From: an uncultured Bdellovibrionales bacterium | GTDB taxonomy: Bacteria > Patescibacteriota > Minisyncoccia > Moranbacterales > UBA1568 | Direction of reading: 5' to 3' | NCBI GenBank assembly: GCA_964612055.1 | Contig: CAZTBI010000001.1 | Span: 356,824 to 420,823 of the forward strand | Length of the DNA stretch: 64,000 nt | Part shown: one piece after another, positions 1 through 64,000 of the stretch | How positions within the stretch are numbered: the first letter of the stretch is position 1 | How the letters are laid out: every line of letters starts with the position of its first letter | Notes under the pieces: generated by a model | Told to the model about the DNA's origin: nothing | What the model saw: only the letters and a program-made list of their open reading frames with translations | The model's database searches: none | Program-made: the position numbers and the translations under genes

Positions 1-129
1 CTCAAAATACACTTTTCCTAATTCACTTTTTGGAACGTCTAAAAAATCAGCCAATTTTTGCATGAAAACACCACCAGGCTCTCCATACACTACTCCACCA
101 TAATCAAACCCAATTGCTTTATATTTCAT
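1..129 (-). CDS. Partial ORF (N-terminal part only, continues beyond window start); HAD-like hydrolase N-terminus (MKYKAIGFDYGGVV...)
   Basis: Minus-strand ATG at ~127-129 with open frame to position 1. The motif KAIGFDYGG resembles the HAD DxD-type N-terminus. Weak evidence. Confidence 0.3.
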   Translation of the reverse strand, partial: MKYKAIGFDYGGVVYGEPGGVFMQKLADFLDVPKSELGKVYFE

Positions 130-140
130 AAATTACGACG

Positions 141-1964
141 CTATTTTTTCAACACAGCAAGAAAAGCACTCGACGGAATAGAAACTCTCCCCTGGCCCAT
201 TTCCTTGGCTTTTTTCTTCCCCTTTTTCTGCTTCTCCAAAAGCTTCTTCTTGCGTGAGAAGTCACCACCATACATGTAGCCGGTCACGTCCTTGCGGTAG
301 GCAGCAATCGTCTCCCGAGCAATCACCTTGCCACCGATAGCCGCCTGCAGAGCCACGGCAAAGTTCTGGCGCGGCAACACTTCTTTCAATTTTTCCACCA
401 CGCGCTTGCCCTCACTGTGAGCATCACGTTTCGGCACCATGCGAGCAAAGGCATCGACTGGTTCATTGGCCACCAAAATATCAAGCTTGATAACATCGCT
501 TTCTCGATAACCGATCAATTCATAGTTCATGGAAGCGTAGCCAGAAGAAGCGCTTTTCAAATCATCGTGGAAGTTCACGATCACATCCATAAGTGGCGCC
601 TCAAAAGAAAGCAGTACGCGCTCTTCGTCGATATATTCCGTATTCTTGTAATCAGCTCGGATAGACTGGCACAGCTGCATGACACCACCGAGGTATTCAC
701 TTGGCGCTACAATCGAAAGCGCCACATACGGTTCGTACATAGCTTCGATACTCGCCGGATCTGGCAGATCAACCGGCGAATACAGGGCAATATTTTTCTC
801 CTCACCTCGAATTTTCATTTCATATACCACCGATGGCGTCGTAATGGTCGGTACCAGACTAAATTCTCGCTCCAGACGCGCCTGAATAATTTCCAAATGA
901 AGCAGCCCTAGGAATCCACAACGAAAACCCCGACCGAGTGCCTGGTTACTTTCCGGCTCAAAAGTGAAAGCGGCGTCATTGAGTTTCAGTTTATCAAGGG
1001 CGTCACGCATAAGCGTGTAGTCGTCGCCATCCACCGGATACATACTGGCATACACAGCTGGTCTGATTTCTTTGTATCCCGGCAGCCGCTCTACCACGGT
1101 CTGGTCACGATCTTTCTTTTTCCAGGTCACGGTATCACCGACCCGGCAGTCAGCCACGGCCTTCAGCCCAGTAGCTACATACCCAATATCACCAGCACGC
1201 AAAACATCGGTCGCCACAAGATTCGGATGGAAAAGCCCAACCTCGACTGTCACGCCCTCTTTTTCCGTCCCGAGCATATGAAGCACATCGTCACGCTTCA
1301 CAGAACCATCAACGACTTTCACATACGCCACGACGCCCTTGTAGGTATTGTAGACGGAATCAAAAATAAGAGCCCGCAGCGGCGCCTCCTCATCACCCTT
1401 TGGTCCCGGCACTCGCTCAATCACACGCTCCAGTACCGCCTGCACGCCGAGACCGGTCTTCCCAGAAGCGAGGAGGATATCTTCTTCTTTGACACCCAGA
1501 ATATGCACGATTTCTTTCTTTGTTTTTTCCACCTGGGCATTTGGCAAATCAATCTTGTTGATTACTGGAATAATCTCTAATCCCTGTTCAATGGCCAAGT
1601 ACAGGTTCGCCAAAGTCTGAGCCTGCACACCTTTGGTGGCATCAACGAGCAAAATTGCCCCTTCGACAGCCGCCAAAGAGCGGGATACTTCGTAGTGAAA
1701 GTCGACATGTCCTGGAGTATCAATCAGATTGAGCATGTACTCCGTTCCTTGGTAGGCATAATGCATCTGGACTGGCTGAAGCTTGATAGTAATACCGCGT
1801 TCACGTTCCAGGTCCATTTGATCGAGCAACTGCTCCTTCATCTTGCGCATTTCTACCGTTTTAGTCAGCTCAAGCAGCCGGTCAGCCAGAGTCGACTTTC
1901 CGTGATCAATGTGCGCAATAATACAAAAATTGCGGATATTTTGTTGACGTATACTTTTGTCCAT
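141..1964 (-). CDS. lepA: Elongation factor 4 (LepA), translational GTPase
   Basis: 607 aa. G-domain motifs AHIDHGKST and DTPGHVDF, and a LepA-specific C-terminal domain. ATG start confirmed in the sequence. Confidence 0.95.
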   Translation of the reverse strand: MDKSIRQQNIRNFCIIAHIDHGKSTLADRLLELTKTVEMRKMKEQLLDQMDLERERGITIKLQPVQMHYAYQGTEYMLNLIDTPGHVDFHYEVSRSLAAVEGAILLVDATKGVQAQTLANLYLAIEQGLEIIPVINKIDLPNAQVEKTKKEIVHILGVKEEDILLASGKTGLGVQAVLERVIERVPGPKGDEEAPLRALIFDSVYNTYKGVVAYVKVVDGSVKRDDVLHMLGTEKEGVTVEVGLFHPNLVATDVLRAGDIGYVATGLKAVADCRVGDTVTWKKKDRDQTVVERLPGYKEIRPAVYASMYPVDGDDYTLMRDALDKLKLNDAAFTFEPESNQALGRGFRCGFLGLLHLEIIQARLEREFSLVPTITTPSVVYEMKIRGEEKNIALYSPVDLPDPASIEAMYEPYVALSIVAPSEYLGGVMQLCQSIRADYKNTEYIDEERVLLSFEAPLMDVIVNFHDDLKSASSGYASMNYELIGYRESDVIKLDILVANEPVDAFARMVPKRDAHSEGKRVVEKLKEVLPRQNFAVALQAAIGGKVIARETIAAYRKDVTGYMYGGDFSRKKKLLEKQKKGKKKAKEMGQGRVSIPSSAFLAVLKK

Positions 1965-2000
1965 TCCCCAAGCCTAGCCGAAAAATGCCCTTCGAGCAAG

Positions 2001-2040
2001 GAAAAAGAAAAAAGGCGTCCTTGAGATTCCAAGAACGCCT
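2001..2040 (-). terminator. Intrinsic terminator (interrupted 10-bp stem plus T-rich tail) downstream of small Cys ORF
   Basis: Stem AGGCGT-c-CTTG ... CAAG-a-ACGCCT. On the minus strand followed by TTTTTTCTTTTTCC. Confidence 0.6.
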
Positions 2041-2058
2041 CCTATGCCATGTTTGTAA

Positions 2059-2271
2059 TCAGTCCACTTCCCAGGGACCAAGCACTACCTCCAATTGCTC
2101 CTTGGCAACCCCAGCCTTATTTGCTGCCGCATTCCGGCAACAAGCCCTGACAGCTCGCTCAGGACTACCGGTTACCGTAAATGTGTACCGATCGCCTGAG
2201 TGACCACAAGGGCAAGGGCGATGGAGTGCCAACTTCATTCGGTCCTGCTTACTTACTTGTTCGACAAACAC
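2059..2271 (-). CDS. Small Cys-rich hypothetical protein (CPCGH...CC), GTG start
   Basis: 70-aa ORF followed by an intrinsic terminator at ~2001-2040. The start codon is GTG with a weak RBS. Coding status uncertain. Confidence 0.3.
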   Translation of the reverse strand: MFVEQVSKQDRMKLALHRPCPCGHSGDRYTFTVTGSPERAVRACCRNAAANKAGVAKEQLEVVLGPWEVD

Positions 2272-2303
2272 AGTGTTACCCTTCCTTTCTTTGCCAGTGG
2301 AAA

Positions 2304-2342
2304 GAACAAAAAAGCCGGTCTGCTTTGGGGCGAGACCGGCTT
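2304..2342 (-). terminator. Intrinsic terminator: perfect 10-bp stem AAGCCGGTCT/AGACCGGCTT plus T6
   Basis: Seen directly. Loop 11 nt. Minus-strand tail TTTTTTGTTCTTT. Confidence 0.7.
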
Positions 2343-2485
2343 CTGTCTACTGTTTCGAACTTCCTCTACCCACGCGTAACAGCAAAAAGAAACTGACCTC
2401 GCTTCTCCCAAAAGAAGAAGCCGGCAATCATTTGCATAAAAAAGCGCTCTGTGGAATTCAAAATATGTTGCATAAAAGTATTCTC

Positions 2486-2514
2486 AAAATACCAACTCCA
2501 CTCCCGATTGTCAA
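2486..2514 (-). promoter_or_regulatory. Sigma70-like promoter TTGACA-17-TATTTT driving a short minus-strand unit that ends at the 2304-2342 terminator
   Basis: -35 is an exact consensus hexamer. The unit contains only a 35-codon ORF without an RBS. Confidence 0.45.
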
Positions 2515-2530
2515 ATATCATTCCTAAAAG

Positions 2531-2565
2531 AAAAAATTGTTTACACCATGGTGTAAACAATTTCC
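2531..2565. terminator. Bidirectional terminator: perfect 24-nt palindrome TTGTTTACACCATGGTGTAAACAA flanked by A6 and T3
   Basis: Seen directly. Downstream of the 84-aa gene on the minus strand. Confidence 0.7.
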
Positions 2566-2597
2566 ATGAATCCCTTTCTGCGACACCAGACATTGCC

Positions 2598-2852
2598 CTA
2601 ACCGATATAAAGGGCGTTGGTCCGGCTTCGGTTTTGCAAAAACTTCTCTTTAGCGTCAATAGCTTTTTTCTTGTCCGCAGCTGTTGACGCTTGCTTAACT
2701 GCTCGATCATGGGCCGCCACATCACGATGGAAGTTTTGGTGCGAAACATGTACCGCATATTGACCCCATGCAGCTCTCCGACGAGCTTCTTGCTCCCAAC
2801 CCACCCAATCGAAATCCTCTGGCTGGGGTTCGGATCTCTTACGACTCGACAT
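2598..2852 (-). CDS. Hypothetical small protein (84 aa)
   Basis: Own TTGACA-16-TATCTT promoter at ~2894-2921, AGGAGG RBS 6 nt before ATG, and a perfect 24-nt palindromic terminator at 2537-2560. Confidence 0.5.
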   Translation of the reverse strand: MSSRKRSEPQPEDFDWVGWEQEARRRAAWGQYAVHVSHQNFHRDVAAHDRAVKQASTAADKKKAIDAKEKFLQNRSRTNALYIG

Positions 2853-2893
2853 GATTGCCTCCTATTCCATCTCTCGGTGAGAGACTCTGAAGA

Positions 2894-2921
2894 AAAGATA
2901 CAGCATAGAAACGACCTGTCA
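2894..2921 (-). promoter_or_regulatory. Sigma70-like promoter TTGACA-16-TATCTT for the 84-aa gene
   Basis: Seen directly, immediately downstream of the murJ stop. Confidence 0.5.
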
Positions 2922-2931
2922 AGAGATTTAT

Positions 2932-4587
2932 TCACCAATCACCTCGCTCAGGATGGTCTTCGGCCAAGGCGGCGGTTTCTGGTTGACGGAAGACGCGACA
3001 GAGGAAAAATCGTCTGACGCGCTCCAATTCCTCGATCTGAAGCCAATACGAGAACAGGATGAACGCTCCCCCACCGATAGCGAAACCGGAAAGGAGCTGC
3101 AGGAACACTTCGATGAAGGTATCAAGCTCGTTGGTCGTCAACGCAAAAACTGATTTGGAAAACTGAGCAACTCCACCTGCCAGAAGTGAGGCAAGAAGAA
3201 TTTTCCCCACTGGAACCACAATCATCTTGTCGTCCCAAAAGGAAAGACTTTTTCGAAGGAGAAAATACAGGAGTGCAAAGTTCAATATGGTACTCACAGA
3301 GAAAGCAATCGCCAACCCCTGTACCGCGTACTGTGGCAACAAAATCGGAATGAGAATGATATGTACCGCTTCACTCACCAAGGCAACGTACAAAGGTGTC
3401 TTGGTATTTTGGAGCGCAAAGAACGCCCGAGCAAACAGCGGAATCAAACTCTGGGCAAACAGACTGATTGCCAGAAACTTCAGTACTTCAAAAGTTGTGA
3501 TGGTATCCTGCCAGTCGAAATTTCCAGATCCAAGAATAACACGAACACACTGGGCGCGGAAAATAATCATAAAGATCGAAAGTGGCACCACGAAAAACAA
3601 AATCTTGCGCGCGGTCCCGGCGAGCATCAGGAAAAAATCCTTGTCACTTTTCTTGGCCGCAAAGAGCGAAAGCGCCGGAAATGCTGCTAAAGAAAAAGCA
3701 ATTCCAAACAAACCTAAGGGAACACTCTGAATGTTGTTGGCCAGAGTAAACGCCGCCAAACTTCCGGAAACCAAGGTCGACGCGAAAATCGTCATGACCA
3801 AGAGACTCACCTGATTCACCGCCATACCAAGCGAACGCGGAATCATGAGCTTGAGCACTCGTCTCACGTTTTCATCCTTCCAGGCTGTAAACAACGCCCA
3901 CTGATACTGGAACCCAGCTCGATGCAAGCTCGGGTACTGAACAACCATATGAAGGAACGAACCCAAGACCACTCCCCAGGCCAGGCCGGCCGGACCAAAA
4001 GCTGTCGTCAAAAACAAGGCTCCAAAAATAATACCAACATTGTAGAAAACCGGAGCGAAAGAATACGCAGCAAACTGTTTGAATGAAACCAGAACACCCC
4101 CAAAAACTGAACTGACTGCAAGAAAGAGTGGGGAAAGGAGCATGATACGAGTAAGCTCCGTCACCAGTTGTTGCTTCTCGGGATTAAATCCTGGCGCCAA
4201 GAAAGCCGTCAACTGAGAAGCAAAGAGAATCCCAAAGAAAGAAAAACAACCGAGCGAAAAGAGCGTGGTGTGGAGCACGCCCGACGTCAACTTCCAAGCC
4301 GCTTCTTTTTTCTCCTCTGTCAGAAGCTGAGTAAAAACTGGAACGAAGGCCGCGCTCAGAGCTCCTAGTACCAAAAAACTGTACACCAGGTCCGGTAAAC
4401 GAAAGGCGGTGTAATACGCATCGAGCACATCACCGGCACCAAACTGCGACGCAAGGACGCGGTCACGGATGAAGCCCAAGAAACGACTGGCAATACCAGC
4501 AAAGGCGATCAGGAGCGCCGCGCCACCAACGGTCGCGCTCGGCGTACTCCCCCATGAAACAATCTGATTGACGACTTTTTTTACCAT
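2932..4587 (-). CDS. murJ: Lipid II flippase MurJ (MviN family)
   Basis: 551 aa polytopic membrane protein with the MurJ/MviN-type N-terminus (ASRFLGFIRDRVLASQFGAGDVLDAYYTAFRLPD). Confidence 0.85.
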   Translation of the reverse strand: MVKKVVNQIVSWGSTPSATVGGAALLIAFAGIASRFLGFIRDRVLASQFGAGDVLDAYYTAFRLPDLVYSFLVLGALSAAFVPVFTQLLTEEKKEAAWKLTSGVLHTTLFSLGCFSFFGILFASQLTAFLAPGFNPEKQQLVTELTRIMLLSPLFLAVSSVFGGVLVSFKQFAAYSFAPVFYNVGIIFGALFLTTAFGPAGLAWGVVLGSFLHMVVQYPSLHRAGFQYQWALFTAWKDENVRRVLKLMIPRSLGMAVNQVSLLVMTIFASTLVSGSLAAFTLANNIQSVPLGLFGIAFSLAAFPALSLFAAKKSDKDFFLMLAGTARKILFFVVPLSIFMIIFRAQCVRVILGSGNFDWQDTITTFEVLKFLAISLFAQSLIPLFARAFFALQNTKTPLYVALVSEAVHIILIPILLPQYAVQGLAIAFSVSTILNFALLYFLLRKSLSFWDDKMIVVPVGKILLASLLAGGVAQFSKSVFALTTNELDTFIEVFLQLLSGFAIGGGAFILFSYWLQIEELERVRRFFLCRVFRQPETAALAEDHPERGDW

Positions 4588-4603
4588 GTTTTTGTAAGAG
4601 AAA

Positions 4604-6808
4604 TCACCGAGAACCGAAAACGATCCCCTGAAAAACGTCTGTTTTTAGATCAGTTTCACGACGGAGTTCACGTCCATACGGTACCAGATTCGGCGCAGTC
4701 TGCCAAATGGGATTGAGATTCTGAGGAAATGATACTGATGAAAGAAGCGAACTGCCCATAGAACCTGCCTGCTTCTGAAAAAGCACCGAGTAAGAATCTG
4801 CCCCCTCTTCAGCTACCGCCTTAGCATCAACACGGAATGGTAGGAGGTAGCGATATTTGAGCGTCACTGACTCTTTCGGACTGACATAGGCCCAGGCACC
4901 GAACACTGTCTTATTCCCATCCACCGATATACGCACACCTGTCTTTGGATCAACGGTCATACTCTTTTCCTCACGTTCCACATCGGGATCCGTTTTGAAT
5001 CCCAAACGATCATAATCAAGTGGCGCCGGCGGAAACTCCCACGTCGTCCCTTCAGATGAAAGCAGTGTCGAACCCTTAGGCACATAGACCCGTACATAAT
5101 CAGCATTGACCTTGTTCCACCAATCATACGGCGTATCACCACCACGATGCGTACGGACAATAGTCACTGTGTCGATCACTGATCCATCATCTTGTATTTC
5201 CGCTTGATGTTTGATGCTCTCATCGATCACGCCGTCTGTTTTATAACCATTGATGTTACTGTGGATAACGGAGAGATAATCTTTTGGTGTATCAAGCACG
5301 CGCCCAGACCAACCCACTTCATCGATCAATTTTTCTGTTTCGGGATGACGAGCATACAGAAGGATGTGTTTTTCGTTTATTCCCTCAACCAATGACTCGG
5401 CGATACGACCAAGTGTCTTCCGATCCTGCAAAGCAAACACTTTTTCAATCAGAAGTTCGGAAAGATCAGCGAGTATCTGCTTCGGTTTATTCTCCTCCTT
5501 GTCATACTTTACTTCTACCTGTTCCTGAATAACAGGTATGAAATTATCCGCATCGACTGTCAGGCCGTACTGCGGCAAAGTAATCGGTCCGATAACAGAC
5601 AGCAGTCTCTGCATGATCACTGGCGTAAGCGTCACCACGCCATCCACCGTCGGTCCGCCAGTTTTTTCGTAGAAGAATATCGCCTTTTCAGCAGAGGTTG
5701 GAAAATCCGGAAACCAGTTACTGTCATGGAGACTCCAGCCAGCGCTGACCTTCTGCAACGGTTTCGGCGGAATGATATTTTCCTTGAGCTGTCCGTCTGG
5801 GTTGAAAATACCATCGACAAAGAAACGACGCACCACGCCATCATTTACATCAAGAAGTGCATACGTCCCGATGAATCCTCCGGTGGCCCGCATCTCGTGG
5901 TTGTTCTGAAGAAGAAAGAGATAGGTGCGTGGGCCATTGCCTCCGAGAAGTTCGTGAATCAACTGCTCATTCTTTTCGAAGCCGGAAAGAAGACTAAGGA
6001 GCGTCGGGAGTGCTGTACGGACAGAAAGAAACTTTTCCCGCCTTGCTTCCGGAATATCGTTCAATCGCACCAAAGAAAGCTCTTCCGAAGCCTGTTCAAG
6101 TGACGTGCGGGCCCGATTCAAAGGGTCTTTCGCCTGGGTCAGGAGATCAAGCAGCGATATTTTCTCACCCTGTGCATAGGCTTCCTTGGAAAGGGAAACG
6201 TCTTGTATAAGTTTCGAAAGCGGTTGCCCGGCTTGCGCGAAATGACGACCCGCTTCGATTGCATGCTTTCCCGAAGCCAATCGAGAGAGTCCCGGAATAA
6301 AACGGGTCGCATCAATCAGGATACTTCCTGGGAAAGAAAGCGTCGCTTCTGCCTGTGCAAACGACTGATGGGCGCTTTCGAAATGTCTACTCGCGCCATC
6401 ATATTGTTTCAACCTCAAAAGATCAGCTGCAAGAGCAAGATCTGCATAACCACTCTCGACCTGTTCCAATGTAGCATCTTTGGCTGTGACAGCAGTCCGA
6501 AAAAGCACATATCCCACTATCCCAAAGAAAGAAAGAAGCGCTATCACCAAAAATACTTTTCTCGATCCCGGCAATAGCGGCGAATGTTTTTCTTCTACCG
6601 GTTCTGCAGAATAGTACACTTCTCGAGACACCTCCTCTTGTGGAGAAAATGAATCTGATCCCAGGTCCAAAGAACTCTCTTCTGATGAAGAATATTCGTA
6701 TGAGACAGGATCAACACTTTCCCTTCCCGAGGAACCCTCTCCGAAAGTTGAGGGTTTCATATCAGAGAGCGATGGCCTTTCATTTTTCTGTAGAGGAGAG
6801 GGTAGCAT
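4604..6808 (-). CDS. DUF4012-like envelope protein: N-terminal disordered acidic/Ser-rich segment plus TM anchor
   Basis: 734 aa. Contains NNHEMRATGGFIGTYALL, which resembles the DUF4012 signature. Adjacent to a GT4 glycosyltransferase, as is typical for this family. Confidence 0.55.
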   Translation of the reverse strand: MLPSPLQKNERPSLSDMKPSTFGEGSSGRESVDPVSYEYSSSEESSLDLGSDSFSPQEEVSREVYYSAEPVEEKHSPLLPGSRKVFLVIALLSFFGIVGYVLFRTAVTAKDATLEQVESGYADLALAADLLRLKQYDGASRHFESAHQSFAQAEATLSFPGSILIDATRFIPGLSRLASGKHAIEAGRHFAQAGQPLSKLIQDVSLSKEAYAQGEKISLLDLLTQAKDPLNRARTSLEQASEELSLVRLNDIPEARREKFLSVRTALPTLLSLLSGFEKNEQLIHELLGGNGPRTYLFLLQNNHEMRATGGFIGTYALLDVNDGVVRRFFVDGIFNPDGQLKENIIPPKPLQKVSAGWSLHDSNWFPDFPTSAEKAIFFYEKTGGPTVDGVVTLTPVIMQRLLSVIGPITLPQYGLTVDADNFIPVIQEQVEVKYDKEENKPKQILADLSELLIEKVFALQDRKTLGRIAESLVEGINEKHILLYARHPETEKLIDEVGWSGRVLDTPKDYLSVIHSNINGYKTDGVIDESIKHQAEIQDDGSVIDTVTIVRTHRGGDTPYDWWNKVNADYVRVYVPKGSTLLSSEGTTWEFPPAPLDYDRLGFKTDPDVEREEKSMTVDPKTGVRISVDGNKTVFGAWAYVSPKESVTLKYRYLLPFRVDAKAVAEEGADSYSVLFQKQAGSMGSSLLSSVSFPQNLNPIWQTAPNLVPYGRELRRETDLKTDVFQGIVFGSR

Positions 6809-7985
6809 GAGGAAATGTTTTGTTTTTGAGGACTCGTTGATATACCAGGTACGTCGCAGCAGCCATATCTCGGAAATGAAATTTTGCTGCTTGGCGATAC
6901 CCTTTTTCTCGGAGCACTTCTTTCAAATGAAGATCTCCTTCTGCTGTTTGCATCGCTTGTACCAATTCTTTCTCTGACGTCGGATCAAAATAAAGTGCTG
7001 CATCACCGAGAATTTCCGGAAGTGACCCTCGATCAGAGGCGACTACGGGCGCGCCACAGGCCATAGCCTCAAGCGGCGGTAAACCAAATCCCTCGTACAG
7101 TGACGGAAAAACATAGATCCGAGCAAAACGATAGAGCGAGGAAAGTTCTTGGTCACTGAGAAATCCAGCAAAAATAACATTCTCTATTCCGAGTGATTCC
7201 GCTTCAGCTTTGAGACGAGCATAGAAGAAATCTTCTCTCCCTACCAGAACCAGCTTGTGTTTTGGAAACACCTTGGCACAAGCAAAAAGTATAGAAAGAT
7301 TCTTGTGCGGATATGCATTGCCAACGTACAGGAAATACGGCTGTATTATATCACGGTACGATAGAGTCTTGATACTCGACTGTTCTCCAGAAAGGAGCCC
7401 TAATCGCTCGAAAAGCTCTTCCTCTTGTTTAGGAGGAGAAAACTGACAAAAAAGATCAGCTGCTTCATAGGTCACTGTCATCTTCGAAGAAGCTATTGGG
7501 TAATGTTTGGCGATGTCTCGCTCGGTAAAATGAGAGACGGTGATGATATGAGCTGCCCGATATACTGCAGAAGCAATAACCATGCGATACACAGCAAACT
7601 TGATCCAGTACAACCATGGAAAACGCGTCGTATTACGCAAGGTGGGATAGTGTACCAAGATGAGGTCGTGGATAGTCACCACGAATTTCTTGCCGTATAA
7701 AAGCGGGACATTGAAATGCGGAAAGTGTACCAGATCAAGATGCTCACGATAGAGCAAGGAGACGAAGAGTGTTTGTTCGGCAAAACCATACCAAGCATAC
7801 TGAGCTTCCATCTTTCTGAAACGCGGATTCTTGGGAGTGTATTCTGAAAAGTTTTCTCGACGCAAAAAAACCACGTAGTCATTCTCTTGATCGAGAGACT
7901 CCAGATGTTCGATAAGTTTCTCAGTGTAGCGGCCTAGACCCTTACCAAGGGAGCCATAGAACCGAGCGTCGATACCAATGCGCAT
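6780..7985 (-). CDS. Glycosyltransferase family 4 (GT-B fold)
   Basis: 401 aa. N-terminal IGIDAR and the C-terminal GT4 E-x7-E region ([25 protein letters not shown]). Confidence 0.85.
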
Positions 7986-7999
7986 AGCAAATTCTCGTC

Positions 8000-8683
8000 T
8001 TAGGATACCTTGCTCTGTTCCAGAGAATACAAGAGCAATGCTTCAGAGACAAGAATCTTAAAGACCTCACCGTCCTCAAGATGATTTTTTGTTTTGGCAA
8101 AAATAAGAAAGGCCGCCACGCCCTGAGCTTGCTTTGGTGAACGCACCACGATATCCTCCCCTTCTTCCCAAAAAAATTTCCCTGTTGCCAAAAGCTGCTT
8201 CGGGGTGAGGGCTAGAGGAAATGTTTCTCCTCCATCTTTTTGGATCATCTTTTTCATTTCCTTCGTTTTGACATCTACAAAACACAAGGCGACATGATCC
8301 GTTTTAGAGAGGAGACTCGTCGTCTCAAGTAAAGAAGCATAGACATCGCCCCGTCCCTTCAAAAACGCCTGAGAAGCCATCTGCGGCAGGCGAAAGATAA
8401 GCTCTTTGACGATATCGAGCTTTCTATTCATTTCACCAATATACGAGTAGGAATCAGAGAGATCGCGTGTAATCATGTTGGCCTGCTTCTGCAGGTGAAG
8501 CTTCTCTCGAAACACCCGCAAAAGCGCCTTCTCTTTGGCCAAGTAAATCATGAAACCGAAGATCCCGAAACAGAAAATAAGCAACGACTCCACATCTTGT
8601 TCATGAAGAAAAAGCCAATTCTGAGAAATAAGTCTCGGAGTCAGGATAACGAGAATAAATATAACGAGATAGACCCAGTACAT
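8000..8683 (-). CDS. Hypothetical membrane-anchored protein (2 N-terminal TM helices plus cytoplasmic domain)
   Basis: 227-aa ORF tightly packed between GT4 and galU. No recognisable motif. Confidence 0.5.
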   Translation of the reverse strand: MYWVYLVIFILVILTPRLISQNWLFLHEQDVESLLIFCFGIFGFMIYLAKEKALLRVFREKLHLQKQANMITRDLSDSYSYIGEMNRKLDIVKELIFRLPQMASQAFLKGRGDVYASLLETTSLLSKTDHVALCFVDVKTKEMKKMIQKDGGETFPLALTPKQLLATGKFFWEEGEDIVVRSPKQAQGVAAFLIFAKTKNHLEDGEVFKILVSEALLLYSLEQSKVS

Positions 8684-8731
8684 GCCCGTATCGCGTAATG
8701 AATGAGAACTACTCTTTTGATGATGCGCTGA

Positions 8732-9619
8732 CTATATCTTCAATCCCTTCAAGTAAGCACGGAGCTTCTCGCCCACTTCCGGATGCTTTAACCCAAAGTG
8801 AATCGTGGCTCGCAAAAAATTAAACTTATCCCCCGTATCCAACCAGGTACCCGAGAGAATCCGACCGTGAAGCGGGCGTCCTTTTTCCAGCATGAGATCA
8901 AAAGCGTCAGCCAAACGGATCTCGCCAGACTTTCCATCGCTCATAGTCGCGAGTGTCTCAAATACTTCACGAGTAATGATGTACTTCCCTGGAGCAACGA
9001 TATTAGTCGGAGCATCTTCGGGCTTTGGCTTTTCGACAAAACGCGATATCTGCCACGTGTTCTCATCGATCTTTTTTCCATCAATCACCCCGAACTTCGA
9101 CACTTCGCTGTGCTCCACTTCTGTCAGACCGATAATCGGTGTCTGAAGCTCTTCATAGGCATCAATCAATTGTTTGGCCGCAGGTACTTCACTGTCATAA
9201 ATACAGTCTCCAAAAATCACCAGCACGGATTCATCGTCATCGACAAGGTGAGCTGCCTGTAGTAAAGCATGTCCATCACCAAGCGGCACCGGCTGACGCA
9301 CATACGAGAAACGGGCGAGACCAGAAATCTTCTGTACTGTTTCGAGCAGATCGTGCTTATTTTTTTCCACCAAGGTATCTTCGAGTTCATACGAGACATC
9401 AAAGTGATCCTCGATAGCCCGCTTACCACGACCCGTGACAAAGATGATTTCTTCGATACCGGCCGCTACGGCTTCTTCCACCAAATACTGCACCACTGGC
9501 TTATCCACTACTGGGAGCATTTCTTTCGGCTGCGCTTTGGTCGCCGGCAAAAAGCGGGTACCAAATCCAGCCACCGGGAAGATGGCTTTTTTGATCTTAT
9601 GAGGAGCAGCATTGGTCAT
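8732..9619 (-). CDS. galU: UTP--glucose-1-phosphate uridylyltransferase
   Basis: 295 aa. KAIFPVAGFGTRFLPATKAQPKEMLPVVDKP closely matches the GalU N-terminus. Confidence 0.9.
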   Translation of the reverse strand: MTNAAPHKIKKAIFPVAGFGTRFLPATKAQPKEMLPVVDKPVVQYLVEEAVAAGIEEIIFVTGRGKRAIEDHFDVSYELEDTLVEKNKHDLLETVQKISGLARFSYVRQPVPLGDGHALLQAAHLVDDDESVLVIFGDCIYDSEVPAAKQLIDAYEELQTPIIGLTEVEHSEVSKFGVIDGKKIDENTWQISRFVEKPKPEDAPTNIVAPGKYIITREVFETLATMSDGKSGEIRLADAFDLMLEKGRPLHGRILSGTWLDTGDKFNFLRATIHFGLKHPEVGEKLRAYLKGLKI

Positions 9620-9631
9620 AACAAAGGAGAG

Positions 9632-10426
9632 TTACTTCTTAAGAGAAACGATTTTCTTGTACTCGGCATTGAATTCTTGAATCGCCTCATTGATCATCGG
9701 GTGTGATTGCTCTCCGAGTTTTTTCTCTCGAGCAAAGGCTGAAGCTTCAAAGAGCGACTCATGCGTCCCCATATCAAACCAAGCACCCTTGATCACCCGA
9801 ACGTCCAGCTCCTGCTTCTCCAGATAGGATCTCTGCACATCGGTGATTTCGATTTCGCCACGATTCGACGGAGCAAGCGCCTTGGCTATTTCCACCGCTC
9901 GGCTGTCAAAGATGTACACGCCCGGGATAGCATAGTTACTTTTTGGCTGCTCTGGCTTTTCTTCGATAGAAAGTACCTTGTTATCCTCACCGAATTCCAC
10001 TACTCCGAAACGTTTTGGATCAGTCACTTCCTTGGCAAAGATCCGACCACCCTGTTTAAATGTCTGGATCGCTTCAGTAAAATCATCTTCGAAGATATTA
10101 TCCCCCAGTATCAGTGTCGATGACTCGCCATCCAAAAAATCCTCAGCCAAGAGATAGGCTTCCGCCAACCCGCGCGGTGACTTCTGCACCACGAACGAGA
10201 GATTGACACCGAACTTACGAAACATTGATCCCAAAAGATTGAGGAAGTTTCCTGAGTGCTCCGGCGCCACGATGATCAAAATATCCTTGATACCCGCCTT
10301 GATCAAAGTGTCGAGCGGATAAAAAATCATCGGTCGATCATAGACCGGTAAAAGCTGCTTCGAGGTAATGGCCGTGAGCGGCAGAAGCCGCGTCCCTGTA
10401 CCACCAGCGAGAATGATTCCTTTCAT
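9632..10426 (-). CDS. rfbA: Glucose-1-phosphate thymidylyltransferase (RmlA/RfbA)
   Basis: 264 aa. MKGIILAGGTGTRLLPLT...SKQLLPVYDRPMIFYPL closely matches RmlA. Confidence 0.85.
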   Translation of the reverse strand: MKGIILAGGTGTRLLPLTAITSKQLLPVYDRPMIFYPLDTLIKAGIKDILIIVAPEHSGNFLNLLGSMFRKFGVNLSFVVQKSPRGLAEAYLLAEDFLDGESSTLILGDNIFEDDFTEAIQTFKQGGRIFAKEVTDPKRFGVVEFGEDNKVLSIEEKPEQPKSNYAIPGVYIFDSRAVEIAKALAPSNRGEIEITDVQRSYLEKQELDVRVIKGAWFDMGTHESLFEASAFAREKKLGEQSHPMINEAIQEFNAEYKKIVSLKK

Positions 10427-10435
10427 ACGATAAGG

Positions 10436-11692
10436 TTACTTATATACTGGAAACTGCTTACAGAGCTTTGTAACAGACTTCCGAATGTCCTGCAAGACCC
10501 TCTTGTTCCCGCCAGAACGGAGTGCCTCATCGATGCAGCCTGCTACGATCTTCACTGCTTTCTCCTTCATACCACGTGTGGTCAATGCCGGCACACCGAT
10601 GCGCACCCCACTTGGATCCATCGGACCACGTGGATCATCTGGGATGACATTTTTGTTGACCGTGATCCCAACCTCATCGAGCATCTTCTCAGCAACTTTC
10701 CCAGCGATGCCATACGTTTTGACCACATCCATCACTATCATGTGATTTTCTGTGCCACCAAAGAGGAGGGAGGCGCCACGCTTGGTCATTTCTTTCTCAA
10801 GCGTCTTGGCATTCTTCAGAATTTGCTTGGCGTACTTTTTGAAATCTGGTTTGAGCGCCTCACCGAAAGCGACCGCTTTGGCGGCGATAACATGCATATG
10901 CGGGCCACCCTGAGTCCCAGGAAAGACTGCTTTATCGATCGCCTGCGCAAAATCTTTCTTACACAGAATCATGCCACCACGTGGACCACGTAGCGTCTTG
11001 TGCGTGGTAGCAGTCACAATGTCGAAGTACGGCACCGGACTCGGGAGCGCCTTGCCCGCCACCATGCCAGCGATGTGCGCCATGTCCATCATGGTGATGG
11101 CCTTCACTTTCTTTCCGATCGCCACAAACTTCGCATAATCAATCTGTCTCGTGTACGAAGAAAAACCAGCCAGAAGCAACTTCGGCTTCACCTTTTTCGC
11201 GAGGGCTTCCAGTTTTTTGTAATCAATCGTGCCTTCAGGTTCCGTCTTGTAACGGACAAAGTTATAGACCTTGGCTGGCAGGGTAACCGGATGACCATGG
11301 GTGAGGTGTCCGCCATGCGACAGATCCATCCCCAGTACGGTATCACCGGGATTCAAAAGTGCGGCATAGACTGCTAGATTCGCCTGAGCACCAGAGTGCG
11401 GCTGAACATTGGCATGTTCCGCACCAAAAAGTTTCTTCACTCGATCGAGAGCGAGCGTCTCCACCGCATCGGTAAATTCCTGACCGCCGTAGTAACGGCG
11501 ACCTGGATATCCCTCGGAATACTTGTTGGTCATCACTGTCCCAAGCGCCTCGAGAACCGCTTTCGATACATAATTTTCCGAGGCAATCATTTCCAGACCC
11601 TCTTCCTGACGTTTTTCTTCACCAACGATCGTGGCTTGTACTTCTTTGTCAGCCTTCTTCAAGATATCGTGTTTCAACATAGACGTTTTCAA
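10436..11692 (-). CDS. glyA: Serine hydroxymethyltransferase
   Basis: 418 aa with SHMT motifs (IASENYVS, TNKYSEGYPGRRYYGG, the THKTLRGPRGG PLP-lysine region). Confidence 0.95.
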   Translation of the reverse strand: MKTSMLKHDILKKADKEVQATIVGEEKRQEEGLEMIASENYVSKAVLEALGTVMTNKYSEGYPGRRYYGGQEFTDAVETLALDRVKKLFGAEHANVQPHSGAQANLAVYAALLNPGDTVLGMDLSHGGHLTHGHPVTLPAKVYNFVRYKTEPEGTIDYKKLEALAKKVKPKLLLAGFSSYTRQIDYAKFVAIGKKVKAITMMDMAHIAGMVAGKALPSPVPYFDIVTATTHKTLRGPRGGMILCKKDFAQAIDKAVFPGTQGGPHMHVIAAKAVAFGEALKPDFKKYAKQILKNAKTLEKEMTKRGASLLFGGTENHMIVMDVVKTYGIAGKVAEKMLDEVGITVNKNVIPDDPRGPMDPSGVRIGVPALTTRGMKEKAVKIVAGCIDEALRSGGNKRVLQDIRKSVTKLCKQFPVYK

Positions 11693-11729
11693 ATCAAATA
11701 AAATTTTGAACTGGTTCCAAAATTCTAAA

Positions 11730-12665
11730 TCATAATACCTCGTTTAAAAATTCTTGGAGGGCTTCGGTATACGATCGGAGTTTTGGTCGCTTGGTGTTCA
11801 AAAGTACTGAACAACTGGGGCGACGGGCGGGACGCGGAAAGGTATCACTGGTCACTGGTATCACCTTCATACTCTTACCAGCCAACCGATACAGTTCTTC
11901 TGCTGCCTCATACCAAGTAGCCGAACCTTCATTCACGAGATGGTACGTACCAGAGGCACTCTCGGACTCGAGAAGCTCCCTAGTAGCCTGTGCCAGATCA
12001 GGGGCATAGGTGAAGCAGCTCTTCTCATCATCCACTGCCTGCACCTCTGTTTTCGAGGCACCCTGCTCAAGCATAGCGGCGAAGAAACTGCGTTTCGCCT
12101 CAGGACTCTTTCCCGGCTTCCCAAAAAGCTTGGAGAGGCGGATCAGGTAGTAGTGCTTGGCCTTTTGGCGCACGGAAAGTTCGCCTGCGTACTTACTCTC
12201 CCCATAACGGGACAGCGGATTGGGCACTACCTCTTCATTATACCCTACTTGGCCGGAGCTACCAGCGCCGCAGCATCCGCCCCCACAGCAGCCCGTCCGG
12301 GCCTTATTTTCTTCTAAAGCGCCGTCAAAAACGTAATCCGTAGAATAATGAACCAAAAAAAATCCAAGTTTCTCACTTATTTCAGCCAAAAACTTGGGGA
12401 CATCACGATTGAGAAGGAGCGCCTTCCGATATTCCTCGTCACTCTCTTCACACTTATCGACAGCATTATAGGCGGCGGCATTGATCACGATATCTGGGCG
12501 CAGCTCTGCGAGTTGTTTTTCAAAACTGGTGAAATCAGTGATGTCAGCATCCTCCTTGTCCCACGCTGTCACTTCATAGGCGTCATCACGCGAAAACGCC
12601 TGGACTAATTCTTGTCCAAGCATTCCAAGACTCCCGAGTATAAGCACTTTTTTCTTTTCCATCAT
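11730..12665 (-). CDS. rfbD: dTDP-4-dehydrorhamnose reductase (RmlD/RfbD) with an unusual Cys/Gly-rich insertion
   Basis: 311 aa. Rossmann N-terminus KVLILGSLGMLGQEL and the catalytic YSTDYVFDG motif. The inserted segment TGCCGGGCCGAGSSGQ is encoded at ~12235-12300. Confidence 0.85.
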   Translation of the reverse strand: MMEKKKVLILGSLGMLGQELVQAFSRDDAYEVTAWDKEDADITDFTSFEKQLAELRPDIVINAAAYNAVDKCEESDEEYRKALLLNRDVPKFLAEISEKLGFFLVHYSTDYVFDGALEENKARTGCCGGGCCGAGSSGQVGYNEEVVPNPLSRYGESKYAGELSVRQKAKHYYLIRLSKLFGKPGKSPEAKRSFFAAMLEQGASKTEVQAVDDEKSCFTYAPDLAQATRELLESESASGTYHLVNEGSATWYEAAEELYRLAGKSMKVIPVTSDTFPRPARRPSCSVLLNTKRPKLRSYTEALQEFLNEVL

Positions 12666-13153
12666 TGTCCTATCTTAGCAAAAAAACTCCCTCCTTGCAG
12701 CCCATGAGCATGAGATCCGAAGGGGATGCTGTACGCCCTTCCCCAGAGATCAATTTCTACTTTCTCGCCAGTCTCTAAGGAAATCACGAGATACTGATGG
12801 GGCGAGAAAAGCCAGATCTGCGTCCAGCGCGCTTCAATATCTTCAGAAGTGAATTTTCCACTCGCCACAAGAACCGTTCGGAGTAGGTAATTCATGTGAT
12901 TACAATGAAGAAAGCCCTCTTTTTGCCACAGCGTTTCAACATCAGTGATAAAAAACCGATCCAGTCGCAGAAACGTCAACATACGATATCCACGATACTT
13001 TTCTGAAAGAGCATCGTACGCATACTGAAGCGCTTCTCTTTGATTGGGTCTTTTTGTAACCTCTTGTACCAAAACCTTCATCTCTTCAGGAAAATTTCCA
13101 AATGCTAAGATTGGTAGCCTCTTCAACCAAGGGTCAATGAAAGAAAACTTCAT
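12662..13153 (-). CDS. Hypothetical protein, possible transglutaminase-like cysteine peptidase fold (C...H...D)
   Basis: 163 aa. HCNHMNYLLRTVL, then H..YLV...G..VEIDLWG, resembles the TGase-core Cys/His/Asp arrangement. Tentative. Confidence 0.4.
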   Translation of the reverse strand: MKFSFIDPWLKRLPILAFGNFPEEMKVLVQEVTKRPNQREALQYAYDALSEKYRGYRMLTFLRLDRFFITDVETLWQKEGFLHCNHMNYLLRTVLVASGKFTSEDIEARWTQIWLFSPHQYLVISLETGEKVEIDLWGRAYSIPFGSHAHGLQGGSFFAKIGQ

Positions 13154-13482
13154 AGCTGCTTGTTATACTTCTCACGGATTTTCTGCACTTTATGATCGAG
13201 CGCCTCCATGATATCAACATTCATTGCTTTAGCAAGAAGAAATGTCACAATCAGCACATCGGCAAATTCACTTTTCAAAGCATCTGCTTCTTGTACTGCC
13301 GCTTTATCCTTGCGCTGACCCCCAATCGAAGCCAAGACCTGATCACAAAGCTCACCGTACTCCTCACCAAGTTTAATTGTCCGACCAAAAACATGCTCCC
13401 GCTCACTAAAATCCCCAGCCCGGCGCTCCCGAAAAAACGCATCCTGCTCATCAATAAATTTCTCTAATTCCTCAATAGTCAT
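13150..13482 (-). CDS. MazG-like nucleotide pyrophosphohydrolase
   Basis: EEYGELCDQV and FADVLIVTFLLAKAMNVD match the MazG EEXGE and acidic motifs. Start reassigned to the internal ATG (MTIEELEKF) directly after the rfbB stop. The longer ORF would overlap rfbB by 88 nt. Confidence 0.7.
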   Translation of the reverse strand: MTIEELEKFIDEQDAFFRERRAGDFSEREHVFGRTIKLGEEYGELCDQVLASIGGQRKDKAAVQEADALKSEFADVLIVTFLLAKAMNVDIMEALDHKVQKIREKYNKQL

Positions 13483-13484
13483 AC

Positions 13485-14489
13485 TTAGCGTTTTTCGTAC
13501 TGTTCGGAATAATACTTCTGGTACTCCCCTGATTTCACATTCTTCCACCAACTCTCGTTTTGCTTGAACCATTCGACGGTTTTAGCGAGACCCTCTTCGA
13601 GTGTCACTGATGGTTCCCAACCAAGTTCGTTCTTGATCTTGTCGAAGTTGATAGCATAGCGACGGTCATGACCAGGACGGTCCTTCACATACTCGATCAT
13701 ACTGTCATCCTTACCAAGAAGTTCAAGTAATTTCTTCACAATCCACATATTTTCTTTCTCCCCATTGCCACCGATACAGTACGTCTCGCCCAGTTTGCCC
13801 TGATGAATGATGAGATCAATAGCGCGACAGTGATCCTCGACGTAGAGCCAATCACGCACCTGCAGCCCATCGCCATACACCGGCACAGACTTGCCTTCGA
13901 GGATATTCGTAATAGCGAGCGGAATGAGTTTTTCAGGGAAATGGTAGGGTCCGTAGTTATTGGAACAGTTGGAAATCGTCACCGGGAGACCATAGGTATG
14001 AAAATACGCCCGTACCAGATGATCAGAGGCGGCCTTGCTGGCACTATAGGGACTGCGCGGATCATATGCCGTCTCTTCGTCAAAAGGTTTGGCATCAGGT
14101 GTCAGCGCACCAAACACTTCGTCAGTCGAAACATGATGAAAACGCTTACCGTACTTGCGCGCGGCTTCGAGTAGTACATACGTCCCATGAACATTGGTTT
14201 CAACGAAAACTCCTGGATCTACAATAGAGCGATCGACATGCGATTCTGCGGCAAAGTGCACTACGATATCGCATTCAGATACCAAACCGTCTACCAACGC
14301 CACGTCTGTGATACCCCCCTTCACAAACCGATGACGTGCGTTTCCTTCGGCCGCTTTCAAATTCTCCAAATTCCCCGCGTACGTCAGATCATCGAGCGTC
14401 ACCACGTCATAATCCGGATGAGCTTTCAAGATGTAGTGCACGAAATTGGATCCAATAAATCCGGCGCCGCCTGTTACGAGAAGTTTCAT
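13485..14489 (-). CDS. rfbB: dTDP-glucose 4,6-dehydratase (RmlB/RfbB)
   Basis: 334 aa. MKLLVTGGAGFIGSNFV Rossmann motif and the short-chain dehydrogenase YSASKAASD catalytic motif. Confidence 0.9.
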   Translation of the reverse strand: MKLLVTGGAGFIGSNFVHYILKAHPDYDVVTLDDLTYAGNLENLKAAEGNARHRFVKGGITDVALVDGLVSECDIVVHFAAESHVDRSIVDPGVFVETNVHGTYVLLEAARKYGKRFHHVSTDEVFGALTPDAKPFDEETAYDPRSPYSASKAASDHLVRAYFHTYGLPVTISNCSNNYGPYHFPEKLIPLAITNILEGKSVPVYGDGLQVRDWLYVEDHCRAIDLIIHQGKLGETYCIGGNGEKENMWIVKKLLELLGKDDSMIEYVKDRPGHDRRYAINFDKIKNELGWEPSVTLEEGLAKTVEWFKQNESWWKNVKSGEYQKYYSEQYEKR

Positions 14490-14492
14490 AAT

Positions 14493-15056
14493 TTATGCGT
14501 TAAAGAAAAATTCTTTGGCAATATCTTGGAGCAGTGGGTGCTTCTGATCTTTTTCTGAAATAATCGGCGCAATATCTCCCCAATTAATACCAAGTGCCGA
14601 ATCACTCCACAACACTCCTCGATCATGTTCCTTGGAATAAAAATTCGTGCACTTGTAAGTAAAAAAAGTGTCGTCCTCAAGTACCAGAAACCCATGTGCA
14701 AAGCCCTGTGGAATGAAGAGTTGCTTATGATTCTCTCCGGAAAGCTCCACCATGACATATTTCCCAAAGGTTGGCGAACCCTGGCGGATATCCACAGCGA
14801 CATCAAGCACGCGACCGCGAAGTACTGAAACCAATTTTCCTTGTGCCATAGGCGGCGCCTGGTAGTGCAATCCTCGAAGCGTCCCTTTTTTGGAAACTGA
14901 GAAATTATCCTGCACGAAATGCTCATCAGCTGGTAGCCCCAACGCTTCCTGATAACGCTTTTCCTGAAAAAGCTCCATAAACGACCCGCGCTCATCAGCG
15001 AAGACATCCGGCGTAATAATCAGCACTCCATCTAAAGCGGTTTTTCCTACGTTCAT
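14493..15056 (-). CDS. rfbC: dTDP-4-dehydrorhamnose 3,5-epimerase (RmlC/RfbC)
   Basis: 187 aa. RmlC motifs RGLHYQ and QLFIPQGFAHGF. The stop/start overlaps rfbB by 4 nt. Confidence 0.9.
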   Translation of the reverse strand: MNVGKTALDGVLIITPDVFADERGSFMELFQEKRYQEALGLPADEHFVQDNFSVSKKGTLRGLHYQAPPMAQGKLVSVLRGRVLDVAVDIRQGSPTFGKYVMVELSGENHKQLFIPQGFAHGFLVLEDDTFFTYKCTNFYSKEHDRGVLWSDSALGINWGDIAPIISEKDQKHPLLQDIAKEFFFNA

Positions 15057-15125
15057 AAAAAATATTCAAAAAAATCTTTCAGGTTTCAGGTGGATTTCTT
15101 TTCGCTTTTTCACTTGTCTGAAGAA

Positions 15126-15196
15126 GTCTCTTGGTTCGAAAAAAGAGCTATGTCCCGCCGTTGATTGGGGGCGACTTTTTTCGGTAACCAAGAGAA
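15126..15196 (-). promoter_or_regulatory. Long inverted repeat (~19-bp arms incl. A6/T6, 28-nt spacer) in the leader upstream of rfbC
   Basis: Arms GTCTCTTGGTTCGAAAAAAG and CTTTTTTCGGTAACCAAGAGAAC. Candidate attenuator or leader structure, or a MITE-like insertion. Confidence 0.4.
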
Positions 15197-15288
15197 CTAA
15201 TGAGTCTGAAAACAGCGAAAAAAATCGTTCCTGAAAACTTGAAATGATGAAGGTCTCTTCCTTATTCTAAAATATCCCTCTAATAATA

Positions 15289-15320
15289 GCAAAAACCGCC
15301 CCGGATGAGGCGGTCTTTTA
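15289..15320 (-). terminator. Intrinsic terminator downstream of the KH-domain gene
   Basis: GACCGCC-loop-GGCGGTT followed by TTTTTGC on the minus strand. Confidence 0.7.
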
Positions 15321-15325
15321 AGAGA

Positions 15326-15706
15326 CTAGAGACGGATATCGTTCATGACATCATCGAGAGTCTTTTTCTCTTCCGGAGCTTTCGGCTCCTCAGAAGCTAC
15401 TGGAGTAGAAGCGTAGGATTCACGCGGCTCACGAGGCGGACGGAGCGATCCTTCTGGTTCATTGATCTTCAGGTTTACACGGGCGTTGTTCCGGGCACCA
15501 ATCACGCGGAGCAAAGTACGAAGCGCCTTGGCGGTCATACCTTCACGGCCGATGACCATACCCATGTCCTGCGGATTCACATCAAGTGTGATGAGCACTC
15601 CCATTTCATCAATCTTTCGTTCTACCTTTACATCGTCTGGATTATCAACGAGCATTTTTACCACGTACTCGATAAAATCACGATCCTTCATTGCGTTGTC
15701 AGTCAT
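15326..15706 (-). CDS. KH-domain RNA-binding protein (KhpA/YlqC-like) with C-terminal Pro/Glu-rich tail
   Basis: VIGREGMTAKALRTLLRVIGAR KH GXXG-type core. Followed by an intrinsic terminator at ~15289-15320. Confidence 0.75.
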   Translation of the reverse strand: MTDNAMKDRDFIEYVVKMLVDNPDDVKVERKIDEMGVLITLDVNPQDMGMVIGREGMTAKALRTLLRVIGARNNARVNLKINEPEGSLRPPREPRESYASTPVASEEPKAPEEKKTLDDVMNDIRL

Positions 15707-15754
15707 AAGACTAGAGACTCACGGATTACAATTGTTTATTCCCCTATGGCTATA

Positions 15755-16696
15755 CTACTCTTTTTCCTCAGTCGATGCAATACTCTCTGCCAATATTTCT
15801 CGGCGCGACTTCTGGAAGAAATAACCGATGATCAAGAAGGTCAATGCTGGAGCCAACCACTCGGGAACATGCACACTGAACCCCTCGGCAATCATTACCG
15901 TACCCAAACAAAAAACGGAATACATGGCGCCGTTCTTCAAATAGATGTATTTTTTGACCCGATCAATATTAGCCGCTGTCAGCTGACGGACGATGATAGC
16001 TCCAATACCGCTCCCGAGAAGAATGAGCGGTACGGACAAGGTAAAGGCAAAGGCTCCGAGTACGCCGTCGATAGAAAATGTCGTATCGATAACCTCAAGA
16101 TACATGATCTTGCTCCAATCAGACATATTCCCTCCTATCAACTTCCGTTCAGTCTCTTCGGCATGCTGACGGAAACCATGTGTGATGAAGAAAGCTGTCG
16201 ATCCCACCACCGCTCCAAAGGCGAGCATAGGGCTTGCTTGCAAAGCGTACCAAACGATTGTCATCAAAAGTACGGAAACAATGGCGTAAAACCAAGCTCC
16301 CTGCTCCATGAAAAAACACTCCGCCCGTAGACCATAGTGTTTCGCCTCAAGAAAAAGCCAGTGCAGAAAAAGAAAAAGCAGAAATACGCCCCCACCCATC
16401 AAGAGAATCGGGGCAGAATCCCGAAGCGCCCCCGCTACCGCTGGGTCATTCGAAAAGGTGGCCGTAAAGGATCCAAGAAACCCGAGACTCGGAATGGTCG
16501 CGAAAACGATGAGCCATGGCAAGATGCCTCGTACCACAAAGACAGCAAAAAATATTCCCCACGTCATGAAGAAACGGCGCGCCTTTTTCCCCATGGCAGA
16601 GAGCACTTCGGCATTGATCACGGCGTTGTCAATGCTGGACACTGTTTCAAACAGGACCAAGCCAAGAATAATCACCAGCATCGAAAAAAAATCCAT
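15755..16696 (-). CDS. Integral membrane protein, TerC/DUF475-like
   Basis: 313 aa, multi-TM, with the ETVSSIDNAVINAEVL motif typical of the TerC/DUF475 clan. Confidence 0.55.
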   Translation of the reverse strand: MDFFSMLVIILGLVLFETVSSIDNAVINAEVLSAMGKKARRFFMTWGIFFAVFVVRGILPWLIVFATIPSLGFLGSFTATFSNDPAVAGALRDSAPILLMGGGVFLLFLFLHWLFLEAKHYGLRAECFFMEQGAWFYAIVSVLLMTIVWYALQASPMLAFGAVVGSTAFFITHGFRQHAEETERKLIGGNMSDWSKIMYLEVIDTTFSIDGVLGAFAFTLSVPLILLGSGIGAIIVRQLTAANIDRVKKYIYLKNGAMYSVFCLGTVMIAEGFSVHVPEWLAPALTFLIIGYFFQKSRREILAESIASTEEKE

Positions 16697-16708
16697 AAAA
16701 CTTCACTA

Positions 16709-18028
16709 TTATTTTATTCCCTCCGTCCACTCAGCTGGCGGAGTAAAACGCTTCTTGCGCCAATCTGCCGACTGTCGACAGAGAAACGAACCAGCTGTCC
16801 GCGGATCAACCAAAAGCTGCTCTGTTACCAGCTCCATGCGCACTCCTTGCGATCCTTTGATGAGAATCAAGTCATCAGAACGCACGATACTCATAAGCGC
16901 CTCTACCGCAGACATTGGATCAGGCAACCACAAAACCTGCTTCCTGGAAAACCCTTCCTGGAGCAAACGCTCATGCAAAGCACGCATATGTTCCCCGACT
17001 GTCACCACAACATGAACCCCGGATTCACGAAGCGCGGAAGCAAGTCCAGCATGCTCTTCATTGGTATCTGGCCCAAGCTCCAGCATATCACCTAAAACAG
17101 CAATCTTTCTCGGTGCCATGAGCTCTCCCATGACTTCCAGTGCCGCCCGTGTTGAAGCCGGAGAAGAATTATACGTATCGTCCAAAAGAAAAGTATTGTC
17201 TCGTCCCGGCAAAAGACGTAAGCGTCCCGGAAGAGGTTCGAAATTTTCGAGAGCATTGATCACATCCACAGCGTTCAGTTTGAGCGCCACAGCAAGAGAC
17301 AGTGCTGCCAGTGCCGCTGGCACATGATGCTTGGCCACGATCTTCGGCAAACGAAGCGGTACTGTTTTTCCATCAAAGTTCACCTTGAAAGAGAGTCCTT
17401 CAGCGCGCCTGGCTTCACGATGAGAAACAAAATTATCCGCATGAACATCGGCCTCTTCACTGAAACCGTAAGTCACCACCTTCGCCCTCGTTCGTTCACG
17501 CATCTTCAGCGTCCGCTGATCATCAGCATTAAGAATCGCAATCCCGTCTTCAGGCAACGCTGCTATGAGCTTGCCTTTTTCCCTGGCGATATTGGCAAGT
17601 GACCCAAAGTAGGCCATGTGACTCGAAGAAACCTGTGTCACGATACCAATTTTCACCGGCACAAACCGAAGGAAGGCTTCCATGTCTCCCGGACGATCGA
17701 TACCCATTTCTAGTACCAGTACCTCAGGATACCGGACCGGGAATACCACGATGACAAACCATTTACAGAATACTCGTAACCAACCAAAAATTGAGCTTCC
17801 TCCCCCTTTTGTCCCGATGACGGTCAAGGGGAGGCCGATTTCATCATTGTAGCTCCCCTCGGTCTTTCGAACATCATACGCAACACCGAGAGCGAGTGCC
17901 ACTGCCTCTTTCGTTGAGCTCTTTCCCACGGAACCAGTGATACCAACGATAAGCGGATGATACTTACGAAGTACCATTTTTGTCATGAAACGGAGGATTT
18001 TTTCGAGGAGTTTTCTTTTACTCGTCAT
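16709..18028 (-). CDS. murF: UDP-N-acetylmuramoyl-tripeptide--D-alanyl-D-alanine ligase
   Basis: 439 aa. Mur ligase P-loop GITGSVGKSSTKE. Lies in the dcw gene order next to ftsI. Confidence 0.9.
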   Translation of the reverse strand: MTSKRKLLEKILRFMTKMVLRKYHPLIVGITGSVGKSSTKEAVALALGVAYDVRKTEGSYNDEIGLPLTVIGTKGGGSSIFGWLRVFCKWFVIVVFPVRYPEVLVLEMGIDRPGDMEAFLRFVPVKIGIVTQVSSSHMAYFGSLANIAREKGKLIAALPEDGIAILNADDQRTLKMRERTRAKVVTYGFSEEADVHADNFVSHREARRAEGLSFKVNFDGKTVPLRLPKIVAKHHVPAALAALSLAVALKLNAVDVINALENFEPLPGRLRLLPGRDNTFLLDDTYNSSPASTRAALEVMGELMAPRKIAVLGDMLELGPDTNEEHAGLASALRESGVHVVVTVGEHMRALHERLLQEGFSRKQVLWLPDPMSAVEALMSIVRSDDLILIKGSQGVRMELVTEQLLVDPRTAGSFLCRQSADWRKKRFTPPAEWTEGIK

Positions 18029-18043
18029 AAAGATTCGGGAGTA

Positions 18044-19819
18044 TTATTTCTTTGGGGTCTCTTCGGTCGGCTTGACCTTGGCGTACTCTAGCAAGAATTT
18101 CATGATCTGACCAAATGTCGGGGCCGCGCTCGACTCCGCCCACTCCACATTCTTCGGATTATCAAGCTTCACCAAAATGGCAAATTTCGGATCATTGATA
18201 GGCGCATAGCCCACAAAAGACCCGATACTCATACTTTCTTCGTACCCCTTAGACCCACTCTTAGCCACCTGTGCCGTACCCGTTTTTCCCCCGACCAGAT
18301 ATCCTGGCACGTCGGCACGCTTGCCATGGCCATTTACCACAACGCTCCGCAGCATGATGCCTATATTCTTACTCGCCTCCTCACCGATCACTCGTCGTAC
18401 CTCTGTTGGCTCATACTTTTCTTCCCGGCCATCAGAATAAATCACCTTATCGATGATATTTGGTTTGAGCAAACGACCACCGTTTGCCAAGGCGCTATAA
18501 GCCGCTATCATCTGGATTGGCGTAGCGGTGATACCTTGCCCGAAGGAAGAAGTAAAAAAACTCAGCGTGCTTCGTTCATTGCGCAAGTTCTTCAGGTTCC
18601 CAGGGAGCTCTGCCGGCAAATCAATACCCGTCCGCTCTCCAAAACCGAAACGTCTCAGATATTCGCCGAACAGTTTATTCCCGACGAGCTTCTCCACAAA
18701 GATGACTCCGGTATTGATAGATTCATCCAAAACCTTGAACATATTGCTCCGCCCATACACCTTATCCTCGGCGTTCCGGATCGTGTAGCCAGCCTCTACG
18801 ACGGCCCCAGGATCGACATACTCTGTCGTCGGCGATACTTTTCCCTCTTCCAGACCGATAGCCATCGTGATCGGTTTCATGATAGATCCTGGTTCATAGG
18901 CACTGCTTACGGCCGAATTGAGAAATATGGAGTAATCCTCTTCTTTGGCATACGTATTTGGATCAAACTGTGGCGATGAGGCCATAGCCAGAATATTCCC
19001 GGTCATAGGATCCATCACGATAGCCGTTGCCCGATCAGCCTGATAACGCTCTACGGAATCCTTGAGGATTTTTTCCGTCTCATACTGGATGACCCGGTCA
19101 AGAGTGAGTACGATGCTGTCCCCATTTTCGGCGTGGGTGATAGAACGATCAGAGAGCGGAATCCAACGGCCACTGGCATCTTTTTCCTGAGAGAGCGTCC
19201 CTGTTTCCCCACGAAGACGCGCATCGAGTGATGCCTCGACACCATAGCCACCAGACCCGCTGTGTTCGCCGAGACTGGCAAATCCAATTACCTGAGCAGC
19301 CAACTCTCCGGCCGGATAGTAACGATACTTTTCTGGTAACAACGCAACACCCTTCAATCGAAGCTCCTTGATCCGAGAGACTTCCTCATCACTCAAGCGC
19401 TTCTTCACTATTTCGAAAGGATCATCTGGTCGGTTTAGTTTATCGCGAATTTCTCCAGCATCAACACCGAGGATCTGCGAAAGTTCGAGGGCGACCGTAT
19501 CTTTCTCTTCGACATCTTTCGGAACAACGAAAACCATCTGGTACTCCCGGTTCACAGCAAGCGGATAGCGCTCTATTTCGCCGTCGTGCATGTAGATCTC
19601 GCCACGATCAGCCGAGAGCTCCGTAAAGGCATTGTGCTGGTTTTCTGCCAACGCTACCCACTTATCATGAGAAAAAACTTGCAGAAAAAAAAGACGGGAA
19701 AGAATCAGTCCACCAGCGAAAACAAGGCAGAAAAAAAAGACCCGCACCCGTGCGACACTGCCGGGTAACTGTTTGTGACTCTGTTTCTTTTTTGGTTGAT
19801 AGTTGGGGGTGTTTCGCAT
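18044..19819 (-). CDS. ftsI: Peptidoglycan D,D-transpeptidase (PBP2/FtsI class B PBP)
   Basis: 591 aa. N-terminal TM anchor; transpeptidase motifs SIMKP (SxxK), SSN-like and KTGTA. Confidence 0.9.
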   Translation of the reverse strand: MRNTPNYQPKKKQSHKQLPGSVARVRVFFFCLVFAGGLILSRLFFLQVFSHDKWVALAENQHNAFTELSADRGEIYMHDGEIERYPLAVNREYQMVFVVPKDVEEKDTVALELSQILGVDAGEIRDKLNRPDDPFEIVKKRLSDEEVSRIKELRLKGVALLPEKYRYYPAGELAAQVIGFASLGEHSGSGGYGVEASLDARLRGETGTLSQEKDASGRWIPLSDRSITHAENGDSIVLTLDRVIQYETEKILKDSVERYQADRATAIVMDPMTGNILAMASSPQFDPNTYAKEEDYSIFLNSAVSSAYEPGSIMKPITMAIGLEEGKVSPTTEYVDPGAVVEAGYTIRNAEDKVYGRSNMFKVLDESINTGVIFVEKLVGNKLFGEYLRRFGFGERTGIDLPAELPGNLKNLRNERSTLSFFTSSFGQGITATPIQMIAAYSALANGGRLLKPNIIDKVIYSDGREEKYEPTEVRRVIGEEASKNIGIMLRSVVVNGHGKRADVPGYLVGGKTGTAQVAKSGSKGYEESMSIGSFVGYAPINDPKFAILVKLDNPKNVEWAESSAAPTFGQIMKFLLEYAKVKPTEETPKK

Positions 19820-19858
19820 AATACTTGATCTTTCTCTCTGCGCGAAGCGAAATCCCTC

Positions 19859-20209
19859 CTAGCGCAGTGCAACCGGCCCACGCTCTTCGATGTATTTTAC
19901 GTTCTCAAGCTTTTGCATCTGAAGCTCCTGACTTGATACCTCCTCGATACGGTGCAGCGACCTGAGATCCGCTTCCGCGATACGCAGCTCAGCATTCTTT
20001 TGTTTCAAAATATTGATCTCTTTTTCGAGCGTTCGCATATGATACCCCTGAACAGCATTCTGGTTGACCGAATACAGATAACAACCACCGGAGACAAAAA
20101 CTGCTGTGAGAATCGCCACAACGAACAGGTGCACCGAACCGGAGAGCTCTGTTCGAGCACTCCCCTTTGGTTTCCATGAAGCAATCATTTTTCGACGGGA
20201 GACTGACAT
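19859..20209 (-). CDS. ftsL: Cell division protein FtsL-like (single TM plus coiled coil)
   Basis: 116 aa. One TM helix followed by a leucine-zipper-like coiled coil. Positioned between rsmH and ftsI as in dcw clusters. Confidence 0.6.
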   Translation of the reverse strand: MSVSRRKMIASWKPKGSARTELSGSVHLFVVAILTAVFVSGGCYLYSVNQNAVQGYHMRTLEKEINILKQKNAELRIAEADLRSLHRIEEVSSQELQMQKLENVKYIEERGPVALR

Positions 20210-20243
20210 ATTTACTTGTATTTTTATTTTTTCTGCCTACGTC

Positions 20244-21203
20244 CTACACTTTTTCAAGCACTCGGAGCTTGGCACTTCGGGCACGCGGATTGCGTACAAG
20301 TTCTGCCTCTCCTCCTACAATCGGTTTTTTAGTAAGAATCTTTGCTTTCGGTACCTGACCACACCGACAAACTGGAAAATTTGGTGGACAGATACAGCCT
20401 TCAGCCTGATCTTTCATAAACTGCTTAACCCGTCTATCCTCTCCGGAATGAAAAGTGATAACAGCGAGCCTTCCTCCAGAAACGAGCCTCTTCATCGCCT
20501 GGGTCAGAAATTTTTCCAAATGATCAAACTCCTGATTGACAGCGATGCGGAGCGCCTGAAATGTCTTGGTGGCCGGATGAATCTTCTGCGCGTAGCGGAG
20601 CTTTTTCGGATACACTGCCTCGATCAGTTCTCGGAGTTCAGAAGTTGTCCGAAGCGGCGCCTCTTCGCGCTTCTTCACTATGGCCTGCGCAATACGGTGC
20701 GCTTCTCCTTCATCGCCATAGTCTCGAAGCAATACTTCGAGCTCCTTTGCTTCGTACTCGTTCACGATCTTTTCGGCCGTCAGTTCCTTGGTCTGATCGA
20801 GTCGCATATCAAGCGGACCATCCTCCTGAAAGCTGAAGCCTCGTGATGCCGCTTCAATCTGATCAGAAGAGAACCCCAGATCAGCGAGTATAGCATCGAC
20901 CGTTTCGACACCGAGCCGTTCCAAGAGCACGTCAATCTCCGAATAGTTTCCTTGTACCAGAACAAGTCTCTCCTCCTCAGAGGCTTGCCTGAGAACATCA
21001 TCGGATTCTACGCGCTCCTTGAAACGACCCAGTGCTTCGTGGTCAGCATCCAAGGCAATCACTCTGCCGGTTGGCATTACTTCTGCAAGCATCATGCTCG
21101 CATGTCCGCCACCGCCCAAAGTCGCATCCACCACCGTCATTCCTTTTTGAAGGTGCAACTTCTCCTTTACCTCTTCGAGCAATACTGGAATATGCTTCGT
21201 CAT
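20244..21203 (-). CDS. rsmH: 16S rRNA (cytosine1402-N4)-methyltransferase RsmH (MraW)
   Basis: HIPVLLEEV and DATLGGGGH SAM-binding motifs. The ORF-track start at 21224 is a TTG codon. The ATG at 21201-21203 (MTKHIPVLL) is preferred. Confidence 0.9.
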   Translation of the reverse strand: MTKHIPVLLEEVKEKLHLQKGMTVVDATLGGGGHASMMLAEVMPTGRVIALDADHEALGRFKERVESDDVLRQASEEERLVLVQGNYSEIDVLLERLGVETVDAILADLGFSSDQIEAASRGFSFQEDGPLDMRLDQTKELTAEKIVNEYEAKELEVLLRDYGDEGEAHRIAQAIVKKREEAPLRTTSELRELIEAVYPKKLRYAQKIHPATKTFQALRIAVNQEFDHLEKFLTQAMKRLVSGGRLAVITFHSGEDRRVKQFMKDQAEGCICPPNFPVCRCGQVPKAKILTKKPIVGGEAELVRNPRARSAKLRVLEKV

Positions 21204-21308
21204 ATCTTTCTTTTCAACCCTCAAACATTAAAACTTGATGAAAAACTTTGATGTTTGATTTTTGAATACTCTCTCTTTGTTTTCTGTTGCTTGCTCACTG
21301 CTTTCTGT

Positions 21309-21743
21309 CTAATAAATACCGAGCTTGCCCAAATCTTCCGCAATCTTTCCAGTATTCTTTTCCGCCAAACTCTTGTACTTACTCCATTTCGCGCTATCCC
21401 AAATTTCCAAACGATTGAAGAGTCCGACAATCGTCACTTCCTTTTTCAATCCACCATCATGCTTCAGATACTCCGGAAGAAGAATCCGCCCTTGGCTATC
21501 AAGCTCCACATCAGTTGCGCCAGCGAGCATCACTCGGATAAAGCTCCGTGTTCCCGCTTCACCAACCGGTAATCCTCCAAGCTTGGTTGCAAGCTCCTCC
21601 CATACCTTCACTGGATAGACGAAGAGACAATTATCCAGTCCACGCGTCACCACCACCTTGTTCCCGAGCTCTCCACGAAACTTCGAAGGAAGCGCCAGGC
21701 GCTTTTTCGGATCAATCGTATGTGAGTACTCTCCGATGAACAT
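21309..21743 (-). CDS. mraZ: Transcriptional regulator MraZ
   Basis: 144 aa with the duplicated MraZ motif (DPKKRLALPSKFR ... DSQGRILLP). Candidate promoter at ~21819-21851. Confidence 0.9.
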   Translation of the reverse strand: MFIGEYSHTIDPKKRLALPSKFRGELGNKVVVTRGLDNCLFVYPVKVWEELATKLGGLPVGEAGTRSFIRVMLAGATDVELDSQGRILLPEYLKHDGGLKKEVTIVGLFNRLEIWDSAKWSKYKSLAEKNTGKIAEDLGKLGIY

Positions 21744-21818
21744 AGAGTTTGAGGAGGTAAAACGAAGGCGGTGTGAAATTCCCCACTTTCACCCACTTTT
21801 TGTAACTACCTCCACATT

Positions 21819-21851
21819 CTATACCACCAGAAGACACAACGTCAACACAAA
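21819..21851 (-). promoter_or_regulatory. Candidate mraZ promoter TTGACG-16/17-TATAGA
   Basis: Minus-strand reading of the 21817-21851 region. Moderate match. Confidence 0.35.
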
Positions 21852-21949
21852 AAGTTATACACCAAGGAAAGAGCTATTTCAAGCCATAAAAAAAGCGGCC
21901 GACTCTGCGTCGTACCGCTAGTTGTTCTGATTTCAGAGGCCACTGTCTC

Positions 21950-22237
21950 TCAGATGATGTCGTAGATTGGCCCGGTCTCGTGAGCCTGCCAATGACCGGC
22001 CACTTGTTCATGAAGCATGCGCCAATCTCCCGGCGCCGTTTCATAAAACCGGAGCTCTTCGGCCTCATCACTCTCGAGAATCAGGATACCTCCTTCATGA
22101 CTCATGACCGTGGCGCCAATGGCATCACGCTCACCGCCGTTTTGCATCTTGAAATGCACCCGGATACCTTTTTCCATGACGTCTACTCCTTGGCTGAGAA
22201 CTGCCCAGATCGTACGCTGACCCGTATCAAAAGTCAA
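21950..22237 (-). CDS. Hypothetical protein (95 aa)
   Basis: Start overlaps the bcp stop (ATGA). Terminator-like hairpin plus T7 downstream at ~21885-21915. Confidence 0.4.
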   Translation of the reverse strand: MTFDTGQRTIWAVLSQGVDVMEKGIRVHFKMQNGGERDAIGATVMSHEGGILILESDEAEELRFYETAPGDWRMLHEQVAGHWQAHETGPIYDII

Positions 22238-22698
22238 GACTGTCGGATATCTGCCAATACTTCCTCTGCATGCAACTCGGGCTTCACATTTTCGTACACC
22301 TTCGAAATTTTTCCTTCCGGATCGATAAGAAACGAGGTGCGAAGAATTCCCATATACTCTCGACCCATAAATTTCTTCTTCGCCCAGACGCCATAGAGAT
22401 TCACTACTTCCTTTTCCTCATCAGCCAAAAGCGTGAATGGCAACTCATATTTCGTCACAAACTTGGCATGCTTCTTTACTGGATCCGCGCTCACACCCAG
22501 CACCACCGCCTTGGACCGTTTAAACTTTGGAAAGTTATCACGAAACCGACAGGCTTCCACAGCGCAGCCCGGCGTATCGTCTTTGGGATAAAAATAGAGC
22601 ACTACCCACTTACCAAGGTACTCTTTCAACGTATGCAGCTTCCCATCTTGATCTGGGAGTGTGAAATTTTTCGCTTTGGTTCCTTTTTTTGGAAACAT
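22234..22698 (-). CDS. bcp: Peroxiredoxin Bcp (thiol peroxidase, 1-Cys/atypical 2-Cys)
   Basis: FYPKDDTPGCAVEACRFRD peroxiredoxin motif. Start taken at MFPKKG (internal ATG of the longer ORF). Confidence 0.85.
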   Translation of the reverse strand: MFPKKGTKAKNFTLPDQDGKLHTLKEYLGKWVVLYFYPKDDTPGCAVEACRFRDNFPKFKRSKAVVLGVSADPVKKHAKFVTKYELPFTLLADEEKEVVNLYGVWAKKKFMGREYMGILRTSFLIDPEGKISKVYENVKPELHAEEVLADIRQS

Positions 22699-22797
22699 AC
22701 TTATAACGTGTGAGGAGTTAATACAAAATTCTAGCACAAAGTAAAAGCCCTCGCCACGAACGATGCGTGACGAGAGCGGCTTCTCCTTTCAGATCTC

Positions 22798-23049
22798 TTA
22801 CCTTTTCCCGATGACTTTCTCAATGCGTCGATAGAGTGGCCAGAAACCTTGAGGCAGTTTGTGCGCCCCAGACCTGAGAACCCTCATCGTCGCCCGAGCA
22901 TCGCCATGAGCGCCATCTACGTAGAGACGTAACGCCGACCTCCAAAGCCGAAGAACTTGCTCGTCCTTAAGCCTTTGTGGACTGCGGCGCACATCTTCTC
23001 CTTCGGAGTGCGGGCAATAACTCCCTTCAACTCTGTCTTCAATCAACAA
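22798..23049 (-). CDS. Doubtful small ORF (83 aa, Arg-rich, TTG start with AGGAGA RBS)
   Basis: The only open frame in a 416-bp GC-rich intergenic gap. AGGAGAcacaaTTG context. Composition is atypical, so it may be a non-coding leader. Confidence 0.2.
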   Translation of the reverse strand: MLIEDRVEGSYCPHSEGEDVRRSPQRLKDEQVLRLWRSALRLYVDGAHGDARATMRVLRSGAHKLPQGFWPLYRRIEKVIGKR

Positions 23050-23102
23050 TTGTGTCTCCTGTGTTTTCTTGAAACGGATAAGGCCCCATGGAGAGACCTC
23101 AC

Positions 23103-23126
23103 CAAAAAAGCCCAGCTCAGGCTTTA
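23103..23126 (-). terminator. Intrinsic terminator downstream of rarA (AAGCC/GGCTT stem, T6)
   Basis: Seen directly. Confidence 0.5.
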
Positions 23127-23154
23127 AGAATAGTAACCCAGAACCACTCCCTCG

Positions 23155-24387
23155 TCAAGAGATCTCGTTTTTCGCCTTGATTTCAAGGTATTTTCGACCT
23201 TTCAATCGTTCTGGGAAATATTCCTGGGCCGCCTCTTCGTTAGTCTTAAAGTCTGGAGTATACTTGTAGCCTTTCCCATACTCAAGCTCTTTCATAAGTT
23301 TCGTAGGAGCATTGCGGAGATGAAGCGGCACTGGTTCATTCGGAAAATTTCTTACGTCCTCTTTAGCTTTTCCATACGCCACATAGAGCGCGTTTGATTT
23401 TTTGGATACTGCCAAATACACCACCACCTGAGCGAGATGCACTTCACACTCTGGCATCCCCAGCATCTGACAAGCCTGAAAAGCTGCCACCGCCTGAGGC
23501 AAAGCAAACGAGTTAGCAATACCAATATCTTCTGAGGCAAAACGCACGAGCCGTCGTGCAACATAAATCGGGTCCTCCCCCGCCTCGAGCATCCGAGCAA
23601 GGTAGTACAATGCGGCATCGGCATCATTCCCTCGCAACGATTTGTGCAAAGCAGAGATGATATTGTAGTGCTCCTCGCCATTTTTATCGTAGAGAAGATG
23701 TGAACGCTTCACCACTTGCTCGACCGTCAAGGCATCAATATGAGTCTTTTTCAACGCTGCTGCTTCAAGCGTATTGAGCGTCATTCTCGCGTCACCGCCC
23801 GAAACCGCTGCAATAAATGAGAGTGCCTCATCGGTAGCAGTGACTTCTTTTCCGAAATACTCCTTACTTTGCTTGAGCGCCTGTTGCATCAGATTAACCA
23901 GAGTCGACTCGCTGTGCTTATCAAGTACCAAGACACGTGCCCGAGAAAGAAGAGCGGCATTCACTTCAAAACTGGGATTTTCCGTGGTGGCACCAATCAA
24001 AATAACCGTACCACGTTCGACATGCGGCAATAAACTGTCCTGTTGCGATTTATTAAAACGATGGATCTCATCAACAAAAAGAATGGTCTTCTTCCCTTGC
24101 TTCTTGTTTTCTTCGGCTTCGGAAAATACGGCTCGCATATCCTTCACTCCGCTTCCCACAGCAGACAACTGACGAAATTCTGCCTGAGTCTCTTTGGCAA
24201 TCAAGAGTGCCAAAGTAGTCTTGCCGCTTCCCGGCGGGCCCCAAAAAATAAGGGAGGGTATACGATCCGCCTCAATGGCTTCACGGAGAAATGATCCGTC
24301 ACCAAACACCTTTTCCTGTCCCAAGAAATCCTCCAGCTTTTTCGGCCGTAATCGTTCAGCCAGCGGAATATATGTATTTTTATTCAT
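23155..24387 (-). CDS. rarA: Replication-associated recombination protein A (RarA/MgsA AAA+ ATPase)
   Basis: 410 aa with Walker [10 protein letters not shown] and the RarA C-terminal domain. Hairpin plus T6 terminator at ~23103-23126. Confidence 0.9.
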
Positions 24388-24427
24388 AGAGCAGAAGTTT
24401 CAAAGCGTTCATCTTTGAGTGCAAGTT

Positions 24428-24513
24428 CGAGGCGTCGGTGAGGAACTCCGTAAGCCGTACTCGTAGAGTACCGTGTCGAGTACCGGAGCCGAGAACAAAG
24501 AAATGTGCCAAAG
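24428..24513. repeat. Copy 1 of a conserved ~90-nt intergenic element (xth-rarA spacer) containing hairpin GTACTC-GTA-GAGTAC
   Basis: ~85% identical to 34221-34312 over ~90 nt. Confidence 0.7.
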
Positions 24514-24520
24514 ATGGACG

Positions 24521-25330
24521 CTAAGAGAGAATAATACCGACTGGGCAATGATCGGAGCCTAGTACCTCAGGGAGAATAAAAGCTTCTTTGATTCGCGGCT
24601 TGAGAGACTCACTCACCAGGAAGTAATCAATGCGCCAACCGACGTTGCGCGCTCGAGAATTCGCAAAGTGCGACCACCAAGAGTAGTGGCCATTCCCTTT
24701 CTGAAAGAGACGAAAGGTATCAACAAAACCAGCATCAACGAAACTCTGAAAACCTTCCCGTTCTTCGTCGGTAAAACCATGCTTCCCAATATTCCCCTTG
24801 GGATTGGCCAAATCATCTTCGGTATGGGCGACATTCAAATCACCACAAAAAATCACTGGTTTCTTTTTCTCCAAGTCCCTGCAGTAGGCCAGAAATGCCG
24901 GATCCCACTGCTTATGACGCAAGGGTACCCGACTCAAATCTTCTTTGGCATTCGGAGTATAGACAGTCACCACAAAAAAATCTTCAAACTCAAGGGCAAT
25001 CACTCGGCCTTCAGAGCACGGGTCGCCATAACCATCCGCCACCAAATTGAACTTTTTTATAATTTTTTCCGGAAAACCATTGCGAACGGAGAGTGGCTTG
25101 GTCTTGGTGAAGATAGCAGTTCCGGAATAGCCTTTGCGATCGGCAGAATTCCAATACTCCTCATATTCCGGCAGATCAATCTCAGCCTGCCCCTGCATCG
25201 CCTTGGTCTCCTGAAGACAGAGAATATCCGGTTGGTATTTTTCAATAAAAGGAAGGAATAGCCCCTTCTTATGGACGGCTCGGATGCCATTCACATTCCA
25301 AGAAATAAGAGTGATTGGTTTTTTTGGCAT
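24521..25330 (-). CDS. xth: Exodeoxyribonuclease III (Xth, AP endonuclease)
   Basis: 269 aa with EEP-fold motifs (SWNVNG, CLQETK, GDLNVAH, SDHCPV). Confidence 0.9.
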   Translation of the reverse strand: MPKKPITLISWNVNGIRAVHKKGLFLPFIEKYQPDILCLQETKAMQGQAEIDLPEYEEYWNSADRKGYSGTAIFTKTKPLSVRNGFPEKIIKKFNLVADGYGDPCSEGRVIALEFEDFFVVTVYTPNAKEDLSRVPLRHKQWDPAFLAYCRDLEKKKPVIFCGDLNVAHTEDDLANPKGNIGKHGFTDEEREGFQSFVDAGFVDTFRLFQKGNGHYSWWSHFANSRARNVGWRIDYFLVSESLKPRIKEAFILPEVLGSDHCPVGIILS

Positions 25331-25385
25331 ATCTGATAAGAGAGAATCTTGTTTACTTCACTTACATAGTATCAGTTTTTTAGAG

Positions 25386-25424
25386 AAAAGTAAAAGCCGC
25401 CGAACCAGAACTGGTAAGGCGGCG
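25386..25424 (-). terminator. Intrinsic terminator GCCGCC-gaaCCAGaaCTGGtaa-GGCGGC plus TTTTACTTTT
   Basis: Seen directly. Ends the small-peptide unit downstream of miaB. Confidence 0.65.
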
Positions 25425-25468
25425 GGGGTGGCCTCAGGTTGAATTCGTCACTGAGAGCCAGATGACCT

Positions 25469-25654
25469 TCAGAGCGACGGAACTAGTGAGACCAGCGCTG
25501 AAAGGATCAGAACTGCAGAGACCACCAGCGCAAGCCCAGCAAGGCGACGCTGACGGCAAGATGCCTCGAACTGCTCGGGGCTACGGAAAGAATCACCCAT
25601 CATGACCTCCATTTGGGCAAAGGAACACTCATAACTGCCATAACTGCCTCGCAA
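25469..25654 (-). CDS. Small single-TM peptide gene (43-61 aa, start ambiguous)
   Basis: Perfect TTGACA-17-TACAAT promoter at ~25667-25695. GGAGG before the MGDSF ATG. C-terminal hydrophobic helix. Strong hairpin terminator at ~25386-25424. Confidence 0.4.
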   Translation of the reverse strand: MRGSYGSYECSFAQMEVMMGDSFRSPEQFEASCRQRRLAGLALVVSAVLILSALVSLVPSL

Positions 25655-25666
25655 TTACTTGGCCCC

Positions 25667-25695
25667 ATTGTACACCTAAACCAACATTCTGTCAA
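25667..25695 (-). promoter_or_regulatory. Consensus sigma70 promoter TTGACA-17-TACAAT
   Basis: Seen directly, 24 nt downstream of the miaB stop. Confidence 0.6.
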
Positions 25696-25718
25696 GATAG
25701 GCATGCACTTTTATCCCA

Positions 25719-26867
25719 CTAAAAAGCCTTTTTTCCTTTAAAAGCCACGGCATCGAGTTCATGAAAGCGGCGTTGCTTCTCTTCAATAGAAATATCATCC
25801 ACCCCTTTGGCAGCAGCCGTGCCGGGGCGAGGCGAAAACCAAGCAATAAACGTCTTGGCAAAATCGACTCGCTTTACCAGGTCAATAGAATCATCGAAAT
25901 CTGCCCGTGTCTCCCCAGGAAAGCCAACAATAATATCCGTTGTAAAAGTGATGCCCGACACTTTGGCACGAATACGATCAATAAGTTCGAGATACTCGGC
26001 TCGCGTATACCAGCGGTTCATACGCTTCAAAACAGCATCGCTCCCCGACTGGACCGGGAGATGAAGGACGCGATCAACATTCTCGTGACGCGCCATGACA
26101 TCGATTAACTCATCGGAGAAATCCCAGGGGTTAGAAGAAATAAAAGAGACCTTCTTAAATTGAGGGATCTCTGCAATACTCTCCAAAAGATACGGGAACA
26201 AGGTCGGGATGCGATGACGGTTTAGATGCTTCACCATAACTGGCTTCACCTTTCTCCCATCCGGTAATTCATATTCCTCCCCTTCCTTTATTTTTTCTTG
26301 CAGAAAATCAGCACCGTAGGAATTCACATTCTGCCCCAAAAGCACCACTTCTTCATACCCCTGCCTAGCAATATCTTGAGCCTCTACCAAGATATCCGCA
26401 AAGGATCGCGAACGCTCCTTACCCCGAGAAAAGGGTACGATGCAAAAAGCACAGTAGTTATTACAACCATTGGAAATAACGATCGATGCTGACTTCCCCT
26501 TGGCACGCACCGGTACATGCTCGAAACCGACTTCTTCAAGCGGCAGGAATTCGGCATCGGGTAGACGACCCGTCAGACGCTTCATCATTTTCCCCGAAGG
26601 TTCCCGAGCAGCTGCTCCAACCAAGCAACCAGTTATGACGATACGTGGCGACGCATCACCCAATTGTTCTTTCAGACTCCGTACCAAGCCATACACTCGC
26701 TCTTCAGCCTTATCACGAATGACACAGGTATTGAGTATCAAGACATCGGCTTCTTCTTGTTTTTCGGCTGGCAAAAAACCACGCGAGCGATAAAAACTCT
26801 CGATCCGTTCCGAATCAGCGACGTTTTGCTGACAACCAAAAGTCTTGATGAAAAATTTCTCGCTCAT
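25719..26867 (-). CDS. miaB: Radical-SAM methylthiotransferase (MiaB/RimO family)
   Basis: 382 aa. MTTase N-domain (TFGCQQN...NTCVIRD), radical-SAM CxxxCxxC (CNNYCAFC) and a TRAM-like C-terminus. Confidence 0.8.
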   Translation of the reverse strand: MSEKFFIKTFGCQQNVADSERIESFYRSRGFLPAEKQEEADVLILNTCVIRDKAEERVYGLVRSLKEQLGDASPRIVITGCLVGAAAREPSGKMMKRLTGRLPDAEFLPLEEVGFEHVPVRAKGKSASIVISNGCNNYCAFCIVPFSRGKERSRSFADILVEAQDIARQGYEEVVLLGQNVNSYGADFLQEKIKEGEEYELPDGRKVKPVMVKHLNRHRIPTLFPYLLESIAEIPQFKKVSFISSNPWDFSDELIDVMARHENVDRVLHLPVQSGSDAVLKRMNRWYTRAEYLELIDRIRAKVSGITFTTDIIVGFPGETRADFDDSIDLVKRVDFAKTFIAWFSPRPGTAAAKGVDDISIEEKQRRFHELDAVAFKGKKAF

Positions 26868-27931
26868 GCTTCTGTTGTTTCAGGTTGCTCAACATTCTTC
26901 TCCACAATAAGTTGCCCGCAGGCAGCGGCAATATCATCGCCCATCGTCCGACGGCGCGTCACGACCACTCCAGCATCTTCCAATTGTTTCTGAAAACGAA
27001 CGAAATCCCCGGGAAGACTATCCTTATAAACACTGCCCGTGAAATTGTAAGGGATGAGATTAATACGTACCTTACCGACTCGGTGAGCGAAACGAATCAA
27101 TGCTTCAGCATGCATCTCGGTATCATTGATCTTTGAGAGCATGACATATTCGAAGGTCAGATGCCGACGACGGCTTTCAAACTTTTGAAAATACTCTTCC
27201 GTCCAGGTAGCTAACCCATCCAGAAATCCATCATACGAGCTTGGCATGATTTTCTTCCTGGTCTCAGAATCAGCGCTGTGCAGTGACACCGCAAGTCGCA
27301 CCGCCGGCCACGTCGGATCAGTAAGCACCTTGCGCAGCATAGGAAGCAACCCGACGGTCGAGACGGTAATACGCGTCATACCAATATCAGTATATGTAAG
27401 GAGGAGTCGCAACGTTTCTTTCACGTTCTCATAGTTGGCCAGTGGCTCTCCCATACCCATGAACACGACATTACTAATCCGTTCTGGCAAGTCTGGCCGC
27501 TTGGCAAGAAACATGTTCCAGAAACGAACCTGATCGACAATCTCATCAGCTGTCAGGTTACGAGTAAAGCCCATGGTACCGGTGGCACAGAATGTGCAGG
27601 CCATAGCGCAACCGATCTGAGACGAAACGCAGACCGTCCACTGCCCCCGAGCATTTTTCATAAGCACCGTCTCGACTCGTTTCCCTCCCTCTACTTCAAC
27701 CACCGCTTTGAACGTGTCTTTCTTCACACTTTCAAATACCTGCGTCTCTTTAATTGCCAGCCAAGGAAGCTCCTTTTCAAGTGTTTCTCGCATCGCGAGC
27801 GGCATATTAGAAACATCGGAGAACCCTTTGAAAATAGGTGAAAACAACGCTTCTTCCATCTGCTTAAGACGGAAGGTTGGCGCGTTCGGAAAAAGAGTCT
27901 GAAATTTTTCTTTTCGAGAGAGCGGTGTCAT
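26864..27931 (-). CDS. rlmN: 23S rRNA/tRNA m2A methyltransferase RlmN (radical SAM)
   Basis: 355 aa with CVSSQIGCAMACTFCATG and the C-terminal conserved Cys region. Confidence 0.9.
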   Translation of the reverse strand: MTPLSRKEKFQTLFPNAPTFRLKQMEEALFSPIFKGFSDVSNMPLAMRETLEKELPWLAIKETQVFESVKKDTFKAVVEVEGGKRVETVLMKNARGQWTVCVSSQIGCAMACTFCATGTMGFTRNLTADEIVDQVRFWNMFLAKRPDLPERISNVVFMGMGEPLANYENVKETLRLLLTYTDIGMTRITVSTVGLLPMLRKVLTDPTWPAVRLAVSLHSADSETRKKIMPSSYDGFLDGLATWTEEYFQKFESRRRHLTFEYVMLSKINDTEMHAEALIRFAHRVGKVRINLIPYNFTGSVYKDSLPGDFVRFQKQLEDAGVVVTRRRTMGDDIAAACGQLIVEKNVEQPETTEA

Positions 27932-27981
27932 AACCTGAATACTCTACCATAGAGAGACAGCGCCGTCAATGAGACTTCCCT

Positions 27982-28296
27982 TTACTCAGAAAAAATATTC
28001 CGCGAAAGCTGTGGTACTTTCTCATGGCGCACCGCTCGATCCTTGAGACTAGCCACCAACCGCTCGAAAGAGCTCTCCTTAAACGAAGTCGCCTTGAAGT
28101 TTGCTTCGATAAATTCCTTTTTCTTATCGTCGCTCCAATGATACTGGTAGAGATTGCTATACCAAAAGTATCCTCCTAAACCGAGCACCATGAGAAAACC
28201 AATAAAAAACATAATCTTGTAGGAACGATACCAGGAAGCCATGATCCGTTTCCAAGAAAATATCTTTTTCAATGTTTCAAAACGCATCTGTCGCAT
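27982..28296 (-). CDS. Hypothetical small membrane protein at the end of the pilus operon
   Basis: Single TM helix. Start trimmed to the internal ATG (MRQMRF) to avoid a 44-nt overlap with pilO. Confidence 0.45.
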   Translation of the reverse strand: MRQMRFETLKKIFSWKRIMASWYRSYKIMFFIGFLMVLGLGGYFWYSNLYQYHWSDDKKKEFIEANFKATSFKESSFERLVASLKDRAVRHEKVPQLSRNIFSE

Positions 28297-28300
28297 AACA

Positions 28301-29047
28301 CTACTTGTTATCAAGATAAACGACGGTATCAAACGAAGCTTCAAGATTTCCTGGGATAACCCCTTCTTCTGGCTGCTGAACTGGCAGAGCAGTATCGCCT
28401 CCAGAGAGAATGAGGAAAGGATTCCTTCCGGGATTGTCAGGACGTACGCTCTTTTCTTCTTCGGTCCGCAATTTTACACCGACACCAATGACATCAAGTC
28501 CGAGCGGCAACGTCTCCATCTTATGAAGAAAAGCCACAATATCTTTGTACTCACCCTGTGTCACGACTGTCACATGAAGGAAGCGATCGACAGGGAGTGT
28601 CTCTATGAGAGATTGGGGGACTTTACCATCCTTAACTGCAACATCTGTCGCGGGAGCTGCCTTCTTCACTGGTACTTTGACTGTTTTTTTATCTTCTATA
28701 GCGCTACTGCCACTCGATCGGATGGTGATATGCACTTTCGTTTCATCCGCCAACCGTTCCAGCGTCCTCACAAAATCAACGATGACATCCTCGGAAAGAA
28801 GAATGGCAAGCGCTTTCTCATCCTTCTCGATATTCTCAAACTGCTCTTGAAGCTCCGGAAGTTTTTTCATTTGCTGCTCACGATTTTCCCGAGTCGCATA
28901 ATACTCCTGAATGCCATCGGCTTTTTCAACAATAAACTGCTGAAAAGGGATAATCCCGAACCAGGCAAGGAGTCCGATGCCCGAAAGAAGCACGAGCATG
29001 ACCACGAGCGGTGAGGAGGTTTTGTATTTTTGGAGTAGCTCTCTCAT
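28301..29047 (-). CDS. pilO: Type IV pilus assembly protein PilO-like
   Basis: N-terminal TM plus coiled coil, following pilM-pilN. Start set to MRELLQ, giving an ATGA overlap with the pilN stop. Confidence 0.6.
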   Translation of the reverse strand: MRELLQKYKTSSPLVVMLVLLSGIGLLAWFGIIPFQQFIVEKADGIQEYYATRENREQQMKKLPELQEQFENIEKDEKALAILLSEDVIVDFVRTLERLADETKVHITIRSSGSSAIEDKKTVKVPVKKAAPATDVAVKDGKVPQSLIETLPVDRFLHVTVVTQGEYKDIVAFLHKMETLPLGLDVIGVGVKLRTEEEKSVRPDNPGRNPFLILSGGDTALPVQQPEEGVIPGNLEASFDTVVYLDNK

Positions 29048-29619
29048 AATGAGTCTTTTCTTAAACATTCTGGCGTCACGGTAAAGTCCATCTGAAAATC
29101 AATTTTTTCCTGCGAAAAAAGATTAGAGAGAGGAATATTGACATTACCAATACAATCTTCTGCTCCCTTCAGCTTTTCCTCAAGGAGGAGGAGGTCTTCT
29201 CTTTTTTCCGCTCTCCCAGAAAGCGATACCATGTAGTCTTTGGTGGAAAGATTATTGATCGTTACTCCAGATGGGAGCAGCGTATCGAGCAAGACGAATA
29301 TCTGTGAAAAATAGAGGTGTGAACGATCCACAGAACCGATGAGATCAACCGTTTCATTCACTTCCAAAAATTTCTTCTCATAGGAATCGAGTTGCTTCTC
29401 TTCTCCCTGCGAAGAACGAGCGGTATCCTCAGCAATCTTCTCTAGACTCTGTAATTGAAAATCAAGGATAAGAAAAATACTAATCAAGATAGTGAGATAA
29501 AATATCTCGAGCAAAAAAAGAAGAAACAGCTGCCACAAAAGAAAGCGGGAGCGGAGACGATTTTGAACCAATTCTTTCTTCTCTTCCGGGAGAAGATTAA
29601 GCAAAGTCTTCATATTCAT
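29044..29619 (-). CDS. pilN: Type IV pilus assembly protein PilN-like
   Basis: 191 aa. Short cytoplasmic N-terminus (LLPEEKKE...R..R), one TM, periplasmic domain. Gene order pilM-N-O. Confidence 0.6.
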   Translation of the reverse strand: MNMKTLLNLLPEEKKELVQNRLRSRFLLWQLFLLFLLEIFYLTILISIFLILDFQLQSLEKIAEDTARSSQGEEKQLDSYEKKFLEVNETVDLIGSVDRSHLYFSQIFVLLDTLLPSGVTINNLSTKDYMVSLSGRAEKREDLLLLEEKLKGAEDCIGNVNIPLSNLFSQEKIDFQMDFTVTPECLRKDSL

Positions 29620-30691
29620 CCAAACCTCTTAATGCCAAACCGATAGCTGTCGAATACTGTACCGAGTGACGCCGATCAATAATTGGGAGATCTCGACCGA
29701 GGTTCACATTGACCCATGGATTGCCAAATTCTACCGATCGACCGAGACGCTTTGCTAAATACGGCAGAAAGCCATTCATATTCGAACCACCACCACACAA
29801 AACAATTGAATCGACCGTACTCGAATACTTCAGGTTATTCAAATAGAAATCGATAGATTTTTCTATTTCATTGGCCATACTCTCAAGTACCGGTTCCGCT
29901 GCTTTGAACACCGGGCTTTTAAGAGCGAGTGATCCGAGGCCATGCTTCAGTTTCATCGCTTCGGCCTCATCAAATGATATTTTGAGAGACTTCGATACCG
30001 CCTCAGTAATCATCTGGGATGATAACGGCACGCTCGATGTGAAACATGGAGTACTCCCAATAGCAATAAGAAAGCTGGTCCGTCGATCGCCGATATCGAC
30101 AATGAGCGTCGTACTTTTTTCATTCTTCTCAGGGAGCAAACTTCGTGCCTGAGCAATCGATTCTGTTTCCAACCCAATAACCTGCAGACCAGCGCTCTCA
30201 AGCACGTCGGTGAACTGATCTACCACGCTTCTCGCTACCGCTACTACCAAAACACTCATTTTTCCTTTTTCTTGAGTCAGATTCAAATCAAGAATCTGCC
30301 AATCATAGTACACCTGGTCAAGTGTCAGCGGAATATTGGCTTCGATTTCCCACTTGATCGCTTCTTTCACTTCATCTTCATCCATTTTTGGGAGAACGAT
30401 AATACGAAGAAAAGCCTTTGTTTCAGGAAAGGAGCAAATAACCTGACGTGTCTTTATCTTTTTCGGCCCAGCCTTCTCGAGGAGATTCTGGATGGCGCTT
30501 TTTACCGCTTCAGGATTTATAATCTCACCATCGACAACATTTCCGAGTGCCAAAGGAACCGAACCGAAACTCGCGATTGAGTCACGATCTCCAGAACGAT
30601 CAAGCCAAACAGCCTTGATAGAGAGATCGCTCAAATCAAGGCCGAAGGAACTCGGGAAAAGATCGAATACTTTTTTTCGTAAGAAGCTCAT
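29597..30691 (-). CDS. pilM: Type IV pilus assembly protein PilM (actin-like ATPase fold)
   Basis: GLDLSDLSIKAV ... actin/FtsA-like fold. Start set to MSFLRKK (internal ATG). Confidence 0.8.
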   Translation of the reverse strand: MSFLRKKVFDLFPSSFGLDLSDLSIKAVWLDRSGDRDSIASFGSVPLALGNVVDGEIINPEAVKSAIQNLLEKAGPKKIKTRQVICSFPETKAFLRIIVLPKMDEDEVKEAIKWEIEANIPLTLDQVYYDWQILDLNLTQEKGKMSVLVVAVARSVVDQFTDVLESAGLQVIGLETESIAQARSLLPEKNEKSTTLIVDIGDRRTSFLIAIGSTPCFTSSVPLSSQMITEAVSKSLKISFDEAEAMKLKHGLGSLALKSPVFKAAEPVLESMANEIEKSIDFYLNNLKYSSTVDSIVLCGGGSNMNGFLPYLAKRLGRSVEFGNPWVNVNLGRDLPIIDRRHSVQYSTAIGLALRGLDEYEDFA

Positions 30692-30751
30692 TGTCTGTTT
30701 TTCTTTTTCTTTATCATAACACATTTCACGCACTCGTTTCATCCTCTGACA

Positions 30752-32170
30752 CTACTCTTCTTGCCAAAGGTCCATCTCATACTGGGTTCCGGTCGGGAAG
30801 TACGGTGGCGGACAATAGAGGAGATTGTTGTCATAGTAGAGGTTACGGTTCCGGTACCCGGAAACATGATTCCCTTGACTATCCGCCCACGCGAAGCCAT
30901 AGCGCTGATTGCTGGCGATAGCGCCATAGACCGTAATCGTATCCCGGATCGCCGTCGGGCCCGTATAGTTGGATCGCCCGACCCGTCCCAGCTGCGCGAT
31001 AAGCGACGCATCAAGACGTAAGACATTATTACTGGCACGATAAACTTCCACATCTTGTTGACCAATGAGACCGACCATGTCCGAGCAATCATAATTCGTG
31101 TAACGGATGTCTTTTCCGAGATACATCGTCTTTTTGGATGAGGAGATGAGATTGGCCGCGACCACCGTTACGCGCTTACCATCGACCGCTCCCTCGATCC
31201 ACACGTTGTTTTCCACGTAGATGATTCCTTCATTTGGAATAGTATAATTCGACCAACCGCCAGTATAGCTATTTATCTGGTTGGTCGAGGCGTTGAAACT
31301 CTGTACGGTGGCGATGTCAAACGTGTCGTCCGCTTTCAGAATGATGTGCCGTCCTTGGCCGCTGTTCGTGAAATACCGACTACCATTCGTTCCTGCTTGC
31401 GCTTCGCCTTTTATATAAGAAAGGTCACCGAGCACCCCGTTGAAGTCCGTAGCCGTCACCGGAAAAGAACGTCCGGCTTCGAAAACATCCGCTCGATCCG
31501 GTACAGCAGCGGGCGGCAGAGGATCAGTCGGAGCATCATGTGTATGCACGCCGAACTCGTTTGCCCCCGTATGGTCAGGGTCGTTATAACTCGAGACCGC
31601 ACTACTCACGACATTGTGCGCCAATCCATCAAAACGAATTCCTTGATTGGAATGAATCTTTCCGAATACCTCCGTCCCGGCTCCGAAACGCATGGTGTCA
31701 TTAGCAAGTACGGCATACTCGCTCCACGAAGGCTTACGGAAGCGTACCTGGATCACACGCACTGCGTCTGGATAGCGATACGTCCAGCCAGTCGCTCGCA
31801 CAATGACCACGGTCGATCCCGTCTCCGGGGGCGTTACCTCCAGGCTATACTTTCCGACAGGGTCGCCTCCCGGATCAGTATATTCCACTTCGTATGGCGT
31901 AGCGACACCATACGGATTCCCCGTCGCCCAGAAATCCGCTACCTGCTGCGCTGTCCGCCCTTCTACCTGATGCGCCAAGTACCAGCGATAGAAATGAATA
32001 CCTGACTCAGCGATCTGAAAAGCCTGTTCGCGCGCATGAATCTGTAGAGCATACTTGGTTTGGCTGGCAATAAAACCAATGATGGACGTCAAGATAATAG
32101 AGATCATAAACATGATCACCAGTCCATAGGCTAGCACCGAACCCTTCAGCATGCGGGTTTCTTTACTCAT
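30752..32170 (-). CDS. PilX-like minor pilin / pilus-associated large protein
   Basis: N-terminal hydrophobic helix followed by a QAFQIAESGIHFY (PilX_N-like) motif and a large Gly/Asn/Thr/Tyr-rich beta-rich domain. Start set to MSKETRM. Confidence 0.5.
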   Translation of the reverse strand: MSKETRMLKGSVLAYGLVIMFMISIILTSIIGFIASQTKYALQIHAREQAFQIAESGIHFYRWYLAHQVEGRTAQQVADFWATGNPYGVATPYEVEYTDPGGDPVGKYSLEVTPPETGSTVVIVRATGWTYRYPDAVRVIQVRFRKPSWSEYAVLANDTMRFGAGTEVFGKIHSNQGIRFDGLAHNVVSSAVSSYNDPDHTGANEFGVHTHDAPTDPLPPAAVPDRADVFEAGRSFPVTATDFNGVLGDLSYIKGEAQAGTNGSRYFTNSGQGRHIILKADDTFDIATVQSFNASTNQINSYTGGWSNYTIPNEGIIYVENNVWIEGAVDGKRVTVVAANLISSSKKTMYLGKDIRYTNYDCSDMVGLIGQQDVEVYRASNNVLRLDASLIAQLGRVGRSNYTGPTAIRDTITVYGAIASNQRYGFAWADSQGNHVSGYRNRNLYYDNNLLYCPPPYFPTGTQYEMDLWQEE

Positions 32171-32792
32171 AGTTATGGAGATTACGGAGATCGACAAATG
32201 ATTCGATATTGATATTGTCTGGAGCGTGGACAGGATTGATATTGACGAAGAGATGCACACGGATCATCTGGATATTACCGACATTCGTCGGTGTCGACAG
32301 CGGATTATTGACCGTATCACCAGGGTAATCGTCATTATAGTAATAAAAGATCGGGTTATCACTCTCGTTCACGACATAACTCGTCACCACTGTCACCTCA
32401 TCATCACTGTTCGGATAGGTCACTGGATTGCCAGCAATCGGATTGCTCACCCCCATATTCAGCTGATCATTCACTTGGTCCAAGAAATAGTGCACCCGCT
32501 CTACTACCCCATCATCATCAACGTCACAGTAAAAAACAAGATCAAAATCATCCGCTGACTCGATCGGATAATCACCATTATCCGCCTGCTGGACAGCCCG
32601 AAGCTGGATAACAATCTTGTTGGTGGCGCGCGATGCAGCCGCCGACGCCATCCCTTCCTCCAGAACGAACTTGTTTGTATCCCAGGTCTTGATGAAAAGA
32701 TAGGTAAAGCCCTCCATAGCAATCAGTGCCACGCTGATGGCAATCAGAAGCTCGAGGAGCGTCATAGCTTTGAGTGGTCGGTGTCTTTTCAT
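32163..32792 (-). CDS. Prepilin-type (pseudopilin/minor pilin) protein
   Basis: Class III signal: KAMTLLELLIAISVALIAM (prepilin cleavage/methylation-like N-terminus with Glu at +5). Confidence 0.65.
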   Translation of the reverse strand: MKRHRPLKAMTLLELLIAISVALIAMEGFTYLFIKTWDTNKFVLEEGMASAAASRATNKIVIQLRAVQQADNGDYPIESADDFDLVFYCDVDDDGVVERVHYFLDQVNDQLNMGVSNPIAGNPVTYPNSDDEVTVVTSYVVNESDNPIFYYYNDDYPGDTVNNPLSTPTNVGNIQMIRVHLFVNINPVHAPDNINIESFVDLRNLHNYE

Positions 32793-32797
32793 ACGTT

Positions 32798-34174
32798 CTA
32801 GTTCGCGGTCAAACCTATTATTTCAGTTTCCAAAATGCCATTCACATCCACGCTCCCAGTTTCAGTGCCATATCCGGCAAGCGATACCGAAATATCATAT
32901 GTTTCTGCAACGAGTTCCGGAAGCGCTGTCGGAAAATAAGCGTATCCGTACTGATCAGTCACTACCGTCGTGTCATATAAAAGAGTTGTATTTGTCAGCT
33001 GGACACTGGCTCCAGCAAGCCCTGTCCCATCAGCCTGATTCTGCACTTTTACCAACACCGAACCGATATTCTTATCAAGCATGATGACACTCACGTCGGT
33101 CGCGCTGCCCGCTGTCGCTGAAAATTCATTGGCAGACGTCGTTCCTGGAGACAGTTTCAAGAACTCATAGTCCGTACTGCTGGTCGTGATCGCATAATCA
33201 CCATAACTCTCGCCCGGATAACTTGCTCCTCCTGAAGCATCGGTCGTGCCCGTATCTGAAAATCCCGTCACGTCCTCTCCGGTCCCTGGATCGGTCCCCA
33301 AGACACGACCGCCCGTCAGAGTATATCCGATACTCGGAATCGCCGTACCAAATGGATCTTCTGTTGTCAGGGTAATATCGGACGACTGATCCATGACGAT
33401 CGTCTTCTGATTCAGAGCATCCGCAACCACGGAGGCATGCACATCGACCGGATTAAAGACCGAAGTCGGATAGGCAGGATAGGTCGTCGCGCCATAATAG
33501 CCGCTCTTTGAGACGGTGACCATGTATGCTTCCGTGCCAGCTGGAGCACCAGGCAGCATCAGGTTCCCCGTAGAATCCGTACTCCCCGTCACATCGACTC
33601 CGGCAGCACCGTTGACGATATGGACGCTAGCACCAGTCACGCCCGTACCACTAGCATCGAGCACATTTATGGAGAGGACTCCACCACCGGTCGATGACTC
33701 AACGCCGTTGGGTGAAAAGTTCCCGAAAATAGCTACCGTCTGATCCGTACCAAGATTTCCCCAGGACACCGTAACACGCACCCGCTTATAGTCAGTAGGA
33801 ATCACATCACCCGTAGAGACAGTGCTATCAAAACTATCGTCGACATACTGAACAAATGTATGGACCTCATAACGTATTGTATTGACGCTAATCGTCTCGT
33901 CTTCGGCCAAATCGCCAGCCGGAATACCGCTCGTTGTTCCAATAGCATCGTATTCAATACTCCGGATAATCTCCATTTTCTGATTCGCAAGCGCCGTTGC
34001 TCCAAGGCGATTTTTCGATTCGATTATGAGACGCGTCCCGACTGAGTAGGTTTGGAGAAAAACGATACTAATCAAAGAAAAGAGAAACAAGAAAACCAAC
34101 GCCTCAATAAGCGTAAAACCACGATACGAATGTCGAATTTTGAATTTTGAATTTTGAAAAAAATACCGCATCAT
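32798..34174 (-). CDS. Large type IV pilin-like protein with repeated Ig/CarboxypepD_reg-like beta domains
   Basis: Canonical prepilin motif RGFTLIEALVFLFLFSL. 458 aa with repeated ...GASV.V.NG..G...TG.TDS.G... segments. Confidence 0.7.
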   Translation of the reverse strand: MMRYFFQNSKFKIRHSYRGFTLIEALVFLFLFSLISIVFLQTYSVGTRLIIESKNRLGATALANQKMEIIRSIEYDAIGTTSGIPAGDLAEDETISVNTIRYEVHTFVQYVDDSFDSTVSTGDVIPTDYKRVRVTVSWGNLGTDQTVAIFGNFSPNGVESSTGGGVLSINVLDASGTGVTGASVHIVNGAAGVDVTGSTDSTGNLMLPGAPAGTEAYMVTVSKSGYYGATTYPAYPTSVFNPVDVHASVVADALNQKTIVMDQSSDITLTTEDPFGTAIPSIGYTLTGGRVLGTDPGTGEDVTGFSDTGTTDASGGASYPGESYGDYAITTSSTDYEFLKLSPGTTSANEFSATAGSATDVSVIMLDKNIGSVLVKVQNQADGTGLAGASVQLTNTTLLYDTTVVTDQYGYAYFPTALPELVAETYDISVSLAGYGTETGSVDVNGILETEIIGLTAN

Positions 34175-34220
34175 TTTATCTTATCCATTTTCTAAGACTT
34201 TCATTTTTTGAGGGCAGTTG

Positions 34221-34312
34221 TAGGCGTCGGTGAGGAGCTCCGTAAGCTGTACTCGTAGAGTACAGTGTCGAGCACCGGGACCGAGAACGACCAAATGCAC
34301 CAAAAAATGAGG
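34221..34312. repeat. Copy 2 of the conserved ~90-nt intergenic element (pilC-pilin spacer), hairpin CTGTACTC-GTA-GAGTACAG
   Basis: ~85% identical to 24428-24513. Confidence 0.7.
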
Positions 34313-34315
34313 GTC

Positions 34316-35536
34316 TCACTTTATGTTTTCGAGTACGGAATACATCGGCTGTAACATCGCCACCGCAAAAAATCCCACGCCACCACCGATAAATAGCATC
34401 AGGATCGGCTCAATAATCGACGACATGTTCTTGGTGATCTGCGAAACCTCTTCTTCATAAAATTCCGCCAACCGTTGGAGCACTGTTTCTGTTTTACCCG
34501 TCTCCTCTCCCACTTCGAGAATCTGCGGCACCAGAAGAGGAAAAATAGCCGGGTACTTTATAATAACTTTGGAAAGGTCGACACCTTTCTGTACCTCAGC
34601 AATCGCTTCTTCCAGGGCATCTTTGTAATACACATTGGAAAGAGTCTTTGAAACAATATTCAAAGCATTTACCACCGAGACACCGCTCTTTAAAAGTGAA
34701 CTGTAAATGCGAGCAAAGCGAGCGCAGTTCACTTTGATAACAATATTCCCCACGATAGGCATATGCACAAAGAGGAATCCAAAAAATCGCTTCCCCGCTT
34801 TCGTGCCGGAAAAAAGCTTCACCGCTACAATCGTGATAACAGCCAAAGAGACTGTAAGAATGGCGTGACCACGGATGAAGTCAGAGAGCGCCATAATGGC
34901 CCGAGTGGTAGCCGGCAACTCGACATTCATATCCTTGAACACACCGGTAATTTTCGGCAGGATATAAACCAACATGAGGATACCGATACCGATCATTGCC
35001 ACCACGATCACTGCGGGATAGATAAGGGCGCCACGCACTTTCGACAGGAGGTCATTTTCTTTTTCCAACTGCAAAGCCAAGATATCAAGCACTTCCTCGA
35101 GATTACCGCTCACCTCTCCGACGTATACCATGTTGACGAACAGCTCGTTGAAAACAGCCGGGTAGGCTCCTAATCCTTCTGAAAGCGTCTTTCCTGCCTG
35201 GAGATCATCGTTGACACTCTCGAGAATCTTCTTAAATGTCTTGTTCTTTGTCTGGAGAGAAAGGTTCTGGACCGCCCGAGAAATCGTCAACCCCGAAGAC
35301 ACCATGACCGCCAGGTTACGGGTAAAGGTCATCTTTTCTTTGAGGGGCACCTTCTTGAAACGATCAAGGAATTTCACCTGAAGACTCGATCCCTCTTCTT
35401 CTTGTTTGAAAGATGTGAGAAGAAGTCCCTGGGCACGAAGATCCTGAGCCAAAGATTTTTCATCCTTGGCCTCTATTTCTCCACCAGAAGACTCACCCGT
35501 CACAGCGTTTTTCGCCGTATAGAAAAATTTCGGCAT
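34316..35536 (-). CDS. pilC: Type IV pilus assembly platform protein PilC (GspF family)
   Basis: 406 aa with two GspF repeats and three TM segments (…GEVSGNLEEVL…, …GEETGKTETVL…). Confidence 0.85.
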   Translation of the reverse strand: MPKFFYTAKNAVTGESSGGEIEAKDEKSLAQDLRAQGLLLTSFKQEEEGSSLQVKFLDRFKKVPLKEKMTFTRNLAVMVSSGLTISRAVQNLSLQTKNKTFKKILESVNDDLQAGKTLSEGLGAYPAVFNELFVNMVYVGEVSGNLEEVLDILALQLEKENDLLSKVRGALIYPAVIVVAMIGIGILMLVYILPKITGVFKDMNVELPATTRAIMALSDFIRGHAILTVSLAVITIVAVKLFSGTKAGKRFFGFLFVHMPIVGNIVIKVNCARFARIYSSLLKSGVSVVNALNIVSKTLSNVYYKDALEEAIAEVQKGVDLSKVIIKYPAIFPLLVPQILEVGEETGKTETVLQRLAEFYEEEVSQITKNMSSIIEPILMLFIGGGVGFFAVAMLQPMYSVLENIK

Positions 35537-35604
35537 AGAGTCCGAGTATTGGTATGTGTTTTCGAGCTCTTTTCAGATGGGCTGTAGTCACATTATACCA
35601 CATC

Positions 35605-36552
35605 CTACAGTGTAAGACGCTCTTTGAACGCCTGGAAAACACGCGGGCCCCTTGGTCGCGGCAAAAAGACCAGTGCCTGGTCGGTAGCTTCGATGAGACT
35701 CCCTTCCAAATGTGTTTTTGGATTGCGCTCTATCTTCTTCTGCTGCCACGAACGAAGCCACGCTTCGCCATCAAAAAAATCAAAGACTTGTTCAAGAATT
35801 CCCCGAACACGTCCTGAGAAATCGGTTTCTTTCACAAGCCAGAGCCCCGGTAAAAGGGTCGGAGTAAAGTTCGGTTTGTACGTCTTGATCCAGCGATTCT
35901 TCAGTTCAAAAATCTGAAACAGCGGAAAAGAAAGAAGCGGGATCAAAAAACGGTACTCGTGAGCAGAAAAAAGATCCTTGGTCGCAATCTCCAGATTATC
36001 ATCCGTCACGAAATAATTGAGACAAGCGCGGTTACTCACCTTCTTCCCGTGACGCCGCTTACCAATACCGTGCAAGAATAACGTCAAAATCGTGCGACCG
36101 ATCCAAATCTTTCCTGATTTAAGAACGACAAACATGTCCCAGTCGCTTCCTTTGACGCCGTTTTTCATAGCCAAGCTTCCCGTAGCACCCACCATACGCA
36201 GATACGGTACGAATGCGAGCACACTCGCCAAGCGGCGCATACGCTTCAACTTCCCAACTGAAAGTTTTTCACCCTGGATCCGTTTCGCTATAAGCGCCTC
36301 TCGTCCATTGAGAAAGTACAAACCATTTTTTTCAGAAACCTTTCCTGAGAGTTGACCCGAGTGAAGCACCTTCCATACTTCAGAAAGTGTTACCGGCGCA
36401 GTCAGGGCTGGGCGCTCTCGATCGTATTCCAAAAGATGCTTCCAAATTTCAAAAGCCGTCAACGGAAAATCCATGACATCATAATACGTCACCGTCGCTG
36501 TAATATTTTTCGCCAATAGATAAGTCATGCTGCCAAAGTATAAAAAATACAA
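35605..36552 (-). CDS. Hypothetical protein with nucleotidyltransferase-fold motif (GS...DxD)
   Basis: GATGSLAMKNGVKGSDWDMFVV matches the pol-beta NTase hG[GS]x9-13DhD signature. Confidence 0.4.
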   Translation of the reverse strand: MYFLYFGSMTYLLAKNITATVTYYDVMDFPLTAFEIWKHLLEYDRERPALTAPVTLSEVWKVLHSGQLSGKVSEKNGLYFLNGREALIAKRIQGEKLSVGKLKRMRRLASVLAFVPYLRMVGATGSLAMKNGVKGSDWDMFVVLKSGKIWIGRTILTLFLHGIGKRRHGKKVSNRACLNYFVTDDNLEIATKDLFSAHEYRFLIPLLSFPLFQIFELKNRWIKTYKPNFTPTLLPGLWLVKETDFSGRVRGILEQVFDFFDGEAWLRSWQQKKIERNPKTHLEGSLIEATDQALVFLPRPRGPRVFQAFKERLTL

Positions 36553-36613
36553 GGTACCAAATATCCCGAAAGAGTCTTCTTATTTTAGCATTACTAAGCC
36601 CTTACTTGCACCA

Positions 36614-36642
36614 TTGACTTTTTACTCTTTTTATGCTATGCT
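36614..36642 (+). promoter_or_regulatory. Promoter TTGACT-17-TATGCT for the orphan plus-strand ORF
   Basis: Seen directly. Confidence 0.5.
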
Positions 36643-36693
36643 GGACATAAAGTAGTACCTCTGTTCCACAACCAACCTGAAAGGAGCGCTCCC

Positions 36694-36909
36694 ATGCGGA
36701 TGCAGCTTAGCCAAGTGAAGCCAGACGACGTCTTCTCCCGGCTGGTTCTGCCGGGAGTGCGATTCGTGATGACGCATCATCGATACATGTGCCAAGAAGG
36801 CACGACCATGCCCCAAAGGTGCAACCCAACCGAGGAAGTTGAAGTCTTCAAGGCAGCGCCGCAACCGACGCCCTGGCAACGCCTGAAGAACTGGCTCTCC
36901 AGCCTGTGA
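36694..36909 (+). CDS. Orphan plus-strand small protein (71 aa), GC-rich
   Basis: TTGACT-17-TATGCT promoter at ~36614-36642. AAGGAG RBS 7 nt upstream of ATG. Intrinsic terminator at ~36931-36966. An antisense ORF (36631..36945) also exists but lacks signals. Confidence 0.45.
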   Translation: MRMQLSQVKPDDVFSRLVLPGVRFVMTHHRYMCQEGTTMPQRCNPTEEVEVFKAAPQPTPWQRLKNWLSSL

Positions 36910-36930
36910 AACACAGGCACCCCCTCCCCA

Positions 36931-36966
36931 ACGCCCCGCGTGCAAACAACGGGCGTTTTTTCTTTT
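36931..36966 (+). terminator. Intrinsic terminator ACGCCC-14nt-GGGCGT plus TTTTTTCTTTT
   Basis: Seen directly. Confidence 0.55.
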
Positions 36967-37125
36967 CCAAAATTCTAGAATCTCATTCCAAGAATTCTCT
37001 TGGGCACGCCTGGAGCCGAAAGCTGGTCTTTTACGAAGTAAAAGTTTCGGTGAAGAGTAGCAAAAACACGCTGGTGTTTTTGTGGCACAAGAGAATTACT
37101 TGGAAGAGAGTACGTGCGAGGATAA

Positions 37126-37152
37126 AAGAAAAACTCCCTTGCGGGAGTCTTT
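37126..37152 (-). terminator. Terminator downstream of uvrA (ACTCCC-ttgc-GGGAGT, T-rich both sides)
   Basis: Seen directly. Confidence 0.55.
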
Positions 37153-37153
37153 T

Positions 37154-39952
37154 CTATAAGTATTTCGCGGTAAAACTACGTTTACAGTTTTTGAGTTTCT
37201 CTGGAGGGCCAGCATAGATCAATTCACCGCCTTTTTCGCCGCCTTCTGGTCCCAGTTCCAATACCCAGTCGGAGGAAGCGATCACATCGATATTGTGTTC
37301 CACGACTAGTACCGTATTTCCTTTATCAACCAATGCTTCGAGTACTTCAAGTAGACGACGCACATCTTCGAAGTGTAGCCCAATCGTCGGTTCATCCAAA
37401 ATATAGAGCGTCTTGCCGGTTGATTTACGTGCCAGTTCAGTCGCAAGCTTGATACGTTGGGCTTCACCGCCTGAGAGATTGGTCGCGCTCTGTCCTAGTA
37501 CCAAGTAGCCCAAGCCCACTTCTTCCAGTACCCGCAGCTTCTCTTCGATCATCGGCTGATCCATGAAAAAGCGTCGCGCTTCGGTCACGGTCATTTGCAA
37601 TACATTCGCGATATTTTGACCACGGTATTCGATAGAAAGCGTTTTCAAATTATAGCGCGTTCCCTGACACACTTCACATGGGACATAGACATCCGGCAAG
37701 AGGTACATTTCGATCTTCTTCAGTCCCCCACCCTGGCAGGCCTCACAACGCCCACCACGCATGTTGAAACTGAAATGACTGGCTGAGTATTTCTCTCGCT
37801 CCGCTTCCGCGGTCTCAGCAAACAAATCGCGGATCAGACTGAAGACACCAGTGTAAGTCGCAGCATTGGAACGCGGCGTGCGACCGATAGGGTCCTGCGT
37901 CACGGCAATCACCTTGTCGATATTGGACAGTCCTTCCATTTTCTTGTGCGCTCCCGGTTGCGCCTTGGCATGATAGAAATATTTCGATAAAGCACGCGAA
38001 AGGATGTCGTGCACCAGAGACGACTTGCCTGAGCCAGAAACTCCAGAGACTGCTACCAGTACTCCAAGCGGAATCTTCACATCGACATTTTTCAGATTGT
38101 GTTCCGTAGCGCCCGTGATAGAAATGCAATCACTTCCTGGTTTACGTTTTTTCTTCTTGTCAGAAACTTTCCGCTTTCCAGAAAGGTACTGCCCCGTGAG
38201 TAATTTGGAACGAAGCAGCTTGTCTGGTGTCCCGGCAAAGATCACTTCACCACCTTCGATACCGGCACCCGGGCCCATGTCGATGATATAGTCAGCACGC
38301 TTCATGATAGCAACATCATGCTCCACGATCACCAGAGAGTTGTTAGCCGTCCGTAGGTCTTCAAGTGCATTGATGAGCCGCTCTGTATCACGACTATGCA
38401 GCCCCACCGAAGGTTCATCAAGGACGTAAATGATTCCAGAAAGTCCCGATTTCATCTGGACCGACAAACGGATACGCTGCGCCTCACCACCAGAGAGGGT
38501 ATCAGCACTGCGACAGAGTTCGAGATAGCCCAAGCCCACTTTTTCCACGGCTGAAAGTCGAGTTTGCATTTCCTGAAACAAGGGGTCGATCATACCCCGC
38601 TCCCCAGTCTTCAAAAGCATCTCGCGAAGCGGTTTCAAAATTCCCAGAAAATTCTCGGTACTGAGACGCACCATGTCGTCGATCGATCGACCGCCAATCT
38701 TCACCGCCAAAGTGGTCTGCTTGAGACGCTTTCCGAGACAGGTCGGACAGAGCTTGGTCTGCATGTAGGCCTCGATTTCAGCCCGCAAATGATCGGATTT
38801 GGTCTCACGGTATTTCTGTTCCAAAAGAGCGATAACCCCTGGGAAACGATCTTCCCGTTCATTCTTTTCACCATGCAAGATAACATCGAAATGCTTGGTT
38901 GAAAGTTTCTTGAGGGGTGTATCCAAAGAGAAGCGTTCGCGCTTGGCACACTCACGCAAGAGCTGCATCGGTCCAGATCCAGCATGCCGATCACTGTTCA
39001 TCTTGCTCCATGGACGGATCGCGCCCTCCGCAAGCGACAGACTCTTGTTTGGAATCACGAGCGCCGAATCAAATTCCAGCGTCACACCAAGACCAGCACA
39101 CTTCTGACAGGCTCCTTCCGGACTATTGAAAGAAAAATGACTTGGGGTAAATTCTGGCAAATGAATGCCGCAAGTCTCACAACGATACTCTTCGTTGTAT
39201 ACATGCTCCTCTCCCATGCCATTCAAGCGCAAGGTAAACGTCCCCTGTCCGACACGGAACGCGGTCTGCAAATCATCCATGATACGTTCTTTGTCAGGAC
39301 GAGCACGATCCAGTACGAGACGATCAATCACGACCGCTATCGGCGAGCTCTCTGTGGGAGATGCTTGCGCCAAAGCTTCCGCCAAAGAAACAATCTCCCC
39401 CCGAAAACGAACCCGCACATAACCCCACGTATTCACCAGGTTCAGAGCCTCTTTCTCAGTTTTTCCGGTAAGCTGCGTACTTTCTGAGATGAACACCAAG
39501 GCCATCCCATCAGGCAAGGCCAATATTTCTTCGAGGATTTCCCGCACACTCTTCCGAGTCAACACCTTACCGCATGTCGGGCAGTGCGGCACACCAAGCT
39601 TGGCAAAAAGAATGCGCAGATAATCATACACCTCAGTCATGGTACCGACGGTCGAACGCGGACTCCGTGAGACACTCTTCTGATCAATCGAAATAGCTGG
39701 TGACAAATTGCGGATCGCGTCGACATCTGGCTTATCGAAGCCGTCCAAGAAATTGCGCGCATACGAAGAAAGCGACTCGACATAGCGTCGATTCGCTTCG
39801 GCAAAAAGTGTATCAAAAGCAAGAGAAGATTTACCAGACCCAGAAAGTCCCGTCACGACGACGAGCGCGTCGCGTGGAATATCAACATCGACATTCTTCA
39901 AATTATTGACTCGGGCACCTCGGATTTCGATGACTGACTTTTTCGCGGCCAT
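37154..39952 (-). CDS. uvrA: Excinuclease ABC subunit A (UvrA)
   Basis: Two ABC ATPase modules ([20 protein letters not shown]), zinc-finger Cys clusters and signature LSGGE motifs. ATG at 39950-39952 (MAAKK) is preferred over the GTG at 40012. Confidence 0.9.
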
Positions 39953-40080
39953 AGAGCGTGAAAGGAGGCGAGAAAAAAGATATAACAGATACTCATCTGA
40001 TTTTACCGACACTCGCTCGGTAATAATTGCTTTCCATCGTATCAGCTTTTCAAGCGACTGTCAAAGCTCTGTGCATAACT

Positions 40081-41394
40081 TCACTTTCCGAGGAACTCCC
40101 TGCCCCGTCGCTTCCGGTGAAAAGTGATCGCAAAACGATGAGCCTCACTGTTTACCAAGAGGATCTCCTTCTCAAAACGCTCAATAAGCGCCTCTGGACC
40201 AATTAAGCGTTCCGGCTGGTGACGCTCGTTTTTGACCACTCCGACAACCGGTATGGTAATTCCTGCCTCAGCCAGTACTGCTTCTGCTTTCTTAAATTGG
40301 AGGAGTGCTCCATCAACCACGATGATTTCAGGGAGCGGCCACTCAGCATGCTTCAGACGTCGCGTCAGGATCTCGCCGAGCGCTGACAAGTCATTCCCGT
40401 TGTGTTTCTCGCGCAACTTGAACTGACGATATTCACTCGGATTGGCGCGGCTTTCCTCCACAACCGTCATCACTCCCACCGACGCTGTCCCGCCCAAGTG
40501 TGCCACATCATAGGCTTCGATCCGATGAGCGTGTCGCTCACGCAGATCATCCTTGATGAGTGCCATATCCTGGATATGTCGCAGTCCAAAAAGCGTCCTC
40601 TTTATTTCTCCTGCTCGTTCAAAATCAAGTTTCTTGGCTGCTTGTTTCATCTCTCGGATCAACTGCTTCACGATATCATTCTTATGCCCTTCGAAAAAAA
40701 GCCGAATGTGGTTGATAGTCTTGCCATATTCGCGAGCCGAAACTTTTCCTGTACACACGCCCGGACACAGACCGATTTGTGCATTGAAACATGGTTTTGG
40801 ACTTTTCGACTGTTTTTTGTTGACTGTTTTTTGTTGACTGTCCCATGGCGTACCCTGGCCGCGTCCCGCGACCGCGGGCAGGCATTTGTCACGGTAAGGA
40901 AAGAGCTTGCGCACAATCTTGAGCGCCTCACGCAGTGCCCCGCCAGCCGGAAAGGGACCAAAGATATATTTCACTGGTTCCGTAAATTTTTTCTGCTCAA
41001 TATCACGGCCACGCACGATCAGGACTCGTGGGAAAGTTTCTTTGGTAATAACAACGTGATTGTAGCTCTTATCATCTTTAGCATCGGTATTGTACGGCGG
41101 CTGCTCCACCTTAATGAGATTGCCTTCAAGAATGAGCGCCTCCAAGACTGAATCAGTCTGACGATATCCGATATGCGCTATCTGCCCCAACATCAGTTGA
41201 ATCTTTGGTCCACGCGTTTCTTCGAGATCCTGCATAAAATAACTTTTCACTCGATCTCGGAGTGAAGTGGCTTTGCCGATATAGAGAAGCTCTTTTTTAT
41301 CATCCAAAAAGAAGTACACTCCCGGTGTCTCCGGCAATGTATTCTTTTTGGCAAAAGCTGCCAAGGCCACTGATTTTTCCCACAACTTAGCCAT
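40081..41394 (-). CDS. uvrC: Excinuclease ABC subunit C (UvrC), short form lacking the C-terminal (HhH)2 domain
   Basis: GIY-YIG N-domain ([24 protein letters not shown]), UVR domain and RNase H-like endonuclease domain ([14 protein letters not shown]). Ends right after the endonuclease domain. Confidence 0.85.
40805..40844. repeat. Tandem 14-bp repeat (GTTGACTGTTTTTT x ~2.7) inside the uvrC coding sequence
   Basis: Seen directly. Encodes the Lys/Gln-rich segment [12 protein letters not shown]. Confidence 0.7.
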
Positions 41395-41397
41395 AGT

Positions 41398-41428
41398 ATT
41401 GACTTTTACAGTAAAATGGAGTATAATA
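41398..41428 (+). promoter_or_regulatory. Perfect consensus sigma70 promoter TTGACT-17-TATAAT
   Basis: Seen directly. Divergent from uvrC. Confidence 0.6.
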
Positions 41429-41494
41429 CATTATTGTTGTTTTAACAACAGACGCTTTCACCCCCACCACCACCGAAAACCCACGGAGGCAATT

Positions 41495-41872
41495 GTGACG
41501 ACTTACGCAGAAGCGTTGACGACGGCCGTCTTCGAAGCAATCAAGGACGAGGATCTCAGACACTTTGACCACAACTTCCGGCGAGCCTACGGCAGAGCTG
41601 CCAAGAAAGAACCGGACATGACCAGCGGACAAATCAAGGCCCTCTTCGGGTCGGTGATGTGCCGCACGCACACCAAGGTGCGAGAGTATCAGAAGAATCG
41701 TCCCGAACAGGAGTCCCTGCTTACCGAAGCCAGTGGCAGCAAAGGTCAGGTTGTTCAGCAGGTACCGGAGCCGCCACGCGTGTTCACTCAACGGCCTGAT
41801 CCATCCACTGTACATCAGTACATCATGGCCCTACGCCAAAGATTCGGGAGACCGACCAGGCAAGCGAAGTAG
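41495..41872 (+). CDS. Orphan plus-strand small protein (~125 aa, GTG start), GC-rich
   Basis: Perfect TTGACT-17-TATAAT promoter at ~41398-41428. GGAGG then 5 nt then GTG at 41495. Intrinsic terminator at ~41893-41932. Confidence 0.4.
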   Translation: MTTYAEALTTAVFEAIKDEDLRHFDHNFRRAYGRAAKKEPDMTSGQIKALFGSVMCRTHTKVREYQKNRPEQESLLTEASGSKGQVVQQVPEPPRVFTQRPDPSTVHQYIMALRQRFGRPTRQAK

Positions 41873-41892
41873 TGCTTGCCGGACATCAAAGA

Positions 41893-41932
41893 GACGCCCG
41901 CACCCAACAGGGAGCGCGGCGTCTTTTCATTT
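41893..41932 (+). terminator. Intrinsic terminator GACGCC-loop-GGCGTC plus TTTTCATTTC
   Basis: Seen directly. Confidence 0.5.
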
Positions 41933-41988
41933 CATATATAAATGAAGCAAAGAAAAAAGGAGGTGACACGTTCATCATCTCCTTCGCT

Positions 41989-42492
41989 TCAAATTTCAAG
42001 ACCTCGCCCTTTGTTTTCATCGAGAATGGCGTCGACAGATACTGCAATGAGCACGTAAACCGCGCCGTACACCCCCTTCGCGTCGCCGACACGAAAGCAC
42101 AGCTCTTCGAAACTGATCCGGGTCATCACGGGGCTCTTGCGCCTCCGAAACGGCAGCTTCTTCGGAATGAACAGTTGGTACGGACCAAGGTTATCGACGC
42201 CGTACTGAATGCTGCCGTCTTCACTTTCCTTCGTTGACAGCACTTGCGCCTGTTTGCTCGAAAGAGTCAGCACAACCGCGAGCTTGCGGCCACTTTCTTC
42301 CGAAAAAAGCTTCCGCAGCTCCGAAGAAACGAGGGTCATCATTGGTCGAAAGTCACTGCTCTCTGTAACCTGACATGGCGCAGCGATAAGCTCGAGCCCC
42401 GCCATGTTTTCTGCTTCTGGGAAGCGCTCAAGCAATACCTGGTACGCCTGAGCTATTCTCCTATTCACATAGGATTCGATATAGCCTGGCAT
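41989..42492 (-). CDS. Hypothetical protein (167 aa), GC-rich
   Basis: Long ORF convergent with the orphan plus-strand gene and sharing its terminator region. No recognisable motifs. Confidence 0.45.
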   Translation of the reverse strand: MPGYIESYVNRRIAQAYQVLLERFPEAENMAGLELIAAPCQVTESSDFRPMMTLVSSELRKLFSEESGRKLAVVLTLSSKQAQVLSTKESEDGSIQYGVDNLGPYQLFIPKKLPFRRRKSPVMTRISFEELCFRVGDAKGVYGAVYVLIAVSVDAILDENKGRGLEI

Positions 42493-42863
42493 ACACCATT
42501 CCCCTTTTCATCTGTTAAGTTACGAGATTCCACTCTACGCGAAAGGAACACGATCGTCAATTATCCACCAGTAAACCGTTGATACTTCTCGTATTTTACA
42601 GTATACTAAGAGCTCTGAGTGACGTCCTCAGTAACATAGTTCTTTCGTTTGATAGAGGAACGTAACAGTTCGAGAATTTGTCCCCCTGGGGAGTTATAGG
42701 AGGAACTCTACAAAGAGTTCTAGTCCCATCTGAGAACCTATTCCCGAATGACAACTTCCTCACGAGAGACCGGCGCCCTTTTGGTTTCCGAGGAGACACT
42801 GTTTCCCCGAAACCAAGGCAGAACCCTGCTTCGATCAAAGTGCACCTTCTCTCTGTCAGACAA

Positions 42864-42900
42864 TACAAAAACCGCCCCTCAGAAGAGGAGGCGGTTTTTT
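42864..42900. terminator. Bidirectional intrinsic terminator downstream of csp (ACCGCC-CCTCagaaGAGGa-GGCGGT, A5/T6 flanks)
   Basis: Seen directly. Confidence 0.7.
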
Positions 42901-42927
42901 GTGTACTCAGAGTGTCCGAGCTACTAC

Positions 42928-43125
42928 CTAGGCGCGTGAAACGCTGGTTGCAGCTGGTCCCTTAGGACCTTCGGTGATCTCGAAAGTGACAGTATCGCCA
43001 ACTTTGAGTTCATCGAACATGACACCGACGAGGTCCTTGGAGTGGAAGAACAGATCCTTTGTCTCGCCATCGCGAGCAATGAATCCGAAGCCTCTGTCCG
43101 TAAGGGTCTTGATTGTTCCGGTCAT
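42928..43125 (-). CDS. cspA: Cold-shock protein (CspA family)
   Basis: 65 aa. RNP motifs GTIKTLTDRGFGFI and DLFFHSKDL. TTGCAT-17-TATAAT promoter at ~43195-43223. Terminator at ~42864-42900. Confidence 0.9.
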   Translation of the reverse strand: MTGTIKTLTDRGFGFIARDGETKDLFFHSKDLVGVMFDELKVGDTVTFEITEGPKGPAATSVSRA

Positions 43126-43194
43126 ATAAATGATGTTTTTGGTGAATTATATCGTGAAACTCGACTCTGTTTCCGCATCTACTAGCACGGGTTG

Positions 43195-43223
43195 ATTATA
43201 GCACGAAAGGAAGTACTATGCAA
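43195..43223 (-). promoter_or_regulatory. csp promoter TTGCAT-17-TATAAT
   Basis: Seen directly. About 65-nt leader to the csp ATG. Confidence 0.6.
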
Positions 43224-43365
43224 GGGTGTGCCCAGTAGTACAACTTTAAACCCTTTCCGAGAACGATTTCCCTTAAAGTTTCGAAACCCATGGAAGCATC
43301 GAAAAACGACAGTTTCAAAAAGAAAACCAAGGTCATTTTTTTAAAGTTGTCCCACTGGGTGTGCT
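43223..43365. repeat. MITE-like element: ~20-bp terminal inverted repeats (CCCAGTAGTACAACTTTAAA / TTTAAAGTTGTCCCACTGGG) flanking ~89 bp, with a short direct repeat (GTGTGC) at both borders
   Basis: Arms pair at 18/20. Abuts the csp -35 hexamer. Confidence 0.4.
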
Positions 43366-43529
43366 ACAATAGGGCTGAAAGCCTTCAGAAAGAGGGTGCG
43401 AAAAATTGAAACCCACCTTGATTTTCAGGGAAAAATGTAATTTTTTCCGTTAACTCGTTTTTATGGGATTCAGCCGCCCTTCCGCATTGAAGGCTTTTCA
43501 TATACCCAAAAACTCTCCATCTCTTCTCC

Positions 43530-44015
43530 CTAAAACCACACTTTGACGACAAAGACGATAACCATAGCGATGGCCAAGAGAAATTTCAGCACCGTGCCAC
43601 CAAGAAAACCGAGGATACTCCCGATACCGGCATGAAGCGCCTCTTCCAATTTTTTCTTTCCCCAGAAATATTCTCCGAGAACAGCCCCGAGAAAAACACC
43701 AATAAATAATCCCGGGAGGCTAAGCAGAAGTAATCCCAGTAATCCGCCAAGTGTCGATCCCCAGATACCATACCGAGTCGCCCCAAAGCGCTTCGCTCCA
43801 TATAAACTCGCGAGAATATCAATGACGAAAGAAAGTGCCAGCGCTACACCAAGCAATGTCAGCGTCGTCAGTCCGACGGTCGCCACACCAAAATACAGAG
43901 CGTAGAGCAGGATCCCGCCAAATACTAATACCATTCCTGGCAAAATCGGAACAATTGTCCCGACAAGACCAACGAAGATAAGAAGCCACACCATAACAAT
44001 CACTGCTATTTCCAT
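43530..44015 (-). CDS. DUF456-family small membrane protein
   Basis: 161 aa, four TM helices, GLVGTIVPILPGMVLVFGGILLYAL motif. Confidence 0.6.
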   Translation of the reverse strand: MEIAVIVMVWLLIFVGLVGTIVPILPGMVLVFGGILLYALYFGVATVGLTTLTLLGVALALSFVIDILASLYGAKRFGATRYGIWGSTLGGLLGLLLLSLPGLFIGVFLGAVLGEYFWGKKKLEEALHAGIGSILGFLGGTVLKFLLAIAMVIVFVVKVWF

Positions 44016-44054
44016 AGTTTTGTCTTTATAAATTTTCTCCCCTCCCGAGAATAG

Positions 44055-44417
44055 CTATTCCGGACGATGACACACGGCTTCTATATTGTGACCATCAAGA
44101 TCAAAGACGAAAGCGCCGTAGTAATTTTCGCCGTAGTGTGGACGCAGCCCTGGGCCACCATTATCTTTGGCTCCCGCCGCCATGGCCGCCTCATAGAAAG
44201 CGCCAACTAAAGCTCGGTTTTCTGCCCCGAAAGCAATATGGAGTCCTTCTGGATTTTTTCCAGGCACCAGCCAAAAATCTGGATCCCCATTAACTCCCAG
44301 GCCCACAAAACCAGGAAACTCCATAACCACTGCGTACCCCAGAGGCTTCAGGGCTTCGACATAAAAGGCCTTACTCTTTTCGAGGTCACTGACCGGAAGA
44401 CTCATGTGTGAGATCAT
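44055..44417 (-). CDS. VOC-family (glyoxalase/bleomycin-resistance fold) protein
   Basis: 120 aa with the MISHMSLPVSDLEKSKAFY ... HIAF ... beta-alpha-beta-beta-beta pattern. Confidence 0.75.
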   Translation of the reverse strand: MISHMSLPVSDLEKSKAFYVEALKPLGYAVVMEFPGFVGLGVNGDPDFWLVPGKNPEGLHIAFGAENRALVGAFYEAAMAAGAKDNGGPGLRPHYGENYYGAFVFDLDGHNIEAVCHRPE

Positions 44418-44441
44418 ACGATTTTTGAAAAAAATTATTAC

Positions 44442-44825
44442 TTACAAAACTTCACGCACATAATCCACAGCTTTTTGTGGCGTGGTCAGCGACTTTACCA
44501 GATAAAAACGTGTTTCAAATTTCCCCACTTCCTTGAAAGAATCCTCGTTATCAATATTCGTCAGAACAATGACGGGGATTTTTCGCAGCTCCGCATCTTG
44601 GTGTAATTCCGCCAAAACCTCAACGCCGTTTTTGACCGGCATCTGAAGATCAAGCAAAATAATGTCTGGCCGTTCTTTTCGGATTACTTGCAGACCTTCT
44701 TCGCCGTTGGTCGCCAATGACACATCGAAACCCTCCTGATTAAATTTCATGAGGTAAATTTCACGGACGCTTGGGTCGTCATCAACGATGCAGACTTTTT
44801 TCTTCGCCCAAATTTCTTCCTCCAT
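44442..44825 (-). CDS. Stand-alone response-regulator receiver domain (CheY-like)
   Basis: 127 aa: VCIVDDD ... DIILLDLQMP ... VIVLTN ... K. No output domain and no adjacent kinase. Confidence 0.85.
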   Translation of the reverse strand: MEEEIWAKKKVCIVDDDPSVREIYLMKFNQEGFDVSLATNGEEGLQVIRKERPDIILLDLQMPVKNGVEVLAELHQDAELRKIPVIVLTNIDNEDSFKEVGKFETRFYLVKSLTTPQKAVDYVREVL

Positions 44826-44854
44826 ACATTTTCCCTGACAGACTTAGACACTGC

Positions 44855-45256
44855 TCAACCCAAGAAATCCTCGTCTTTTTCGAAACGCGCCCGCCACGCA
44901 ATGAGATTGATGAAAAGATAGAGCAAGAGCGTAATCGTCAGGAGTCCCAGGTGCCGATCATGATTGAGCGCTGCCTGATCAACGAGGAGATAGGTGATGA
45001 CAAAGGCGAGAAGCGGGAGCACGACATCGACCCAGCCATTGCCTGGCGCTTCAGAGAGGCGAACGTATTTTTCCAAAAGTTCCCAGAGGAGCGCCAACAC
45101 CAACATACCGAGAAAGGTATACGACGCCGGCCAAGAAAATGAAATCGCAAACAAAGCCATGACAATACCAAACATGAAGTGCGGTACTGACCACCAATCA
45201 AAAAGCTTCTTGGCATCAAAAATTTCTTTTTTCAACTTTTGTTTCAAGCGTTTCAT
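44855..45256 (-). CDS. Hypothetical membrane protein (133 aa)
   Basis: Four predicted TM helices. No motif. Confidence 0.5.
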   Translation of the reverse strand: MKRLKQKLKKEIFDAKKLFDWWSVPHFMFGIVMALFAISFSWPASYTFLGMLVLALLWELLEKYVRLSEAPGNGWVDVVLPLLAFVITYLLVDQAALNHDRHLGLLTITLLLYLFINLIAWRARFEKDEDFLG

Positions 45257-45303
45257 ACTCCTAACCCCTCATAAAACCAAACAATGCAAACCGTGTTGGG
45301 AAA

Positions 45304-46518
45304 TTATTCAAAACGGATGCGGAAAATTCGATCATCTTCTGATGTAGGCGTCCCTCGTCCGTCCCGATTGGAAGTCGTGAAGTAAATGAAACCATCGGGT
45401 CCTTCCATCACTTCCCGGATACGACCGAAATCTACTGCCTTCAGTTTCTCATAGTATACCACGCGCTTGGGGTTTTGCTCATCGAGTACCAGGCGCATCA
45501 GTCCCTCGCCCTTCAATGCCCCGAAAAAGAGATTGCCACGCCATTCGGAAAATTGTCGGCCAGAATAAATAAGGAGCGAGGCCGGTGCCTCGGCGGGAGT
45601 GAAAACGATGAGCGGTGCCTCAGTACCACTTCTTTTTTCTTCATGAGACACCAGTGGCCAGCCATAGTTCTTGCCCTTTTCAATGAGATTGACTTCATCT
45701 CCCCCGCCCGGTCCGTCAAAACCCGATGGTCCATGTTCGCTTTCATAGAGAAATCCATTGTCCGGGTGCCAGGCAAGACCCTGAGGATTGCGGTGACCAT
45801 AGCTCCACACCGGACTCCCAGAAAAAGGGTTGTCATTTGGGATACCGCCATCAGCATTGAGACGCAGAATCTTTCCAGCAAGCGAGTTCTTGTCCTGTGC
45901 TAGGTTCTTGTCAGTGGCATCACCCGTACTGACATAGAGTTTCCCGTCCGGACCAAACGCCACGCGAGACCCAGCATGAAAGCGTGCCGCCGGGATATCA
46001 TCAATCAAGATTGAAGGATCAGCTAATTCCGTACCCGTATCCAAGAAACGCATGACTCGATCGACGATGCCGCCATTTTTCGGTATCGCTACCACCAGAT
46101 AGACAAAGTGGTTTTGCGGATAATCAGGATCAAGTGTCATCGAGAGTAATCCTTCTTCTCCGGTTTCCGAGACTTCACGAAATGTGTAGAGTGGTTCCGG
46201 CAACAGTGTACCCTTTTCTATCACCCGGATTTTCCCTGGCCGCTCTGTGACCAATATCCGATCTGGATCCGTAAACACCATGCTCCATGGCGTATCGAGA
46301 CCGCTTGCCACCATCTCGACTACCGGTTCCTGATCGGCAGTCTCATCCTGTGCCGAAGCGGTATCCTCGTTCGCAGATTGTTCTTCCAACAAATTCACGC
46401 CTGCACCACGCGGTACTGGCGCATCCAAAAAGTTCGTCCGCTGCTCCACAAACCAAAGCACCAACCCTAACCCCGCTATAGATACCATGGCAATAAAGAG
46501 TGTTTTTTTCATGTTCAT
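45304..46518 (-). CDS. PQQ-dependent (soluble glucose/sorbosone dehydrogenase-type) beta-propeller oxidoreductase with signal/TM anchor
   Basis: HRNPQGLAWHP ... EHGPSGFDGPGGGDEVNLIEKGKNYGWP, characteristic of the GDH-B/SNDH family. Confidence 0.75.
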   Translation of the reverse strand: MNMKKTLFIAMVSIAGLGLVLWFVEQRTNFLDAPVPRGAGVNLLEEQSANEDTASAQDETADQEPVVEMVASGLDTPWSMVFTDPDRILVTERPGKIRVIEKGTLLPEPLYTFREVSETGEEGLLSMTLDPDYPQNHFVYLVVAIPKNGGIVDRVMRFLDTGTELADPSILIDDIPAARFHAGSRVAFGPDGKLYVSTGDATDKNLAQDKNSLAGKILRLNADGGIPNDNPFSGSPVWSYGHRNPQGLAWHPDNGFLYESEHGPSGFDGPGGGDEVNLIEKGKNYGWPLVSHEEKRSGTEAPLIVFTPAEAPASLLIYSGRQFSEWRGNLFFGALKGEGLMRLVLDEQNPKRVVYYEKLKAVDFGRIREVMEGPDGFIYFTTSNRDGRGTPTSEDDRIFRIRFE

Positions 46519-47591
46519 TCTTTAGAAACTGAAGATGAAGAAAAAGTGCTGTCAAAAAGTGTGACTGTCCGGTCCATAACTGTCGGCCAAGCGTTGATAA
46601 ATTCATGCGGCTCCCCCGGGTAACGATAATATTCGATCCGCTTCTCCTTCTCCCGAAGTATCTGATCCAAACGATCCGACCACGCTATCGGCACACTCTC
46701 GTCTACAGTTCCGTGATGCAACTGGAGAGGAGCCTCTATATCAGAGAGGAAGGTCATAGCAGAGATACCGTCCCAAAATGCTGGGTTATCCTCTGGACTG
46801 CCGAAACGCTGTTGGATTTTTTCTGCAGTTTCGGGACGACGGGAAAGCCATCGATCGAAATTTTCCCGTTGATCAGAAGAGACTGGGGCAAACAAAACCG
46901 CCGCTTGAACCAATTCCGGTTTGATGACCAGCACAGATAACGTCACGCCACCGCCCATAGAGTGTCCTAGCATACCAATCTTTTCCGCATTGACGTTTTG
47001 GAGTCCTGCCTGCTTCAAAGCCAGGATACCGTTGATCACGTCCTCTACATAACCAAAACGTAATTCCACATCGGCATCTGGATCCTTGTCCGATCCAGCG
47101 TGGTTCCGATAATCAGAGTGCACAATCACGTATCCGCGACGCGCCAAGTAGTCCTGCTCCCGCTTCAAACCACGACCGGTGGTATAGATAGCTGGGTCGA
47201 TGAAACCATGATTGAGGAAAAGTACCGGAAAGCCACCAGAGGGCGGCGTACCCTTGGGCATATCCATGATACCCGAAATAGTCAGGTTACTACTCTTGTA
47301 CGTAATAGCTGATTGGGTATAAGCAGTATTTTCCGCAAACGTTTTTCCTATGAAAAAATCCCGGCCGTCATACTCCTTTTCGCGGTAGGCTGGTATGGAA
47401 AATGGCTGGAAAGCCAGAGACTCTCCTTCTTTCGTTTCTTCTGAAAGAGGCGCTTCAAGAAGTTTCTCCCCTACCTCTTCGATAGAGACACCTTCTCGTA
47501 TCACCTGCTGCTTGTACCAATAAACAAAACTGAGACCAAGCAACACTATAACGATGAGAAGAAAAAACGTTTTCATATTTTTCCTACTCAA
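46515..47591 (-). CDS. Secreted alpha/beta-hydrolase (S9/dienelactone-hydrolase-like)
   Basis: Nucleophile elbow GHSMGGG. N-terminal signal anchor. Downstream Asp/His. Confidence 0.7.
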   Translation of the reverse strand: MSRKNMKTFFLLIVIVLLGLSFVYWYKQQVIREGVSIEEVGEKLLEAPLSEETKEGESLAFQPFSIPAYREKEYDGRDFFIGKTFAENTAYTQSAITYKSSNLTISGIMDMPKGTPPSGGFPVLFLNHGFIDPAIYTTGRGLKREQDYLARRGYVIVHSDYRNHAGSDKDPDADVELRFGYVEDVINGILALKQAGLQNVNAEKIGMLGHSMGGGVTLSVLVIKPELVQAAVLFAPVSSDQRENFDRWLSRRPETAEKIQQRFGSPEDNPAFWDGISAMTFLSDIEAPLQLHHGTVDESVPIAWSDRLDQILREKEKRIEYYRYPGEPHEFINAWPTVMDRTVTLFDSTFSSSSVSKE

Positions 47592-47624
47592 TATTTATAC
47601 TCACCCAAGAGAAGTGTCAGACAC

Positions 47625-48041
47625 TTAGGCGCCCGGAGTTTGTGGAGCCTGGCTCATATCCATATAAAATACTTCCCAGATATGACCATCCAAGTCTTCA
47701 AAAGCGCGACTATACATAAAGCCTTGATCCTGCGGTTCACGAGGTTCGCTTGCTCCAGCTTCCAGAGCTTTGGCCATCATCTCGTCCACTTCTTCCCGGC
47801 TCTCCACCGAAAGCGCGTTCAGCACCTCGGTCACCTTGGTGGTGTCAGCGATTTCTTTTGTGATAAAGGTCTGAAAAAAAGCTTCCGTCAAAAGCATGGT
47901 GTAGAGATTTTCCCCGATCACCATACAGGCGGCGTTTTCGTCGGTGAACTGCTCGTTAAAGGTGAATCCGAGCTTTCCGAAGAACTCCATCGTCGCCTCG
48001 AGATTACTCACCGGGAGATTCACAAATATCTGCTTGACCAT
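47625..48041 (-). CDS. VOC-family protein (glyoxalase-like)
   Basis: 138 aa, VNLPVSNLEATMEFFGKLGF ... typical VOC fold. Confidence 0.7.
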   Translation of the reverse strand: MVKQIFVNLPVSNLEATMEFFGKLGFTFNEQFTDENAACMVIGENLYTMLLTEAFFQTFITKEIADTTKVTEVLNALSVESREEVDEMMAKALEAGASEPREPQDQGFMYSRAFEDLDGHIWEVFYMDMSQAPQTPGA

Positions 48042-48131
48042 ATCTGCAAAATTAGTACTTACGCCCTCAGTATAACATTTTACCGATGAATAACCAGAGA
48101 AAAATCAAGGACTCGACACCCTCTTTAATCA

Positions 48132-48368
48132 TCACGGATCAGGCACCTCAAAAACCTTGTTTTTTCCAGTAGCACCAGAACGAAGAATCAACTGTGATTT
48201 CGGAATATTGAGGTGCTGAGCGAGAAGCTTCATGATAGCGTCATTCGCCTTCCCCTCCACGGGCATGGCTTTTACAGACACAACGAAATGAGTGGCGTCT
48301 TTCCGCTCCACACCTTCTTCTCGCGCCCTCGTCTTGGCTGTTACAAAAACTCTCATATGTTTCTTCAA
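48132..48368 (-). CDS. DUF167 (YggU/UPF0235) family protein
   Basis: 78 aa. VKAMPVEGKANDAIMKLLAQHLNIPKSQLILRSGATGKNK matches the YggU family. Confidence 0.7.
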   Translation of the reverse strand: MKKHMRVFVTAKTRAREEGVERKDATHFVVSVKAMPVEGKANDAIMKLLAQHLNIPKSQLILRSGATGKNKVFEVPDP

Positions 48369-48455
48369 TTATATCACCTACAAAAACCAGTTCGCCCCCT
48401 TATATAAGACGTCACACCACAATTTTTCTCATTTCCTTTTGTTTCGTCCAAAAAA

Positions 48456-48464
48456 TGCTATAAT
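48456..48464 (+). promoter_or_regulatory. Extended -10 promoter TGcTATAAT
   Basis: Seen directly. Confidence 0.45.
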
Positions 48465-48493
48465 CGAAAAAGAATCCTTAACCCCCTACCTTT

Positions 48494-48748
48494 ATGGGAT
48501 CGATGGAGCAAGTGCCGCTTGATTTTGAAGCCGAAGAGAATTTGGAACGTTTAAGTACTGAAGAACTGAAGGATCGTTATGTGAAGAGCGTCGGCTACGA
48601 ACCTGGTATGCGTTTTATTGGAAAAACGGAGCCAGAATTACGAGAAATCTATATAGAAGGAATAAACAATAAAGAGGCTGCTCTCCAGCGATTGCGAGAT
48701 ATAGACTCTGGTTATGACGGCATTGGTGACACCTGGAGTGGAAAATAG
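48494..48748 (+). CDS. Orphan plus-strand small acidic protein (84 aa)
   Basis: Extended -10 (TGcTATAAT) at ~48456-48464. Bidirectional hairpin terminator at ~48755-48785. Weak RBS; a start at MEQVPLD is an alternative. Confidence 0.45.
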   Translation: MGSMEQVPLDFEAEENLERLSTEELKDRYVKSVGYEPGMRFIGKTEPELREIYIEGINNKEAALQRLRDIDSGYDGIGDTWSGK

Positions 48749-48754
48749 AAACAA

Positions 48755-48827
48755 TAAAAACTGCCTTTCGGCAGTTTTTATTTTGAACAAAAGAAAAGGA
48801 GGGTTGATGATACATCATCTTCCCTCC
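48755..48827. terminator. Two adjacent hairpin terminators (AAAAACTGCC-tttc-GGCAGTTTTT bidirectional; GGAGGG...CCCTCC plus T-run on minus strand)
   Basis: Seen directly. They separate the convergent plus-strand orphan ORF and the lipoprotein gene. Confidence 0.65.
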
Positions 48828-48861
48828 GTGGTTCGGGTCAGGCGTTGAGCTGCCACCAGCA

Positions 48862-49173
48862 TCACTTGCCTTCGATGCGGTCGGTGCCGGTGCGGTTGCC
48901 CACCGGTGCGTTGGTTGCCGCGGCAGTGTCGGTCTTCTTGCCGGCCAAGTTGTCGAGGAAACCGCCGACCCATCCGTGAACGGCAGCGCCTGCCTTCCAG
49001 CCGGAGCCAAGCGTCGTGTTGCCCTTGTCGTCACTGCTCTTGCCCTGACCAGCCATCCATTGGCCGCTGGCCTTCATGCCGCTCGAGCTGCTCTCCAGCA
49101 CCGTAGCGCAGCCGCCGAGTGAGAATGCCATCGTGGCGAGCATCAGAGCCAAAGCCATACGAATCGTCTTCAT
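48862..49173 (-). CDS. Small lipoprotein (signal peptide plus lipobox LGGC), GC-rich
   Basis: MKTIRMALALMLATMAFSLGGCAT. Perfect TTGACT-17-TATAAT promoter at ~49221-49249 embedded in a 14-bp-arm palindrome. Two tandem terminators at 48755-48827. The ORF-track start at 49206 is a TTG. Confidence 0.5.
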   Translation of the reverse strand: MKTIRMALALMLATMAFSLGGCATVLESSSSGMKASGQWMAGQGKSSDDKGNTTLGSGWKAGAAVHGWVGGFLDNLAGKKTDTAAATNAPVGNRTGTDRIEGK

Positions 49174-49220
49174 GGGGACCCTGCCTTTCGTAAAGAACCG
49201 AACCAATCGTCGGTAGCCCT

Positions 49221-49272
49221 ATTATACCACTTCCAAAGCTCAAAGTCAATGGTATAATAGGGCTTATACAAA
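49221..49272 (-). promoter_or_regulatory. Perfect TTGACT-17-TATAAT promoter inside a palindrome with 14-bp arms (GCCCTATTATACCA / TGGTATAATAGGGC)
   Basis: Seen directly. Drives the lipoprotein gene. Confidence 0.55.
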
Positions 49273-49318
49273 AGAAAAAGCCGCCCCTTTCGGAACGGTT
49301 CTGTGGGAATATTCTCCC

Positions 49319-50692
49319 CTACTGCTTCGCCTCTGACCGAAGAAATGCTCGCGCACTCACCCAGTCTTTGACTTTCTCCTTGGTGAAGTGCCGATAATAC
49401 GGCGAGAGCCTCTGCCAAATCTGACGAATTCTCGCCGTGACAGCCCCGACCTTCATACCAAAGTATTCGCCTGCTTCTTTGTAACTTCTCGTACTCCCGG
49501 AACCGGGGAGGCCATAGCAATAGCAGAACAGCTCATGATCTCGTGTGGTAAGTCTCTCCCGAGATGTAGCCCACACCATGTCAAGCCTGGCCTGGATGAG
49601 CTCTAACCGCCCTGCCACTGAAAGGGTAGGGCTCGAATGCGTCACAGGCTTTTCCTTCCCTGCCACTGAAGGAGCGAGGTCCGAATGCGTTGAAATGTCT
49701 TCCCAGGAGAACTCACCCTGAGCGATTTCTTCGAAATAAGGAACGCCCGCCATCGCCCGTTCAAACACCTCTTCGGTGAAGATATCCTTGGGCACTTTCT
49801 TCCATATACCCTCCTTGATCTGCCGGATCCGCTCTCTTGTCAGATTGAACTGCTTCCCCGTCTCCTCAAGAGTTCTTCTCTCCCGATCAGCATCGAGACC
49901 GTAGAAATAGATGAACACATCGGAACGGTCATGCGCCATACCGGTACGGAGATACCGAATCAACAGGCTCACTTTTCTGGAAATTTCCTCCAGTTCTTTC
50001 CGAGCCTCAATGACCAAAGAAGGCTCTATGCTGTTCGGGTCGGCGACGGTATCGCTGATGGTGAGGTCTCCAGATTCTCCCTTGGTTTTCATAGGCTGCT
50101 CAAGCGAGGCCACCCCTCTCTCGTGAAGGAGGCGCAACATCTTCTCTACCTGCTTCTCCGTCAGCCCTGTCGCTGCGGCAATGTCTCGTCGGGTTGGCAC
50201 CACACCTTGAGCCAGTAAGCGCTCTTGGACATAGAGTACCTTTGAAACCAACTCTCCGACATGCGTAGGGAGACGGATGAGGCGACCCTGTTGAATGACA
50301 GCCTGAGCAATGCGTTGACGGATCCAGTAGGTCGCATACGTAGAGAACGCTGCCTTCGCCGGATCATATTTTCGAGCCGCTATCATGATCCCGATGGTTC
50401 CTTCTTGCATCAAGTCCTCAAATTCGAGGCCTTTTCTCAGGTATCGCCGGGCTATCACGTGCACCAATCCAAGATTGTGTCGAACCATCTTGTCGAGGGC
50501 GGCCTCATCTCCGACGCGGATACGCGCTGAGAGGGCATTGACCTCTTCTTGAGGAAGTACCGGGTAACGTTTCCGATCCGAAGGGAGACGACGTAGGGCC
50601 GTCTGACTATCGGAAGAAGGAGCTTCTCCGCTCAGATATCCCTCCCTCTCCAGAGAGGCCTCTGAGACGAAGTCTTGATCGACGTCTTTCAT
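49319..50692 (-). CDS. RNA polymerase sigma-70 family factor with an apparent tandem duplication of region 4
   Basis: Regions 1.2-2 (YATYWIRQRIAQAV), 3 and 4 (YFYGL...TLEETGKQFNLTRERIRQI), then a second region-4-like segment (CYCYGL...SYKEAGEYFGMKVGAVTARIRQI) at aa ~360-430. AGGAGG RBS. Confidence 0.85.
   Translation of the reverse strand: MKDVDQDFVSEASLEREGYLSGEAPSSDSQTALRRLPSDRKRYPVLPQEEVNALSARIRVGDEAALDKMVRHNLGLVHVIARRYLRKGLEFEDLMQEGTIGIMIAARKYDPAKAAFSTYATYWIRQRIAQAVIQQGRLIRLPTHVGELVSKVLYVQERLLAQGVVPTRRDIAAATGLTEKQVEKMLRLLHERGVASLEQPMKTKGESGDLTISDTVADPNSIEPSLVIEARKELEEISRKVSLLIRYLRTGMAHDRSDVFIYFYGLDADRERRTLEETGKQFNLTRERIRQIKEGIWKKVPKDIFTEEVFERAMAGVPYFEEIAQGEFSWEDISTHSDLAPSVAGKEKPVTHSSPTLSVAGRLELIQARLDMVWATSRERLTTRDHELFCYCYGLPGSGSTRSYKEAGEYFGMKVGAVTARIRQIWQRLSPYYRHFTKEKVKDWVSARAFLRSEAKQ
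49611..49690. repeat. Imperfect 32-bp direct repeat (period 48 bp) inside the sigma-factor gene linker
   Basis: CCTGCCACTGAA...CGAATGCGT occurs twice. Encodes the 16-aa repeats ...APSVAGKEKPVT / ...PTLSVAGRLELIQ. Confidence 0.55.
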
Positions 50693-50797
50693 GCAAACCT
50701 CCTAGAGAAGTGAAACAAAAAAAGAGTTGTTAAAGACCCTTAGGAATATTCCCATGCTTGCATTTCTATCTAAGATAGTCAACCAGAAGCAAAGCCT

Positions 50798-51070
50798 CTA
50801 TTTCTCGTCCTTCCAGGCCCACCACTGGAGTTTCTTGGGATCTGGTCTTTTGGTACTGGCATAATAAACAGCGCAACGAAACACGTAGAGCATGCAGCGA
50901 TCAATATGCTCCCCACGCAACTGACACAATTTTTCGTACAGACGTTCTGGATTCTTCCCCTTCAGACAACTGGGTCGATCGATACCGAGATCCCGCAGAT
51001 CCTGGGCGATACTTTTTCCCACTCCGGGAATACTTTCTAATCCTCGTTCTGGTTGTTTGAGAGTTTTCAT
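50798..51070 (-). CDS. Helix-hairpin-helix protein of the Cdd1 ('pathogenicity locus') family
   Basis: IPGVGKSIAQDLRDLGI HhH plus LYEKLCQLRGEHIDRCMLYVFRCAV ... WWAWKDE, matching the Cdd1/PF11731 pattern. Start set to the internal MKTLKQ. Confidence 0.55.
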   Translation of the reverse strand: MKTLKQPERGLESIPGVGKSIAQDLRDLGIDRPSCLKGKNPERLYEKLCQLRGEHIDRCMLYVFRCAVYYASTKRPDPKKLQWWAWKDEK

Positions 51071-51157
51071 ATCCGCAGTATACACCAAAGAAAAAATGAA
51101 ATGAAAAAGGATAGCGTCGAGATCGACACTACCCTTTGCTGATGCGTTGATCATGCA

Positions 51158-52006
51158 TCAATCGTCACTGTCACCTTTCGGCGATAGCTGGCGCCAGGCC
51201 AACTGTCCGATACCCGCGACTGCCGAAAAGATCCCAGCGAAGATGAAAACCGCATCAGCTGCAGCTCTGATGGCATTGTCATGATCCCGAAAAACATCTT
51301 CTTCGAGGGCAGCACGCCACGCGCCAGCCGTCAGGTAAACGTAGATGACGATGCCGACCCAGAAAAGAGGAGACATCTCTATGGCTCCCATCCCGAGCAG
51401 AGACCTGGAAGTCTCAGAAGCAAACTCCCAGAACACAAAGCCCAGAAAGAGCGCCGCATTCACCACGCCAGCCAGCGCCCAACCATCTTGAAACACTTCG
51501 GTGAAGCAGAATGCCACTAAAGATATAGCGGCAATGATGACTACCGTGGTCATGACTGCCATGAACACTTCCGACCAGTTGAGGAGCGCCGTCATTGACC
51601 CAACCGCTAAGCCGAGAAAGATCATCGTTCCAAGCACGCCTGCCAGGGTGCTACTCGGCTTACCTTCCTGGTGTGCCGAGTAGAGACAGATGAGCGCCAT
51701 CACAAGACAGGCCGCCGGGGCAGACCAAGTCGGATGGAGCCAAGCGTGACCGAGTGCCACCGTACTGCCGAAGATGAGCGCCAGCAGCGCCGAATAACCG
51801 GTCATGCCTCGAATGAAACCTTCTTTACTCCACTCCTTCGGCTCCTGGTGCGCCGAAGCAGACATCACATGTGACATGATGGACTCCTTGTAAAGTTGCC
51901 CTGTGAAAAAACCGACCGAGATCGGCACCGTACGACTCAATGAACTGCCAATAGTATACACCTCTATCGGATAAAATATCCTACTCCCCCACCTGTTATT
52001 CGTCAA
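51158..52006 (-). CDS. Hypothetical polytopic membrane protein (282 aa), GC-rich
   Basis: Six or more hydrophobic helices. No motif. Confidence 0.45.
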   Translation of the reverse strand: MTNNRWGSRIFYPIEVYTIGSSLSRTVPISVGFFTGQLYKESIMSHVMSASAHQEPKEWSKEGFIRGMTGYSALLALIFGSTVALGHAWLHPTWSAPAACLVMALICLYSAHQEGKPSSTLAGVLGTMIFLGLAVGSMTALLNWSEVFMAVMTTVVIIAAISLVAFCFTEVFQDGWALAGVVNAALFLGFVFWEFASETSRSLLGMGAIEMSPLFWVGIVIYVYLTAGAWRAALEEDVFRDHDNAIRAAADAVFIFAGIFSAVAGIGQLAWRQLSPKGDSDD

Positions 52007-52068
52007 CTTGGTAAAGAAAAAAGCGAGGGATCAGTGATCTCCTCGCTCCATGTTGCATGCCTCCCCGG

Positions 52069-52575
52069 TCAGAAGGCCGGCTTGTCAGCGTCGGCTTGTT
52101 CGCCATCCCTGGCAGCCTTGATGGCCTTGAGCTTGTCAGCAGCACTGCGATACCTCGGGCCCTGCTTCAGCTTGCCCTGTTCGAGGAAATCCCCTGGATA
52201 GGCTTTGGCATTCCGGCCATTGCGTTTCCAGAGACGAAACTTGAGGACATCACTGCCTTGTTTCGAGGTCAGCACCAAAGTGACAAATCCGTCAGGAAGA
52301 CGAAAGAACTTGCGCCTTCTCCCGTCATAACAGCGCACAGCTTTGCACTCGGACACTCCTTCGTACCCGAAGCCATGAGCGGCCAATGCCTCGCCAAGTG
52401 CCCTGTTGCTGTCGTTATTCTGACACTGAGCAAACCACTCCACTGCCGGGCCCTTCTTCTCTTCGCTTTCTTTACTACTCATGTCTGCTCCTTGGGAAGT
52501 TGCTGTACTGCGCGTGGGGAAGTTTCCCAACGACTCCGTATAGTAGAGGGAAAAATGCTCGTTGTCAATGATCAA
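52069..52575 (-). CDS. Hypothetical protein (168 aa) downstream of the DUF1905 gene
   Basis: Overlaps the DUF1905 stop by 11 nt, so probably co-translated. Basic C-terminus. No motif recognised. Confidence 0.4.
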   Translation of the reverse strand: MIIDNEHFSLYYTESLGNFPTRSTATSQGADMSSKESEEKKGPAVEWFAQCQNNDSNRALGEALAAHGFGYEGVSECKAVRCYDGRRRKFFRLPDGFVTLVLTSKQGSDVLKFRLWKRNGRNAKAYPGDFLEQGKLKQGPRYRSAADKLKAIKAARDGEQADADKPAF

Positions 52576-52870
52576 GAGTGAGAGTAAATGAAATAGTACT
52601 CCCTTTGTGAATACCTTCTGCGCTTCGAACAGATGCTTTCAAGGGAAGAAGATAGCTCTCTTGTTTTTTCTCAGGAAACAAAGATGTCTTCCAGGTCGTC
52701 TTGCCAATGGTGACGCTCACCTGGAGTGATCCCCAGCCCCGCGCGTTCATAGCAAAATTCTTTCTGATCTCTTGCGCTTGTTTTTTCGGGAGTGTCACAA
52801 AATGCCAGCTTGCATTCTCTCCTGGATACAACCATACCTCTGCTTTCATTTTGAATTGGTTCTTTATCAT
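52565..52870 (-). CDS. DUF1905-family protein
   Basis: KAEVWLYPGENASWHFVTLPKKQAQEIR ... GWGSLQVSVTIGKTTWKTSLFPEKKQESYLLPLKASVR matches the DUF1905 pattern. Confidence 0.7.
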   Translation of the reverse strand: MIKNQFKMKAEVWLYPGENASWHFVTLPKKQAQEIRKNFAMNARGWGSLQVSVTIGKTTWKTSLFPEKKQESYLLPLKASVRSAEGIHKGSTISFTLTLDH

Positions 52871-52929
52871 AGATACACATCATGAATACCTTCAGTATAT
52901 ACCAACTGAAAACTTTCAGAAAAGAAAAA

Positions 52930-52966
52930 AGCCGCGGGTTGATACCTCGCGGCTTTTTCTTTTCAA
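52930..52966. terminator. Bidirectional terminator AGCCGCG-loop-CGCGGCT with A6/T-run flanks
   Basis: Seen directly, downstream of the DUF1428 gene. Confidence 0.6.
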
Positions 52967-52983
52967 CAAAATTCTGATGCTTA

Positions 52984-53358
52984 TTAGGCCTCGACGAGGA
53001 CTTCGAACCCGCCGTACGCCATGCGCTTCATATCAAAAGGCATCGGCTTGTCCTTCCACTCTTCCGGGCTCATCGACGGATCACTCATCACTTTGGCGTT
53101 CACCTGATCGCGGTGCTTGCGTGACTTGAAGACAATGAAAGAAAAGATTACGACTTCCCCTCGCTTCAAGTTGGTCATCTTGGGGAACTGTGGCACCATC
53201 CCCATGCCTTTCGACCGGATGTCATCGCTCACGCACTCCTTGTAATCAAGTGCACCATACTTCTTCCAGACCCGCGCTCCTTCTTTGGCCATTTTCTTGT
53301 AAGCTGCGAGATCTTTTTCTTTCACCACGAGTACGAACCCGTCTACATACTTTGCCAT
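52984..53358 (-). CDS. DUF1428-family protein
   Basis: MAKYVDGFVLVVKEKDLAAYKKMAKEGARVWKKYGALDYKEC ... typical DUF1428. Bidirectional terminator at ~52930-52966. Confidence 0.7.
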   Translation of the reverse strand: MAKYVDGFVLVVKEKDLAAYKKMAKEGARVWKKYGALDYKECVSDDIRSKGMGMVPQFPKMTNLKRGEVVIFSFIVFKSRKHRDQVNAKVMSDPSMSPEEWKDKPMPFDMKRMAYGGFEVLVEA

Positions 53359-53431
53359 AGGATTACTATTATTTAATTATTTCTTCGATATTTCTAGTAT
53401 ACACCAAAACAAAAACCAGGTTAGAGGAGCT

Positions 53432-53716
53432 TCATCGTAACAACAGATAGACCACGTAGAGCAGTGCCATGTTCTCAAGAAAAAGAAGCGGGATACCGAT
53501 GAGGAAATACCACTTGCGGGTCTTGTGCCGGAACGTGAACATCCCAAAGAACACACCCACGCTCCCGAATAGTGTCGCCAAGAAAAAAAGCAGTCCCTCC
53601 GACACTCGCTCTGCCCCTTCTTTCCGAGACTTCCGCTTGTCGATATACATGACGAGCACCGCAAGCAAATTCATGAAAACGAAGAAGGCGGAAATGGCTT
53701 GGAGTATCGGGTCCAT
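53432..53716 (-). CDS. DUF1294-family membrane protein
   Basis: 94 aa. YIDKRKSRKEGAERVSE..LLFFLATLFGSVGVFFGMFTFRHKTRKWYF signature. Confidence 0.65.
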   Translation of the reverse strand: MDPILQAISAFFVFMNLLAVLVMYIDKRKSRKEGAERVSEGLLFFLATLFGSVGVFFGMFTFRHKTRKWYFLIGIPLLFLENMALLYVVYLLLR

Positions 53717-53728
53717 GGAATTGAAAAA

Positions 53729-53983
53729 TTATTTAACGAGTGAATTTTCTATAAGTTCCAGCTTCGATGAACGGGGAAGTTTCTTGATACGAGATTCTTC
53801 GATAGAAGCTTTGGAGCGATTGCGAAAGGCTTTGGAATAGACCAGTTTCACCGGCCGCCTGGCTCGCGTATACTTTGCACCGAGAGCCGACGCATTATGT
53901 TCCTCTACTCTTCGTTTCAAATCTACGGTAATACCAGTATACAGCGTCTTATCCGCACACCGGAGAATATAGAGGTGATACAT
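53729..53983 (-). CDS. GIY-YIG nuclease-superfamily small protein (YhbQ/UPF0213-like)
   Basis: MYHLYILRCADKTLYTGITVDLKRRVEEHN ... GIY-YIG motif. Confidence 0.75.
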   Translation of the reverse strand: MYHLYILRCADKTLYTGITVDLKRRVEEHNASALGAKYTRARRPVKLVYSKAFRNRSKASIEESRIKKLPRSSKLELIENSLVK

Positions 53984-54007
53984 ATGTGTAACCAGTTACG
54001 TAATTCT

Positions 54008-57000
54008 TTATTCACCTAACTCATTCGCCAGAAGTTCAGCTTGCTTCAAAACATTTTCGGTCGCTACCAACTGTTCATCGGGCGGATATCCATAACGATT
54101 CAAAATACGCTTCACATCTCGACGCAAACGCGCCCGGACACTCTCCTTGAGCGTCCAATCAATCGTCGCATTCCCCTTTACACTTCGGAATACCTCAATC
54201 GCTATCACGGCCAACTGCTTATCACCCAGTACTTCACGAGCGTTTTCGTTATTAGCAAGCGCATCATAAAATGCCAACTCATCTTCAGCGAGATCCAGTT
54301 CTTCTCCACGTTTGTCTCCTTCCCGAATATCTTTGGCAAGCTTGATCAATTCCTCAATCACCTGCGTTGTTGTGAGTAAATTGTTCTGATACTTCTTGAT
54401 GGCATTTTCGAGCATCTCCGAAAGCTTCCGACTCTGAATGAAGTTTTTTCTCGTCCGTGTCTTGATCTCATCATTCAATAATTTCTTCAACAATTCCAAG
54501 GCAAGATTCTTGCGCTCCATATGGCGCACGTCCTCCAAGAACTCATCCGAAAGAATAGAGATGTCTGGCTTCTTGATCCCGGCCGCATCAAAGACATCGA
54601 CGATACCTTCTGATACCACGGCCGCATCTACGATTTGCCGGATAGCCGTTTCAATTTCCAAATCAGACTTACCCGTTCCGGCTGGCTCAAACTTGGTCAA
54701 TCGTGCCTTTACCGCTTGGAAAAACCCAATCTCATCCTTCAACTCCATCGCTTTCAGGTTTGGCACGGACAGAGCAAAGGCTTGCGAAAGTAACCCCACC
54801 TCACGGGTAAACCGATTCTTGCCATCATCGAGTCCGAGCACGTGTTCCTGTGCCTCAAGGATCACCGTCAATTTCTCCCGGGTATCAGCCGAGAAATATC
54901 GTTTGTACTCAAATCCGGTAAACATCTGCTCGACGACTTCGAATTTTTCCAATAGCTTAGCAACTACTTCCGACTGGTCCAGTGTCGGCGTACCTTTGCC
55001 ACCACTCGATGTATAGGTCGCCAGAGCCGTTTTCAAATCAGAGGCGATGCCGATATAGTCCACGATGAGCCCTCCGGACTTATCCTTGAATACGCGATTC
55101 ACTCGAGCGATCGCTTGCATCAGATTGTGTCCACGCATCGGCTTGTCGACATACATAGTGGAGAGGCACGGTGCGTCGAATCCCGTCAGCCACATATCCC
55201 GCACGATCACCAGTTTCAGCGGATCGCTCGCATCCTTGAACCGCTCACCGAGCGCTTTGCGATTCTCTTTGGTGGTATGGTGCATCTGCCAATTTTCTGG
55301 ATCCGAAGACGATGACGTCATCACTACCTTGATTGCACCTTTTTTCAAATCCTGATCATGCCACTCGGGACGGATTTTCATTATCGCCTCGTAGAGCTCT
55401 ACAGCGATGCGCCGACTCATACAGACGATCATCGCTTTCCCCTCCATTGCTTCTTGGCGTTTCTCGAAATGATCCACGATATCAGTCGCCACTATCCGCA
55501 AACGGTCACGGTGTCCGACGATTGCTTCGAGCTGCGCCCACTTCGCCTTGGCCTGCTCGGCTGCTGTACTCTCTTCTCCTTCGGTAATCGAAGCAACCTC
55601 GTCATCGAGCCGGGATTTTTCTTCATCCTTCAAATGCACCTTAGCCAAGCGTGATTCGTAATAAATCCGCACGGTCGAACCATCTTCGACTGCCTGAGCG
55701 ATATCGTAAACATCGACATATTTCCCAAAGACCGCAGGTGTCGAGGCATCCTCTTTTTCAATCGGTGTCCCGGTGAATCCGATGAACGACGCATTCGGCA
55801 AAGCGTCACGCAGATACTTGGCAAAGCCGTATTTAGTGAAGACTTCTCCGTCTTTCTCGGTCGTCTTGGCACCAAAGCCATATTGACTCCGATGAGCTTC
55901 ATCCGCCACGATGATGATATTTTTTCGCTCAGAAAGCATGTCAAAGTTCGCCGCACCATCCGCTGGGAAAAATTTTTGTATGGTTGTGAAAACGATACCT
56001 CCACCCGTTACCCGAAGCAAGTTCTTCAATTCCTCACGATTGCTCGCCTTCACCGGATCCTGTCGCAACAACTGCTTGCAACTCGCAAAGGTATCAAAAA
56101 GTTGTTCGTCCAGATCGTTGCGGTCAGTGATAACCACTACTGTCGGATTATCCAGTGCCAAGACCACTTTGCCGGTATAGAACACCATCGAAAGCGACTT
56201 GCCACTCCCCTGGGTATGCCAAACCACGCCAGCCTTGCGATCGCCCGCTTCACTCGATGCTTCCATGGTCGAAATAATCGCCTTGTTCACAGCGAAGTAC
56301 TGGTGATAAGCAGCAATCTTTTTCACGGTGACGACTGACACTATCCCTGTCTTCGGATCTTCTTTCTTCGACTTTTCAAAAACAATAAACTGCCGAATCA
56401 GATCAAGTAGTACTTCTCGTGTCATCATCCCATGCACGAGCGTCTCGATCTGAGGCACTGTCGCTCGGTCCTCTTTCACACCATCCCGAGACTTCCACGC
56501 GAGGAAGCGCGACATGTCCGATGATATCGTCCCGACCCGAGCATCCAGTCCATCCGATGCGACCAAAAGTGCATTGTAATAAAAAAGCGATGGAATGGCA
56601 TTTTTGTAATTCTGAAGCTGGGTATAGGCTTTGTGGACTGTGGCGTTTTCATCCACTGGGTTTTTGAGCTCGATCACCACCAGCGGTAGCCCATTAATGA
56701 GGAGCACTACGTCGGGACGCTTGGTCACATTATTCTCGATCACGGTGTACTGATTACGCACGAGGAATTCGTTTTTTGTGACATTTCCGAAGTCAACCAA
56801 ATGCACTTTCTCGCCTTTTACTCCATCCGTTCCCATCACTTCTACCTCGATCCCTTCGGTGAGCATGCGATGAAACGCCTCATTGTTGTCCATCAAGTTC
56901 TGACTCGGTAAATTGAGCACAAGGCGCAAAGCTTGTTCTTTGGCTTCTTCTGGGATACTCGGGTTGATCCGGTCAATCGCCTGCTTCAATCGTTCCCGTA

Positions 57001-57124
57001 ACACTACTCCACCAAGATCGGGTCTTTCTTTCTCTTGATCCTCAGGCGACAAATACTCGAACCCTTGGGATTCCAAAAGCTCAATCATGAATTCTTCAAT
57101 CGTAGATTCAAATATTTTGGTCAT
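54008..57124 (-). CDS. hsdR: Type I restriction enzyme R subunit (HsdR)
   Basis: 1038 aa. N-terminal PD-(D/E)xK region, SF2 helicase motifs (TQGSGKS, DEAH-like VADEAHRSQ, motif VI) and the HsdR C-terminal domain. Confidence 0.9.
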
Positions 57125-57597
57125 GACTTTCTACCCTTTGATTCTTGGATTATTATCTGCGCCAACATCCCAAACATTCTATATCCATAAAATAGGTTAA
57201 ACAAAAATACAGAAGTAAGGAGATAACTAGACTTACTGTCCATATAAACATTATTAACTCCACTCTGATTCAGTAGAAGGATAAGCACAATAATATATAG
57301 TATTGAAGCCAAAACAACAAGCATCCCTACCTTATACTTAAAGATAAGAGCGTGTAACAATGTTTGTGATTTATCTTCGCTATCAGTCAAGCTATAAAGA
57401 CTAGTAACATACTTAGACGTTGAAAAAATAGCAAAACTTGTTACGTAAAACCCAAAGGCTATTGAAAGAAAAGTTACAACATTCGTTAATAAATCAACTT
57501 TCAAAACAAAGCCTTGAAGGAAAAAATTTTGTAAGTAATATCCGCCGATACCAAATATAAACAACTCGACTATTAGTCTTTTATACTGCGGTTTCAT
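57121..57597 (-). CDS. Unknown 4-TM membrane protein embedded between hsdS and hsdR (candidate defence effector)
   Basis: 158 aa, very AT-rich. Start overlaps the upstream gene by 17 nt and the stop overlaps the hsdR start by 4 nt, so translationally coupled. Confidence 0.55.
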
Positions 57598-58408
57598 TTT
57601 GTTTTATTTTAGTGATTAGTGATTCAAAAAGATTGTTCTCATAGAGCTTCCCTGTTTTATCATCAGTAACTCCATCTACTGATATCTTATTCACCACTCC
57701 ATCAGTATTAAACACGGACGAAAAGTCATCTGCTGTTCTTCCGACTATTGTCAATTTTTCAAAAGTACTCTTTTTTCCTATTATAGACCGCATCTTATCT
57801 TTTACGCTACCGATAGTCATCCCTCTTTTATATCTCAAAATCAATGTTGCTTCATCTGCGCCAAAACCATATATATCCTCTGATAGTTTTGCAGAAAGTA
57901 ACTGCGAATCATACTGATTGAACAAATTAGGCACAACAGTTAAGGACACTTCAGAAACGCTTTTTATTTTATTGATGAATTCTTCTTTATCAAAGAGCGG
58001 TTTTATAACCACTTCAGCACCAGTCTTCTCTGCGAGCCAACCGATCAGGGTATTTACCCTTCTTTGGTCCGATATGTAGATTATTTGAGTATTTGCATCA
58101 ATAAGGGCGAATACCTGATCATTTGTTTCTATTTCTTCTGGTGACTTTGGATTATCATGCTCCTTCAGACTAGCGGAATCAACAACCATCGGAGAGTAAG
58201 GCCATTTTTCTCCTTCTTGAAAATATAACCCTATAAACCGACTCTCGAACTCTACTTTTTTAAAAATCCGTATAGATATGACTTCTTGGTCTATTTTAAA
58301 CGGCTCAGTATGACTCCCTGGTATTCTTCCTGAAAAATCAAAAACAAAGCGATTATCGTCAACAATCATCTGGTTTGCTGAAAATGACACTTGCTTTACT
58401 TTGCCCAT
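57581..58408 (-). CDS. Unknown soluble protein (275 aa) embedded between hsdS and hsdR (candidate defence sensor)
   Basis: AT-rich. No TM. No recognisable catalytic motif. 5-nt gap to the hsdS stop. Confidence 0.55.
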   Translation of the reverse strand: MGKVKQVSFSANQMIVDDNRFVFDFSGRIPGSHTEPFKIDQEVISIRIFKKVEFESRFIGLYFQEGEKWPYSPMVVDSASLKEHDNPKSPEEIETNDQVFALIDANTQIIYISDQRRVNTLIGWLAEKTGAEVVIKPLFDKEEFINKIKSVSEVSLTVVPNLFNQYDSQLLSAKLSEDIYGFGADEATLILRYKRGMTIGSVKDKMRSIIGKKSTFEKLTIVGRTADDFSSVFNTDGVVNKISVDGVTDDKTGKLYENNLFESLITKIKQNETAV

Positions 58409-58413
58409 AAAAG

Positions 58414-59613
58414 CTACTTACTTATCGTTACTTCTCCGCTCATCAACTTTGGCAAAAGAGTGTCTCTGAGGGTTAAGAGGGTTTGGATTTGAGAATCATT
58501 ATTCCAGATTTTGTATTGCAATGGCTTTATAACTTCGGCAAATTCATTCGCAATATTTGGCGTTGGAACAATATATTTTTTCTGCTCAAAATCCGGCCAA
58601 TGCCCCTTGTATTCGATAAATGATACTTGGCCGAGAGTCATATAATAAACAAAGAATGTACTATACTCGATGTTTCCCCGAAATGGAAGAACGTTTTGAA
58701 TCGCACAAAATGAATAATTCACAAACCACATATTACATGTATGGTTTGTAAAAAGAATCACTGGGTTTTCCGTGCTCGCTTCAAAATCCGCTGCGCGAGA
58801 TGTATAACCATACAAACCCGTTGAGCCCTGATCAAAGATCGGTGTTTTTCCTTTCGAATCTAGATCATCTTTATCACAACGGTAACTTACCGAATGCTTT
58901 TTGATTACATCTTTCACCGTCCCGACTTTCCACCCCTCTGGGATTTCGCCGAGTTCGGAGTCGATCATTTTTCCACCGGAGGACTTATAGGGTTTGCCTT
59001 CAGCGTTCGGAAAATTGAAATTCACAAACCATTCTTTGAAAATCGCCTGCGCGGTCGCTTCAAGTGTTTTATTCTCCTCTCGCAAAAGTTCAATCTTATC
59101 ATCCAAACTCGAAAGCACCCCCGCAATTTCCTTTTGCTCAGGAAGAGATGGAAGAAGAATTTTTGTTTTTAGCAATTCCGACTGTTTTATACCCGTGACA
59201 GTTGACCCTGATTCCCTACTCTTCAATTGATGCTGATAGTATTTGCTATCAATAAAGTAATTAAAGAAAAAAGAATCAAGAATATTCTTCTTTGTTCTTA
59301 TTCCAAAAATTCGCTGACTTAAAACTAACTTCTCCTCCGATTTCCAAATAATATGCTCTCCTAGAGGAGCCTCTGAGGTCAAAAAAATATCGCCGTACTC
59401 AACCTCTTCTTTCATCCACTTCCTATACAAATTCTCTGACAAAAGATTCATCTGTCCCTCATTAACCAATTGACCATTTTTGATTGACTTTGCGGAAATA
59501 GCCCTATATCCGACCACGGACCAGTCTCCGCCCATTTTTTTAGGCGTCATCCCTCTATGGTCGATTATAATATCAACTGCTTTTCCTAAAGTTGTTTCTT
59601 TCCATTCGTTCAT
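58414..59613 (-). CDS. hsdS: Type I restriction-modification specificity subunit (HsdS)
   Basis: 399 aa with two target-recognition domains separated by the conserved central coiled-coil (LPSLPEQKEIAGVLSSLDDKIELLREENKTLE) and the C-terminal conserved repeat (LLTLRDTLLPKLMSGEV). Confidence 0.85.
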   Translation of the reverse strand: MNEWKETTLGKAVDIIIDHRGMTPKKMGGDWSVVGYRAISAKSIKNGQLVNEGQMNLLSENLYRKWMKEEVEYGDIFLTSEAPLGEHIIWKSEEKLVLSQRIFGIRTKKNILDSFFFNYFIDSKYYQHQLKSRESGSTVTGIKQSELLKTKILLPSLPEQKEIAGVLSSLDDKIELLREENKTLEATAQAIFKEWFVNFNFPNAEGKPYKSSGGKMIDSELGEIPEGWKVGTVKDVIKKHSVSYRCDKDDLDSKGKTPIFDQGSTGLYGYTSRAADFEASTENPVILFTNHTCNMWFVNYSFCAIQNVLPFRGNIEYSTFFVYYMTLGQVSFIEYKGHWPDFEQKKYIVPTPNIANEFAEVIKPLQYKIWNNDSQIQTLLTLRDTLLPKLMSGEVTISK

Positions 59614-59615
59614 AC

Positions 59616-60605
59616 CTATTCCAATTCAAAATCAGTAATTTCATTTGCCTCATCTATTGTTGATGTTATATATGCATCCGTGCTATCAACAATAGTGCCG
59701 CCATCACTATCTTCCCTCTCCAGATCCAAACCAACATATGTTTCGACTAAAAATACCCCATCTATACCCAGACTGCTATCCCCTTCAATTTTTTCAAATT
59801 TAGTACATTTATTCAAAATTTCAACTCCGACGATATCAAATTCCTCACCATCTTTTTCCCATTTCTCAATATTGTACTTAATATAGTCCTTAATCTGATC
59901 ATCAAAATATGATGTTTGTATCAGAGAGAAAATTTCTTGATTTTCAATAATATCAGCATATGAACTCTCTATTTTTGCTTGTAAAAGAGATAGGTCTTTA
60001 ATTATTTCAAGACTCTTATTCTTTTTTTCAATAAACTCTCTTTCGCATCCGTCGAACCCAGAATCATCCGTTAGAAAAAATATTTCATCGTAATAAGTAG
60101 TATTAGAAAAGTTTTTCAAAAGAGTTTCCCATATAACCACATCTTTGAATCCAGCATCGGTTCCCTTTTTAAACGGCGCTCTTTTCTCTACGGACCTGTT
60201 AAGAATATTTCTAAACATTTCTGCGTGATCGCTTTTGTCACTACAAAGAATTTTTATATGATAATTTTTAGTAAAAAACTCTTTTTGCTTTTCGTTAAGA
60301 AATTTTTTAATATCTAAATCAAAAAATTCAACCTCCTTAACAACGCCTACTTCTTGTAAAGATTTCGCAACTGACTTAAATCTCGACACATCAGTTGCAT
60401 ACTGATCAGTCTTCTGTTTTAACAGTTCACGAATAACAATTTCTGGAACAGCTATATGCACGTAATCTTTAAGTCCCTTCTCTTTGATGAAAGAGTCTAC
60501 GAATTTATAGTCGCCTCCCAATACAAAATCTGCGTATCGCAAGTCACTATTATTTGAATCTCTAAGCTTATTTGTATCAAACACTATAAGTGTTTTATAA
60601 GACAT
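59616..60605 (-). CDS. Unknown AT-rich protein between hsdM and hsdS, possible PIN-like nuclease fold
   Basis: N-terminal LIVFDTNKL resembles PIN strand 1 (hhhDTN). Candidate acidic residues at IRELL and FLTDDSGF. 2-nt gap to hsdS and 16-nt gap to hsdM. Confidence 0.5.
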   Translation of the reverse strand: MSYKTLIVFDTNKLRDSNNSDLRYADFVLGGDYKFVDSFIKEKGLKDYVHIAVPEIVIRELLKQKTDQYATDVSRFKSVAKSLQEVGVVKEVEFFDLDIKKFLNEKQKEFFTKNYHIKILCSDKSDHAEMFRNILNRSVEKRAPFKKGTDAGFKDVVIWETLLKNFSNTTYYDEIFFLTDDSGFDGCEREFIEKKNKSLEIIKDLSLLQAKIESSYADIIENQEIFSLIQTSYFDDQIKDYIKYNIEKWEKDGEEFDIVGVEILNKCTKFEKIEGDSSLGIDGVFLVETYVGLDLEREDSDGGTIVDSTDAYITSTIDEANEITDFELE

Positions 60606-60621
60606 ACACTAAAAAGTTTAA

Positions 60622-62169
60622 CTACGGTTTCAACCCGATCTTTGAAAGTTGCTTCTTTATTTCCTCGTTCAGCTCTTCTTCCTTTTCCATCTGTTGTTTC
60701 AATGTTGCTGTCAGATCAGCAATCTTTTTCTCAAACGGAATACCATCATTAACTTCATCGGGAATACCGACATAGCGCCCTGGGGTCAAGACGAAGTTGT
60801 GTTTGGTGATATCCTCGATTGTCGCAGATTTCGAGAATCCTTTTTTGTCTTCGTGCTTCCCCTCTTTGCTTCGCCATTCATGATAAGTGCTCGCGATCAT
60901 CGCCATATCCTCATCGGTGAATTCTTTGTGAGTCCGATCAGCCATATGCCCGACTTCGCTCGCATCGATGAAGAGGATTTCACCCGTACGTTTACGGTCA
61001 CCATTGCCGGTACGCTTGCGTGAGAGAAACCAGATACATGCCGGGATGCCGGTGTTGTAGAAGAGTTGCTTCGGCAAAGCGACGATACAATCTACCAAAT
61101 CATGTTCGATGAGTGACTGACGAATACTCCCTTCACCACTGGTTTGACTCGAGAGCGACCCGTTAGCCAAGACACACGCCATCACGCCTTTCGGTGAAAG
61201 ATGATAGATCATGTGCTGCAACCAGGCAAAGTTGGCATTGCCGGCTGGTGGCATCCCATATTGCCACCGCGGATCATTAGCTAGGAGTTGCCCTGACCAG
61301 TCGCTGTCATTGAAGGGTGGGTTGGCGAGGATATAGTCGGCCTTCAAATCTTTGTGTGCGTCATTCAAAAATGATCCTTCAGTGTTCCACTTCACCTGTG
61401 ATCCATCGATCCCCCGAATCGCCAAGTTCATCCGACAGAGACGATAGGTAGTCTGATTGCTTTCTTGTCCGTAAATAGAGATATCATCTACCTTTCCTTG
61501 GTGACTCTCCACGAATTTCTCACTCATAATAAACATCCCGCCCGATCCACAGGCTGGGTCATACACCCGGCCGCTATGGGGCTCGATCATTTCTACCATC
61601 AGCTTCACGATCGATTTCGGCGTGTAGAACTGACCACCTTTCTTGCCTTCGGCATTGGCGAATTCTCCAAGGAAGTATTCGTAGACTCGCCCAAGAAGAT
61701 CTTTACTCTTGGCTGCCTCGGTCCCAAGCGCGATATTCCCCACGAGATCGATCAGTCCACCGAGCGCAGTTTTGTCGAGATTCGGACGAGCATAGACTTT
61801 GGGCAGAATACCTTTCAAGGTCGGATTTTCTTTCTCGATCGCCTCCATCGCATCATCGAGATCCGTGCCGATACCGGGCTGCTTGGCTCGTGCATGGAGA
61901 TAATTCCAACGAGCTACTTGCGGAACAAAGAAAACATTTTCCGCCCGATATTCATCAGCATCTTCCGGATTGGCATCTTTGAAGTCTCCTTCTCCAGCTT
62001 TTATTTTTTCGTACAGCTCCTCGAAAGAATCTGAGATGTATTTGAGGAAAATAAGCCCAAGGACAATATGCTTGTACTCAGCCGCATCCATATTCTTGCG
62101 AAGCTTATCCGCCGCCCGAAAGAGGATCTTTTCAAAAGCCTCTGTTTTCTGGTTATCATTTTTCGCCAT
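60622..62169 (-). CDS. hsdM: Type I restriction-modification DNA methyltransferase subunit (HsdM), N6-adenine MTase
   Basis: HsdM N-domain (ILFRAADKLRKNMDAAEYKHIVLGLIFLKYISD). SAM motif I (DPACGSGGMF) and motif IV NPPF. The true start is the internal ATG (MAKNDNQ). The upstream 93 codons of the ORF-track frame are spurious read-through over the GFA gene. Confidence 0.9.
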   Translation of the reverse strand: MAKNDNQKTEAFEKILFRAADKLRKNMDAAEYKHIVLGLIFLKYISDSFEELYEKIKAGEGDFKDANPEDADEYRAENVFFVPQVARWNYLHARAKQPGIGTDLDDAMEAIEKENPTLKGILPKVYARPNLDKTALGGLIDLVGNIALGTEAAKSKDLLGRVYEYFLGEFANAEGKKGGQFYTPKSIVKLMVEMIEPHSGRVYDPACGSGGMFIMSEKFVESHQGKVDDISIYGQESNQTTYRLCRMNLAIRGIDGSQVKWNTEGSFLNDAHKDLKADYILANPPFNDSDWSGQLLANDPRWQYGMPPAGNANFAWLQHMIYHLSPKGVMACVLANGSLSSQTSGEGSIRQSLIEHDLVDCIVALPKQLFYNTGIPACIWFLSRKRTGNGDRKRTGEILFIDASEVGHMADRTHKEFTDEDMAMIASTYHEWRSKEGKHEDKKGFSKSATIEDITKHNFVLTPGRYVGIPDEVNDGIPFEKKIADLTATLKQQMEKEEELNEEIKKQLSKIGLKP

Positions 62170-62189
62170 ATCTGTCTTTCCAATCCTAA

Positions 62190-62540
62190 TTACATGCTCT
62201 TCCCATCGAACTTCCCTGATTGCAGGGTTGAGAGGTCGACGCCCTGCAGACAGCGGACGTTTACCATGACGGTGGCGTTGCCGGCTTGATCGGTGCCGCG
62301 GCCGAAAGACTGGACTCCGCAGACTTTGCAGAAAAGATGAGCGATTTTCTTGGTGTTGAAGCGATACTCTGTAAGCATGTCCTCCCCCGAAAGTAGCGTG
62401 AAGTTCGCTGCCGGGACAAAGGTCAAGATGAAGCCCTTTATCTCGCAATGCGAACAGTTACAGGTAAACGTTTTCGTGAGGTCCGCCTCGACCTCATACT
62501 TCACCACCCCACAATGACACCCACCAGTATATTTTTGCAT
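62190..62540 (-). CDS. GFA-family (glutathione-dependent formaldehyde-activating enzyme/CENP-V-like) Zn-binding protein
   Basis: GGCHCGVVKYEV ... CNCSHC ... Cys pattern typical of the GFA family. Start set to MQKYTGG. Confidence 0.7.
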   Translation of the reverse strand: MQKYTGGCHCGVVKYEVEADLTKTFTCNCSHCEIKGFILTFVPAANFTLLSGEDMLTEYRFNTKKIAHLFCKVCGVQSFGRGTDQAGNATVMVNVRCLQGVDLSTLQSGKFDGKSM

Positions 62541-62561
62541 AGTATTTCTTCCAACCACGAA

Positions 62562-63203
62562 TTACTCTTTCGACCCCATTTTACCACCTATCCCCTCTTT
62601 AAGCCAAAAGTCGGCGATGAGACGGTCACCTGTCTCATGACTACCGAGCTCATAAAGGCCGATGTGATCAGCAATGAAAGAAAATTCTTTTTGGGGGAGG
62701 TAAGCCAGCACGTCGGCTCGGGGTTTCTTCAGTTTCGTAAAGCTAATATGGGGAGAATACCGAGTGTAGGCATCTGCCCAACCGCATTCTAAAATATTTT
62801 TACGTTGCTCTTTACTCATTTCTGCCCACCGGTCAGAATAGCGCGCATCATCCTCGATCACCCGATACTGCTTCACGGCGTCAATCACTACCGTATGCAT
62901 ATCAAAAAGCGCTTTATCGGCCACGTACCGAACACCCACCCAAACACCCTGATCCGGATAGTAAGTATCTTGTGTCAAAAGAAATGGTGCGGTTGAGTGA
63001 GCGATATCCTCTATCGCCGAAATAACTGTAGGGAGATCTGATTCATGAAAGGGGACCCGATAGAGTGAGAGATGTGGGTGGCGCGACACTCCATCGAGCA
63101 CAAAGAAAGTGCCAAAGGGTGCGAGCGCTTGGCTCAGAGCAACCGCCTGGTCCGCAATCTCCTTTGGCGGAATGATGACGATATCGTAGCGCTTATAGTT
63201 CAT
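62562..63203 (-). CDS. 2H-phosphoesterase superfamily protein (LigT/2'-5' RNA ligase-like)
   Basis: Two H-x-S/T-x motifs (HPHLSLY and PHISFTKL) at the spacing expected for the 2H fold. Tentative. Confidence 0.45.
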   Translation of the reverse strand: MNYKRYDIVIIPPKEIADQAVALSQALAPFGTFFVLDGVSRHPHLSLYRVPFHESDLPTVISAIEDIAHSTAPFLLTQDTYYPDQGVWVGVRYVADKALFDMHTVVIDAVKQYRVIEDDARYSDRWAEMSKEQRKNILECGWADAYTRYSPHISFTKLKKPRADVLAYLPQKEFSFIADHIGLYELGSHETGDRLIADFWLKEGIGGKMGSKE

Positions 63204-63241
63204 ACCAGATAAAGAGAAAACCCCTGGCGGGGTTCTCGAAC

Positions 63242-63406
63242 TTAGGCTTTGGATTTTTTCTTCTGGTGGCCGAGGTTTTTGATACCAACGTTTTTCACCT
63301 TGCCTTCAAGCCGGGTAGCTTCATGCATGGAACCAACCTTCTGATGCGAAAGCGCGTTCAGATCCTGCTTGCCGCGCTTGTTGTCCGTTTTCTCTGGTGT
63401 CAGCAT
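63242..63406 (-). CDS. Small basic protein (54 aa), not in the ORF track (under 60 aa)
   Basis: Translates as MLTPEKTDNKRGKQDLNALSHQKVGSMHEATRLEGKVKNVGIKNLGHQKKKSKA. Extended -10 (TGcTACAAT) ~23 nt upstream. Hairpin plus T-run terminator at ~63216-63241. Confidence 0.35.
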   Translation of the reverse strand: MLTPEKTDNKRGKQDLNALSHQKVGSMHEATRLEGKVKNVGIKNLGHQKKKSKA

Positions 63407-63445
63407 AGTCGTATGTGTTAATTACCTTTATTGTAGCACCCTCGT

Positions 63446-63988
63446 CTAATCCCTCATAAGGAAGTAAACAATAGCAAAGAACACTGTGGCGAGTACCGAA
63501 AGCTCAAAAGCCAGTTTAAAATTTGGTCTCAGATATTGCTCCTCAAGCCAACGAGGGTTGCCATGGACAGCGGCCGTAGCCCGCTGCTCGGCTTTGTTAC
63601 GAAAGTGATGCTTGGGGCTATAAGAAGCGAGAGTGAAGTAGCCACGGTAGAATGGATGGAGCCACTGTATCCCCCAACCACCATCGATCGTATCGTGAAT
63701 AAAATGCGCCATGGTTCCGAAAAACCAAACGACTCCGTAGAGCGGACCGATGAGCGAGATGAGCAGTCCGCCGCCTACACCAAAGATAAGCGGCAAATGC
63801 AGGAGGTCACGATGCTCATGCGCATACTGATCCACCTTCCAGTTGTTGCGAATAAGCCATACGATGAAATCAAGATCTGGCGACAGAGTCGCAAACACTC
63901 CAAATAACATAAGAAAAAGATGCTGTTCCCCTGCTCCGGTAGCAACAAGCCAACCAATGAGTAGCCCTATGGCGATATCGATATACAT
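63446..63988 (-). CDS. Membrane-bound metal-dependent hydrolase-like protein (DUF457/YdjM-like)
   Basis: 180 aa, 3-4 TM, His/Asp-rich motifs (HEHRDLLHLP, HFIHDTIDGGWGIQWLHPF). Confidence 0.4.
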   Translation of the reverse strand: MYIDIAIGLLIGWLVATGAGEQHLFLMLFGVFATLSPDLDFIVWLIRNNWKVDQYAHEHRDLLHLPLIFGVGGGLLISLIGPLYGVVWFFGTMAHFIHDTIDGGWGIQWLHPFYRGYFTLASYSPKHHFRNKAEQRATAAVHGNPRWLEEQYLRPNFKLAFELSVLATVFFAIVYFLMRD

Positions 63989-64000
63989 ATACGTACTTTA

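Follow-up and report, generated by a model that had tools for sequence, protein, structure and literature searches.

Orphan structured noncoding RNA motifs (those of Weinberg and Breaker, in Rfam) are short and intergenic, with covarying stems, conserved internal loops, and a narrow taxonomic range. Small structured RNAs lying opposite the leader of a pilus gene include FinP, opposite traJ of the F plasmid, and the antisense RNAs of Neisseria pilE and Synechocystis pilA11; these overlap the ribosome-binding site or the coding start and have one target each. The 4.5S SRP RNA, 6S RNA, and bacterial Y RNA offer the likeness of an irregular rod of ~115 to 135 nt with paired 5' and 3' ends and conserved internal loops, and 6S RNA likewise occurs as two paralogues in one genome in Bacillus. 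Hairpins that fill the spacer between codirectional genes are represented by the papB-papA-type intercistronic stem-loops and by REP/BIME sequences, and pilus operons are known to exploit differences in mRNA stability (papBA).

The element described here occurs twice in the window, by which we mean the whole 64-kb stretch of DNA that was analyzed. It differs from the orphan motifs in having no match in Rfam 15, in lying antisense within a codirectional operon, and in coming from bacteria of the Candidate Phyla Radiation (CPR). Unlike the FinP-type RNAs, it is found between xth and rarA as well as beside a pilus gene, in some cases there alone, and it has conserved internal loops. Unlike the papB-papA stem-loops and REP/BIME, it has a structure selected on the strand opposite the genes, is low in copy number, and is far longer than REP. 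The literature searched for noncoding RNAs of CPR bacteria, Moranbacteria, or Patescibacteria yielded no description of it.

Two copies in the spacers of codirectional genes

The preliminary description of this DNA had reported two similar intergenic copies of ~90 nt. The similarity is real: in an ungapped register with an offset of 9792, positions 24428 to 24513 and 34220 to 34305 are identical at 72 of 86 sites (83.7%), and a repeat finder, which gives 105 nt at 81% for the two, lists no longer direct repeat in the window. The core words GGTGAGGANCTCCGTAAGC and GTACTCGTAGAGTAC occur exactly twice each in the window, where 0.01 to 0.03 occurrences would be expected by chance. The size, however, required revision. 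Beyond the coordinates first noted, the flanks of the copies diverge in sequence yet are mutually complementary, as in the pairing of CATCTTTG/CAAAGATG against CATTTTTTG/CAAAAAATG; the full units therefore extend over 24405 to 24521 and 34196 to 34315. The ends had been placed ~10 nt past the upstream stop codon and ~40 to 47 nt before the next start codon, whereas the units reach the upstream stop codon and fall 18 to 21 nt short of the downstream start codon, so that both nearly fill their spacers. Separated by 9.8 kb and oriented alike, the copies share the hairpin first noted, and copy 1 is flanked by xth and rarA, both on the minus strand, as had been claimed. The features are as follows.

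24405 to 24521, plus strand: copy 1 (the xr paralogue), a 117-nt rod-like hairpin in the xth-rarA spacer; its final base lies within the xth stop codon
24457 to 24471, plus strand: apical hairpin GTACTC-GTA-GAGTAC of copy 1 (helix 5)
34196 to 34315, plus strand: copy 2 (the pp paralogue), 120 nt, in the pilC-pilin spacer; it ends 1 base before the pilC stop codon
34249 to 34263, plus strand: apical hairpin GTACTC-GTA-GAGTAC of copy 2
24521 to 25330, minus strand: xth (exodeoxyribonuclease III; TIGR00633, E = 6.6e-88), convergent with copy 1
23155 to 24387, minus strand: rarA (AAA+ recombination factor; NCBIfam), divergent from copy 1
34316 to 35536, minus strand: pilC/gspF-family type IV pilus platform protein (NCBIfam), convergent with copy 2
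32798 to 34174, minus strand: 458-aa pilin-like protein (weak pilin N-terminus matches), divergent from copy 2

The gene for the 458-aa pilin-like protein is the first of a pilin/pilMNO block; its orthologues have CarboxypepD_reg domains and precede genes for N_methyl pilin, PilX_N, and PilM. Throughout the window (1 to 64000) almost all genes lie on the minus strand and the GC skew of the plus strand is uniformly negative (-0.08 to -0.16); ARAGORN found no tRNA genes in the 64 kb. Two 33-nt direct repeats, 79% identical and 48 nt apart, at 49610 to 49690 within a 457-aa open reading frame (49319 to 50692) probably reflect a repeat at the protein level.

At element-bearing loci (24388 to 24405 and 34175 to 34195 in the window), the leader of the rarA or pilin gene is 18 to 25 nt long, AU rich, and without an obvious Shine-Dalgarno sequence; none was found in the 18-nt rarA leader of the window. 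At two element-free loci (9990 to 10003 in both L018 and L020, where L numbers denote related loci), AAGGG or GAAGGA stands immediately 5' of the ATG. A 10-codon upstream open reading frame on the minus strand at 24405 to 24425 runs from the 3' arm of the sense-strand hairpin to a stop that overlaps the rarA ATG. It has counterparts in L008 and L013; its AUG is lost in L009, and it was rejected as a conserved feature and probably exists only because of the stem sequence. Three tandem GAATTTT heptamers (34135 to 34155) lie within the first codons of the pilin-like gene on the minus strand and are also present in L018.

A conserved rod supported by compensatory changes

Thirteen copies that are 60 to 95% identical and ~117 to 135 nt long across homologues share one fold, a single long unbranched rod of five helices. 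RNAalifold agrees on this fold with 6, 12, and 13 copies and, as an independent prediction, returns the same rod with 25 of 41 pairs covarying. In the window, the predicted minimum free energy on the plus strand is -47.8 kcal/mol for copy 1 (z = -4.8), compared with -34.3 on the minus strand, and -51.0 for copy 2 (z = -4.1).

Covariation was scored in a 12-sequence alignment made with MAFFT and in a 13-sequence alignment based on the covariance model, the latter being biased toward the structure by construction. The results, with the MAFFT alignment given first, were as follows.

Cells holding a standard pair: 94.9%; 96.9%
Pairs altered on both sides: 22 of 40; 24 of 40
Covariation score, observed against shuffled mean: 0.42 against 0.19; 0.53 against 0.19
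Shuffles attaining the observed values: 0 of 500; 0 of 500
Paired cells in a control with the 3' partner slid by 1 to 3 columns: 33 to 44%; 36 to 44%

Compensatory changes of this extent, matched by no shuffle, speak for the small RNA that the preliminary description had listed among its options. Helix 3, for example, changes from UCGGU/ACCGA to CAAG/CUUG, CAGAC/GUCU(A), or CAGC/GCUG in diverged copies, and the outer stem, whose arms covary, carries substitutions along its whole length. The internal loops are purine rich and keep their sequence (GAGGCG, UGAGGA, GUAAGC, GUGUCGAG-ACCGGA, and AAC-A-GAAAU); constant across copies are GAGGCG, UGA before GG, G-AAGC, G-G-(C)GAG-ACC-GA, and AAC-A--AAAU. 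The largest of these loops (~7/5 nt) lies between the covarying helices 3 and 4. The apical loop varies among homologues (GUA, GAAG, CAUA, and UCG), as does the upper stem, though the stem itself is kept.

Conservation differs between the two sites. Copies at the xth-rarA site are 85 to 91% identical between genomes, compared with 67 to 76% for the adjoining rarA and xth DNA. Copies at the pilC-pilin site are 62 to 65% identical, compared with 70 to 76% for pilC DNA, and the fold is nonetheless kept.

Comparison with known RNA families

A scan of the whole window against Rfam 15 gave no match of any kind at the gathering score. With the threshold relaxed to E <= 10 there was only noise (6A at 13.8 bits, mir-1276, MIR1509, and the like), and no family recurred across three copies. 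On the strength of its covariation the element can be put forward as a new candidate noncoding RNA family, absent from Rfam.

Individual candidates were also set aside. The bacterial small SRP (4.5S) RNA does not fit, as the element has no GNRA tetraloop and none of the symmetric and asymmetric loop motifs of domain IV (GGAA...AGCA), and no SRP family appeared at E <= 10. Nor does 6S RNA, which binds the sigma-70 RNA polymerase holoenzyme, templates pRNA synthesis, and is 150 to 200 nt long compared with 117 to 135 nt for the element; the element lacks the large central bubble by which 6S RNA mimics an open promoter, and it matched no 6S family. No rsr gene was seen near either copy, and the Rfam models for Y RNA gave no match. 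Possible likenesses to the hammerhead and hairpin ribozymes, the K-turn, the sarcin-ricin loop, 5S rRNA, and the 23S rRNA 3' domain do not fit the covarying helices and have no Rfam support. An integron attC site was rejected because the core sites R''(RYYYAAC)...R'(GTTRRRY), read by eye, are present in the required order on neither strand; in addition, the conserved housekeeping and pilus genes and the fixed synteny across genomes are unlike the variable gene content of attC sites, which stand at the 3' end of cassettes with an integrase close by.

The structure-bearing strand

Several measures indicate that the structure is selected on the plus strand of the window and is therefore antisense to every flanking gene. 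Consensus pairs read on the plus strand include 39 G-U and 4 A-C combinations (38 and 7 in the model alignment), counts that are per sequence rather than per evolutionary event and are inflated by relatedness; counted per pair, a G-U occurs somewhere in 12 pairs and an A-C in 7. Several positions form wobble pairs on the plus strand in many copies, among them U10-G119, in 6 of 13, and G55-U75, in 10 of 13. The alifold energy is -44.6 on the plus strand versus -24.3 on the minus strand, and all 12 tested copies are more stable on the plus strand, by 2.5 to 14 kcal/mol. The GC skew of the element on the plus strand is +0.12 to +0.21, compared with -0.12 for the 64-kb window; the element is thus G rich on a strand that is otherwise C rich, and the wobble asymmetry runs counter to the background composition. 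In 13 of 13 loci the structure-bearing strand is opposite the operon.

Distribution among Moranbacteria

Scanning the representative genome of each GTDB species for exact words gave 13 matches, one per genome, of which 9 were due to chance and 4 were true homologues: 3 Candidatus Moraniibacteriota MAGs and 1 MAG labeled Bdellovibrionales, all with the element between xth and rarA and oriented relative to them as in the window. Homologues of the RarA and PilC proteins of the window are overwhelmingly from Moranbacteria, and the contigs reached through them supplied more copies as well as empty sites. A metagenome exact-word scan with TCGGTGAGGNNCTCCGTAAGC gave 4 matches, all by chance in unrelated GC-rich sequence, and a scan of viral contigs with a gapped motif gave 1 chance match in a coding region that the covariance model did not confirm. 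Within the window, the calibrated covariance model, run with filters off, found only the two copies (24400 to 24526, 131.7 bits, and 34193 to 34318, 130.3 bits; the next-best hit was below 20 bits), and it found no further copies in ~350 kb of related loci. A recent local duplication without conservation in relatives, which had been considered at the outset, is contradicted by the homologues across Moranbacteria genomes, and as far as sampled the element family appears to be restricted to Moranbacteria.

Occupancy varies at both sites. The xth-rarA site is occupied in the window and in L005, L008, L009, L013, and L019; it is without the element in L018 (4-nt spacer), L020/L021 (overlapping genes), and L022, where an acylphosphatase gene lies between. 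The pilC-pilin site is occupied in the window and in L018, L020/L021, L024, L025, L027, and L029/L030, and it is without the element in L026, L028, L031, and L034, with spacers of 61, 37, 14, and 15 nt. Both copies are present in the window and in L019/L024, which overlap at 100% identity and so represent one genome carrying both. L018 and L020 have the pilC-pilin copy only. L005 and L034 belong to one contig, that of a genome with the xth-rarA copy only and a 15-nt pilC-pilin spacer. As the element is missing at either site in some genomes, it is dispensable at each.

The acylphosphatase gene of L022 (92 aa, 9668 to 10001) occupies the xth-rarA junction in place of the RNA element, which marks the junction as a site of repeated rearrangement. 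Two contigs break at the element: that of L008 (1 to 121) begins exactly at the element's 3' end, and that of L005 (6850 to 7020) stops ~45 nt past its 5' side. A second, almost identical copy, variation within the population in whether the element is present, or assembly troubled by the palindrome could explain these breaks.

Interpretation

Strand specificity, low copy number, and covarying stems with fixed loops are together the signature of a functional structured RNA. We hold with moderate confidence, on the evidence of comparative sequence analysis, that the element is a structured small RNA gene of ~117 to 135 nt specific to one lineage, Candidatus Moranbacteria (CPR/Patescibacteria), with two paralogues here, and that it would act in trans via its loops. 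That genomes may have it at one site, at the other, or at both suits a trans-acting RNA gene in an incidental position better than a leader dedicated to one gene. Greater conservation of the xth-rarA copies than of the DNA beside them speaks for selection. An RNA transcribed from the plus strand would fold into the five-helix rod, and the conserved loops would make it a trans-acting riboregulator, most likely through a protein partner. Since the operon mRNA must traverse the same DNA, such an RNA would in addition match the leader of the pilin or rarA gene downstream with perfect complementarity; antisense action would therefore be a built-in second possibility, and a protein-binding or antisense riboregulator is probably what the element amounts to. 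Among the options first listed, covariation and conservation across Moranbacteria favor the small structured RNA, whereas the shared leader, the protein-binding site, and the miniature repeat are weakened. A leader of the minus-strand genes is unlikely given selection of the structure on the opposite strand, and a double-stranded protein-binding site would not yield compensatory changes.

Promoter and terminator signals were sought at both copies. One candidate promoter was found, for copy 2:

34154 to 34182, plus strand: sigma-70-like match TTGAAA-17-TATCTT, of a kind no more frequent than in shuffled sequence

Its TTGAAA (34154 to 34159) overlaps the end of the GAATTTT repeat. No sigma-70-like match lies upstream of copy 1 on the plus strand, and a comparison of 13 copies revealed no hexamer shared at a fixed distance upstream. 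AU-rich CATAAN strings, all that a comparison by eye showed upstream of the copies, were rejected as a motif, being the reverse complement of the downstream start-codon region at varying distance. No terminator-like site was found at either copy on either strand; an intrinsic terminator requires a U-tract immediately 3' of a short GC-rich hairpin, and the U-tract is absent at both copies. Duplication of ~120 nt into a second operon would have needed a promoter inside the rarA coding sequence, a consideration that counts against an sRNA gene, as do the faster divergence of the pilC-pilin copies relative to pilC and the dispensability of the element at each site.

It is possible, though improbable in our estimate, that the element is a cis-encoded antisense RNA that pairs with read-through operon mRNA at the pilC-pilin and xth-rarA intercistronic leaders. 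Through RNase III cleavage or transcriptional interference, such an RNA would set expression of the downstream gene apart from that of the upstream gene, and the stem-loop would make the RNA stable and quick to pair, as in FinP/traJ, CopA, and RNA-OUT. The antisense orientation at every locus is as this account would have it, as are the placement of the element always directly upstream of a short-leader gene without an obvious Shine-Dalgarno sequence, when element-free loci have AAGGG or GAAGGA, and the location of the pilC-pilin site where the pilus machinery genes give way to the pilin genes, a point at which expression is expected to differ. A simple antisense RNA, however, needs no conserved internal-loop sequence, yet the loops are kept across copies of widely differing identity. 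The RNA is not tied to one target, as one genome has it at xth-rarA only and others show the reverse, and the lone promoter candidate would place the start ~15 nt upstream of the pilin ATG, leaving the ribosome-binding region uncovered.

A more specific proposal, which we regard as doubtful, is that the element is a CPR-specific ribonucleoprotein RNA, a minimal trans-acting rod whose conserved purine-rich loops, one of them of tandem G-A type (UGA-GG/CC-RGA), would bind a cellular protein and couple expression of the DNA-uptake pilus (pilin) with RarA and Xth recombination/repair.

A hairpin acting on the sense strand, as an mRNA processing site, a 5' stabilizer of the downstream cistron, or a weak terminator in the manner of papB-papA, would need no separate promoter, and the element exactly fills the spacer between codirectional genes and still folds stably on the minus strand (-34 to -55 kcal/mol). 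This explanation is nevertheless very unlikely. Read on the minus strand, the pairs hold 38 to 39 A-C mismatches and only 4 to 7 G-U, with the U10-G119 and G55-U75 wobbles turning into C-A mismatches; the alifold energy is about half that of the plus strand, and every copy folds worse. The excess of G over C runs opposite to the composition of the surrounding minus-strand genes, and the hairpin has no U-tract.

Equally remote is a selfish miniature element (MITE, REP, or IS200/IS605 derived) or a strand-specific single-stranded DNA hairpin, inserted twice and kept by descent only. The element is an imperfect palindrome present as two copies in one orientation less than 10 kb apart, close relatives vary in its presence at both sites, and it coincides with the breaks of two MAG contigs, all of which would suit such an origin. 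Yet only two sites are ever occupied in the window and the ~350 kb of related loci, which weakens the miniature repeat that had been among the first options; a MITE/REP-like repeat would require many dispersed copies. No flanking direct repeat indicative of target-site duplication was found by comparison with the empty sites of L018 and L020, there are no terminal inverted repeats of fixed sequence, the outer arms differing between copies and covarying, and no transposase was seen nearby. Compensatory evolution extends down to 60% identity, and the xth-rarA copies are more conserved than their flanking genes. The plus strand also does not appear, from GC skew and gene orientation, to be the lagging-strand template, so that hairpin exposure of the IS200/IS605 type is not favored.

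Significance

CPR bacteria have tiny genomes with little spare DNA, and the bacteria that carry the element are episymbiotic and DNA scavenging. With so little spare DNA, a ~120-nt element that evolves by compensatory change is likely to be doing something. No structured noncoding RNA specific to the Candidate Phyla Radiation was found described in the literature searched. The element offers a candidate new Rfam family for which an alignment, a structure, and a covariance model are in place. Were it only an antisense RNA or a processing signal, it would be of local interest; as a CPR ribonucleoprotein RNA, if that proposal were true, it would belong to a new kind of regulatory RNA and not to the simple antisense transcripts. 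The type IV pilus of CPR bacteria is thought to serve attachment and DNA uptake, and an element that lies within a type IV pilus operon, with a paralogue beside recombination and repair genes, gives a concrete handle on regulation in this uncultured lineage.

Follow-up and report, generated by a model that had tools for sequence, protein, structure and literature searches.

A candidate family of low-copy, ERIC-like intercistronic hairpins in Moraniibacteriota

Introduction

Several kinds of RNA hairpin are known to act from the spacers between the genes of one transcript. Intercistronic hairpins cleaved by RNase III, such as those of the phage T7 early mRNA and of rpsO-pnp, leave a protective 3′ hairpin on the upstream mRNA, the hairpins of Correia elements are likewise substrates of RNase III, and REP hairpins stabilise the upstream mRNA in operons such as malEFG. 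Elements of the ERIC (or IRU) type in Enterobacteriaceae are imperfect palindromes of ~127 bp and have been reported to alter mRNA stability through RNase E (PMC3184786). Correia elements (CREE) of Neisseria and bcr1 of the Bacillus cereus group measure 100-155 bp, are co-transcribed and form a hairpin at the RNA level, and in the case of bcr1 both compensatory base-pair changes and a non-conserved genomic distribution have been described (PMC3184786).

CPR bacteria (Patescibacteria) have small genomes in which genes are tightly packed and known repeats and regulatory RNAs are few, and in the searchable literature on structured RNAs or hairpins of CPR or Moranbacteria nothing relevant was found. 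Here we describe a hairpin element that occurs twice in a 64-kb stretch of DNA from a Candidatus Moraniibacteriota bacterium of this lineage (the whole stretch is called the window) and recurs in related genomes. Our preferred reading, on which we stand evenly balanced between acceptance and doubt, is that it represents a family of portable hairpin modules, so far undescribed and confined to Moraniibacteriota, that lie between cistrons, are under purifying selection, and act as co-transcribed RNA. The element would thus be a candidate portable module of post-transcriptional control in a lineage where gene regulation is almost unknown.

Two Copies of One Hairpin

The gene pilC (34316..35536, minus strand), a member of the T2SSF family (Pfam PF00482, E 4e-59), ends with the stop codon TGA at 34318-34316 on the minus strand, and the ATG of the next gene of the operon, which encodes a protein of 458 aa (32798..34174, minus strand), lies at 34174-34172 on the same strand. 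More pilin-like genes, together with PilX_N and PilM genes, follow on its 3′ side. The spacer of 141 nt between pilC and the 458-aa gene contains what we call copy 2 of the element, and neither an ORF of at least 60 aa nor a transposase gene was found within it. A sequence-only reading of the window had already placed a recurring element between the pilC stop and the start of the 458-aa gene, and these landmarks as well as the recurrence are confirmed: a 32-mer of copy 2 recurs at 24442-24473 with 3 mismatches (chance expectation 0.00), and a repeat search of the window pairs 24408-24512 with 34200-34304 at 81% identity. The extent then given to copy 2, 34221-34312, turned out to be too narrow, having missed the 3′ part of the basal helix. 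The covariance-model hit covers 34196..34316 on the minus strand (121 nt; 42 base pairs in four helices; 128.5 bits, E 1e-31), so that the hairpin begins at the pilC stop codon, which its basal helix encloses, and an A/U-rich tail of 21 nt (34175..34195, minus strand) leads from the hairpin to the ATG of the downstream gene. This tail, which is missing in the empty alleles described below, opens with CUUAGAAAAU and resembles the tails of copy 1 (CUUGAAAUUU). As for the 458-aa protein itself, its N_methyl prepilin motif and CarboxypepD_reg domains support it as pilin-like only, and not as the major structural pilin that it had been called.

Within the pilin-like gene, at 34135-34158 (codons ~6-13), we also observed a perfect tandem repeat of the heptanucleotide CAAAATT (coding strand; 3.4 copies, 100% matches), which falls in the pre-peptide, on the N-terminal side of the G|FTLIEA prepilin motif. 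Relatives vary at this repeat, with (CAAAAAT)x4 in L020, (ACAAAAT)x3 in L029, and one unit plus (CGACACT)x2 in L022 (related loci are given by their L numbers). Since the 7-nt unit is not a multiple of 3, the repeat is a candidate slipped-strand switch for phase variation of the pilin-like gene.

Copy 1 (24403..24524, minus strand; 129.8 bits) lies between a gene for an xth-like exonuclease of the Exo_endo_phos family (24521..25330, minus strand) and that for the rarA/mgsA AAA+ ATPase (23155..24387, minus strand). The xth stop codon TAG, at 24523-24521, falls within the basal helix, and a tail (24388..24402, minus strand) runs from the hairpin to the rarA ATG at 24387. Orthologues of this copy are present in L006, L010, L016, L044, and L045. 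Both copies of the window have the orientation of their operons, and they are ~76% identical over the whole hairpin and 84% identical in its inner part. Each copy is a single long imperfect hairpin of ~121 nt, and every copy, in the window and in the relatives, has the stop codon of the upstream gene within the basal helix and an A/U-rich tail of 15-45 nt (CUU[A/U]GAAA...) between the end of the hairpin and the next start codon. The termini are mutually complementary within each copy and vary in sequence with compensation (CAUCUUUG/CAAAGAUG, CAUUUUUUG/CAAAAAAUG, CGUAUUCG/CGAAUACG).

As RNA of the gene strand, copy 2 folds at -44.1 kcal/mol (z -5.7) and copy 1 at -39.4 kcal/mol (z -3.8), within a range of z from -3.8 to -7.0 across copies. 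The opposite strand folds slightly better (-51.0 kcal/mol for copy 2 and -53.1 kcal/mol for copy 1, z ~-6). This last result would suit a small RNA gene in its own right, read antisense to the operon, as would the persistent C.A mismatches in the gene-strand basal helix, which become G.U pairs on the antisense strand, and a promoter-like site of the plus strand at 34154-34182, which ends just before copy 2. However, shuffles yield about as many such sites (0.8 expected, 1 found) and the plus strand of copy 1 lacks a counterpart, scans at both copies found no terminator, and one invariant U-G pair of the gene strand would fail to pair in an antisense RNA. Moreover, the spacer from stop codon to tail is filled exactly, a pattern more in keeping with an mRNA insert than with a gene that has signals of its own, and an antisense gene appears to us the least probable of the readings considered here.

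Scans of both copies for promoters and terminators gave nothing above shuffle expectation, and at neither copy is there an intrinsic terminator (GC-rich hairpin with U-tract). The one sigma-70-like hit (-35/-10) on the gene strand, at copy 1, would start transcription inside rarA, and the counts equal the shuffle expectation. The internal promoter that had been suggested upstream of the pilin-like gene finds no backing in these consensus scans.

Searches for Further Copies

All PilC and PilM homologues found belong to Candidatus Moranbacteria/Moraniibacteriota, a CPR lineage, and the contigs that encode them supplied ~570 kb of syntenic loci. A covariance model (R1), built from six copies, located the element across these loci at the pilC-pilin and xth-rarA junctions only, and in the 64-kb window, with the speed filters off, it returned the two copies and no third; a weak hit at 7989-8059 is a generic hairpin inside an ORF and was set aside as noise. 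On a wider scale, 185,579 representative genomes scanned with a 19-mer yielded 16 matches, 13 of which are chance occurrences in unrelated phyla, while the remaining three are real, all from Moraniibacteriota, each between an xth stop and a rarA start, with one match per genome. DNA pattern scans returned no match in viral contigs and three in JGI metagenome contigs, all of them chance matches inside coding sequence. Comparison by blastn gave no match to phages and plasmids, and none to E. coli (5,426 genomes, 20,395 records, E ≤0.01).

Rfam 15 has no match in the window at the gathering score and nothing relevant at E ≤10 around copy 2. The long-hairpin shape led us to consider the small SRP RNA, whose apical motifs differ on reading, and 6S RNA, than which the element is far shorter; for both, Rfam was negative. 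No tRNA or tmRNA gene was found in the window by ARAGORN, which applies also to two 33-nt direct repeats at 49610-49642 and 49658-49690 (48 nt apart, 79% identity; CCCTGCCACTGAAAGGGTAGGGCTCGAATGCGT). A further direct-repeat family of the window consists of GC hairpins, terminator-like and flanked by runs of A and T, at 37128-37161 and 48755-48788 (GAAAAACTCCCTTGCGGGAGTCTTTTC and a 68%-similar copy).

Conservation of Fold and Sequence

Nine distinct copies, which come from three sublineages only and are related to one another, share one common fold of 42 pairs in four helices. In this alignment (A5), which was fitted to the model so that its pair counts are biased towards structure, standard pairs occupy 93.6% of cells compared to 83.1% in shuffles, and 18 pairs have changed on both sides compared to 9.8 in shuffles, with none of 500 shuffles equalling the observed values. 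When the partners are slid by 1-3 columns, pairing falls to 30-50%. The same fold, with 16 pairs that covary, was obtained independently by RNAalifold from a MAFFT alignment, and the four orthologous xth-rarA copies alone contain ten such pairs. The divergent pilC-pilin copy of L023, 60-69% identical to the others, keeps ~36 of the 42 pairs, one helix of 5 bp having been fully exchanged (UCGGU/ACCGA to GCAAG/CUUGC).

Hence both structural conservation and covariation persist when more copies are aligned, and in this the sequence-only reading was right: directly upstream of the pilin-like gene, the pilus operon contains an element that is conserved and structured and whose pairs genuinely covary. 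The particular stem difference that had been quoted as compensatory does exist in the sequence, but it is not a compensation between copies 1 and 2: the pair is a mismatch in copy 1 (C.C on the plus strand, G.G on the gene strand) and U-A in copy 2, and compensation appears once the orthologue of L010, with C-G, is added. The two copies do differ in a compensatory way at other pairs: the middle helix has G-C in one and A-U in the other, and the basal helix likewise C-G against U-A.

The sequence is constrained as well. Between species, the copy-1 hairpin is 85-89% identical, compared to 65-81% for the adjoining 60 nt and 65-78% for xth and rarA DNA. The inner 70-90 nt are nearly invariant and surpass the flanking coding DNA in conservation, the 3′ arm (GCUUACGGAGCUCCUCACCGACGCCU) has changed less than the 5′ arm, and substitutions cluster in the basal helix, where they are compensated. 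Such compensated basal changes, together with a nearly invariant inner part, point to long-term constraint and not merely to a recent arrival; fold and core sequence look as if they were kept by selection. We also considered a short upstream ORF that would start in the 3′ arm (AUGAA...) and rejected it, given that L010 has ACG there and a compensating change on the other arm.

An alternative is an element that works as DNA: folded into a cruciform or a single-strand hairpin, it would be the target of a recombinase, a nucleoid protein, or the machinery of DNA uptake. Both contexts would be in keeping with this, the type IV pilus being linked to the uptake of DNA and xth/rarA to its repair. Both strands fold significantly when DNA parameters are used (z -2.8 to -6.6), the wobble statistics favour neither strand (gene-strand A.C mismatches, 18 cells and ~10 events, are balanced by G.U pairs, 15 cells and ~6 events), and the patch of DNA that bears the element has apparently been exchanged between lineages, as detailed below. 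On the other hand, the element does not have the high copy number typical of uptake sequences, and its better conserved 3′ arm and asymmetric internal loops are more typical of a single-stranded functional molecule. The R″ and R′ (R-box) consensus of integron attC sites is unmatched on reading the sequence, and the element has housekeeping genes for neighbours and no integrase context, so that attC was rejected. We regard action at the DNA level as quite unlikely.

Filled and Empty Junctions

Presence of the element varies among close relatives at both sites. The pilC-pilin junction is filled in the window, L021/L022, and L030-L032, and carries the divergent form in L023-L025, while it is empty in L020, L026-29, L033/34, L036, L039-49, and L050-59, where the gaps measure 2-61 nt. 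Likewise, the xth-rarA junction is filled in the window, L006/L047/L048, L044, L045, L010/L043, and L016, and empty in L030/31, L033/34, L050-52, and L046. At empty junctions the distance from stop to start is 1-15 nt in most relatives, and 38 and 61 nt in two lineages. A genome may have both copies, either one, or neither, and most relatives are without the element at one or more of the sites. The closest comparisons are provided by L020, whose PilC protein is 100% identical to that of the window and whose junction is nevertheless empty (stop, 4 nt, ATG), and by L046, which is empty at xth-rarA and has a PilM protein identical to that of the filled L044, L045, and L047. Relative to these empty alleles, the element is an insertion at both sites, which is evidence of past mobility.

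The manner of arrival has left partial traces. At copy 2, a left direct repeat (GAAAACATAAAGTGA; 34316..34330, minus strand), formed by the last pilC codons and the stop codon, and a right direct repeat (GATAAGATAAAATGA; 34171..34185, minus strand), overlapping the ATG of the pilin-like gene, match imperfectly at 12 of 15 positions (shuffle p ~0.03-0.05), whereas no target duplication is detectable at copy 1 and its orthologues (shuffle p 0.39-0.72). The right repeat looks like a displaced copy of the pilC end that includes an ATGA stop/start overlap, which suggests that such an overlap existed at the ancestral junction and that insertion duplicated 15-21 nt of the target. Flanking repeats of this kind would also permit precise loss.

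Between the window and L020, pilC is 98-100% identical up to 24 nt before the stop codon, after which a divergent patch with an indel extends ~55 nt into the pilin gene. Conversely, the window and L030, both filled, are ~95% identical over the element and ~60 nt on each side, against ~80% in the flanking genes. The divergent patch of the one pair and the high-identity patch of the other indicate that short patches have been exchanged between lineages by recombination. Because filled and empty alleles differ in a divergent patch at the junction, the exact boundaries of the insertion are not definable from such pairs.

Two further observations were made at these junctions. Within an alignment of the window and L020 in which pilC DNA is 98-100% identical over ~1.1 kb and the PilC proteins are identical, the last seven pilC codons (window 34316-34340, L020:2430-2454) differ at 8 synonymous positions, which marks a sharp recombination breakpoint at the end of the gene. 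In L036, the xth-rarA spacer is occupied by a different sequence of 110 nt (L036:13072-13181) that is weakly structured (z -1.5) and gives no model hit, and it was not accepted as a member of the family. It has CGTCCATCT and CTTACCTCAC in common with the element and may be a decayed remnant of it.

Filled and empty sites, a long stem-loop fold, and the lack of a transposase gene are all features of MITEs; multiple dispersed copies, a further feature, were not found: the 64 kb contain two, and three representative genomes gave a single 19-mer match apiece. The most serious rival to our preferred reading is accordingly a purely selfish non-autonomous element of MITE, ERIC, or REPIN type, without any role for the host, whose hairpin is recognised by a trans-acting transposase (e.g., of Y1/RAYT type) and which survives only at the intergenic junctions of a compact genome. 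In agreement with such an element, near-identical strains differ in whether they carry the insert, and do so at both junctions, the imperfect palindrome has the size of a MITE, and copy 2 has a candidate target duplication. The copies also diverge less from species to species than the genes of the host, which is a classic mark of horizontal spread. All this is in line with what has been reviewed for MITE, ERIC, and Correia elements (PMC3184786). Its copy number, however, is one or two per genome (two in the 64 kb, and none elsewhere in the ~570 kb of related loci), every copy found is at one of two loci, and copy 1 is without a detectable target duplication. Furthermore, the termini covary while the interior is conserved, which is the reverse of terminal repeats recognised by a transposase, and the concentration of substitutions in compensated basal pairs speaks for long-term selection at a fixed site. 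On balance, a purely selfish element seems unlikely to us, though it has to be taken seriously. Were the element nothing but a selfish ERIC-like insert, it would still be the first of its kind in the phylum, of modest importance.

The same distribution bears on the function that had been proposed for copy 2, namely a dedicated regulatory leader, internal promoter, or processing site that sets the output of pilin against that of the assembly protein. The element does stand directly upstream of a pilin-like gene within the operon, and its hairpin could be a processing site. Yet the same element stands between the unrelated genes xth and rarA, and the pilC-pilin junction is empty in most relatives that have the operon, and for both reasons a role specific to pilin dosage is unsupported. 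With a promoter-like signal on the gene strand that does not exceed shuffle expectation, and with the major-pilin identity of the 458-aa protein likewise unsupported, we judge a dedicated pilin leader to be highly unlikely. A site of mRNA processing or stability at copy 2 is possible, and by analogy with REP and ERIC elements, a hairpin on the 3′ side of pilC would be more likely to act on the pilC mRNA than to raise the output of pilin.

A Possible Mode of Action

Returning to the preferred reading of a co-transcribed RNA module, the following scenario can be drawn. Modules composed of a hairpin of ~120 nt and a tail of ~20 nt would have landed at tight stop/start junctions inside operons. 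Copy 2, a paralogue of the xth-rarA copy, would have entered the pilC-pilin junction in one sublineage, apparently duplicating 15-21 nt of the pilC end, and has since probably been exchanged or lost between strains by recombination. The hairpin would be transcribed within the polycistronic mRNA (pilC-pilin and xth-rarA) and would act there as RNA. Its basal helix of ~21 bp may serve as a determinant of double-strand-specific processing or of 3′-end stability, of the RNase III or the ERIC/REP type, and would in this way separate the fates of the two cistrons, while the sequence-constrained middle section may be recognised by a trans-acting factor. In place of the original stop/start coupling, the unstructured A/U-rich tail could offer translation of the downstream gene a new landing site, and the structure might be kept for the simple reason that nothing but a compact hairpin leaves the stop codon and the start codon that follows it near each other.

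Several points weigh against this scenario. The element is dispensable in most relatives, and its high conservation compared to host genes could be a sign of the recent horizontal spread of a selfish element. In addition, the conservation of the interior sequence exceeds what a simple RNase III site requires.

A bolder version of the same idea may be put forward tentatively, and we place less trust in it than in the general reading: that the element represents a new family of functional structured RNA in CPR bacteria, with a factor-bound middle and a structure-only basal helix around the stop codon, which spreads among strains and from operon to operon by recombination or by a hairpin-dependent insertion that duplicates 15-21 nt of the target, and rewires translationally coupled gene pairs linked with DNA uptake and repair (pilC-pilin and xth-rarA). 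Natural filled and empty alleles in near-identical strains offer a ready comparison for metatranscriptomics.

Comparison with Known Hairpin Elements

Long imperfect hairpins with internal loops, located exactly between the cistrons of one transcript, are what the element has in common with the intercistronic RNase III hairpins. This likeness is one of shape and position, for those hairpins are fixed features of their operons, whereas the element is an optional insert common to unrelated operons. REP sequences and REPINs also form hairpins and are intergenic and non-autonomous (PMC3116915). REPINs, however, are doublets of a short conserved REP around a variable spacer, highly repeated and dependent on RAYT (PMC3116915), in contrast to an element whose interior is conserved and whose copy number is minimal.

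Correia elements and bcr1 come closer, with a MITE-like size and a hairpin, and the compensatory changes and patchy distribution of bcr1 resemble those of the element. They differ in having tens to hundreds of copies, conserved terminal repeats, and target duplications of 2-5 bp, compared to one or two copies, variable termini, and, at one site only, a possible imperfect repeat of 15-21 nt. With ERIC/IRU elements, the shared features are size, an imperfect palindrome that forms a long RNA hairpin, a position in transcribed intergenic spacers within operons, presence or absence between related strains, and an unusually high sequence conservation. The element nevertheless shows no sequence similarity to them (blastn against 5,426 E. 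coli genomes) and no TA target duplication, and it differs in its far lower copy number, its covarying termini, and its CPR host.

In sum, the element most resembles the ERIC/Correia/bcr1 class of MITE-like intergenic hairpins, judging by these analogies. As its termini vary in sequence between copies, though they stay complementary within each, a short target duplication is not clearly seen, the copies number one or two, and there is no homology to ERIC, we describe it as ERIC-like in its presumed working and do not file it as a member of that class. The best reading is that a CPR phylum has a new family of ERIC-like hairpins with few copies per genome, and not that copy 2 is a pilin-specific leader.

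Follow-up and report, generated by a model that had tools for sequence, protein, structure and literature searches.

The sigma-70-family gene at positions 49319-50692 (minus strand; 457 codons plus stop, ATG start) raises the question of whether a sigma factor can carry two tandem sigma4-type domains and, if so, what the second of them might do. The gene lies in a 64,000-nucleotide stretch of DNA that was analysed as a whole and that we call the window. The promoter specificity of bacterial RNA polymerase rests chiefly with its sigma subunits, whose plan of sigma2, sigma3 and sigma4 domains is regarded as very stable; in the Candidate Phyla Radiation (CPR), regulatory repertoires are very small and transcription is almost unstudied. 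A conserved sigma4 duplication, with one copy that reads the -35 element and one non-reading pseudo-domain, would add a new route to built-in sigma regulation. The original prediction for this locus was of a sigma-70 factor in which regions 2, 3 and 4 are followed by a second copy of region 4, and we found these three regions together with an extension of about 155 amino acids that holds the second copy.

From the N terminus to the C terminus, the protein is organised as sigma2, sigma3, sigma4a, an acidic helix, a variable linker, sigma4b and a basic tail, all encoded on the minus strand. Region 2 (residues 69-136; 50285-50488) matched Pfam Sigma70_r2 with 67.2 bits (cut-off, 24), and region 3 (residues 147-224; 50021-50254) matched Sigma70_r3 with 25.6 bits, barely over the cut-off of 25.3. 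Copy a (residues 224-300; 49793-50023) is a canonical region 4.1-4.2 that is matched by Pfam Sigma70_r4 and has an intact -35-reading helix, TRERIRQI; it is followed by a trailing helix and an acidic P.LEELA....W(E/Q) motif (residues 301-331; 49700-49792). A variable, predicted-disordered linker (residues 332-358; 49619-49699), with pLDDT values below 50 at residues 334-355, leads to copy b (residues 359-429; 49406-49618), the second sigma4-like domain, which is supported by hhalign, pLDDT and Foldseek and described in the residue table. The basic tail of copy b (residues 430-457; 49322-49405) carries a PYx(R/K)H motif and a terminal helix. Over the whole protein, Sigma70_r4 scored 42 bits (cut-off, 24.1) with two matched stretches.

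The gene has transcription signals of its own. A Shine-Dalgarno sequence, AGGAGG (50703-50698, minus strand), precedes the start codon, and the promoter (50754-50782, minus strand) consists of a -35 element, TTGACT, at 50782-50777, a 17-nt spacer with an extended -10 TG, and a weak -10 element, AAGCAT, at 50759-50754. TTGAC(A/T) with a 17-nt spacer was present upstream of the sigma genes in 7/7 aligned loci; the second and sixth positions of the -10 hexamer were A and T, respectively, in all seven aligned upstream regions, and TG occupied spacer positions 15-16 in five of the seven promoters. The 5' leader contains a conserved block, TCTTTAACAA (50727-50736, minus strand; family consensus, GGTCYTTAACAA), that was found in six of seven orthologous leaders, the one at L112 being a variant. 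The block was not enriched elsewhere within the window, the leader RNA had no match in Rfam, and folding of the leader consensus gave no convincing structure (-0.35 kcal/mol). On the other side of the gene, an intrinsic terminator-like hairpin with a T tract (49281-49298, minus strand) lies 20 nt 3' of the stop codon.

Judged from its sequence, the window protein is best read as an alternative, non-housekeeping sigma-70-family factor and not as a primary one, because it has no region 1.1/1.2 match, its RpoD and RpoS scores fall below the cut-offs and the -10-reading residues are varied. The RpoD NCBIfam models gave 151-167 bits against cut-offs of 354-572, the RpoS model TIGR02394 gave 177.1 bits against 378.7, and the Pfam models of regions 1.1 and 1.2 (PF03979 and PF00140), which were present in RpoD matches, had no match in the window protein. 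The protein resembles Group 1/2 sigma factors (RpoD/SigA and RpoS) in having regions 2, 3 and 4 and in its core identity of 35-43% to RpoD proteins, and it has a canonical region 4.2 (TLEETGKQFNLTRERIRQI) that is expected to recognise -35 elements of the TTGACA type. It differs from this group in that the residues reading the -10 and extended -10 elements vary within its family: in what we take to be E. coli sigma70 numbering, the equivalents of Q437 are Q/N/R/A/K/Q/Q and those of positions 440, 455 and 458 vary, whereas the 14 RpoD matches had Q437 and H455 in 14/14 cases, E or D at 458 and T440 in 10/14. A further difference is the second sigma4-like domain, which was absent from the 119 best non-family matches (52-65% query coverage). 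Since region 3 is present, the window protein is not an ECF sigma factor, and its best full-length models were of the RpoS/RpoD type. No other sigma gene was found within the 64-kb window, which is part of a 486-kb contig.

The second region 4-like segment quoted in the original prediction, HELFCYCYGLPGSGSTRSYKEAGEYFGMKVGAVTARIRQIWQRL, is located at residues ~386-429. Taken alone, it covered profile positions 4-48 of 50 of Sigma70_r4 (PF04545) with 17-18.2 bits (E, 0.002-0.004), which is under the gathering score of 24.1 bits, and copy b gave a Sigma70_r4 match at an E value of ≤1 in just three of the nine family members. By the refuting condition set in the original prediction its likeness to region 4 is therefore borderline, but stronger comparisons bear it out: in profile-profile comparison, copies a and b aligned together with their trailing helices over 96 ungapped columns (hhalign probability, 99.1%; E, 8e-19). 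The alignment extended through the basic tail of copy b, which is homologous to the trailing helix of copy a. Without these helices the family profiles of the two copies still aligned over 67 columns (98.7%; E, 3.7e-16), and a BLASTP comparison of the two segments gave an E value of 3e-6. The match of copy b to canonical RpoD region 4 was weaker (89.7%; E, 2e-6), while copy a matched canonical region 4 with 98.9% probability (E, 2.6e-17), and the derived states W595 and Y563 were common to both copies. Because copy b matches the family's own region 4 far better than it does canonical RpoD region 4, its origin is an ancient internal tandem duplication of a unit of about 100 residues that comprises helix 4.1, the 4.2 helix-turn-helix (HTH) and the trailing helix. 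We regard the architecture with two sigma4-type domains, and its origin by internal duplication, as very probable.

The predicted structure agreed with this assignment. In the AlphaFold2 model, copy b forms helices at residues 359-380, 383-393, 404-411 and 415-428 with pLDDT values of 86-97, the highest anywhere in the protein, and these mirror the copy a helices at 224-251, 254-263, 275-282 and 286-299; the first pair bears out the suggestion that a helix paralleling region 4.1 precedes the second segment. The trailing helix of copy a (307-324; pLDDT, 77-81) and the terminal helix of the copy b tail (438-456) were also present in the full-length model, which had a pTM of 0.35 and no confident prediction of inter-domain geometry. 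The best 50 Foldseek matches for copy b in the PDB were all sigmaA/sigma70 chains or isolated region 4, with probabilities of 0.6-1.0 and weak E values (0.04-0.3), and the top viral fold matches were likewise sigma or sigma4 proteins (E, 0.04 or worse). The best small-domain matches were chimeras of sigmaA region 4 and the beta-flap tip, such as 7kug_D (96/96 columns; TM, 0.56), and the fold matches included complexes of sigmaA region 4 with WhiB proteins and with phage G1 ORF67. Copy b is predicted from these models to adopt the fold of sigma4, in which helix 4.1 is joined to an HTH bundle of three helices, and the chimera matches hint that the terminal helix may occupy the flap-tip groove of copy b. 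Should copy b prove to be a sigma4 mimic, either capped by the flap tip or binding a partner, it would offer a natural tool to probe sigma4 interactions.

The two copies differed at the positions that read the -35 element. In copy a, the equivalents of R584, E585, R586, R588 and Q589 were retained in full-length members, P0121 being an exception in that Q stands at positions 585 and 588. In copy b of the window protein the same positions are V, G, A, T and A; they were unconserved across all nine sequences, and the residue table of the family showed no alternative conserved polar set in the recognition helix. The hydrophobic core positions and the domain length of copy b were retained, and it has motifs of its own, M..AT.RE on helix 4.1b and L.PY.(R/K)H in the tail. 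From these residues we infer that copy a is a working sigma4 that reads a TTGACA-type -35 element and that copy b is not a -35 reader. Recognition of a bipartite or duplicated -35 element, as first proposed for the second copy, is at odds with this loss in every family member, with an HTH net charge that ranges from -4 to +6 among members, and with a conserved sigma promoter that has no second upstream hexamer. The window likewise showed no enrichment of tandem TTGAC...TTGAC pairs (2 observed versus 5.6 expected).

The same observations bear on the rival explanation that copy b binds DNA upstream of the -35 element, whether a second -35-like element or an UP-element-like tract, which in a lineage poor in activators would make the promoter tripartite or add affinity. 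We consider this unlikely, although several features speak for it: the HTH fold of copy b is retained at high confidence in the model, a domain joined to the C terminus of sigma4 would, from holoenzyme geometry, sit upstream of the -35 element, the tail is basic, and an R.W.RL pattern often places R close to where the recognition helix ends. Orthologous sigma promoters also have T-rich tracts 5-10 bp upstream of the -35 element, but these are out of register. Apart from the lost reading positions, the inconsistent charge and the lack of enrichment in tandem hexamers, a linker of 1-27 residues fits poorly with a fixed spacing of two DNA elements. With its HTH fold and basic tail near the DNA upstream of the -35 element, copy b may make non-specific or lineage-specific DNA contacts.

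An exhaustive HMMER search of 1.84 billion proteins yielded eight representative clusters, all of which had the extension at the identical C-terminal place; the architecture is conserved. Identity of the eight clusters to the window protein was 31-37%, the seven other clusters with two sigma4 domains were of 426-488 aa, and at least 17 member sequences were recovered from NCBI, ENA, MGnify and Logan. The family comes from uncultivated bacteria of a narrow clade within Candidatus Moranbacteria (CPR/Patescibacteria). Partial synteny linked the window with L028, L030 and L113, and the neighbours of the sigma gene in five contexts were Cdd1, DUF1294, DUF5671, DUF167 and hydrolases. At one further locus, L111, known from one 2.8-kb contig, the C-terminal half is a separate gene that adjoins a sigma gene without copy b and encodes P0123, a stand-alone sigma4-sigma4b protein. 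PHROGs and PADLOC had no match to the extension or to P0123, a match to MzaA being limited to the sigma core. A scan of GTDB genomes with the whole protein, in a collection without the window genome or its orthologues, returned distant sigma cores only, and a word-index protein search with the extension or its alignment came back empty even for P0001, a limit of the index given that HMMER found the family. One longer match from a pattern scan of metagenomes (L100) proved to be a plain 403-aa RpoD, the FSTYATWW pattern being swamped by ordinary RpoD genes. The literature that we searched for a duplicated, tandem or second region 4 contained no precedent for a sigma4 duplication of this kind, in agreement with the suggestion that the architecture was undescribed.

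Conservation within the family, for which the statistics are thin with eight clusters, ranged from a mean pairwise identity of 48.7% in region 2, the most conserved part, through 35% in copy a and 27.4% in copy b to 14.9% in the linker. Of the structured parts of the protein, copy b is conserved least, and this, together with the lost DNA-reading residues and a score under the Pfam threshold, is what would be expected of a neutral relic, a decaying duplicate without a function of its own. Such a relic is nevertheless quite improbable: copy b was kept without truncation or indels in eight clusters despite divergence to ~31-37% identity with the window protein, its gap content was 3.8% compared with 59% in the adjacent linker (1-27 residues across the family), copy b and its tail have gained invariant positions of their own (Y393, V418, W426 and H435), its predicted fold has the top pLDDT in the protein, and the stand-alone paralogue P0123 retains it. 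Between the window protein and a 95%-identical relative, the extension had 8 synonymous and 7 nonsynonymous changes and no indels. An artefact, in which a frameshift, misassembly or read-through had joined the sigma gene and an HTH gene downstream of it, is extremely improbable even though the split form at L111 demonstrates that separate genes occur in the family, because a promoter of its own precedes the gene and a terminator directly follows the stop codon, and also in view of the 457-aa open reading frame that recurs without indels in an independent sample (the 95%-identical relative), the seven other clusters with the same architecture, the several sources of the cluster members and the closeness of copy b to copy a of its own protein.

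We prefer to read the window protein as an alternative sigma factor with a tethered pseudo-sigma4 regulatory module, and we give this reading as a whole an even chance of being correct. On this view copy a would contact the beta-flap as well as a -35 element of the TTGACA type. Copy b would be a pseudo-sigma4 whose tether keeps it at the upstream face of the holoenzyme and would work via protein contacts and not by sequence-specific -35 reading. Possible targets of such contacts are copy a or its acidic trailing helix, which copy b could modulate, and a partner that binds sigma4, to which it could present a decoy or a docking surface. The regulatory mechanism for copy b, which draws on analogy with other systems, is plausible but somewhat short of probable. 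It is suggested by complementary conserved charges, since the acidic segment after copy a has a motif conserved family-wide and a net charge of -4 to -6 in seven of nine members and the basic tail of copy b has a net charge of +2 to +7 in eight of nine. It is suggested as well by the neighbourhood of the gene, since no anti-sigma gene was recognisable next to it in the five contexts, where small proteins of no known family are possible, and this absence is a correlate of fused extensions among ECF sigma factors. In addition, the module may be able to act in trans, because the C-terminal half at L111 is a separate gene beside a sigma factor without copy b.

An intramolecular anti-sigma-like or autoinhibitory role, the other function initially suggested for the second copy, is compatible with the data and close to the reading that we prefer. 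More tentatively, copy b might serve as a built-in mimic of sigma4 through which the sigma factor's own engagement with RNA polymerase or the promoter is controlled, a possibility that we treat as doubtful. Copy b and copy a might, for example, swap on the beta-flap, or the acidic helix and basic tail might clamp copy a until a signal arrives, and the mimic would act in cis in the fused form or in trans as the stand-alone sigma4-sigma4b protein. If true, this would be a previously unknown, self-contained form of sigma regulation by domain duplication.

Several known systems resemble the proposed module in part. Region 1.1 autoinhibition, Rsd, AsiA, FlgM and WhiB-type proteins are ways to mask or remodel sigma4, and the window family, which lacks region 1.1 and conserves an acidic segment directly after copy a, may be analogous to them. 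The acidic segment, however, is C-terminal and not N-terminal, and no sequence or fold relation to these regulators was found. As an on-board regulatory module, copy b would be analogous to the fused C-terminal domains of ECF41 and ECF42 or to the sigma mimicry of PhyR. The extension of the ECF41 type inhibits the sigma factor and that of the ECF42 type is required for activity (PMC3426412; bioRxiv 10.1101/2019.12.11.873521), and a missing adjacent anti-sigma gene correlates with a fused regulatory extension (bioRxiv 10.1101/2019.12.11.873521). The window protein resembles ECF41 (SnoaL-like), ECF42 (TPR) and ECF238 (Cys-rich) in having a conserved C-terminal extension of more than 50 aa that co-evolves with the sigma core, and it may resemble them in the absence of a recognisable anti-sigma gene nearby. 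Its extension, however, is a paralogue of its own region 4, a type absent from the ECF extension domains in the consulted passages of those surveys. In PhyR, regulation works through a sigma-derived domain that is no longer a sigma factor and acts as a decoy for a protein that binds sigma factors (PMC4551977, PMC4814048), and copy b and the stand-alone P0123 might fit this decoy logic by analogy. PhyR differs in being a separate protein that mimics a whole ECF sigma factor (sigma2 plus sigma4), has a receiver domain and binds NepR, whereas the window protein copies sigma4 only, fused to the sigma factor itself, with no Response_reg domain by Pfam and no NepR-like partner known.

The linker between the copies contains the 48-bp-period direct repeat that had been noticed in the DNA. 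Two 33-nt copies (within 49610-49690, at 49610-49642 and 49658-49690) were identical at 26/33 positions (79%), and none of 1,000 codon shuffles reached 26 identities (maximum, 24); Tandem Repeats Finder did not call the 48-bp repeat. The copies encode THSDLAPSVAG(K) and THSSPTLSVAG(R) at residues 335-346 and 351-362. The repeat had also been taken as a trace of the domain duplication, and this part of the claim fell: the repeat is restricted to the window/P0001 lineage, it occupies the hypervariable linker, and no residual DNA similarity was found between copies a and b. The 48-bp repeat is an independent and recent micro-duplication of 16 codons.

The sigma-70-family ORF (49319..50692, minus strand, 457 codons) contained Sigma70_r2 (residues 69-136; Pfam, 67.2 bits), Sigma70_r3 (residues 147-224; 25.6 bits), and a Sigma70_r4 match in two stretches (42 bits). 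The nearest NCBIfam models to its core were RpoS and RpoD, with an RpoS score of 177 against a cutoff of 378.7 bits. The predicted architecture of two tandem sigma4-type domains was borne out by BLASTP, hhalign, the predicted fold, and recurrence, and this domain plan very probably originated by internal duplication. On its own, the Pfam search for a second Sigma70_r4 was borderline: the second copy (copy b, residues 359-429) covered profile positions 4 to 48 of 50 at 17 to 18 bits, below the 24.1-bit cutoff, and matched at an E value of ≤1 in only three of nine family members. However, BLASTP aligned copy b with the canonical region 4 of the same protein (copy a, residues 224-300) at an E value of 3e-6, and in hhalign the copy b profile matched the family's own region 4 at 98.7% (E, 3.7e-16; 67 columns), or 99.1% (E, 8e-19; 96 ungapped columns) with the trailing helices added. 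Against region 4 of 14 canonical RpoD proteins, copy b matched at 89.7% (E, 2e-6; 59 columns) and copy a at 98.9% (E, 2.6e-17). Both copies were mapped to Escherichia coli sigma70 numbering, which was self-consistent at R584-Q589, H455/E458, and W433/W434 as published. States common to both copies and absent from canonical RpoD were W at the L595 position and Y563 (F or Y in RpoD). The profile scores and these common states indicate that copy b is a paralogue of the region 4 found in this sigma lineage itself. What was duplicated is a unit of some 100 residues that comprises helix 4.1, the HTH of region 4.2, and a trailing helix. The AlphaFold2 helices of copy b (359-380, 383-393, 404-411, 415-428, and 438-456) mirrored those of copy a (224-251, 254-263, 275-282, 286-299, and 307-324), and no other part of the protein was modeled as confidently as copy b (pLDDT, 86 to 97). 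The best 50 PDB matches of the extension model were all sigmaA/sigma70 chains or isolated region 4, and its top viral matches were phage sigma factors, with weak E values (0.015 to 0.3) in both libraries.

Copy b has kept the fold and lost the -35 reader, and it carries new motifs, while copy a is intact. Copy a of the full-length members retained the equivalents of T583, R584, E585, R586, R588, and Q589, with conservative Q at 585 and 588 in one member (P0121). In copy b, the structural positions Y563, G564, L565, F580, V587, W595, and L598 were held; the five base-reading positions were V, G, A, T, and A in the window protein and differed in each of the other members. Copy b also had conserved motifs of its own, M..AT.RE in helix 4.1b and, C-terminal to the HTH, L.PY.(R/K)H; H435 was invariant. 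The segment that follows copy a and bears the motif P.LEELA....W(E/Q) was acidic (-4 to -6 in 7/9 members), the copy b tail was basic (+2 to +7 in 8/9), and the net charge of the copy b HTH ranged from -4 to +6. Mean pairwise identity within the family was 49% in region 2, 35% in copy a, 32% in region 3, and 27% in copy b (4% gaps), compared with 15% (59% gaps) in the linker of 1 to 27 residues, which argues against a decaying relic and indicates that copy b is a constrained domain.

A 48-bp-period repeat in the linker had been taken as consistent with the history of the domain duplication. The repeat is real, with 26 of 33 positions identical between 49610-49642 and 49658-49690, a level reached by none of 1,000 codon shuffles. 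It encodes THSDLAPSVAG(K) (residues 335-346) and THSSPTLSVAG(R) (residues 351-362) and lies in the hypervariable linker, which is predicted to be disordered, reaching the first turn of helix 4.1b. However, it was present only in the window and in P0001, a 95% identical protein whose linker is the family's longest, and the DNA of units a and b showed no residual similarity when compared. The repeat is thus a recent micro-duplication of 16 codons and has no connection with the ancient duplication of the domain.

A frameshift fusion or assembly artifact, which the original prediction had named as a possible refutation, is excluded by an indel-free P0001, eight clusters, synteny, and several sources (NCBI, ENA, MGnify, and Logan assemblies). 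P0001 (457 aa) came from a different sample, and relative to the window gene its synonymous and nonsynonymous changes stood at 26:14 for the core and 8:7 for the extension. The orthologues sought were recovered when the 156-aa extension was searched exhaustively with HMMER against 1.84 billion representative proteins, which gave eight clusters only; the proteins were 426 to 488 aa long, with one exception of 275 aa, and all matched at the same C-terminal place. Family members were 31 to 37% identical to the window protein, and full alignment showed the whole domain plan to be common to all. Neighbors common to the window and three family contigs (DUF1905, S9-type hydrolase, GSDH, DUF167, and a glyoxalase-like gene) indicate orthologues in related genomes and not scattered fusions; as far as the search shows, the family is confined to a handful of Moranbacteria-like genomes. 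A word-indexed search with the extension gave no match and missed even P0001; such negatives should not be read as a sign of absence for short, divergent queries. One orthologue (P0125; contig L112, 2422-3888; 488 aa as called) probably begins about 38 codons downstream of its called start: the N terminus as called takes in the conserved TTGACA promoter and the leader, and the protein aligns with the family from an internal MTYGSRDD onward.

By membership tests, the protein was within the sigma-70 family and was not an RpoD, RpoS, or ECF sigma. It had no region 1.1 or 1.2 match, while the RpoD hits had both, and the family varied at 437 (Q/N/R/A/K), T440, H455, and E458, all near-invariant in the 14 RpoD hits. 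Together with the extreme rarity of the family, these features point to an alternative sigma whose -35 reader is strictly conserved and whose -10 reader varies. No second sigma gene was found elsewhere within the 64-kb window.

In the reading we consider our best guess, copy b has an autoinhibitory or regulatory role. Copy a would do the work of sigma4, with the beta-flap and a TTGACA-type -35 as its targets. Copy b, tethered at the C terminus, would therefore sit on the upstream side of the holoenzyme and serve as an on-board regulatory module that works through contacts with protein. We hold this regulatory pseudo-sigma4 mechanism only tentatively. The conserved pair of acidic segment and basic tail is one hint for it, and the absence of a recognizable anti-sigma gene from five neighborhoods of the sigma gene is another; in ECF sigmas, the lack of an adjacent anti-sigma goes with fused regulatory extensions (bioRxiv 10.1101/2019.12.11.873521). 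The extension model matched engineered sigmaA-r4/beta-flap-tip chimeras over the full length (7kug_D, 96/96 columns; TM, 0.56), and these matches suggest that in copy b the terminal helix may fill the flap-tip groove, so that the real flap would be left for copy a. Contig L111 (Logan SRR22388067, 2,778 bp) carries a sigma of 362 aa (360-1448) that lacks copy b and ends shortly past the acidic motif. The product of the next gene, P0123 (275 to 291 aa; 1560/1608-2435), consists solely of a sigma4a-like unit, the motif, linker, copy b, and tail, and it shares 42% identity with the C-terminal part of the neighboring sigma over 125 ungapped residues; both sigma4a-type -35-reading helices are degenerate (TGEGARQ and SGTRSHQ). 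This split form, seen on a single 2.8-kb contig, suggests that the module could also exist, and perhaps act, in trans.

Copy b may alternatively make a non-specific or lineage-specific DNA contact. Recognition of a duplicated or bipartite -35, as had been suggested, was not supported; the scrambled recognition helix and the 1- to 27-residue linker argue against a conserved second sequence-specific contact. The region upstream of the sigma gene was conserved in seven loci (window 50727-50782, minus strand; L001, L028, L030, L111, L112, and L113), with a TTGACA-type -35 (TTGACT in the window), a 17-nt spacer, a TG extended -10 in most, and a weak -10 whose second and sixth positions were always A and T, respectively. 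No in-register second hexamer was found upstream in these loci, only loosely placed T-rich tracts, and inspection of the window gave 2 TTGAC-N(8-38)-TTGAC pairs against 5.6 expected. The TCYT of the conserved 5'-leader block GGTCYTTAACAA is complementary to the AGGA of the Shine-Dalgarno, and the block could serve as an operator or in translational control; Rfam gave no match to the leader, and its consensus fold was not convincing.

The regulatory reading likens the window sigma in mode of working to ECF sigmas with fused C-terminal regulatory domains, as described in three sources (PMC3426412, PMC7671368, and bioRxiv 10.1101/2019.12.11.873521). In these, however, the extensions (SnoaL-like, TPR, and Cys-rich) are unrelated folds and region 3 is lacking, whereas the window sigma has region 3 and is a sigma-70 factor in which, unusually, the regulatory-type extension is its own sigma4 in degenerate form. 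PhyR-type sigma mimicry also resembles copy b in mode of working, but PhyR is a stand-alone protein with a receiver domain and imitates an entire ECF sigma (PMC4551977 and PMC4814048). A non-exhaustive full-text literature search found no description of a duplicated, tandem, or second region 4, in agreement with the claim that the architecture is undescribed. Its appeal to transcription specialists should be moderate to fairly high, tempered by the tiny family and the inferred function.

The sigma gene is a self-contained unit, with a putative promoter (50782..50754, minus strand; TTGACT, 17 nt, AAGCAT), a Shine-Dalgarno AGGAGG (50703..50698, minus), and an intrinsic-terminator-like hairpin (49298..49281, minus) 20 nt past the stop codon; the gene next to it has its own TTGACT-17-TATAAT promoter. 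Directly downstream of the terminator lies a 114-aa lipoprotein-like, Gly-rich ORF (MKTIRMALALMLATMAFSLGGC...; 48862-49206, minus) with no Pfam match, which is not kept beside the sigma gene in other loci. Its promoter (49221-49249; TTGACT-17-TATAAT with TG, 11/12 matches) was the region's best of sigma-70 type. A 282-aa multi-pass membrane ORF without a Pfam match was also nearby (51158-52006, minus); in related loci, large DUF5671 membrane proteins (L028, 2828-4126; L030, 9505-10797; L113, 18-1184) and small DUF1294 or Cdd1 proteins recurred close to the sigma gene. The surrounding genes were ordinary chromosomal ones (LepA, MurJ, UvrA, UvrC, PBP, and Mur ligase), with LepA (141..1964) corresponding to MBP9698057.1; the window lies on a 485,659-bp contig of a "Candidatus Moranbacteria bacterium" MAG. 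HsdR (54008-57124), HsdM (60622-62448), and further ORFs between them made up a type I restriction-modification locus (54008-62448, minus), and its G+C, the lowest of the window (0.38 to 0.44 at 56 to 62 kb against about 0.48 elsewhere), suggests horizontal acquisition. In L030, a methylase and helicase pair lay upstream of the sigma orthologue.

Follow-up and report, generated by a model that had tools for sequence, protein, structure and literature searches.

Two-gene phage-exclusion systems in which the gene for a cytoplasmic protein precedes that for a small protein with four transmembrane (4-TM) helices are known from phage lambda (RexA/RexB) and from the actinophages Sbash (gp30/gp31), CarolAnn (gp44/gp43) and Butters (gp30/gp31). 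In the literature, DUF4747 is the domain given for lambda RexA, Sbash gp30, CarolAnn gp44 and Butters gp30, each of which has a 4-TM partner encoded downstream. Defence against phages has been proven experimentally in all four systems (lambda; PMC6426596, PMC6426606, PMC7542560), and the links among those published as DUF4747 systems are themselves weak HHpred matches. In Sbash gp31, conservation is highest in the central cytoplasmic loop, which contains eight invariant residues, and the substitutions R70A or D73A abolish defence (PMC6426596). A 2026 paper includes a ‘DUF4747/CarolAnn prophage system’ among immune operons downstream of restriction-modification (R-M) loci (PMC13373217). TgvAB of Vibrio cholerae VPI-2 is a proven two-gene system within a Type I cluster (PMC11411939). 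Here we describe a pair of genes, ORF275 and ORF158, that is most likely a very divergent relative of lambda RexA/RexB and is located within a Type I R-M operon.

Organization of the Type I operon

The operon was analyzed as part of a 64,000-nucleotide stretch of DNA, the whole of which is referred to as the window. All six ORFs from hsdM through hsdR are on the minus strand in the ORF list. The methyltransferase gene hsdM (60622-62130; Pfam N6_Mtase, E 1.9e-113, and HsdM_N, with a start supported by Pfam) is followed by a 329-aa gene with the PIN_12 domain (59616-60605; PF16289, E 1.6e-17) and by hsdS (58414-59613; Pfam Methylase_S, PADLOC Specificity_I E 1e-87), which encodes a specificity subunit with two target-recognition domains. 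Next are ORF275 (57581-58408), which encodes a protein of 275 aa and pI 5.2, and ORF158 (57121-57597), which encodes a small basic protein of pI 9.5. The operon is completed by the restriction subunit gene hsdR (54008-57124), recognized by Pfam, PADLOC and NCBIfam. The identities of hsdM, hsdS and hsdR agree across the scans with these three libraries.

The initial annotation had placed two AT-richer ORFs exactly at the junction of hsdS and hsdR, and their coordinates, spacing and composition were all confirmed. As read from the sequence, the TAG stop codon of hsdS is separated from the ATG of ORF275 by 5 nt (CTTTT), ORF275 shares 17 nt with ORF158 (57581-57597), and the stop codon of ORF158 overlaps the start of hsdR by 4 nt (ATGA). 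GC content is 0.361 in ORF275 and 0.317 in ORF158, compared with 0.489 in hsdR, 0.486 in hsdM and 0.478 in the window. GC3 is similarly divided, at 0.31 and 0.30 for the pair versus 0.55 for hsdR and 0.54 for hsdM. The AT-rich composition of the pair implies exchangeable cargo. These data support the view, as first suggested, that ORF275 and ORF158 are a self-contained cassette of two genes whose acquisition was separate from that of the restriction genes. A scan for promoters and terminators gave about as many matches as in shuffled sequence, and no internal signal was convincing. The PIN_12 gene, overlooked at first, has a GC content of 0.321 and constitutes a third AT-rich cargo gene, located between hsdM and hsdS; it is also present on an identical Logan contig.

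The locus had been compared with those of PrrC and RloC. The comparison holds for position: these proteins are likewise encoded by co-transcribed cargo within Type I operons, on the hsdS-hsdR side, and share the logic of a second line behind restriction. It does not extend to the protein family. The proteins are unrelated, and here the membrane protein, not a nuclease, is the presumed effector; neither ORF275 nor ORF158 had a significant match to ATPase, nuclease, GmrSD or other families in Pfam, NCBIfam or PADLOC.

Conservation and pairing of the two genes

Both genes are under strong purifying selection. In comparisons with relatives at 91%, 71% and 59% identity, dN/dS is 0.06-0.10 for the two ORFs, with values of 0.09-0.10 for ORF158. 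An exhaustive profile search revealed relatives of ORF275 that form 410 clusters at 50% identity and are full-length at ~270 aa; word-indexed searching yielded no more than 5-8 relatives, including when a profile of 100 sequences was used. The hosts of the clade include Firmicutes, Proteobacteria, Campylobacterota, Spirochaetes, Bacteroidota and Saccharibacteria. Clusters from Streptococcus thermophilus/vestibularis contain many truncated copies. Searches with tblastn found no match for three members among PLSDB plasmids or for one member among GenBank phages.

These results also settle whether the two ORFs might be remnants of a decayed hsdS or hsdR, or have arisen by chance in an AT-rich spacer. 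Low GC content is all that speaks for such an origin. It is already refuted by the low dN/dS of both genes, the hundreds of homologous clusters of the same length, a confidently predicted globular fold (see below) and the lack of similarity to hsdS or hsdR in Pfam, PADLOC and NCBIfam. ORF275 and ORF158 are thus confirmed as intact, real and conserved genes.

The two genes also remain together, with the pair conserved from 91% to about 22% identity. In nearly all loci with enough flanking DNA to show it, a gene for a membrane protein of ~140-180 aa is located downstream of the ORF275 homologue and on the same strand. In close relatives as well as in relatives at roughly 30-45% and down to 24% identity, an ORF158-type gene follows each ORF275 homologue whose downstream DNA is available. 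Among the 37 genomes of a GTDB scan, 32 have a partner that matches the profile of the ORF158-family alignment (A3) directly downstream in the same orientation. One further locus has its A3 match on the opposite strand, and the remaining four are cut at an end or have a small ORF that was not scored. Wherever measured in relatives, the two genes overlap by 1-26 nt. ORF275 and ORF158 are thereby shown to be an obligate, translationally coupled pair.

Predicted structures and probable relationship to Rex systems

The initial annotation recognized no nuclease, ATPase or known Abi motif in either protein and proposed that the pair may be undescribed. At the sequence level, the first statement stands: neither protein has a significant match in Pfam, PADLOC, NCBIfam or PHROGs, and a profile search against PDB sequences returned noise only. 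Weak matches to Ubiquitin_2, SAVED_TM and TMEM70 were rejected, being below the cut-off and inconsistent among members. The ORF275 family has a motif of its own, N86-P87-[K/R]-x4-[I/V]-E94 ... Q-x-F ... Y-x-S, which on the basis of alignments and column counts is its most conserved (58071-58153). E94 is the only invariant column among 100 ORF275-family sequences. A hand-made degenerate DNA pattern of this motif has one match in the window, with none expected.

It is in the fold that ORF275 becomes recognizable. An AlphaFold2 model based on the 100-sequence alignment reached a pLDDT of 90.7 and a pTM of 0.79, whereas a model from five sequences (pLDDT 36) was useless. When this model was compared with the PDB using Foldseek, it recovered RexA (8twq_B, E 7.5e-7 over 265 columns) and RdgC (2owl/2owy, E 1.5e-5 to 4e-4), with the next unrelated match at E > 0.02. 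Adams et al. (2024) found the same set of relatives for RexA itself (PMC11077077). The predicted structure of ORF275 is therefore a two-domain RexA/RdgC fold, comprising a split globular domain and a dimerisation domain. ORF275 differs from RdgC itself in that RdgC is a stand-alone housekeeping gene without a membrane partner, the ORF275 family is found in defence islands and prophages, and the RdgC Pfam model matches no family member.

Two members of the family, A0A6L5WID4 from Campylobacter and A0A7X9RXV7 from Flammeovirga, are named ‘DUF4747 family protein’ in UniRef. Neither matches DUF4747 in our local copy of Pfam, so their membership rests on the label of the source; members from Streptococcus and Bartonella are named merely ‘hypothetical protein’. 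The proposal that the pair may be undescribed is not supported, in view of the RexA/RdgC fold, the UniRef names, the architecture published for RexAB, Sbash, CarolAnn and Butters, and the R-M-associated system noted above (PMC13373217).

Hydropathy analysis of ORF158 identified four hydrophobic blocks at residues ~8-30, 36-60, 88-110 and 126-150, in agreement with the four helices initially proposed. Two of the blocks are strong and two moderate (TM1 and TM4) in the window protein, and the family-averaged profile shows all four. ORF158 is accordingly predicted to be a small basic protein with four membrane helices, and its counts of lysine and arginine fit an N-in/C-in topology. The A3 alignment has 14 invariant columns, of which six are in the loop of residues 61-87 (57337-57417; S61, L67, D72, T79, L81 and L84) and five in TM2. 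From this alignment, TM2 and the central loop, which is predicted to be cytoplasmic, are the most conserved part of the protein. ORF158 may be considered RexB-like on the basis of its size, topology, position and loop conservation.

The pair resembles lambda RexA/RexB (PDB 8twq) in several respects. In both cases, the gene for the cytoplasmic protein is first (279 aa in lambda, 275 aa here) and is followed by that for a small 4-TM protein (144 versus 158 aa). RexA and ORF275 have the same secondary structural relatives (RdgC, IML3, CHL4, Cas2), and relatives of ORF275 are found in prophages as well. The systems differ in that neither protein has detectable sequence similarity to its counterpart. 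The RexA models of Pfam (PF15969) and PADLOC do not match ORF275 or 109 relatives, and the RexB models (PF15968 and PADLOC) do not match ORF158 or 10 relatives, whereas the same models detect lambda RexA at 1e-97 and 9e-110 and lambda RexB at 8.5e-92 and 8.6e-61. Alignment with hhalign of the ORF275-family (A2) and ORF158-family (A3) profiles to the single sequences of lambda RexA and RexB gave probabilities of 0.2% and 0.3%, and to those of CarolAnn gp44 and gp43, 0.1% and 0.2%. In addition, rexA and rexB are 15 nt apart rather than overlapping, and they belong to a prophage immunity region under cI control, whereas ORF275 and ORF158 are part of a chromosomal Type I R-M operon.

The actinophage systems share other features with the pair. 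[quoted passage not shown] Their sensors, however, are about 100 aa longer (337-372 aa) than ORF275, and their hosts are Actinobacteria, whereas the ORF275 clade is found in other phyla, from Firmicutes to Saccharibacteria.

Kiwa (KwaA, 4-TM, and KwaB, DUF4868) also combines a small polytopic membrane protein with a DNA-binding cytoplasmic protein of ~300 aa, with the opposite gene order (TM, then soluble). Membership of the pair in Kiwa was rejected: the pair matches neither KwaA nor KwaB in PADLOC or Pfam, and no Kiwa structure is among the PDB matches. A Kiwa-type logic would make the membrane protein the sensor, responding to phage attachment or membrane perturbation, and the RdgC/RexA-fold protein the effector, which would bind incoming phage DNA and block its replication or recombination without killing the cell. 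This would suit a fold typical of non-specific DNA binders (RdgC, RexA, IML3-CHL4) and the DNA-targeting restriction enzymes alongside. It would also agree with the action of lambda RexA on DNA independently of RexB (PMC11077077) and with the description of Butters gp30, the cytoplasmic protein, as the main antagonist that gp31 modulates. We consider such an arrangement unlikely, given the lack of similarity to KwaA/KwaB (PADLOC, Pfam and PDB structure matches), a gene order with the sensor-like protein first and the membrane protein second, as in rexAB, and the predicted cytoplasmic location of the conserved ORF158 loop, which fits a protein acted upon from inside.

Genomic context, proposed function and significance

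In all close relatives, the pair occupies the junction of hsdS and hsdR, and in distant ones it is located beside other restriction or defence genes. Because of the divergence of the alignment, loci in GTDB genomes and viral contigs were identified with a hand-designed degenerate DNA pattern. An R-M gene directly adjoins the pair in at least 19 of the 37 genomes, in a sample that was drawn with a motif matching ~30% of the family and is rich in Streptococcus. The adjoining genes are Type I hsdS (11), MmeI-like (3), Type III Mod (2), FokI (1), HsdR (1) and a large adenine methyltransferase (1), such that Types I, IIG, IIS and III abut the pair in this set. Other neighbours are enriched in ResIII, Methylase_S, AAA_15/21 with DUF4276, and SLFN_AlbA_2. 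Further contexts on metagenome contigs are Type ISP, MmeI, NERD and prophage. Among viral contigs, 13 of 18 pattern matches were false, originating from a recurrent site in an unrelated 334-aa phage gene, and were removed by an HMM check; five IMG/VR contigs carry the ORF275 family, with the partner visible in three. It is thereby shown that R-M enzymes of at least five types neighbour the pair and that it also occurs in phages and prophages.

This distribution bears on the possibility that the pair is a restriction accessory factor. It might bind DNA while tethered to the membrane and so localise the R-M enzyme or regulate it, or it might resemble RexB and modulate the Clp-dependent alleviation of restriction. 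Proteolysis by the ClpP family is inhibited by RexB, and ClpXP has HsdR as a substrate while restriction is being alleviated. Such a role would also account for the tight translational coupling into hsdR (the ATGA overlap) and the insertion between operon subunits, both here and in a locus where the pair follows a Type III mod and has a large gene downstream (L064). We regard it as decidedly unlikely, as R-M systems of five types with different mechanisms are all accompanied by the pair, which also occurs without an R-M gene, namely in a prophage (L012), by NERD (L014), by valS (L033) and on viral contigs. Furthermore, most Type I systems work without it and its AT-rich composition is that of exchangeable cargo.

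A selfish addiction or exclusion module, in which a toxin-like membrane protein and its regulator stabilise their island with no anti-phage role, is more improbable still. The pair is AT-rich and mobile, with prophages and islands among its locations; toxins are often small membrane proteins, and truncated copies abound in the Streptococcus thermophilus/vestibularis clusters. Against this, the homologous architecture defends against phages in four systems (lambda; PMC6426596, PMC6426606, PMC7542560) and purifying selection is strong on both genes.

On balance, ORF275/ORF158 is probably a Rex-like module of two components that excludes phages by abortive infection and is present as cargo in a Type I R-M operon. 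The structural evidence points to the logic anticipated by the initial annotation, that of a cytoplasmic sensor with a small polytopic membrane effector; a defence logic is supported, and the pair represents a highly divergent addition to the known Rex-like systems. By analogy with lambda RexAB, Sbash gp30/31 and CarolAnn gp44/43, ORF275 would act as a sensor in the cytoplasm, probably as a dimer that binds DNA non-specifically, and either a phage protein or a phage DNA-protein intermediate would switch it on. Once activated, it would engage the cytoplasmic loop of ORF158, which would open as a cation channel; the resulting collapse of membrane potential and ATP would abort phage development. 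Even in lambda, the ion-channel step is a model. Co-transcription with hsdMSR would make the module a back-up against phages that restriction fails to stop.

A closer connection to restriction is conceivable, though somewhat unlikely. ORF275 would then read the state of the DNA when restriction is under way, failing or blocked by an anti-restriction protein, through stalled translocating enzymes, DNA ends or recombination intermediates, and fire the membrane effector. A pair wired to restriction in this way would be a general ‘guard of restriction’, analogous to PrrC and independent of R-M type, operating with Types I, IIG, IIS, III and ISP. In a related scenario, the RexB-like protein would tune the Clp-dependent alleviation of restriction.

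These findings indicate that the classic Rex architecture is more than an oddity of lambda and some actinophages. The present clade comprises at least 410 clusters at 50% identity from many phyla, all of it missed by the RexA and RexB models of Pfam and PADLOC; new HMMs for defence annotation could be built from alignments A2 and A3. Its apparently preferred home in or beside R-M operons of at least five types provides tractable natural ‘R-M plus abortive infection’ operons, several of them in cultured Streptococcus, Campylobacter and Flavobacteriia-related strains. In these strains, it becomes testable what RexA-type sensors sense and whether first- and second-line defences are mechanistically coupled.

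Operon layout and coding status

Six closely spaced genes were called on the minus strand of the window at 54008-62130. They comprise hsdM (60622-62130), a 329-aa ORF (59616-60605), hsdS (58414-59613), ORF275 (57581-58408; 275-aa putative cytoplasmic protein), ORF158 (57121-57597; 158-aa predicted membrane protein), and hsdR (54008-57124). The three Type I subunits match Pfam, PADLOC, and NCBIfam models very strongly. All junctions described in the initial annotation agree with the window sequence: the ORF275 ATG lies 5 nt from the hsdS stop, ORF275 extends 17 nt into ORF158, and ORF158 runs into hsdR through an ATGA overlap. The pair is also AT-richer than hsdM and hsdR, as had been claimed, with GC contents of 0.361 (ORF275) and 0.317 (ORF158) versus 0.486 and 0.489, and GC3 of ~0.30 versus ~0.55.

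The 329-aa ORF between hsdM and hsdS, overlooked initially, encodes an N-terminal PIN_12 domain (PF16289, Pfam E 1.6e-17) and a C-terminal half that carries no domain assignment, and it gives only a weak NsnC match in PADLOC. It may be a further embedded defence or toxin gene. As it is AT-rich too (GC 0.321) and lies apart from ORF275 and ORF158, the operon holds two separate cargo insertions. The longest hsdM ORF (608 aa, 60622-62448, minus strand) begins with TTG at 62448 and would overlap an upstream 122-aa gene (62190-62558); the start is likely the ATG at 62130, because the Pfam HsdM_N match opens at residue 3 of that product. On the 3' side of hsdR, a stand-alone 84-aa GIY-YIG protein is encoded 24 nt from the stop (53729-53983, minus strand), followed by a DUF1294 membrane protein gene.

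ORF275 and ORF158 are genuine genes, with dN/dS of 0.06-0.10 against relatives at 91%, 71%, and 59% identity. Neither protein has a significant match in Pfam, PADLOC, NCBIfam, or PHROGs, in keeping with the first reading that no known motif was recognisable.

Fold, topology, and proposed relationship to Rex systems

A structure model of ORF275 built from five sequences reached a pLDDT of 36; with a 100-sequence family alignment, the model was confident (pLDDT 90.7, pTM 0.79). In the Foldseek search that had been proposed as a check, the top PDB match was lambda RexA (8twq_B; E 7.5e-7, probability 1.0, 265 aligned columns), followed by RdgC of E. coli and P. aeruginosa (E 1.5e-5 to 4e-4), with all other PDB matches at E >0.02. 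The closest viral structure models belong to uncharacterised siphovirus proteins, 277-314 aa in length (E ~1e-13); phage RdgC-like proteins come next.

ORF158 contains four hydrophobic blocks, with lysine and arginine enriched at both termini and in the TM2-TM3 loop. From its sequence, it is predicted to adopt an N-in/C-in four-helix topology, as described for RexB and actinophage Sbash gp31. Invariant residues in the partner-family alignment concentrate in TM2 and the central loop. Conservation in Sbash gp31 lies in the corresponding loop, where point mutations eliminate defence.

Two members of the ORF275 family, from Campylobacter portucalensis and Flammeovirga aprica, are named 'DUF4747 family protein' in UniRef; local Pfam detects DUF4747 in neither. 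In the searchable literature, this domain is almost confined to papers on Rex-like systems. These describe lambda RexA, Sbash gp30, CarolAnn gp44, and Butters gp30 as containing DUF4747 or matching it weakly; a 4-TM protein comes next in each case, and all four pairs protect against heterotypic phages (PMC6426596, PMC6426606, PMC7542560). The CarolAnn gp44/gp43 genes overlap by 26 nt, mirroring the coupling of ORF275 and ORF158. A 2026 paper counts the 'DUF4747/CarolAnn prophage system' among CapK/CapS-controlled immune operons and notes that operons of this sort are frequently found sandwiched on the downstream side of R-M operons (PMC13373217).

Pfam and PADLOC both hold functioning RexA and RexB models, as positive controls confirmed, and these match no scanned member of the ORF275 or partner families. 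Likewise, no signal emerged when the family profiles were compared by hhalign with RexA and RexB of lambda and with CarolAnn gp44 and gp43. Homology to Rex therefore rests on fold, architecture, source label, and context. The suggestion that the pair may be undescribed is not borne out, given the RexA/RdgC fold of ORF275, the DUF4747 names, and the published Rex-like pairs; we regard it as a highly divergent new member of an already known kind.

Distribution and genomic contexts

For ORF275, a word-indexed search returned just five close relatives, and for ORF158 just three. When 1.84 billion representatives were searched exhaustively with a profile, 410 clusters of the ORF275 family were recovered at E<=1e-3, of which 297 reached E<=1e-10; almost all of the full-length matches span 260-285 aa. 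In every close relative's contig, the order is hsdS, sometimes one more gene, 275, 158, hsdR, and the 275/158 overlap remains 14-17 nt across GC backgrounds of 29% to 43%. Homologues thus recur at the hsdS-hsdR junction, as the initial annotation had proposed to check, and further out they occur in other defence contexts. One Type I operon (L002) with a 59%-identical pair has additional cargo on either side of hsdS, with a 233-aa protein in front (212-913) and a 234-aa protein behind (2170-2874), the latter with 'RNYRNHLIHG', resembling the HEPN R-x4-H motif. This different cargo suggests that related Type I operons are hotspots for cargo swapping.

In distant members, the small membrane protein stays downstream and the flanking genes vary. 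The pair follows hsdS and precedes an AAA-type ATPase in L010 (24% identity), lies in a prophage region with a serine recombinase, amidase, and HNH in L012, adjoins a NERD protein in L014, sits immediately 5' of an MmeI-type IIG enzyme in L016 and L017, and sits immediately 3' of a Type ISP enzyme of 1618 aa in L018, where an integrase is close by. The L010 ATPase (1680-2540) starts 'MLIEFSVENFRSIKD' and by eye looks like the AAA_15/AAA_21 (OLD/AbiEii-like) type. In two alphaproteobacterial MAGs (L064, 2925-8000; L030, 4836-7626), the pair comes immediately after a Type III Mod methylase. The 763-aa gene 3' of the L064 pair may be Res, in which case the pair would be embedded in a Type III operon, comparable to its position in the window's Type I operon.

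A degenerate DNA pattern was built from the conserved family motif NP[KR]x4[IVL]E..Q.F..Y.S; it matches 39 of 132 full-length members and occurs once in the window (0 expected by chance). Scanning GTDB species genomes yielded 49 loci, 37 with true family members (hmmsearch, ORF275-family profile). A partner-profile membrane protein lies directly downstream on the same strand in 32 of these; four others are cut at the locus end or have an unscored small ORF, and in Bartonella melophagi (L044) the partner-profile match is on the opposite strand (310-804, plus, versus 799-1617, minus, for the ORF275 homologue). Further Bartonella entries in that protein's cluster are fragments of 98-120 aa, and the module may be rearranged or decaying in this genus. 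Hosts include many Streptococcus species, Oscillospiraceae, Ruminococcus, Alpha- and Gammaproteobacteria (including Rickettsiaceae and Bartonella), Campylobacter, Sulfuricurvum, Treponema, and Saccharibacteria. The cluster of one Streptococcus vestibularis/thermophilus protein has 260 members, many of them 130-151-aa truncations on hundreds of contigs, which suggests that the sensor gene is often inactivated in dairy and oral streptococci.

Of the 37 loci, at least 19 have an R-M gene immediately adjoining the pair, a raw count from a motif-biased, Streptococcus-rich sample: Type I hsdS (11), an MmeI-like enzyme (3), a Type III Mod methylase (2), and a FokI endonuclease, HsdR, and a 1268-aa adenine methyltransferase (one each). 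In one locus, the neighbour is valS. The top Pfam families among 73 further neighbours are ResIII, Methylase_S, N6_N4_Mtase, EcoEI_R_C, AAA_21/AAA_15 with DUF4276, and SLFN_AlbA_2; there are also some genes for phage terminase and plasmid Rep. A role as an R-M accessory factor is very improbable, because the pair is found with five unrelated R-M types and stands elsewhere without any R-M gene.

True family members occur on five IMG/VR viral contigs. Pattern matches on 13 others, from related phages (L071, L074-L081, L083, L084, L086, L087), were rejected as chance; in the 12 with a callable ORF, the match falls within a conserved 334-aa gene unrelated to the ORF275 family by HMM.

Proposed function

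The pair is probably a Rex-like abortive-infection module, which is the best-supported reading. ORF275 would be a cytoplasmic DNA-binding sensor that, on detecting a phage cue, engages ORF158 at its cytoplasmic loop; the membrane protein would in turn cause depolarisation, and infection would abort. The main rival, a Kiwa-like reversal in which the membrane protein senses and the DNA-binding protein is the effector, seems unlikely. The analysis establishes how the two genes are paired, the fold, the conservation, and the genomic context, together with the topology as predicted; the trigger, the interaction, and the channel activity are inferred. The defence logic initially put forward is upheld, and the analogy with PrrC holds as a positional one. 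Co-transcribed with hsdMSR, a Rex-like pair would provide a back-up behind restriction. Its most interesting aspect is its consistent embedding in R-M operons.
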